Below, piece by piece: positions 1-25,604 of a stretch of 25,604 nt of DNA. The DNA lies in the IMG/VR virus record IMGVR_UViG_3300012231_000044, positions 1 to 25,604 of that record; one strand, written 5' to 3'. Below the pieces are notes generated by a model. It was not told the origin of the DNA. It did no database searches and saw nothing but the letters and a program-made list of their open reading frames with translations. This DNA is from a virus (Duplodnaviria > Caudoviricetes). The position numbers were made by a program, and so were the translations under genes. Each line of letters opens with the position of its first letter. The stretch's first letter is position 1.

Positions 1-2
1 AC

Positions 3-701
3 ATCTTCCACGCCCAGGGGAAGATCTACGAGGAGAGCGCGTCCAGGATGTTCAGCGTCCCCCTGGACCGGGTCGACAAGAAGCTCCGGGCGAAGGGGAA
101 GATCGCCGAGCTGGCCCTGGGTTACCAGGGATCCACCGGGTCCCTGATCTCTATGGGCGCCCTCACGATGGGCCTGGAACCGAGAGAGCTCCAGCCCCTG
201 GTCGACGCCTGGAGATATGCGAACCCCAAGATCGTCCAGCTGTGGGAGGACCTGGAGGACTCGGTGATCGAGGCCCTCCTGGATGGCCACAGTAAGCTGG
301 GCCCGCTCCGCTTCATCCACCTGAAGGGGACCCTCTACATCCAGCTACCCAGCGGGCGACGCCTGGCCTACGCCAGCGCCCGCGTGGAGCGATGGCAGGG
401 CCGCCAGACTGTGGGCTTTATGGCCTGGATCCAGGGGAAGTGGCAGAAGGACCGACTCTATGGTGGAAGGATCGCGGAGAACGTGGTCCAGGCCATCGCC
501 AGGGACATCCTGGCGGAGAAGATGCTGATCCTGGACAAGACCGGCTTCCGTATTATCTCCACCATCCACGACGAGATCCTGATGGAGGGGGAGCCTGGCG
601 ATCTGGCCAAGGCCCTGAAGGTTATGGCCTGGCCGGTCGCCTGGGCTCCCGGTCTACCCCTGACCGCGGACGGATTTGAATCACCGTATTTTAAAAAATA
701 A
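3..701 (+). CDS. Family A (Pol I-like) phage DNA polymerase, C-terminal part; 5'-truncated by the window edge
   Basis: Frame is open from position 3 (IFHAQGKIYEESASRMF...). Motif B RAKGKIAELALGYQG, ENVVQAIARD and motif C TIHDE are present. Confidence 0.93.
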   Translation: MFHAQGKIYEESASRMFSVPLDRVDKKLRAKGKIAELALGYQGSTGSLISMGALTMGLEPRELQPLVDAWRYANPKIVQLWEDLEDSVIEALLDGHSKLGPLRFIHLKGTLYIQLPSGRRLAYASARVERWQGRQTVGFMAWIQGKWQKDRLYGGRIAENVVQAIARDILAEKMLILDKTGFRIISTIHDEILMEGEPGDLAKALKVMAWPVAWAPGLPLTADGFESPYFKK

Positions 702-711
702 CCAACCAAGT

Positions 712-1359
712 ATGAACCAAGAACTAGAGCAACTAATCGAGAAGCTGGAAGGACTGAGAGAGGCCGCCAAGCGGGCCCACCTGGAGGACAAGGCGATCGC
801 CTTCGACATCGCTGTGAATAACGCCAAGGCCATGATCAGGAGCCGGCCGGTGGAAGACTTCGGGACCGTCCCCGAAGAACTGAGCGCGATCCTGGACGAG
901 CTCCGGAGAGCCACCGGACGGGCCGAGTCGGTCACCCAGGCCAGCACCCTGAAGGACGTGGCGGCCATGATCCAGGGACGCCTGGCGGAGATCTCCCCCA
1001 GGATGGCAGCCGAGCGCCGGATCCAGGATATGAAGCACCCGACCAAGGTGGAGCTGGAGGACCTGGGTGGACCCAGGAAGACGATCGAGGTCCAGACCGA
1101 CGACGGCCGCCTGAAGGTCGGAAGGCTCAGCCACGAGGAAGCCCAGCTCCACCGCGGCGTCCCCTCCTGGGTGGTGAAGATGATCCGCTTCCTGGTCTTC
1201 ATCCCCCTGGCCTTCGTGGCCTGGGTCATCCTGATCGGATGGCTGGCGGGGGAAGGCGGGACGACCGTCACCGGGCGGATCTGTGCCTCGGTGGCTGGGC
1301 TGATCTGGCTCCTGGTAATCACCGCATACATCCACGAATTTAATCAACGACATCCATGA
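712..1359 (+). CDS. Hypothetical membrane-anchored protein with two C-terminal hydrophobic helices
   Basis: ATG 712 follows an A-rich leader, preferred over track start 676. Hydrophobic stretches FLVFIPLAFVAWVILIGWL and ICASVAGLIWLLVITAYI. ATGA overlap with the next gene. Confidence 0.75.
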   Translation: MNQELEQLIEKLEGLREAAKRAHLEDKAIAFDIAVNNAKAMIRSRPVEDFGTVPEELSAILDELRRATGRAESVTQASTLKDVAAMIQGRLAEISPRMAAERRIQDMKHPTKVELEDLGGPRKTIEVQTDDGRLKVGRLSHEEAQLHRGVPSWVVKMIRFLVFIPLAFVAWVILIGWLAGEGGTTVTGRICASVAGLIWLLVITAYIHEFNQRHP

Positions 1360-3770
1360 ACAAGCTAGACATCGCCGTGGCCCTGGCCCGCGGCCAGAAG
1401 AACATGAAGACCTGGCGCAATAAGCCGATGACCTGGGAGGAGCTGGTCGCCAGGACGGCCGCCGTGAAGCGGACCGCTGAGACGGTCATCGAATACTGGG
1501 CCATGCCTAAGGAGGAGCGGGGCCTGATCAAGACCCAGGCCGGCGGCTACTTCGGCGGCTACCTGACCGGCGGGCTGAGGCGCAAGGGCCAGGTCCTCCA
1601 CCGCCAGCTCCTCACCCTGGACGCTGATCAGGCGGGGGCCGACTTCTGGGACGTCCTGGAGCTGGTCCTCCCTGGGATGGCAGCGGTCGCCTACTCGACC
1701 CACAGCTCCACCAGGGACCGGCCCAGGCTGAGGCTGATCATCCCCCTGAAGACTGTAGTAAGTGAGGAACAATATCAGCCCCTGGCCAGAGCCGTGGCCG
1801 AGCTCCTGGGGATGAACCGCTTCGACGCTACCAGCTACCAGGCGACTCAGCTGATGTACTGGCCCAGCGCCTCGGCCGATGGCCCCTTCGCCTGGGCTGA
1901 ACAGAAGGGCGACTGGCTGGACCCTGAACAGCTCCTGGCCTTCCGCTACCCAGGAGGATGGCAAGATATAAGCGCCTGGCCGATGGGTGACGGGGAACAG
2001 CTGAAAGAATACGAGGGCAAGGCTGGAGAGCTGGCCGCGGATCCGACCCAGAAGCCTGGCTGGATCGGCGCCTTCTGTAGGGCCTACCGGATCGAGGAAG
2101 CGATCGCCACCTTCCTGGGTGATGTCTACCAGGAGGAGGACGATGGCCGCTACACCTACAAGGGTGGCAGCACGACCCACGGCGTGATCCTTTTCGCTGA
2201 TGGCCACGCCAAGAGCTACCACGACACCGACCCGGCGGGCGGTCGGCCTAGGAACGCCTTCGACCTGGTGAGGATCCACCTCTTCGGAGAGCTGGACCTG
2301 AAGGCTGACCTGGACCGGGATCACCCAGGGAGCTGGCCATCCTTCAAGCGGATGGAACAGCTTTGTCTGAACGACGCCGAGGTCCGGGAAGAGTGGAGCC
2401 AGGAAGACCCGGCTGGCTTCTTCCAGGAAGAGGAAGGGGATGAGCCTGGGCTGGTGGATGAAGTGAAGCCACCGACCAAGAAGTGGAGGGGGCTCCTGAA
2501 GATGAACCGCTCCGGCTTCCTGAAGACCCTGAACAACTTCGTCCTGATCCTACAGAACGATCCCAGGCTGAAGGGCCGGCTGAAGTTTAACGAGTTCACC
2601 AGGAAGGGACTGATCGATGGCCGCGGCTTCACCGACGCGGATCTCAGCGACGTGAGGCTGATCATTGAGAAGGACTACAACAACCTGAGCCACAAAGATC
2701 TCACCCAGGAGGCCGTCCAGGTAGTGATGAAGGAGGGCGCCTTCCACCCGGTCCGCGATTACCTGGCAGCGGCCAGGAGATCCTGGGACGGGGAGCGGAG
2801 GCTGGACCGTCTCCTGGTGGACTACCTGGGCGCGGAGGATAATGACTACACGAGAGCCGTGACCAGGACGACCCTGGTGGCAGCGGTCGCCAGGATCCAC
2901 CGCCCTGGGATCAAGTTCGACCACGTCCTGACCCTGGTCGGTCCCCAGGGAGCTGGCAAGTCCACCCTGGTGGCCCGCCTGGGTGGCGCCTGGTACTCCG
3001 ACAGCCTGACCACCGTCCAGGGGAAGGAAGCCGCGGAGCTCCTGGCTGGCTTCTGGCTGATCGAGATGGGAGAGCTGGCCGGTCTACGGAAGCACGAGGC
3101 CGAGATCATAAAGAACTTTATCAGCCGGCCGGAGGACGTCTTCCGGGCCGCCTATGGAAGGAACACCGAGGCCCACCCCAGAGAGTGTATATTTATAGGG
3201 ACCACTAACACCGAGGGCTTCCTGAAGGACGCGACCGGGAACCGCCGCTTCTGGCCGGTCCCTGTCACCGGCGGGAAGACTTCGCTGAACGTCTGGCGGG
3301 ATCTCCGGGAGGCCGACGTCCTCCAGATCTGGGGCGAAGCCGTGGCCGCCTGGGAAGACGGGGAGCCGATCTACCTGGACCGGGAGATGGAACAGAAAGC
3401 CAGGGAGCGCCAGGAGGACCACCACGAGGTCGATGACCGGGCCACCCTGATCCAGGACTACCTGGAGATCCTTCTCCCATCGGGCTGGGACCAGATGGAT
3501 CTGGATGAGCGGATCCGGTGGCTGGATGGCCTGAAGGGGGACGACAGTCTCCAGGCCAGGGGGACGGTCCGGCGCCAGAAAGTTAGCGCGGCGGAGATCT
3601 GGCTGGAATGTTTACGCGGGGCAGCGGAGCGGATGGACAGCAACCGGACCAAGCCGATCCACGATATAATGAAGAAGCTGGAGGGCTGGGAGCGGGCGCC
3701 CTGGATGAAGCGGGGGCCTTACGGTAAGGTAATTACCTACATAAGGGCGGCTAAAACTGGGGAAGCATGA
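1356..3770 (+). CDS. Primase/helicase of the virulence-associated protein E (VirE/VapE) type
   Basis: N-terminal primase-like motifs LTLDAD, YSTHS, RLRLIIPL. VirE-type ATPase with FHPVRDYL, Walker A GPQGAGKST, IEMGEL, FIGTTN, DATGNRRFWP. Confidence 0.9.
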   Translation: MNKLDIAVALARGQKNMKTWRNKPMTWEELVARTAAVKRTAETVIEYWAMPKEERGLIKTQAGGYFGGYLTGGLRRKGQVLHRQLLTLDADQAGADFWDVLELVLPGMAAVAYSTHSSTRDRPRLRLIIPLKTVVSEEQYQPLARAVAELLGMNRFDATSYQATQLMYWPSASADGPFAWAEQKGDWLDPEQLLAFRYPGGWQDISAWPMGDGEQLKEYEGKAGELAADPTQKPGWIGAFCRAYRIEEAIATFLGDVYQEEDDGRYTYKGGSTTHGVILFADGHAKSYHDTDPAGGRPRNAFDLVRIHLFGELDLKADLDRDHPGSWPSFKRMEQLCLNDAEVREEWSQEDPAGFFQEEEGDEPGLVDEVKPPTKKWRGLLKMNRSGFLKTLNNFVLILQNDPRLKGRLKFNEFTRKGLIDGRGFTDADLSDVRLIIEKDYNNLSHKDLTQEAVQVVMKEGAFHPVRDYLAAARRSWDGERRLDRLLVDYLGAEDNDYTRAVTRTTLVAAVARIHRPGIKFDHVLTLVGPQGAGKSTLVARLGGAWYSDSLTTVQGKEAAELLAGFWLIEMGELAGLRKHEAEIIKNFISRPEDVFRAAYGRNTEAHPRECIFIGTTNTEGFLKDATGNRRFWPVPVTGGKTSLNVWRDLREADVLQIWGEAVAAWEDGEPIYLDREMEQKARERQEDHHEVDDRATLIQDYLEILLPSGWDQMDLDERIRWLDGLKGDDSLQARGTVRRQKVSAAEIWLECLRGAAERMDSNRTKPIHDIMKKLEGWERAPWMKRGPYGKVITYIRAAKTGEA

Positions 3771-3990
3771 GCGCGACCCCAGCACCTTCCCCAGGCGCGA
3801 CCCCAGGGGCGTCCCAGGCTGGTGGCGGCTTCCGGGCTATCGGGGAAGGTGGGGAAGCGAATTTATATAGAGGTAGAAATATAATATATAGGGGGGATGG
3901 GCCTGGGGGCGCCCGCGTAATATGTGCACCCGCGTAAGCATTTAGGAAACGCATGGAAAAACGCTACCCCACCAACCCCGCTACCCCAGG
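3727..3990. promoter_or_regulatory. Candidate phage replication origin with short direct and inverted repeats around an AT-rich core
   Basis: Palindrome AGGTAATTACCT 3727-3738; GCGCGACCCCAG x2 (3771, 3795); inverted pair CACCTTCCCC 3783-3792 / GGGGAAGGTG 3842-3851; AT-rich 3859-3890; CCCGCGTAA x2 (3912, 3929); CGCTACCCCA x2 (3962, 3979). Lies directly after the primase/helicase gene. Confidence 0.55.
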
Positions 3991-4008
3991 CAAGAAAAAC
4001 CGACAAAT

Positions 4009-4296
4009 ATGGAGAGCATAGAAAAAAGGATCGAGCAGAAACTAAAGGACGGCGTCAAGCGCCAGGGAGGCCTGGCCCTGAAGCTGTGGCCGATCTCCTT
4101 CACCGGATTACCGGACCGGATGGTCCTGTTACCAGGGGCCAGGATCGACTTCATCGAGCTGAAGGACCTGAAGGAAGGGCCAAGCCCCCGCCAGCTATAC
4201 GTCCACCGCCAGCTCCGGGAGCTGGGCTTCAATGTATTTACTTTAAACACCGACCTAGCGGTCGAGAATTACTTAACATCAATTCAACAATTATGA
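4009..4296 (+). CDS. VRR-NUC domain nuclease (PD-(D/E)xK)
   Basis: GLPDR...FIELK...PRQ motifs, 95 aa, usual position between primase and SNF2 helicase. Confidence 0.9.
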   Translation: MESIEKRIEQKLKDGVKRQGGLALKLWPISFTGLPDRMVLLPGARIDFIELKDLKEGPSPRQLYVHRQLRELGFNVFTLNTDLAVENYLTSIQQL

Positions 4297-4568
4297 GAGC
4301 AATCCAAGTAAGACCAGGGACTCAGTCCATTTACACCGACCAGGCTGACTATGTCGGCGAGATCCGGGGCCAGGACTACCTGAACGAGATCGTCCGCCGC
4401 TTTAATGGCTTCGCCGCCCAGGAAGAACAGCTCCAGGATCTGAAGGATGAGCTGGCCGAGATCAAGCGGGACCGGGATGGCCAGAAGGACAGGATCCAGG
4501 ACCTGGAGCAAGAGGTCGAGGATCTCCAGGGCGAGATCAATGACAGGGAGGTGGACGATGAGATCTAA
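4293..4568 (+). CDS. Hypothetical coiled-coil protein, 91 aa
   Basis: ATGA overlap with the VRR-NUC stop. Acidic heptad-like C-terminal half (LQDLKDELAEIK...IQDLEQEVEDLQGEI). Corresponds to the 3' part of track ORF 3924..4568. Confidence 0.75.
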   Translation: MRAIQVRPGTQSIYTDQADYVGEIRGQDYLNEIVRRFNGFAAQEEQLQDLKDELAEIKRDRDGQKDRIQDLEQEVEDLQGEINDREVDDEI

Positions 4569-5928
4569 AAAGGATCTTCACCCCTACCAGGAGGCCGCGA
4601 TCAGCCACGTCATCAAGAACCCGGCGGCCGGGCTCTTCCTGGATATGGGTCTGGGCAAGACAGCCGCCACCCTGACCGCGATCCAGGAGCTACTTTATGA
4701 CAGGTTTGAAGTCTCCAGGGTCCTGGTGATCGCCCCCAAAAGGGTGGCCAGGGACACCTGGACGGACGAGATCGCCGCCTGGGATCACCTGGCAGATCTG
4801 ACCACCTCCAGGATAATGGGCACAGCGGCCCAACGCCTGGCCGCGATCAAGACCCCGGCCGACATCCACCTGATCAACCGGGAGAACGTCCCCTGGCTGG
4901 TCACTCAGATGGCCAGGACCTGGCCCTGGGATCTGGTGGTGATAGACGAACTGAGCAGCTTCAAGAGCCCCAGCGCCAAGCGCTTCCGGGCACTCAGGAA
5001 GGTCCGCGGCAAGATCTCCAGGGTGATCGGCCTCACGGGAACGCCAGCCCCCAACGGCCTCCTGGATCTGTGGAGCCAGGTCTATCTCCTGGACCAGGGG
5101 GCCAGGCTCGGCCTCACCCTGGGAGAATACCGGAAGGACTTCTTCTTCCCGGCGGCCACCTATGGGATGATCGTCACCAAGTACGGGCTGAGAAGGGGCG
5201 CGGAAGCCCAGATCCACGAGCGGATCGGGGACATCTGTATCAGTATGAAGGCCAGCGACCACCTGGATCTTCCTGGTCGCCTGGACCAGGTCTACCCCGT
5301 CCGCCTGGGGGATGAGTTAACCGAACATTATCGTAAATTCGAGGAGGACTGCGTGATGGAGGTGGAGGGCGAGGAGATCACCGGCGTGAACGCCCTGGCG
5401 ATGTCGACTAAGCTCCTTCAGTTCACCAGCGGGGCGATCTACACCGACCTGGGAGGATGGGGAAGGATCCACGACCACAAGCTGGACGCCCTGGAGGACA
5501 TCTACGAGGCCGCCCTGGGCTCCCCGGTCCTGGTCTTCTACCAATACCGCCACGAGCTGGAGAGGATCCAGGAGCGCTTCCCAGGGGCCAGGGTGATGGA
5601 CTCAGCCCAGGACGTGAAGGACTGGAACACGGGAGAGGTCCCCCTGATGGTGGCCCACCCGGCCAGCGCCGGCCACGGGCTGAACCTCCAGGCGGGCGGT
5701 CACCGGATCGTCTGGTTTACCTTGCCCCGAAGCCTGGAGCTCTACGAGCAAGCCATCCACCGCCTGGATCGCCAGGGCCAGACCAGGGTGGTCGTTAACC
5801 AGATCCTGATGACCAGGGGGACGGTCGAGGATGACCTGGCCCTGGCGCTGACCGCCAAGACCAGAACCCAGGAGAGACTGATGGAAGCCGTGAAGGCCAG
5901 GCTAAAACGTGTAAAGGATGAAGCGTAA
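4558..5928 (+). CDS. SNF2-family (SF2) phage helicase
   Basis: Likely start MRSKKDLHPYQ at 4558. Motifs LDMGLGKT, VIDELS, LTGTP, GHGLNLQ, HRLDRQGQ. Confidence 0.92.
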   Translation: MRSKKDLHPYQEAAISHVIKNPAAGLFLDMGLGKTAATLTAIQELLYDRFEVSRVLVIAPKRVARDTWTDEIAAWDHLADLTTSRIMGTAAQRLAAIKTPADIHLINRENVPWLVTQMARTWPWDLVVIDELSSFKSPSAKRFRALRKVRGKISRVIGLTGTPAPNGLLDLWSQVYLLDQGARLGLTLGEYRKDFFFPAATYGMIVTKYGLRRGAEAQIHERIGDICISMKASDHLDLPGRLDQVYPVRLGDELTEHYRKFEEDCVMEVEGEEITGVNALAMSTKLLQFTSGAIYTDLGGWGRIHDHKLDALEDIYEAALGSPVLVFYQYRHELERIQERFPGARVMDSAQDVKDWNTGEVPLMVAHPASAGHGLNLQAGGHRIVWFTLPRSLELYEQAIHRLDRQGQTRVVVNQILMTRGTVEDDLALALTAKTRTQERLMEAVKARLKRVKDEA

Positions 5929-6124
5929 ATTCACCGCGGTCTTCCAGATCCAGGGGATGGATGAAGAGCGGTCTATCCCGATGGACCTGGCGACTGTGAC
6001 CAACTGGATCACCCAACGTAAAAAAATGTATCGTGAACTACTAGCCAGGCGCCGGTGGAGGCTCTTCCTGGAGACAGAGAGCCGGCCGGACCTGGCTAAA
6101 AAAACTGAAACGTATGAGCAATGA
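5918..6124 (+). CDS. Hypothetical protein, 68 aa
   Basis: Overlaps both neighbours by 11 nt and has an A-rich leader. Confidence 0.6.
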   Translation: MKRKFTAVFQIQGMDEERSIPMDLATVTNWITQRKKMYRELLARRRWRLFLETESRPDLAKKTETYEQ

Positions 6125-6371
6125 GCTATTTATCGCTGGAAGCCTGGAAGAAATCATCGAGGCGAACCCGGAGAAAACCTTCCTTTCGGCGGATGGCCTG
6201 GAGGGCGCTGTTATTGGCTACAAAGGGGAGCGCCTGGTTTATTCTGTGGCGAAGTGTATCGACATCCTGATGGAGGATATGAGTCGGGAGGACGCCCTGG
6301 AATATTTTGACTTTAACACCAGGGACGCCTATGTCGGGGAACAGACCCCGATCTGGATGGAAGACCTATAA
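6114..6371 (+). CDS. Small acidic phage hypothetical protein, 85 aa
   Basis: Pattern ADGLEGAVIG...RLVYS...EDALEYFDFN...AYVGEQTPI resembles a small uncharacterised phage family (recognised from memory, not searched). Confidence 0.75.
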   Translation: MSNELFIAGSLEEIIEANPEKTFLSADGLEGAVIGYKGERLVYSVAKCIDILMEDMSREDALEYFDFNTRDAYVGEQTPIWMEDL

Positions 6372-6402
6372 ACGAAAGGGCCCCGGAGGGAACTCCAGGG
6401 CC
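6371..6402 (-). terminator. Hairpin, probable intrinsic terminator (better on the minus strand, possibly bidirectional)
   Basis: Minus strand GGCCCTGGAG-TTCC-CTCCGGGGCC followed by CTTTCGTTT. The one imperfect pair is U-G on the minus strand but C-A on the plus strand. Confidence 0.6.
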
Positions 6403-6471
6403 GTCTTGTTTGACTTATCGGTCATCCAATACCCATTAACTCAAACTTCTATATCCTAGCGGAAAATACAT

Positions 6472-6495
6472 AAAAAAGCCGGACTTTCGTCCGGC
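6472..6495 (-). terminator. Intrinsic terminator on the minus strand
   Basis: Minus strand GCCGGAC-GAAA-GTCCGGC-TTTTTT: perfect 7-bp stem, GNRA loop, T6 tract. Confidence 0.8.
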
Positions 6496-6523
6496 CACCA
6501 ATTCAACCCAAGTATGACCAAGA
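6472..6523 (-). ncRNA. Candidate ~50-nt small antisense RNA
   Basis: Bounded by a TATTTTTG promoter element (6534-6527) and the terminator at 6495-6472. Its 5' 20 nt are complementary to 703-722, the start region of the ORF at 712. Confidence 0.5.
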
Positions 6524-6526
6524 GGC

Positions 6527-6534
6527 CAAAAATA
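6527..6534 (-). promoter_or_regulatory. Bacteroidota-type -7 promoter element, leftward
   Basis: Minus strand TATTTTTG is an exact match to TAnnTTTG. No convincing -33 TTTG at the expected spacing. Confidence 0.5.
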
Positions 6535-6541
6535 GGGATTA

Positions 6542-6558
6542 ATCAACACTATGTTGAT
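6542..6558. promoter_or_regulatory. Operator-like inverted repeat between divergent promoter elements
   Basis: ATCAACA-CTA-TGTTGAT, perfect 7-bp arms with a 3-bp spacer. Confidence 0.5.
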
Positions 6559-6590
6559 AAAATAACGCTGAATTAATCACATAACCCGCC

Positions 6591-6598
6591 TAATATTG
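6591..6598 (+). promoter_or_regulatory. Candidate late promoter -7 element for the packaging operon
   Basis: TAATATTG (one mismatch to TAnnTTTG), 5 nt before the TerS ATG. Confidence 0.45.
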
Positions 6599-6603
6599 AA
6601 CCG

Positions 6604-7170
6604 ATGACAACAAAGAAGAAGACCGCAACCAAGCCCAAGGCCCCCGCCCAGGCGCCGGAGATCCCGGTCCAGGGTGGAGGGCTGAAGGTCGCCCAGGAAC
6701 CTGGTGAGGTGGTCAAGTGGAGCCCAGCCAACAACCTGACCGACGCGGATCGGGCCAAGGGGCGGGCTGTGGTGGCTGACAAGTCCAACCAGCTAAAGAT
6801 AAAAATGCTGGAGGCGCTAGAGTATAACCTGGGAATCGTCACCCCGGCGGCCGAGATGGCTGGGATCAGGCGGGAGACTCACTACGACTGGATGAAGACC
6901 GACCCGGACTACAAGGCCAAGGTCGAGAGCTTCCAGGACGTCGCCCTGGACTTCGCCGAGCGGAAGCTGATCCAGTCGATCAAGCGGGGATCCGACACCG
7001 CCAATATCTTCTACCTGAAGACCAAGGGCAAGAAGCGGGGCTACATCGAGCGGACCGAGCTGGATATGAGCGGCCAGCTGAATCTTAACTGGAACGAGGT
7101 AAAAAACTATAATGGAGCTAACGATCAAGCAGACGACCGGGATCGACATATTACAGGACCGGAAGACTAG
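6604..7170 (+). CDS. Terminase small subunit
   Basis: HTH-like segment (NLGIVTPAAEMAGIRRETHYDW), IFYLKTKGKKRGY, directly upstream of and overlapping TerL. Confidence 0.8.
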   Translation: MTTKKKTATKPKAPAQAPEIPVQGGGLKVAQEPGEVVKWSPANNLTDADRAKGRAVVADKSNQLKIKMLEALEYNLGIVTPAAEMAGIRRETHYDWMKTDPDYKAKVESFQDVALDFAERKLIQSIKRGSDTANIFYLKTKGKKRGYIERTELDMSGQLNLNWNEVKNYNGANDQADDRDRHITGPED

Positions 7171-8506
7171 GGAGCTCTACTTCGGTGGAGGAGCTGGTGG
7201 AGGGAAGAGCGCCCTGGGATCCTACTGGCTGGGGAAGGTTTGTTGCCTCTACCCAGGATCCAGGTGGATGATGGCCAGGGCGGAGCTGAAGAACCTGAAG
7301 AAGACCACCCTCCAGACCTTCTTCGAGGTGATGGCCAGGCAGGGAGCCCAGGCTGGCTATCATTACCGATACGCCGAACAGTCGGGCGTCATCTACTGGG
7401 CCAACGGGAGCCAGATCGTCCTGGCGGACCTATTCGCCTATCCGGCCGATCCGAACTTCGACGCCCTGGGATCCCTGGAGATCTGTGGGGGCTTCATCGA
7501 CGAGGCGCCCCAGGTGACTGAGAAGGCCAAGGGGATCGTGATCTCCAGGATGAGATATAAGCTAAAACAATATTGCCACCTTTGTGGGAACCAGGAGAAG
7601 GCTGAGATCCTGGAACAGGACGCCAATGGTGAGCCCATCCTGTGGAGGTGCGCCAACGGCCACCGCTCCAGGGGGCTGATCCCCAAGCTCCTGATGACGG
7701 GCAACCCCTCGAAGAACTGGGCCTATTATCAGTTCTACCTGGCCCATAAAGATGGCCAGCTGAGGGAGGACCGGGCCTTCATCCAGGCCCTGGTGAAGGA
7801 CAATAAACATATCCCGGAGGAATACATCAAGACCCTCCTCAGCCTGGACAAGAACAGCCGGGAGAGGCTTCTCCTGGGTAACTGGGAATACGATGACGAT
7901 CCGGCCACCCTGATCGACTTCGAGCGGATAACCCAGATCTACAAGAACGACCACGTCCCAGAAGGGGAGCGCTGGATCACGGCCGACGTCGCCCGCTTCG
8001 GGAAGGACTCCACCGTGATCGGGCTGTGGTCGGGCTTCAGGGTGAAGATCCGCCGCTACCAGGGACTGGCCACCACCCAGGTGACCGCCAAGATCCGGGA
8101 GCTCCAGGAGCGCCACCAGATCCCAAGCTCCAGGGTGATCGTGGACGAGGATGGCCTGGGCGGCGGCGTGGTGGATCAGCTGGGATGTAGGGGCTTCGTG
8201 AATAACTCGACCCCCATCGGCGGGGAGAACTTCAACAACCTAAAAAGTCAATGCTATTTCAAGCTAGCCGAACGGATCAACCAGGGCGGCCTCCTGGTGG
8301 TGGAGGTGGAGGATCACGAGAAGGCCCTGATCACCGAAGAGCTGGAACAGGTCAAACAGGATAAGATGGACTACGATGGCAAGCGCCAGGTCGTCCCCAA
8401 GAACAAGGTCAAGGAACTGATCGGGAGATCTCCCGATTACTCAGATATGCTAATGATGAGAGAGCTGGGGGACCTGGTCCAGGCTCCTGAATTTTTTATA
8501 CTATGA
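7112..8506 (+). CDS. Terminase large subunit
   Basis: Walker A GGGAGGGKS, Walker B FIDEA, motif III TGNP, RERLLLGNW, RNase H-like ADVARFGKDSTV and SPDYSD. Confidence 0.95.
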   Translation: MELTIKQTTGIDILQDRKTRELYFGGGAGGGKSALGSYWLGKVCCLYPGSRWMMARAELKNLKKTTLQTFFEVMARQGAQAGYHYRYAEQSGVIYWANGSQIVLADLFAYPADPNFDALGSLEICGGFIDEAPQVTEKAKGIVISRMRYKLKQYCHLCGNQEKAEILEQDANGEPILWRCANGHRSRGLIPKLLMTGNPSKNWAYYQFYLAHKDGQLREDRAFIQALVKDNKHIPEEYIKTLLSLDKNSRERLLLGNWEYDDDPATLIDFERITQIYKNDHVPEGERWITADVARFGKDSTVIGLWSGFRVKIRRYQGLATTQVTAKIRELQERHQIPSSRVIVDEDGLGGGVVDQLGCRGFVNNSTPIGGENFNNLKSQCYFKLAERINQGGLLVVEVEDHEKALITEELEQVKQDKMDYDGKRQVVPKNKVKELIGRSPDYSDMLMMRELGDLVQAPEFFIL

Positions 8507-8516
8507 ATCTACAACT

Positions 8517-10001
8517 ATGTCAATAATCGACGCCATCCTCAGCCCCTTCCGGGGGCCAGCCCTGAACGGGAAGAAGAGCCTGGACCCTACCCAGGCCCAC
8601 CTGAACTACAGCCCCCTGGTCCCCATCAATGTCTCGGCTGTGGGGGCCTATGGGACCGGGAACTATGTGAAGGCCTACCTCACGAGCGCCGACCTCTACA
8701 GCGTGGTGACCTTCCTGAATAGGAAGATGGCCTCCATCCCCTGGTATGTCTACGAGGTGAACAAGGGGGCGGACGCCCAGAAGGCGCTCAGGCGCTACAA
8801 GGATATGACCCGCCAGGAGATGAACGTCCAGACCTGGATGAAGGCCCAGCGACTCAGGAAGGCGGCCTACGACGAGAACGCCATCCTTAGCGACGGGGAG
8901 GGCCTCGGTCGCCTGATGGCCAGGCCGAACGGTCACCAGGGCCAGGATCAGTTTATGGAGAGCGCCTTCGGCTACCATAACCTGAGCGGGGAGGCGAACA
9001 TTTACGGGAACAGCGGCCTGGATCCGAAAGGGGAGATCGTGGAGATGGAGGTCCTCCCGACCCAGTTCGTCCTGGACTACTATGACCCGAAGGATCTCTA
9101 CGGGATCCTGGCCCACGCCCTGGAGGCTAACGGGCGGATCCCCATCGCCAAGGAGAACCTGATGAGATGGAAGAACTGGACCCCAGAGTTCGACGCCCAG
9201 ACCAGGGTCCACATGAGAGGGATCTCCATCGTCCAGGTGGGCTGGAAGACCTACATGATGAACATCGGGGGCGCTGAGGTGGCCGCCGGGATGCTGAAGA
9301 ACGGGGGAAGCAAGGGCGCCCTCAGCCCGATCCCAGTCGGCAACCAGGTGACCCGCCTGGACAAGCCCCAGCTGGACGCCGCCAGCGCTTCGGTCAATGC
9401 CAGGTTTAACGGCGTGGAGAACATCAACACGATCGGCGTCCTGGCTGGCCCTTACGACTATCTGAACTTCGGGCTCAATGCTGTGGATCTCCAGATCATC
9501 CCGATAATGAACCTCACCCTACATCAATGGTGTAGGATGCTGGGCCTCCCGACCGTCCTCTTCGACGCCGAACATACCAGCGACAACAACTACCAGAACG
9601 CCCTCAGGGACCTGGTGACTAATACCGTGATCCCCAAGATGTCGAGCTTCCGGGATCAGCTGAACAAGTGGCTACTCCCCCGCTTCAAGGCCGAAGGGAA
9701 GTATTTTATCGACTTCGACGCGGCCAGCCTTCCAGAGCTCCAGCGGGACATCGAGAAGCTGGTGAACAGCCTCAGGATGGCCTACTGGCTGACAGAAGAC
9801 GAGAAGCGGATCGAGATGAACCGCGAGCCCAAGGGTGGGATCTATGCCACCAGCCTGATCCCTTCCGGGATGACCCCGATCGAGATGGCTGGCCAGGATC
9901 TGAGCCCCCAGGAGGGCGACCCGGAGGATCCCTTCGACCCGGATAATGGGGACGACAACGAGACCGACGCCTCGAAGCGCCGCAAAAAGATACCCTACTG
10001 A
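8517..10001 (+). CDS. Portal protein (HK97-like)
   Basis: Follows TerL, 494 aa, MASIPW, RPN..Q, LSGEANIY, WLTEDEKRIEM, acidic tail. Confidence 0.9.
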   Translation: MSIIDAILSPFRGPALNGKKSLDPTQAHLNYSPLVPINVSAVGAYGTGNYVKAYLTSADLYSVVTFLNRKMASIPWYVYEVNKGADAQKALRRYKDMTRQEMNVQTWMKAQRLRKAAYDENAILSDGEGLGRLMARPNGHQGQDQFMESAFGYHNLSGEANIYGNSGLDPKGEIVEMEVLPTQFVLDYYDPKDLYGILAHALEANGRIPIAKENLMRWKNWTPEFDAQTRVHMRGISIVQVGWKTYMMNIGGAEVAAGMLKNGGSKGALSPIPVGNQVTRLDKPQLDAASASVNARFNGVENINTIGVLAGPYDYLNFGLNAVDLQIIPIMNLTLHQWCRMLGLPTVLFDAEHTSDNNYQNALRDLVTNTVIPKMSSFRDQLNKWLLPRFKAEGKYFIDFDAASLPELQRDIEKLVNSLRMAYWLTEDEKRIEMNREPKGGIYATSLIPSGMTPIEMAGQDLSPQEGDPEDPFDPDNGDDNETDASKRRKKIPY

Positions 10002-10213
10002 TGACGCCCAGGGAACGCCGCCAGCTGTGGCCCCTGGTCCTGGTCCGCTTCCCGGTCCTGGTGACAGAGGCGACGTGTAGGATGGAGAGGGACTTCAGGA
10101 ACCAGGCCAGGGAGAGCTTCCTGGTGAAACTATATAAAAACCAACAAGATGAGCAACGAACAGCCCAAGACCGCGACAGTCTACACCAGGGACGGCCATA
10201 TCAGGACCTATGA
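10001..10213 (+). CDS. Hypothetical protein, 70 aa
   Basis: TGATG overlap with the portal stop. Confidence 0.55.
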   Translation: MTPRERRQLWPLVLVRFPVLVTEATCRMERDFRNQARESFLVKLYKNQQDEQRTAQDRDSLHQGRPYQDL

Positions 10214-10439
10214 GCTCCGGGATCTTCCCAGGGAAGGCCAGGATCCAGAAGGATGTGATGGCCTGGGGATGGATCCAGAGACCGACACCTTTGTGATCAG
10301 GGGATGGATCCACGACTATGAAGAGACCAGCCAGGAGACCGACAGCGGCCCGATCATTTCCCGCCATACTACCAGGGAGGTCCGGGTGGAGGCCCATTTC
10401 CTTCCGGCTAATATTTCATTCTACGAGCTCACTATATGA
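10149..10439 (+). CDS. Hypothetical protein, 96 aa
   Basis: Strong A-rich leader; ATGA overlap with the MuF gene. Confidence 0.65.
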   Translation: MSNEQPKTATVYTRDGHIRTYELRDLPREGQDPEGCDGLGMDPETDTFVIRGWIHDYEETSQETDSGPIISRHTTREVRVEAHFLPANISFYELTI

Positions 10440-12091
10440 CAGCGACCCAGCGACGAGATTATCTTCAGCGGGCTGAGCGGATGACGAACAAGATCATCCG
10501 CAAATATCAGCGCCGGATCCAGGCCGACCTGGACGCCCAGGCCCAGGACCTGATCACAGCCGTGAACCAGGGAGGGGCCCAGGCCGTGAACCAGGTCGAC
10601 TTCGGCGCCTGGGACGCTAGGCTGATGGATACCTACGCCCACCTCTTCAAGGAGAGCTTCTTCACCGCCGCCCAGGCTACCTACACCAGCACGATCAGGG
10701 AAGCCAGGAAGCGGATGGGGATGGGCAAGGCGGAGAGCTGGACCCTGGACGTCCAGGACTGGCTCCGCCAGCATGGCCTGAAGCTGGTGACCACGATCAC
10801 GGGGAACAGCCGCCAGTTATATCTGGACATCGCGAACAAGGCCATCCAGGAGGGGATCGACCAGGGCCTGGGAGCCGCCGACGTCCAGAAGCTGATCACC
10901 CAGCGCCTGGCAGATCAAAATTACACCTACTCAGCATATAGAGCCCTCAGGATCGCCAGGACCGAGACGATCCGGGCGGCCAACGAGGGGCACATGAAGG
11001 GGGCCGCCGAGCTTCCCTTCCTGGTGAACAAGACCTGGATCGCGGCCCATGACGTTCGGACCAGGAGGATCCCGGACGACGCCTTCGATCATTGGGCCCT
11101 GGACGGCGTGGTGGTCCCTGAGGATCAGCCCTTCGTCTCTACATCCAGGAGCGGGGCGACCGTGGAGGCCATGCAGCCGGGCGACATCGAGGCCCCGGCT
11201 GGCTTCACAATTAATTGCCGCTGTAGGGTGGCGTTCATCCCCAGGCGGGACGCCCAGGGGAGACTGATCCCCAGGCCAGCCCTGGGAGCAGCACCAGCCC
11301 CAGCCAGGCCAGCCATCCCGGCGGTCCAGCTGGTCCCTACCGGCCAGCCGGTCCCTGTCCCAGGGCCACCAGCACCTCCACCGAAGCCTGGGAAGTACAT
11401 CTTCGAGCCTGGGAAGACCGAGACCGAGACCAGGGCGAACCTGAAGAAACATATCGAGGAACATAGCGGCTATCTGGGCGTCCGGGAGGTCAAGAACGAG
11501 TTTACAATGACCCACGACGAGCTGAAGAAGCGCTCCCAGAAGATCGCCGACCTCTTCCGCGAGTACAATATCGACCAGGTAGTGGCCAAGAAGAGCGCCC
11601 CCACCATCACCCTGGAGAGCACCAGCGACTCCTTCGGCTACGTTCAGCCAGGGGGCGGAGGCGTGACCGAGGTGAACTTCGGCCACCGCTCGGATCCTTA
11701 CAACAGGCAATGGAACTTTGTGAACAAGGGGGCCGTCGGGGAGAAGAGCCGGGTGGATAAGGATAACAGTTTTTACGCGACCATCGTCCACGAATTTGGC
11801 CACACCATGACCATCGACCGGGGGATCTACTCCAGGGCGGACGATGACGCGACGAAAATCTTCTGGGCGGAGCTGGGGAAGATCCGCAAGGCCTACAGCT
11901 CGGAGCTGGGCGTCCTGGCCAGGAAAAAGCTCTACGCGGAGCGGGCGGACATCCACCTGGGGAGCTACGCCCACACCAATATGGACGAATTTCTGGCCGA
12001 GGGCTTCACCGAGTACAAGCTCCGGGCTGAGCCCTCTAAATATGCCAAGCTGATCGGCGAGCTGATCGACAAAACCTATAAACGAAAATAG
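10436..12091 (+). CDS. MuF/SPP1 gp7-like minor head protein with a C-terminal zincin metallopeptidase-like extension
   Basis: MuF motifs RALRIARTE, KTW, RTR, DH..LDG, PGD, INCRC. Pro-rich linker, then HEFGH and YAHTNMDEFLAEGF. Confidence 0.85.
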   Translation: MTATQRRDYLQRAERMTNKIIRKYQRRIQADLDAQAQDLITAVNQGGAQAVNQVDFGAWDARLMDTYAHLFKESFFTAAQATYTSTIREARKRMGMGKAESWTLDVQDWLRQHGLKLVTTITGNSRQLYLDIANKAIQEGIDQGLGAADVQKLITQRLADQNYTYSAYRALRIARTETIRAANEGHMKGAAELPFLVNKTWIAAHDVRTRRIPDDAFDHWALDGVVVPEDQPFVSTSRSGATVEAMQPGDIEAPAGFTINCRCRVAFIPRRDAQGRLIPRPALGAAPAPARPAIPAVQLVPTGQPVPVPGPPAPPPKPGKYIFEPGKTETETRANLKKHIEEHSGYLGVREVKNEFTMTHDELKKRSQKIADLFREYNIDQVVAKKSAPTITLESTSDSFGYVQPGGGGVTEVNFGHRSDPYNRQWNFVNKGAVGEKSRVDKDNSFYATIVHEFGHTMTIDRGIYSRADDDATKIFWAELGKIRKAYSSELGVLARKKLYAERADIHLGSYAHTNMDEFLAEGFTEYKLRAEPSKYAKLIGELIDKTYKRK

Positions 12092-12092
12092 C

Positions 12093-12305
12093 ATGGAAGC
12101 GACTGACCTGGTATGTATGAGATGTAAGCACCTCCGCCCCAATTCGGGCGGCTGTGATGCCTTCCCCTTCGAGGACGGCGGGATCCCCTGGGAGATTACC
12201 AGCGGGAGCGATAAGCACCTGGGCCCCCTTCCAGGACAGAAGAACGACATCGTCTTCGAGGGAGGAGAGCCTGATCAAGAGGAGGGCCTGGACGATGACA
12301 ACTAA
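12093..12305 (+). CDS. Small Cys/His-rich protein, candidate immunity or partner of the MuF extension
   Basis: CMRCKH...CDAFP...GIP.EI.SG...H..P.PG....FE; starts 1 nt after the MuF stop. Confidence 0.7.
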   Translation: MEATDLVCMRCKHLRPNSGGCDAFPFEDGGIPWEITSGSDKHLGPLPGQKNDIVFEGGEPDQEEGLDDDN

Positions 12306-12612
12306 CGAGAGGAGGAGGGCGGCCCTCCACATAAGCCGCCAATACTGGGAAGAGTCTCCAGAGATCCGGGCCTATATCGGCCGGACTTTCGTGATGGTGG
12401 CCTTCCAGTTCAACGTCTACCAGAACCGCTTCGAGGCCATCCTGGACCACCCGGATCTCCCGGCGGTCAAGGAAGGCCAGGCCTGGCCCATCCTGGAGAT
12501 CACCATCACCAGGAGAGAGGGCCAGGAGGACCTGATGACCTGGTCCATCCCGGACCTGTACGCCAGGCGGGGGGACTTCGAGCATAATAAAACGCTAAAA
12601 CTAAAGCCATGA
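12295..12612 (+). CDS. Hypothetical protein, 105 aa
   Basis: Likely start MTTNERRR at 12295 within track ORF 12154..12612; overlaps both neighbours. Confidence 0.65.
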   Translation: MTTNERRRAALHISRQYWEESPEIRAYIGRTFVMVAFQFNVYQNRFEAILDHPDLPAVKEGQAWPILEITITRREGQEDLMTWSIPDLYARRGDFEHNKTLKLKP

Positions 12613-12794
12613 TAACGAGAAAACTTTTCCGCCAGCTCCTCTTCATCTTCTGGACCGTCGTGATCTACCTGATCTTCGGGGCCATCGTCTTCGACTTCGA
12701 GCTGGTCCATCTACCGCTCAGGACGATCTACATTATCGGGCTGGTCTCCCTGGTCACCTACCTGGCCCTGGGGACGGCTGACGACAAGATCTAA
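12609..12794 (+). CDS. Small membrane protein with two hydrophobic helices
   Basis: Basic N-terminus, LLFIFWTVVIYLIFGAIVF and TIYIIGLVSLVTYLALG; ATGA overlap. Confidence 0.7.
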   Translation: MITRKLFRQLLFIFWTVVIYLIFGAIVFDFELVHLPLRTIYIIGLVSLVTYLALGTADDKI

Positions 12795-12852
12795 AGGGGG
12801 ATGTCAATAACCTGTGAATTGTTTTCCAGGGACTCGAATATTAAAACTTTAA

Positions 12853-12860
12853 TACATTTA
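12853..12860 (+). promoter_or_regulatory. Candidate -7 promoter element for the protease-capsid transcript
   Basis: TACATTTA (one mismatch to TAnnTTTG), 5 nt before ATG 12866, within an AT-rich 71-bp intergenic gap. Confidence 0.45.
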
Positions 12861-12865
12861 CGGCA

Positions 12866-13579
12866 ATGATCACGAAAATCATCGATAGTAAGGCCCTAGA
12901 CGTGGATCTGAAAAACCGGAAGGTAAAGGTGGCCATCTCCTCGATGGAGACCGAAGACCGCGACCGGGACGTCATCGACCTGAAGGCCTGGGACAACACG
13001 ATCAAGCTGAAGGGCCCCAAGGGGACGAACGAGGTCTGGCACTTGACAGATCACGGATGGAGGATAGCAGACTCCGCCCTCAGCAAATACGAGGAGCTGG
13101 GCGTCCAGGGCCACCAGCTCTACGGCGTCGCCGGCTATCGCGATACCTTCCTATGGAGGGAAGTCGCCTGGCCGCTCTACGAGGCCGGGGACATCAACCA
13201 GCACAGCGTCGGGTTTAAGATCCTAGCCTCAGAGGAGGCCAAGGATAACAAGCCCCGGATCATCAAGGAGGCCGAACTATGGGAGGGCTCCGCCGTCCTG
13301 TGGGGCGCGAACCCCGACACCCAGGTCCTGGACCTGGTGAAGTCACATTTCGCCAACAAGACCGAGAGCCTGGAAGACCGGATCGCTTGGATCTGTAAGG
13401 GCGTTAAAAAAGGAACTTACCAGGGGGAGGCGGAGAGCCTTCTGATCCTGGAACTCAAACAGCTGGAGGAAATCTATCTGAACCTGAAGCTAGCCGAAAG
13501 GCCCCAGGGCTCCCATGAAAGTGGTGTTTTGGCGAGGACGCTGAAGATCGGGATGGCCACGATCCTGGCAAAATATTAA
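12866..13579 (+). CDS. HK97-family prohead protease
   Basis: DRDRDVI, HLTDH, HSVGF, ELWEGSAVLWGANP; directly upstream of the capsid gene. Confidence 0.92.
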   Translation: MITKIIDSKALDVDLKNRKVKVAISSMETEDRDRDVIDLKAWDNTIKLKGPKGTNEVWHLTDHGWRIADSALSKYEELGVQGHQLYGVAGYRDTFLWREVAWPLYEAGDINQHSVGFKILASEEAKDNKPRIIKEAELWEGSAVLWGANPDTQVLDLVKSHFANKTESLEDRIAWICKGVKKGTYQGEAESLLILELKQLEEIYLNLKLAERPQGSHESGVLARTLKIGMATILAKY

Positions 13580-13601
13580 TCATCTTTAAACTGATCAAAT
13601 A

Positions 13602-14771
13602 GTGGAAACAAACAAAGAATTAGAGACCTTCCTGGGCGAGGTCGACAAGCGCCTGGCGAAAGGCCAGGAGAATGAAGCCAAGCTGGCTAAACAGCTCCAG
13701 GACGAGGCTAAAGCAGCCCGTGAAGAGATGGAAGGCAAGGTGGCCCAGTACAATGAAGACCTAGCCAAGCAGAACCTCACCATCGGCGAGATGAAGGCCA
13801 AGGTGGACGAATTTGTGGCCAAGCAGGGCAAGCTCGGAGGAGCGCCTGAGATGGGAAGCAACTATCGCGACATCGAGGGGATCTTCGGTAAAATGATCGT
13901 CGACGGGACTGGCGCCCTGGCCAAGGCCTTCGAGAAAAAACACGTTAACCTGGAGACCAAGGTGGTCGGCGATATGACTACCGCCAACAACCACACCGGG
14001 AACGTGGCGATCACGCAATTTAACCGCCCGCCCCTGGTGTTCCCCCAGTTCAGGCACATGAGATCAATCATTAACGTGGTCCCATCTGACACCCTGGCCG
14101 TGGATTACCCAAGGGAGAAAGTCCCAGACGGCGAAGGATCTTTCGGTCCCCAGACTGAAGGACAGGACAAGGCCCAGGTCGACATCGACACCCAGATGAT
14201 CAGCCTGACGCTGGACTTCGAGGCTGGCTATGCGACTGTGACCCGCCAGATGCTGATGAACGTCCCCTGGCTTCAGAACTATCTGACCAGGAAGCTGACG
14301 GAAAAATTCTATCGCCGTGAGGACGTGAAGGTCCTGAACCTTCTGGACTCCCTGGCGACAGCTTCAGCGTCTTCCGCTACTGTGGTAGCTGAGGCCCTGA
14401 TCGATATGATCGCCGAGGTGGATAGCTACGGCTACGCCGCTGACGGGATCCTGACCACGCCGCTCCATTGGGCTGGTATAATGAAGACCAAGCCGGTCGA
14501 TTACTCCGTCCCTGGTGGCGTGATAATCTCCCCAACTGGCGAAGTCCTGGTGGCTGGTTTGCCGCTGTACAAACATCAAAACGTGACAACCGGCAAGATC
14601 TACGTCGGTGACTTCACGGCGCTGTATATTGTGCAGGGTGGAGCCTTCTCGATCAGAACGTCCGAGCACCACAATGACAACTTCACCAAGAACAAGGTGA
14701 CCTTCCTGGCAGAAGCGCCGATCGGCGTCGCCCTGGAAGCCGCCCAGGCCTTCGTGAAGAAAACCCTCTAA
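13602..14771 (+). CDS. Major capsid protein, HK97 fold, with an N-terminal coiled-coil scaffold (delta) domain
   Basis: GTG start, helical N-terminal ~110 aa, EGQDKAQ, VTRQML, IYVGDF, DNFTKNKVTFLAE, AFVK; follows the protease. Confidence 0.93.
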   Translation: METNKELETFLGEVDKRLAKGQENEAKLAKQLQDEAKAAREEMEGKVAQYNEDLAKQNLTIGEMKAKVDEFVAKQGKLGGAPEMGSNYRDIEGIFGKMIVDGTGALAKAFEKKHVNLETKVVGDMTTANNHTGNVAITQFNRPPLVFPQFRHMRSIINVVPSDTLAVDYPREKVPDGEGSFGPQTEGQDKAQVDIDTQMISLTLDFEAGYATVTRQMLMNVPWLQNYLTRKLTEKFYRREDVKVLNLLDSLATASASSATVVAEALIDMIAEVDSYGYAADGILTTPLHWAGIMKTKPVDYSVPGGVIISPTGEVLVAGLPLYKHQNVTTGKIYVGDFTALYIVQGGAFSIRTSEHHNDNFTKNKVTFLAEAPIGVALEAAQAFVKKTL

Positions 14772-14812
14772 CACAGGCTTTTTTTGCTTTGGTGTTTATA
14801 TTTTGAGTTTAG

Positions 14813-14852
14813 GCCGGCGGGAGGGCCCTGTAGGTCCTCCCCCGGCTTTTTT
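14813..14852 (+). terminator. Intrinsic terminator after the major capsid gene
   Basis: GCCGG-C-GGGAGGGCC-CTGTA-GGTCCTCCC-CCGGC-TTTTTT, with a G-U pair on the + strand. Confidence 0.85.
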
Positions 14853-14867
14853 AATACCCTGTAGTTT

Positions 14868-15416
14868 ATGCCGATAGGAGCTTTGTCCACCATCGTCCCA
14901 GTCACCAGGAGCGTCCTCCTGACCCAGGCCAAGAGCGTCCTGGATCTGGGGATCGGCTTCGGGATTAATGGGGCGGCCGTTCGGAACTGGAAGGACGCCG
15001 GCGTGGAGCCCTTTGAGACCCGCCTGGTAGGCGTGGAAGGCTTCCCCCAGTACAGGACAGCGGTCTGGGATCTCTACGATGAGATCCACGAGATGACCAT
15101 CCAGCAATATCTGAAGACCAAGACCGAGAAGTTCGACGCGATCCTGATGACGGACGTGATCGAGCATTTCGATAAAGAGGAGGCCCTCCTGGTGATCTCC
15201 AGGATGAAGGATCTCCTGAACCGCCGCGGCGTGATCGTGATCGTCACCCCCGCCATCTGGATCAATCAGGGAGCCTACAGAGGCAACGAGCTAGAGACCC
15301 ATAAATCACTATGGACCCCGGACGACTTCCGCGCCCTGGGCTTTGCTATCATCCAGGACGGAAGCCTGGACCCGTATGGCTACCGGATGATCGTGGCCGA
15401 ATACCTGTATAAATGA
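14868..15416 (+). CDS. Class I SAM-dependent methyltransferase (small-molecule or sugar type)
   Basis: Motif I VLDLGIGFG, acidic residue in GVEGF, FDAILMTDVIEHF, IVIVTP. No DPPY/NPPY or PC DNA-methylase motif. Confidence 0.85.
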   Translation: MPIGALSTIVPVTRSVLLTQAKSVLDLGIGFGINGAAVRNWKDAGVEPFETRLVGVEGFPQYRTAVWDLYDEIHEMTIQQYLKTKTEKFDAILMTDVIEHFDKEEALLVISRMKDLLNRRGVIVIVTPAIWINQGAYRGNELETHKSLWTPDDFRALGFAIIQDGSLDPYGYRMIVAEYLYK

Positions 15417-16552
15417 ACAAAAAAATATTAGCCGCCGTCCACCTCTACCCGCCGAAACACCTTTGCGGCGGGGAGATGTATCTCCACCGCCTCCTGAAGA
15501 AGCTCCAGGGAGAAGGCTGTGAGGTCCGCGTCCTCCTTCTCAACGCCCAGTTTTATGGCATTACCAGGGTCTACGTCTACGACGGGATCGAGGTCTACCC
15601 GAACGATCGGGACGTCATCCTGGCGAACCTGGAATGGACGGACGCCTTCATCACCCATTTAGACTACACCCAGCAAGTAATCGGCTACGGCCTGGTCTAC
15701 AAGAAGCCAGTCATCCACCTGGTCCACAATAATCACCGCCGCCCCGATATTCTCCAGGAGAGGATCGGCCAGGCGATAATCTATAACAGCGAGCACGTCG
15801 CCCGCTCGATCGACTACCCCTTCCCTTCCATCGTCCTCCATCCCCCCTGCAACTGGAGGGACTGGGACGATGACCAGGATCACAGCCAGGCGGACTTCAT
15901 CACCCTGGTGAACCTGGACGGGAACAAGGGCGGGAAGATCCTCACCCAGATCGCCCTGGCCATGCCGGACAAGCGCTTCCTGGGCGTGACCGGGAGCTAC
16001 TCCTCCCCACCGGAGGAAGGCCAGCACGTCCGCCAGCCCGCTAACGTGACCGTGATCCCCAAGACTTCCAGGATGAAGTCCGAGGTCTATGGGCGGACCA
16101 GGATCCTGATCGCCCCGTCTAAATATGAGAGCTGGGGGATGGTGATGACTGAGGCGATGGCCTCCGGGATCCCCGTGATCGCCACCGCCCTCCCTGGGCC
16201 GATGGAGAACTGTGGGGAGGCCGGGACCTACATCGAAGACCGTGAAGACATTGACGCCTGGATCCGAGCCATTAGGTCCACGGAAAACCAAACAACCTAC
16301 CACGAGAAGGCCCTGGCGGCGAGACAGAGATCCAGGGAACTGGATCCTGAAGTCGAGCTACAGGTCGCCGCCGACTGGATTAAAAAAGTTAGTTATTTTC
16401 ATTTACTACAGTCTGAAAGGGGGACCGTCTCTACGGCCGCCCCTATTATTTCAAACAGATCCAAGGATGGAAAATTTACCAAGAAAGAAGCCGGAGCGAA
16501 GCCACCAGCCCAAGCGGGAGCGAAGTCACCGGCCAAAAAAGCAACAGCATGA
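15413..16552 (+). CDS. Glycosyltransferase, GT-B fold (GT4 / group 1)
   Basis: YPP...GGE N-terminal loop, NKGG, PSKYESWGMVMTEAMASGIPVI (EX7E signature). Confidence 0.9.
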   Translation: MNKKILAAVHLYPPKHLCGGEMYLHRLLKKLQGEGCEVRVLLLNAQFYGITRVYVYDGIEVYPNDRDVILANLEWTDAFITHLDYTQQVIGYGLVYKKPVIHLVHNNHRRPDILQERIGQAIIYNSEHVARSIDYPFPSIVLHPPCNWRDWDDDQDHSQADFITLVNLDGNKGGKILTQIALAMPDKRFLGVTGSYSSPPEEGQHVRQPANVTVIPKTSRMKSEVYGRTRILIAPSKYESWGMVMTEAMASGIPVIATALPGPMENCGEAGTYIEDREDIDAWIRAIRSTENQTTYHEKALAARQRSRELDPEVELQVAADWIKKVSYFHLLQSERGTVSTAAPIISNRSKDGKFTKKEAGAKPPAQAGAKSPAKKATA

Positions 16553-17094
16553 ACACAATAATAAGTTTACCGATCGTGACCACCGACCTGGCGACCGAGC
16601 CGGTGACCCTCCAGGAAGCCAAGGACTGGATGGCCGTGAAGACGACCGAGGAGGATGACATCATCGAGGACCTGATCACCAGAGCCCGCCAGATGGTGGA
16701 AAAATACACCGGGCTGAGCTTCGGGGAGAAGGAGATCACCGCCGTGATCCACGCCGATGGCTGTGGGACGCCCTACGCCTTGCCCTATGGGCCGACGATC
16801 TCCATCACCTCAGTCCTGAACCGCGTGGCCTTCAGCTCCTCGGAGGTGATGGTGGACGGCCAGGACTACCAGCTCCAGGCTGGCCTCTTTGTGTGCAGGG
16901 TCGCGGGCCTGATGGAGATCATCTACCAGGCGGGCTTCCTGGTCCTACCGGAAGAACTGAAGGGGGACATCCTCAGGGTGGTCGCCTGGCTCTTCCAGAA
17001 CAGGGGGATCCGCTTCGAGGCCGACACCGAGCCGCTTCCCTTCCCTGAGTGGAACAGCCTGGCCGCTAACAAGTACGTTCAAACCGTCGTATAA
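16549..17094 (+). CDS. Head-tail connector/adaptor (gp6-like)
   Basis: EPVTLQEAKDW, EDDIIEDLITRARQMVEKYTG, LPYGP, YQAGF..LPEELK..IL..VAWLFQNRG. Confidence 0.88.
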   Translation: MNTIISLPIVTTDLATEPVTLQEAKDWMAVKTTEEDDIIEDLITRARQMVEKYTGLSFGEKEITAVIHADGCGTPYALPYGPTISITSVLNRVAFSSSEVMVDGQDYQLQAGLFVCRVAGLMEIIYQAGFLVLPEELKGDILRVVAWLFQNRGIRFEADTEPLPFPEWNSLAANKYVQTVV

Positions 17095-17544
17095 ATGAGC
17101 AGTAAACAGAAGCCGATCACGATCACCTCCAAGGACATCACGACGATGTCTAACAAGCTCCGCCGCCTGGGCCCGACCTATGCCAGGATCGTGGAGATGG
17201 AGATCGCGGCCACAGCTGTGGACATCGAGAGGATGGCCAGCCAATGGGCGCCGATCGACAAGGGCTTCCTGAGGAACTCCATCAAGGCTTCCAAGATGGC
17301 CAGCTCCACCTGGAAGGTGAGCGCTCAGGTATTTTACGCGGCCTTTATGGAATTTGGGACCGGGACGATGGTGGAGATCCCCCGCGGGATGGAAGCCTAC
17401 GCCAAGGACTTTATGGCTCCCAGGCCCGTGAAGATGGAAGTGAACATCCCCGCCAGGCCCTTCTTCTTCCCGGCTTACCGGAAGGGGATCAAGGACCTCC
17501 AGGGACGCCTGGCCGATGAACTGAAACGAGCAACACAAAAGTAA
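17095..17544 (+). CDS. HK97 gp10-like neck/tail-completion protein
   Basis: APIDKGFLRNSI, YAAFMEFGT, PARPFFFPA. Confidence 0.9.
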   Translation: MSSKQKPITITSKDITTMSNKLRRLGPTYARIVEMEIAATAVDIERMASQWAPIDKGFLRNSIKASKMASSTWKVSAQVFYAAFMEFGTGTMVEIPRGMEAYAKDFMAPRPVKMEVNIPARPFFFPAYRKGIKDLQGRLADELKRATQK

Positions 17545-17547
17545 AAT

Positions 17548-17970
17548 ATGAAGGATCCAGCTGAGTCAATAACGAACATTTACGCGGGCCTCCTGGGCGG
17601 GCTGACCTATGGAGGCCAGGCCGTTCCCTTTTTTACCAGCGAGCCCTGGCAGTCGGTCCCCGATTACTTCGTCACCCTGCAAAATATTGAGATGAGCCCG
17701 GAGAACGACGACGCCCGCTTCAGATCTGTGGCGACCGTGACCCTGGACATCGTGACCAAGATGACCGGACAGAACACCAGGACCCAGGCGAACGCGATCG
17801 CCACCCAGATCCTCCAGGCCCTCCTTCCAGGAACAGGCCACCAGGACGGGGACTTCGATGTCTGGATCCGGGAAGCCTCCAGCCCTGGCTTCCTACATAG
17901 CCAAAAAGGACCTGTTAATATCAATCGTAAGATCTTAAATATCGATAATTACATCACCGAAAAAACGTAA
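17548..17970 (+). CDS. Probable tail terminator/completion protein
   Basis: 140 aa, located between the gp10-like gene and the tail tube gene; VTLDIVT then helix ANAIATQILQAL. Confidence 0.7.
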   Translation: MKDPAESITNIYAGLLGGLTYGGQAVPFFTSEPWQSVPDYFVTLQNIEMSPENDDARFRSVATVTLDIVTKMTGQNTRTQANAIATQILQALLPGTGHQDGDFDVWIREASSPGFLHSQKGPVNINRKILNIDNYITEKT

Positions 17971-17974
17971 AACT

Positions 17975-18406
17975 ATGAGTGCAGTCCCTGGGCGGCTTGT
18001 CCCCCTCCTTCTATCATTTGACGGCGGCGCCACCTACAAGACGCTGATCTGTTTACAACAATTCGACGAGGCGATCGACGCCCCGATCGACGAACAGGAA
18101 ACAGATTGTGGGAAGGTCACATCGCCGGGAACCATCGGCGCCGTGGTGAACTTCCAAGCTATTTGTGAGACGAATCCGTCGGCGTCTCAATGTACCCTCC
18201 AGGATTGCAAGCTGGCGATCAAGGCGGGGACCCTGGTCTGGGTGAAGTATCAGAACCCAGCCGACGACTATGTGGCGGAGGGCGAGGCCTTCTTCAGCAA
18301 TTACGCCGCTTATTTGTCCAACGTGACCACGACCAAGGTGACAGCTCAGGCCATCGCCTTCAGCGGCACGATCAACTCGACCGGCGACATCGACGTGGAA
18401 GTATAA
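17975..18406 (+). CDS. Tail tube (major tail) protein
   Basis: 143 aa beta-rich, LICL...ETDCG...FSGTINSTG, directly upstream of the chaperone genes. Confidence 0.78.
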   Translation: MSAVPGRLVPLLLSFDGGATYKTLICLQQFDEAIDAPIDEQETDCGKVTSPGTIGAVVNFQAICETNPSASQCTLQDCKLAIKAGTLVWVKYQNPADDYVAEGEAFFSNYAAYLSNVTTTKVTAQAIAFSGTINSTGDIDVEV

Positions 18407-18423
18407 CTTTTAAAACTGTAGTA

Positions 18424-18891
18424 ATGAACAATAACGAACAACCGCAAACCGGCGGATATATCCGCGCCTACATCCTGGGCGAGGACCGGGGCCTGAAGTT
18501 TGGGAACCTGGCGGCCGAGAACATCATGGTCAAGCTCACCCAGCTGGGGATCGCCACCGGGGGCGCTAACTACTCCGGGGCGATGATCTCCACCATCATT
18601 TACTGGGGCCTCTTCTGTAACTGTATAGCCAAGGAAGAGACGCCGGACTTCTCCTTCGAGGACGTGATGGACTGGGTCGATGACGTGACCGATGAGCCGA
18701 CGCCGGAGACCGCTGAGCTCCTCACCAGGATCGTGAGAACTTACGAGGATAGCAAGGCGGCGAGGAGCGTGATGACCAAGCTGGAGAAAGCCGTCGAGGA
18801 AATAAAAAAAAAGGGGGCGGAGATCCAGGGCCAGATCTCGGCACTAGAGAAGGATGGGAACACCTCCGGGGGATCGCCCTCGGAGAGCTAG
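18424..18891 (+). CDS. Tail assembly chaperone (gpG-like)
   Basis: Start at 18424 after an A-rich leader; contains a slippery A9G run; lies between tube and tape measure genes. Confidence 0.82.
   Translation: MNNNEQPQTGGYIRAYILGEDRGLKFGNLAAENIMVKLTQLGIATGGANYSGAMISTIIYWGLFCNCIAKEETPDFSFEDVMDWVDDVTDEPTPETAELLTRIVRTYEDSKAARSVMTKLEKAVEEIKKKGAEIQGQISALEKDGNTSGGSPSES
18804..18813 (+). other. Programmed -1 ribosomal frameshift site (A AAA AAG)
   Basis: In-frame ATA AAA AAA AAG. The -1 frame is open from here through ORF 18918..19178. Confidence 0.85.
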
Positions 18892-19178
18892 GGATCACCG
18901 AGAAGGACTACTTCACGATGACCCTGGGGAGCCTTCTCCTGGCTTACGACCGCCGCAAGGATAACCTGGAGCGCCAGGACCTGGAAGCCTGGAGGCGGAC
19001 CCGCTGGCTGGGCTTCGTGATGGTCCGCCTGATGGGAGACCCTAAGAGTGCACCCGCTACGCCTGAGGGCCTTTTACAGCTCCGTGGCGACGAGCCAGAG
19101 AACAGCCCGATCAATGGCAGCCCAGAGGAACAAAGGGCCTTTTTTGAGGATCTGAGAGCCCAAGGGTGGGCAATTTAA
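18813..19178 (+). CDS. Frameshifted tail chaperone extension (gpT-like)
   Basis: -1 frame reads GGGDPGPDLGTREGWEHLRGIALGELGITEKDYFTMTLGSLL...AWRRTRW with no stop before 19178. Confidence 0.8.
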   Translation, partial: GGGDPGPDLGTREGWEHLRGIALGELGITEKDYFTMTLGSLLLAYDRRKDNLERQDLEAWRRTRWLGFVMVRLMGDPKSAPATPEGLLQLRGDEPENSPINGSPEEQRAFFEDLRAQGWAI

Positions 19179-19188
19179 AAAGATAACT

Positions 19189-21336
19189 ATGGAACAAGCG
19201 CTGGAGATAGTCATCAAGGGGGACGTGGTCCAGGTCACCAAAAGCCTGGACGACCTCCAAAAAGAGTTCACCGCCCTGGAGAAACAACTGAAGACCAAGA
19301 CCGGCCAGGCCTTCGTCGATGCCAACAAGGAGCTGGACAAGCTCAGGATCACGATGGACAAGGTCAAGAACATCGGCCGGACCGGCTTCGATAAGTTTGG
19401 AGACTCCGCTGACCAGGCTGGCAAAGGGATCAAGAAGGTGGGAGCCGCCGCTGGCGACGCCGCCCCGGCCCTGGCTTCTATGGGCCAGGTCGCCAGGGAT
19501 CTCCCCTTCGGCTTCATCGCGATCCAGAACAACCTCCCGATTATGGCCGATCAGTTCACTAACCTGATCAAGGCCTCCAAGGGCGTCGGCGGAGCGCTGA
19601 AGGCCCTGGGTGGCGCCCTCCTGGGACCCGCGGGGATTTCCTTCGCCCTGGGCGCGATCATCGCCCTGGTGACTGGCCTGATAAACAAATATGGATCCCT
19701 GGGCAACGCCATCGACGAGCTCTTCAAAAGCGAGAGCAAACACGCCAAGCTGATGAAGGAGGTCGCTGAGGTGAACAAGGCCGCCGGCGAAGCCGCCGGG
19801 ACTGAGATCGCCCGCTTCCGCTTCCTGGCGGACACCATGCAGAACACCGCCCTGGCGATGGACGTCCGAACGGACGCCATGAAGAAGATGAAGGACGAAT
19901 ATGGTGTTTATCTCCAGAACCTAAAGGACGAGGATCTCCTCAATGGGGACCTGAAGAAGTCGACCGAGGACGTGACCACCGCCCTGATCGCCAAGGCTGT
20001 GGCCACCGCCGCCGTCGCCAAGGCCAGCGCCCTATCCGGCCAGATCGCGGCCAACACCCTCCAGGACGCGGAGGATCTGAAGGAGATCACCAGACTCCAG
20101 GCGGTCGCGGACAAACAGGCCGCCAGTACTCAGGGCAAGGCCGAGACCTCAGGGGCCGCCGGGACCAGGAGAGACATCGAAGCCCTGAAGGCTTCCATCG
20201 TCACCAGGCAGAAGGAGAACAAGGTCCTGGAGGAAAATATCGCCTTCTTCCTGAACCTGGCCCAAGCCAAGAACCAGGCAGCCGGAGCTGGGGCCATCTC
20301 AGAGGACAGCCCGGAAGAGCGGGCCGCCAAGGAGAAGGCCGCCAGGGACAAGATCCAGGCCGCCAAGGATAAGGAGGACCGCGAGCGCCTGGCAGCGGAG
20401 AAGAAGATCCAGGAGATCCAGAAGGGAAGGATCCAGGCAGAACTGAAGGGGATCAATGACCAGATAAAAAAGGTCGGCGAGCTCACCCAGGCCTGGCTAT
20501 CCCTGGGACTGTCCAGGATCGACATGGAGGAACAGCTGGCCCTGATCGGAGAGACTGATCCCCAGACCATCCAGACGATCAAGGATAACGCCAAGGCGGC
20601 CAGGAAGGCCCTGGTGGAAGCCTTCAAGACCAACCGGACCACCGCCGGGAAGCTAGACTTTACTTCCATCTTCGACCTGGATCCTGTGGCCGCTGGTAAG
20701 CGCTGGGCGGACTTCCTGAAGGAGGTCAAGGCCAACGCCGCCAGGGGAGCGAGCACCGCCCCGGATCTCCCCGAAGGACCGCTCCAGCAAAAGATCCCCG
20801 AACAGAAGAAGGAGATCCGCCTCAGCGACTCAGCGAGTAAGGCCGTCCAGACAATGATCAGCGACCTGGCCCTGATGACGACTAAGACGGAAGCGGCGGC
20901 CAGCGCCTTCGCCACCGTCCTGGCCCCGGCCATCGACGCCGCCTTCGGCGCCCTGGCGGAAGGTAGGAACGTGATCCAGCAAGTCGGTGAAGCGATGAAG
21001 CGCCTGGTGATCCAGATCGCCGCGACCGTGGTGAAGGCCGCGATCCTGGCGGCCATCCTTTCGGTGATCTCCGGAGGATCCGCCAACGCGGCCAAGGGAG
21101 GGAAGAGCTTCGGCGAGTTTTTCACCGGGATGTTGAAGGGCCTGGCCCAGGCCAAGAGCTCCACCGGGGGCGCTGGTGCGGGCTTCACCGGAGCCGCTTC
21201 CTCAGCCCTCACCCCATCCTTCTCCGGCTTCGGTGGAGGGATGGCCATCCAGATCACGGGCGAGCTGACTGGACGCGGGACGGACCTGGTCGCCACCTTA
21301 GACAATGCGAACGCTAGAATAAGAAGAACCGGATAA
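19189..21336 (+). CDS. Tail tape measure protein
   Basis: 715 aa, Ala/Lys/Gly-rich and helical, QVARDLPFGFIAIQNNLP, hydrophobic patches, follows the chaperones. Confidence 0.9.
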   Translation: MEQALEIVIKGDVVQVTKSLDDLQKEFTALEKQLKTKTGQAFVDANKELDKLRITMDKVKNIGRTGFDKFGDSADQAGKGIKKVGAAAGDAAPALASMGQVARDLPFGFIAIQNNLPIMADQFTNLIKASKGVGGALKALGGALLGPAGISFALGAIIALVTGLINKYGSLGNAIDELFKSESKHAKLMKEVAEVNKAAGEAAGTEIARFRFLADTMQNTALAMDVRTDAMKKMKDEYGVYLQNLKDEDLLNGDLKKSTEDVTTALIAKAVATAAVAKASALSGQIAANTLQDAEDLKEITRLQAVADKQAASTQGKAETSGAAGTRRDIEALKASIVTRQKENKVLEENIAFFLNLAQAKNQAAGAGAISEDSPEERAAKEKAARDKIQAAKDKEDRERLAAEKKIQEIQKGRIQAELKGINDQIKKVGELTQAWLSLGLSRIDMEEQLALIGETDPQTIQTIKDNAKAARKALVEAFKTNRTTAGKLDFTSIFDLDPVAAGKRWADFLKEVKANAARGASTAPDLPEGPLQQKIPEQKKEIRLSDSASKAVQTMISDLALMTTKTEAAASAFATVLAPAIDAAFGALAEGRNVIQQVGEAMKRLVIQIAATVVKAAILAAILSVISGGSANAAKGGKSFGEFFTGMLKGLAQAKSSTGGAGAGFTGAASSALTPSFSGFGGGMAIQITGELTGRGTDLVATLDNANARIRRTG

Positions 21337-21339
21337 AAT

Positions 21340-23307
21340 ATGAGCTACCCTTCAGGAACTTACGCCGAGAAGTATAGGATGACCTTCTTCACTCCGGAAG
21401 GCGACACGGCCACCGTCCGCTTCCGCTACCGGGACGCGGGCCTGGGGCTGATCGCCCACCTGGATCCTGGCGCCAGGCCCTTCGTGATCTCCGAGTTTAA
21501 CGGATCCGGGGATCTGTTTAAGCATACCCGCGGGATGATGGCCACGATCCAGATCGTGAACACGAACGGGATCCAGATGGATGACTTCATCGCCGCCGAG
21601 GACGCGGAGATCGTGGTCGACCTGGAGATTAATGGCTCCCTCTTCTGGCGCGGGATGCTGATCCAGGACGACTTTGAAGAGCCTTGGAGCGACCGGGCTC
21701 ACTACATAAACCTCCGGGCCACCGATGGCCTGGGGACCATCTTCGGGGAGCTGGAGCTCCCAGCTACCGGCGGCCAGGGGACCATGCTGGACTACCTGGC
21801 GGTCGCCCTGTGGGATCTCCCGAACAGCCTACCCCTGACAGTAAGCCGATATTATGCTTGCAACCTCTTCTATGAAGGGATGAACGACCGGGCCGATGGA
21901 ACCTACACCCCCCTGGACCAGGTCACCACCGACGTGAGGACCTTCCAGGGCGACAACCGGGCCAAGACCCTGGAGAAGATCCTCCAGGCCTGGGGGATGA
22001 CCGTCTTCCAGGTGGCGGGCTCCTGGAACTTCATCCGCCTGGAGGAATACCTGAGCGGCAACCCGATCAAGTTTATCAGGATCGGGGCGGTCACCAGGAC
22101 GAACATCACCCCGGCGGACAACTTCATCCAGGTCGGTAATAATGAGAACGTGAAGGTCCTGGCTCCTGATATGCTTCGGGGGATCCGCCGGCCCTTCACC
22201 AAGACCAAGGTGAAGTTTTTCTACCACTACCCCGACGAGATCTTCTGTAACCAGACTTTCCAGGCTGGCGCCGTGATCATCCCGACCCTCGTCACCTTCG
22301 AGATCGACTGCTGGACCCTGGAACAGGCCCCGCTCAATGACGCCCCGGCCGCCAGCTCCGCCGACTGGTGGAGGGAAGAGGAGAAGGACGTGGACGGGAA
22401 CATCCTGGATAATTACGCCTATATCGGGCCGGCCGCCCTGGAGACCTGGATGACCTCCCAGCCGATGTATCTGAGTAAGGAGGACGCCTTCGACTTCTCC
22501 GTCGAATACAAGAACAGCGAGCCCACCAGCACGACCGTGAACATCGCGATCATCCAGTTCTGGGGAGACTCAGGCCAGCGCTACACGATGGACGACGATG
22601 GTGTATGGATCCCGGCCACAGGGATCTGGAGCGGGATGATCCAGCACCTGACCCTCGTCTACGCCACAGGAGAGAGCGCCCTGGACTGGAAGCAATACGC
22701 CCAGCGGTCCAAGAAGGTCCCAGAGCCTGGCTATGTGGTGATCCGCCTGGCCCACGCCGTCGGGGCCGCCGACTCGGTCCAGTTCAGGAACCTGGAGATC
22801 GAGATCCGGGAAGCCTCCAAGCTCCCCGGCGTGATCGGCGACTTCGACCGCTACACGATCCCCCAGTTCTGGGCCCAGGACTACGAGGAGGAGATCTTCC
22901 TGGACGACACGAACAACCGCCAACACAGGGGCGCCCTCTTCTTCGCGGGCCAGCTTACCGGAGATCGCTGGTATCGGATGGACTACCCAGCCGAGCGGCT
23001 GACCTTTAAGCGCCACAAGGCGATCAGCCTGATGTTACAACACCAGCGGATCAGGATGAAGCTGGAGGTGGTGATGCTGGGGCTGAAGCGACCCGACGGG
23101 ACGCCGCTGTGGATCCATAACCGGATCGTCTTCGTGGACGACGCCCCTGGTAAAAAGTTTATGATCGCGAACCTGAAGGAGATGGACTTCGCGAGCGGCC
23201 GCTGGTCGGCCACCCTGGTGGAGATCTGGGACGACGTCCTGGACTCCACCGACGACTCACTCTACCCTCCGCATGACTTTGCTAACATTTACGAGAAAGA
23301 TGTGTAA
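21340..23307 (+). CDS. Distal tail/tail-tip hub protein
   Basis: 655 aa, directly after the tape measure gene, aromatic and beta-rich, FWRG...LRATDGLG. Confidence 0.7.
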   Translation: MSYPSGTYAEKYRMTFFTPEGDTATVRFRYRDAGLGLIAHLDPGARPFVISEFNGSGDLFKHTRGMMATIQIVNTNGIQMDDFIAAEDAEIVVDLEINGSLFWRGMLIQDDFEEPWSDRAHYINLRATDGLGTIFGELELPATGGQGTMLDYLAVALWDLPNSLPLTVSRYYACNLFYEGMNDRADGTYTPLDQVTTDVRTFQGDNRAKTLEKILQAWGMTVFQVAGSWNFIRLEEYLSGNPIKFIRIGAVTRTNITPADNFIQVGNNENVKVLAPDMLRGIRRPFTKTKVKFFYHYPDEIFCNQTFQAGAVIIPTLVTFEIDCWTLEQAPLNDAPAASSADWWREEEKDVDGNILDNYAYIGPAALETWMTSQPMYLSKEDAFDFSVEYKNSEPTSTTVNIAIIQFWGDSGQRYTMDDDGVWIPATGIWSGMIQHLTLVYATGESALDWKQYAQRSKKVPEPGYVVIRLAHAVGAADSVQFRNLEIEIREASKLPGVIGDFDRYTIPQFWAQDYEEEIFLDDTNNRQHRGALFFAGQLTGDRWYRMDYPAERLTFKRHKAISLMLQHQRIRMKLEVVMLGLKRPDGTPLWIHNRIVFVDDAPGKKFMIANLKEMDFASGRWSATLVEIWDDVLDSTDDSLYPPHDFANIYEKDV

Positions 23308-23313
23308 ATCTTT

Positions 23314-23346
23314 TTTGCCCCAGATCTGAGCGCCTGGCTAAATTAG
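23314..23346 (+). promoter_or_regulatory. Candidate Bacteroidota-type promoter (-33 and -7 elements)
   Basis: TTTG 23314-23317, 21-bp spacer, TAAATTAG 23339-23346, 4 nt before ATG 23351. Confidence 0.5.
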
Positions 23347-23350
23347 GGCT

Positions 23351-24148
23351 ATGGCTGACGTCGTTCGTGGTAAATTTTGCATCCTCTACATGAAGCTGGG
23401 CTCGGTTTACTACCCGATAGCTTGCACCCAGACCGTGGAGATCATCACCTCCGTGGAGATGCTGGAGCTAGCGCCCAGGACGGCGGGAGACTTCCCTGAC
23501 TTTGAATATGGAAAATTTAATGGACAGATCTCCGGGACCGGGCTGACCAAGATCGTCACCTCCCCGGATAACCTCTACACGATTTTTGACATCTTCAGCT
23601 ATCAATGGAACAAGCAGAAGGTCCTGGTGAAGTATGTTATCGAGGATCCCCAGGGGAACATCAAGGTCTTCGAGGTGCTTTGCCTGATCCAGTCGGTCGG
23701 CCTTTCCAAGAGCTCCGGGGCCATGCTGGGCCAGAACTTCAGCCTACTGATGAGCGGCCAGCCCGTGATCACGACCACGCCGGTCGCTAACGAGAACCCC
23801 CAGATCCTGACCGCTGAGTTCACCGCCACCGGGGGAGAGACTTCCCTGGATATGTCGGCTGTGTTCGTGAGCGACTCGGTGACCATCCTGGTCTTCTATC
23901 TGAACGGGCTCAGCAAGGCCGTGAAGATCTACCCGGCGGGCTATACGTCCGACCAGGTGAGTTACAACGAGGCGACCCAGGTCTTCACCTGGATCACTCC
24001 GCTGACCGCTGGAGACTACATAAAAATATTATACATTGACGTGGACAGCGTCCCCATCCCGCCGCCAGAGATCCCGGTCACCGCCAGGGACATCGGCGAC
24101 GGCGACGTGAGAGTGGACGGATCTGGAGACTATAGAATATACAGCTAG
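23351..24148 (+). CDS. Tail protein with a tail-tube-like N-terminal domain and a C-terminal beta-sandwich extension
   Basis: First ~135 aa (VRG..CILY...PIAC...E..E...ISGTGL...FSLLMSG) parallel the tube-protein pattern; Pro-rich segment near the C-terminus. Confidence 0.6.
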   Translation: MADVVRGKFCILYMKLGSVYYPIACTQTVEIITSVEMLELAPRTAGDFPDFEYGKFNGQISGTGLTKIVTSPDNLYTIFDIFSYQWNKQKVLVKYVIEDPQGNIKVFEVLCLIQSVGLSKSSGAMLGQNFSLLMSGQPVITTTPVANENPQILTAEFTATGGETSLDMSAVFVSDSVTILVFYLNGLSKAVKIYPAGYTSDQVSYNEATQVFTWITPLTAGDYIKILYIDVDSVPIPPPEIPVTARDIGDGDVRVDGSGDYRIYS

Positions 24149-24457
24149 ATGGTGGCAGCTATTCAATATCAATTCAAGGGAACCGAGACCGGGCCGGTCT
24201 ACATCCACCCGATGGGTGGCCACCGATGTCTGGACGTGATCTTTAAGGGCGAGAGCCTGGAGATCGGTCCAGCTTGCACCGTGGACGAGGAGACCGGGGC
24301 CGTCCAGGTCCTCCTGGCCATCGCCAGGACGGACGAGCTCCTGGTCCTGTTTGTGACCAAGCCCTGGTTTGATACTGGCGAAGTTGAGCCACCACCATCG
24401 GGAGGCGGGACGGACTTCGTGATCGGGGACGGGGACTTTAGTGGAGATTTTTATTAA
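24149..24457 (+). CDS. Hypothetical tail-associated protein, 102 aa
   Basis: Abuts the previous stop; ends in PPPSGGG...GDGDFSGDFY. Confidence 0.65.
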   Translation: MVAAIQYQFKGTETGPVYIHPMGGHRCLDVIFKGESLEIGPACTVDEETGAVQVLLAIARTDELLVLFVTKPWFDTGEVEPPPSGGGTDFVIGDGDFSGDFY

Positions 24458-24467
24458 ATTTAGAGCT

Positions 24468-24725
24468 ATGAACGAGATCACCGCCAGGGCCCTCCAGGAA
24501 CTTATCCAGCGAGCGATCGCCGCCGATGGTGACCTGGTCAAGTGGAGCGACCTCCTGGCCATCCTGGGGAAGCTGAAGATCCCGGACCACCCGACGCCTC
24601 CCCTGAAGGCGAGGAAGTTATCCGGTCTCCAGGTTTTTAATAATGACGCCCAGGCGGGAGCCGGCGGCCTGGTGAGCGGGGACCTGTATAGAACAAATAA
24701 TGGAGCAGTACAAGTAAAAATATAA
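24468..24725 (+). CDS. Small tail-associated protein, 85 aa
   Basis: ATG 24468 after an AT-rich leader. C-terminal FNNDAQAGAGGLVSGDLYRTNNG resembles a short terminal motif of fibre-associated proteins (from memory). Confidence 0.65.
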   Translation: MNEITARALQELIQRAIAADGDLVKWSDLLAILGKLKIPDHPTPPLKARKLSGLQVFNNDAQAGAGGLVSGDLYRTNNGAVQVKI

Positions 24726-24729
24726 AGCT

Positions 24730-25604
24730 ATGGGTAAGACGATCAACCAATTGACCACAAACATCGGCGCCAGCCTGAACGCCAACACCGAGCTGGAGGG
24801 ACAGCTGAGCGGATCCGCTTCGACGGGCAAGTTCACCCTGACCCAGCTGAAGGCCGCCCTGGACGCCCTGGTGGGTGGCGGAGACGTGACACCGCCGACG
24901 ATCCTGACCCTGACCCTGATCGCGGGAGAGTCTAACAAGATCACCGTCGGCTTCGATGAAGCGGTCACCATCACGACAGCGGGATGGAGCGCCCTGAAGA
25001 ACGGCGTGGCCTGGGCGATCTCTAGCGTGGCGGCCGGGACCGGCTTCCAGAAGAAGTTCACGATGGCCTCCGACGCCGTGGCTGGCGACGTGGTGACCTT
25101 GTCCTATAACAGCGCGACGGGATCCACGACCGACAGCTCCGCCAACGAGCTAGTGAGCTTCACCAACGGCCCGGTGACTAACTACCTGACCGCCGTGACG
25201 GTCGGCGTGGTCGACGATGAATTTATCGGAGCCGCGGCGACTGACATCCTTTCGCACACCCCGACGGTGGGCGGTATTGTTTCAAAAGTTTATAGCTCGA
25301 CCGGCGTCGGCGTGACTAACGGGGACGGGACCGCGAAAGAAGCCGCTCCACATAGTACAGCGTCATATTACACCTATGCGAACAGCTTCGCGGGGGAAAA
25401 TCAAAAAGTTATTTTGCGCGTTAAGAAGACGGCGATGATCGGCGTGGCGGACTTCGACGTCGTCGAGATCCAGCTCCGGGCTGATACTTCAGGCGCTTTA
25501 ATTACCTGTTATTACTTGCAGCTAATTGACGCGGGAACCCCTTCAGGCTGGACGATGGGCCTCTACCAGAAGGTGGACGGCGTGAACACCGCGATCGGGT
25601 CCCC
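24730..25604 (+). CDS. Tail fibre/receptor-binding protein with a SwmB-like Ig repeat; 3'-truncated and absent from the ORF track
   Basis: Manual translation MGKTINQLTTNIG... has no stop to the window end. DVTPPT...ITVGFDEAV...AGDVVTLSY...DSSANELVSFTNGPVTN fits the SwmB-repeat pattern. Confidence 0.75.
   Translation, partial: MGKTINQLTTNIGASLNANTELEGQLSGSASTGKFTLTQLKAALDALVGGGDVTPPTILTLTLIAGESNKITVGFDEAVTITTAGWSALKNGVAWAISSVAAGTGFQKKFTMASDAVAGDVVTLSYNSATGSTTDSSANELVSFTNGPVTNYLTAVTVGVVDDEFIGAAATDILSHTPTVGGIVSKVYSSTGVGVTNGDGTAKEAAPHSTASYYTYANSFAGENQKVILRVKKTAMIGVADFDVVEIQLRADTSGALITCYYLQLIDAGTPSGWTMGLYQKVDGVNTAIGS

What the first reader, a model, noticed from the sequence alone, without database searches (positions are those of the whole stretch)
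6472..6534. Self-contained antisense mini-gene complementary to the start codon of a distant membrane-protein gene
Seen: on the minus strand there is an exact TAnnTTTG element (6534-6527), ~30 nt of unstructured sequence and a perfect GAAA-loop terminator with T6, although every CDS in the window is on the plus strand. Plus-strand 6504-6523 (CAACCCAAGTATGACCAAGA) aligns to 703-722 (CAACCAAGTATGAACCAAGA) at 19 positions with two 1-nt gaps and an exact core CCAAGTATGA that includes the ATG at 712. Established: the Bacteroidota -7 element places the start a few nt downstream, here about 6521-6523, where complementarity begins. Inference: a ~50-nt trans-acting RNA occludes translation initiation of the two-TM early protein, acting as an early-to-late switch or a trans-encoded antitoxin-like RNA.
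Basis: partly seen in the sequence, partly recalled or inferred. Interest (0 to 1): 0.85.

Follow-up and report, generated by a model that had tools for sequence, protein, structure and literature searches.

The report
Phage mini-RNA against replication-gene starts
A virus that likely infects Bacteroidota bacteria keeps, between its replication and packaging genes, a promoter-like site and a terminator-like hairpin that would make a ~50-letter RNA; that RNA's sequence mirrors the start regions of the virus's own DNA polymerase gene and two or three nearby genes, so it likely turns their translation down, but no transcript has been seen.

Summary
The unit sits between the replication and packaging modules of a Bacteroidota-type siphovirus. 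The -7 element, terminator and an upstream palindrome are kept in four lineages; the 20-codon plus-strand ORF is not. The seed also matches the membrane-protein start, ORF 4293 and the SSB leader. The first three beat all 1893 foreign start regions; 0 of 4000 shuffles and 0 of 40 own starts match as well. The targets resemble each other little, so the seed is a composite. Against: no RNA data; gene-for-gene covariation could not be shown; in the one distant relative with targets on its contig the unit resembles that phage's early starts only generically; a family-wide survey was weak after removing duplicates. Best reading (0.6): a trans-acting sRNA that damps translation of the replication operon, possibly switched with the back-to-back late promoter. 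Antitoxin reading unsupported. The scan noted similar units on other DNA before.

The parts
6527..6534 (-). Bacteroidota -7 promoter-like element TATTTTTG (TAnnTTTG); TATTTTCG in L002, TATCTTCG in L003
   Evidence: TAnnTTCG and TAnnTTTG also stand before relative B's early genes
6472..6523 (-). Predicted ~50-nt non-coding RNA (5' end inferred at about 6519-6523)
   Evidence: no transcript observed
6508..6523 (-). 5' seed, complementary to the start codons of the membrane-protein gene (703-722) and DNA polymerase
6497..6508 (-). 3' seed (plus sense ACCAATTCAACC): exact 12-nt match to the DNA polymerase leader, 10 nt to the SSB leader, 9 nt to the ORF 4293 leader; CAATTCAAC occurs 3 times in 29 kb
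6472..6495 (-). Intrinsic-terminator-like hairpin, 7-bp stem, GAAA loop, T6; no T run on the plus strand
   Evidence: 95.9% of cells paired in 7 loci, no compensatory change
6542..6558 (.). Conserved palindrome ATCAACA-CTA-TGTTGAT between the minus-strand promoter and terS; candidate protein-binding site
   Evidence: 98% paired, no compensatory change
6514..6576 (+). 20-codon ORF; length and frame not kept (20, 11 or 7, 18, 14 aa in four lineages); probably not a gene
703..722 (+). Target: start region of the 215-aa two-hydrophobic-segment protein gene (712-1359)
1..701 (+). 3' part of the family A DNA polymerase gene; its start (best target) lies 1218 nt upstream of the window, at L081 2179
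4280..4316 (+). Target: two sites flanking the ATG (4293) of a 91-aa ORF between the endonuclease and helicase genes
6372..6410 (.). Hairpin with T-rich runs on both sides at the end of the replication module; likely bidirectional terminator
6591..7170 (+). TAATATTG (one mismatch from TAnnTTTG) 5 nt before the ATG of the terminase small subunit gene (6604-7170), first gene of the late module

Best explanation
The unit is likely a gene for a ~50-nt trans-acting RNA, read from a host-type -7 promoter on the minus strand, whose open 5' half is complementary to the start regions of the phage's DNA polymerase, membrane-protein, ORF 4293 and SSB genes and would block their translation. Shown: the promoter-like element, the terminator-like hairpin, their conservation, the complementarity and its excess over chance. 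Inferred: transcription, pairing in the cell, repression (by analogy with GibS).
For: Seed 6497-6523 against own starts: membrane gene 15, polymerase 14, ORF 4293 12, SSB 10; highest of 1893 foreign starts 10.5. Duplex energies -33.0 and -26.3 against a foreign minimum of -24.9 among 1419. Top-3 sum 41 reached by 0 of 4000 dinucleotide shuffles, 0 of 4000 ATG-fixed shuffles, 1 of 1416 foreign starts used as query and 0 of 40 own starts. The four targets score only 6-10 against each other, so the seed joins two different leaders. All four are in the replication module; the best late-gene start scores 8. The polymerase start lies outside the window, so it is an independent confirmation. Promoter, terminator and palindrome keep 75-100% identity in L001, L085, L002, L003 while the flanking spacers keep 47-84%. 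The promoter varies only as TAnnTT(T/C)G, forms also found before relative B's early genes. The plus-strand ORF is not conserved. Reciprocal test at score >=10: window seed 4 of 40 own starts and 0 of 31 of B's; B's seed 5 of 31 own and 2 of 40 of the window phage's. Precedent: GibS pairs over start codons in Bacteroides, which lacks SD sequences and Hfq (PMC7366714, passages).
Against: No gene-for-gene covariation: in relative B the polymerase and membrane-gene pairings are not kept (B seed on B polymerase start -17.7, on the window phage's -20.3), and 7 of 31 of B's own starts match the others as well as its unit does. L001, L002, L083-L085 lack the polymerase and membrane-gene starts. In L002 the CAU sits in a palindrome and the pairing to the window phage's targets is weak (-12 to -19). 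No compensatory change in the terminator stem. No -33 TTTG. The ORF 4293 leader also codes for the end of the upstream gene, and that start was added by hand after its hit was seen; its energy falls to -18.7 with a shorter target window. Foreign starts are mostly from AT-richer phages and were called by a simple script. The family-wide survey gave 27 promoter hits against 19 for the reversed pattern after removing duplicates.
Confidence: 0.6

Rival explanations
1. The minus-strand terminator only insulates the replication operon from backward transcription out of the late promoter region, and the middle stretch is a relic copy of a gene start (hairpin-leader-ATG, as before the polymerase gene) or the start site of the plus-strand mini-ORF; any RNA made is noise.
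For: The polymerase leader also follows a hairpin. An ATG is kept in all four lineages. In B the unit behaves like an ordinary early start (7 of 31 as good). The middle is the most indel-rich part of the unit. The -7 match alone has P about 0.04.
Against: The seed is a composite of two leaders that score 7.5 against each other; 0 of 40 real starts match others as well; the ORF's frame and length change; the hairpins differ in sequence; the -7 pattern is kept in four lineages.
Confidence: 0.22
2. CAATTCAA(C) is a tag bound by a protein in the leaders of SSB, polymerase and ORF 4293, and the copy at 6499 is a decoy or a DNA site; the sense of the tag matters, not its complement.
For: The tag occurs at -1869, -1236, 4280, 6499 and 24170, all on the plus strand, at 6-12 nt before the ATG in three genes.
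Against: Does not explain the minus-strand promoter and terminator, nor the separate 15-point match to the membrane-gene start, which lacks the tag.
Confidence: 0.08
3. One reading: the RNA is dedicated to the membrane-protein gene, as an antitoxin-like RNA.
For: Best alignment score (15) is at 703-722; 3 of 5 other homologues found begin MNQELE like the window protein.
Against: Polymerase pairs more strongly; the match is lost in L002 and B; the protein is 215 aa with no family match.
Confidence: 0.06
4. The region is a DNA-level site (packaging start or operator) upstream of terS and the resemblance to gene starts is incidental.
For: Position just before terS; conserved palindrome. That packaging sites often lie near terS is recalled, not tested.
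Against: Does not account for the strand-specific T run or for the statistics.
Confidence: 0.04

Closest known systems
GibS, trans-encoded sRNA of Bacteroides thetaiotaomicron (PMC7366714; passages; section 7)
   Same: Bacteroidota; unstructured 5' seed of about 30 nt pairing over start codons of distant mRNAs; more than one target; no SD sequence and no Hfq/ProQ in the host group.
   Different: Phage-encoded; about 50 nt; targets are the phage's own replication genes; no sequence relation found (Rfam); untested here.
C4 antisense RNA of phages P1/P7 (PMC5320573, passages; PMC8198154, passages)
   Same: Phage RNA that occludes ribosome-binding regions of the phage's own mRNA by short complementary segments.
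   Different: C4 is a processed ~77-nt RNA with three stem-loops acting on icd/ant for lysogeny; this unit is a primary transcript with one terminator hairpin and no Rfam match.
Lambda OOP and aQ, P22 sar (review PMC12197685, section 4 read)
   Same: Small antisense RNAs by which a phage times its own gene expression, some from the replication or late-control region.
   Different: Each is described against one gene of lysis-lysogeny control; that they are encoded opposite their targets is partly recalled. This unit lies 2.2-8.4 kb from its targets and pairs imperfectly.
PreS (lambda) and VpdS (VP882) (10.1101/2024.10.31.621285, passages; PMC12197685)
   Same: Short phage-encoded trans-acting sRNAs linked to replication; VpdS is about 50 nt.
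   Different: Hfq-dependent, Proteobacteria; PreS raises host dnaN, whereas this RNA is predicted to lower phage replication proteins.

Membership tests
Trans-encoded base-pairing sRNA (GibS type) | Own promoter element | tested here: met
   TAnnTTTG at 6534-6527, kept as TAnnTT(T/C)G in four lineages; sequence only, no -33 element
Trans-encoded base-pairing sRNA (GibS type) | Intrinsic terminator | tested here: met
Trans-encoded base-pairing sRNA (GibS type) | Single-stranded seed complementary to start regions of distant mRNAs beyond chance | tested here: met
Trans-encoded base-pairing sRNA (GibS type) | Seed and target change together in relatives | tested here: inconclusive
   only relative B has both; reciprocal preference but not gene for gene
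Trans-encoded base-pairing sRNA (GibS type) | Transcript exists and represses targets | not testable with these tools
   no RNA holder listed
C4 antisense RNA | Match to the Rfam model; three stem-loops | tested here: not met
   one hairpin only
C4 antisense RNA | Processed by RNase P from a longer transcript | not tested
   layout suggests a primary transcript
Cis-encoded phage antisense RNA (OOP/sar/aQ) | Encoded opposite its target with full complementarity | tested here: not met
   targets are 2.2-8.4 kb away; the only overlapped ORF (6514-6576) is not conserved
Type I toxin-antitoxin | Small hydrophobic toxin next to or overlapping the RNA (criterion recalled) | tested here: not met
   overlapped ORF is 20 aa, polar and not conserved; the membrane protein is 215 aa and 5.8 kb away

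The most novel reading that the evidence does not exclude
Bacteroidota phages carry a widespread, undescribed class of ~50-nt promoter-seed-terminator mini-genes whose seeds are stitched together from the start regions of their own early genes and are rewritten as those genes change; here one such RNA, wired back to back with the terminase promoter, shuts down DNA polymerase and its neighbours when packaging starts. Cultured Flavobacterium phage 11b has such a unit and makes the class testable.
Probability: 0.3. Interest if true: 0.78.

Novelty: new variant of a known kind. Interest (0 to 1): 0.57.

Why it matters
Few phage RNAs are known that regulate the phage's own genes in trans, and none turned up for Bacteroidota phages in the searches made. 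These hosts lack SD sequences and Hfq, so a minimal RNA that covers several start codons would show how a small phage times replication without an obvious protein regulator, and would be a compact template for gene silencing in Bacteroidota.

Tried and rejected
Expression: no RNA holder listed; the one run listed (X1, probably DNA) had no contig over 6164-6603; neither is evidence either way. Rfam: only MicC (E 2.3) and H19_3 (E 6), far below their gathering scores; 0 matches at gathering score in 4 sources. No match of 6360-6620 to cultured phages beyond one chance 35-nt hit. More relatives with both seed and targets: the membrane protein found 0 loci, the primase-helicase alignment only relative B and nothing in genome contigs, the polymerase alignment 80 loci of which 2 are B and the rest 40-49% identical, the leader pattern 2 unrelated loci. 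The terminator pattern scan gave 18 loci, 4 of this lineage and 14 unrelated. A second unit at 6403-6466 was tested: best own start score 8, inside the foreign range, and its promoter-like site misses the consensus; not claimed. The palindrome as a DnaA box: half of it reads TGTTGATAA; a search gave 3 papers, seen as listing only, none on Bacteroidota by title; left open. Family survey: one search gave 16 hits at 30-49 nt against 3 in a control among 136 terminators, but included duplicates; the deduplicated, looser survey gave 27 against 19, so the class is not claimed as shown. One search had the palindrome columns misplaced and was repeated. Supplements of the papers were not read; sRNA tables there could list similar RNAs.

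Full report
Setting. The window is part of a tailed phage: DNA polymerase, primase-helicase, endonuclease and SNF2-type helicase, then terS, terL, portal, protease, capsid and tail genes, all on the plus strand. All named matches of terL among cultured phages are Bacteroidota phages (17 of 20 records, 3 unnamed), the best Flavobacterium phage 11b at 50%, so the host is likely Bacteroidota. The finding lies in the 232-nt gap between the last replication-module gene (ends 6371) and terS (6604). Locus L081 is the same phage (99.95% over 10,189 nt) and adds 3397 nt upstream: DUF2800, a 101-aa ORF, SSB and the polymerase start. About 9.4 kb of its 38,361-nt contig was not seen.

Observation. All coordinates hold. 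The -7 consensus TAnnTTTG, the weak -33 element, the lack of SD sequences and the A-rich start context of Bacteroidota are taken from PMC7366714 (passages). Because starts in these phages look alike, shared context was the first thing to exclude.

Targets. A scan of the seed over 29 kb, both strands, ranked 703-722 first (score 15), the polymerase start second (14), 4300 third (12), and the SSB leader fifth (10). The polymerase leader holds ACCAATTCAACC exactly and then TATGACC-AGA; the predicted duplex is -33.0 kcal/mol against -26.3 for the membrane gene. With the full RNA and local mRNA folded together the gains are -26.4 (polymerase), -25.4 (712), -24.5 (4293), -21.1 (SSB), against -16.0 (terS), -12.9 (primase-helicase), -11.4 (terL) and -8.3 (capsid) (8 starts chosen by hand). 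Controls: none of 1419 foreign starts scored above 10.5 or paired below -24.9, likewise none of 1893. The top-3 sum of 41 was reached by 0 of 4000 dinucleotide shuffles, 0 of 4000 ATG-fixed shuffles and 1 of 1416 foreign starts used as queries, and by 0 of 40 own starts. The targets score 6-10 against one another, so the seed is not a copy of one leader. Limits: starts were called by my own script, five window starts (4293, 4558, 10001, 12093, 13602) were added by hand, 4293 after its hit was seen, and the foreign set is AT-richer than this phage.

Conservation. The unit is present in L083 and L084 (98%), L001/L086 and L085 (86-88%), L002 (79%) and L003 (70%). Identity to the window in L001, L085, L002, L003: terminator 1.0, 1.0, 0.86, 0.79; -7 element 1.0, 1.0, 0.88, 0.75; palindrome region 1.0, 1.0, 1.0, 0.77; flanking spacers 0.47-0.84; the seed carries indels. 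CAATTCAACC is kept in all but L003. The -7 site reads TATTTTTG, TATTTTTG, TATTTTCG, TATCTTCG, and relative B (L003, G016) has TATGTTCG, TATGTTTG and TATATTTG before its early genes. Neither hairpin shows a compensatory change.

Covariation. Only relative B has seed and targets on one contig. At score >=10 the window seed hits 4 of 40 own starts and 0 of 31 of B's; B's seed hits 5 of 31 own (three early cassettes, primase-helicase, a small membrane gene) and 2 of 40 of the window phage's. But B's pairing to polymerase and to the membrane gene is not kept (an HNH gene is inserted before B's polymerase and the membrane protein has another N-terminus), and 7 of 31 of B's own starts are as good a match to the others as its unit. 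So B fits a seed that follows its own early starts, and fits a relic start equally well.

Wider class. A pattern scan found 14 loci, 7 distinct by eye, with -7 element, anti-start core and a hairpin with T run; the pattern itself demanded the core and a G run. Unselected terL relatives gave 16 against 3 before and 27 against 19 after removing duplicates and loosening the rules; 78 polymerase-relative loci gave 12 against 17; the anti-start core was in 5 of 26 units and 17 of 270 other pre-terminator stretches (p 0.033, one unit counted twice). Of 22 units tested in 20 records, 3 had an own target above all foreign starts. The class is suggested, not shown. Earlier notes of this scan describe like units on other DNA; they are unchecked and not counted as support; none covers this sequence.

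Mechanism. Shown: anatomy, conservation, complementarity. Inferred: host RNA polymerase makes a ~50-nt RNA; its open 5' half covers the A/C-rich leader and AUG of polymerase and of three neighbours in the same module and blocks ribosome loading, as GibS does without SD or Hfq. Timing is the weakest step: the promoter lacks the TACACGA seen upstream of B's early promoters, faces away from terS, and shares with it a conserved palindrome, which suggests joint control with late genes. A steady brake from the start of infection, or a role in a dormant state, is not excluded; no integrase was seen in 29 kb here or between B's tail and early genes, but both are incomplete.

Known kinds. It works like GibS and, among phage RNAs, like C4; it is not a C4 member, not cis-encoded like OOP, sar or aQ, and not a type I toxin-antitoxin pair. 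Seven searches showed no paper on such RNAs in Bacteroidota phages; the library lacks most subscription papers, and supplements were not read. PMC9723704 (passages) added only general background; PMC5312081 was seen as a listing only.

Verdict. Real element, likely a trans-acting anti-start sRNA (0.6) with DNA polymerase as the main target; new variant of a known kind; interest 0.57, held down by the lack of a transcript and of gene-for-gene covariation.

Noticed in passing
L120 (Flavobacterium phage 11b) 30325-30400, + strand: TATATTTG, then a U-rich stretch with TTTTCATAG (anti-start), then a terminator; same layout in a cultured phage. Own targets not above foreign (best 15, 8 of 1868 foreign as good).
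   Followed up: partly
G004 26487; L208 4471; G005 14541; L041; G009 20172; G010 10406; G012 23790; G013 24757; G014 8884; L214: Further promoter-antistart-terminator units in AT-rich phages; own best match above all foreign starts in G004 and L208 only. Most were found by a pattern that demanded the anti-start core.
   Followed up: partly
window 6403-6466; L002 1150-1315; L003 8100-8225: A possible second minus-strand unit left of the terminator (TATTTTCC-like site, open stretch, hairpin 6372-6410); L002 has an extra hairpin unit inserted, giving three in tandem. No target found in the sequence at hand.
   Followed up: partly
G016 6030-8320: Relative B's early genes come in cassettes: TACACGA upstream, a GTGCAC-GAAA-GTGCAC palindrome in two of them, TAnnTT(T/C)GC, and GGGGCC-TNCG-GGCCCC hairpins just before three leaders.
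   Followed up: no
window 6591-6604: TAATATTG lies 5 nt before the terS ATG and is kept in L001, L002, L085; terS mRNA may be leaderless.
   Followed up: no
L081 2122-2158: A terminator-like hairpin with a T run lies between the SSB gene and the polymerase leader; in relative B an HNH gene is inserted after the same kind of hairpin.
   Followed up: partly
window 3767-4008: GC-rich repeats (GCGCGACCCCAG twice) around an AT-rich patch after the primase-helicase gene; origin-like.
   Followed up: no
window 14868-16552: A methyltransferase and a group 1 glycosyltransferase gene sit between the capsid and head-tail adaptor genes.
   Followed up: no
window 712-1359; L119 6923-7687; P0002-P0006: The membrane protein family keeps its C-terminal hydrophobic part and swaps N-termini (DUF7768 in relative B).
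   Followed up: partly
window 4293-4568, 4558: A 91-aa ORF starts at 4293; the helicase more likely starts at 4558 than at 4447.
   Followed up: partly
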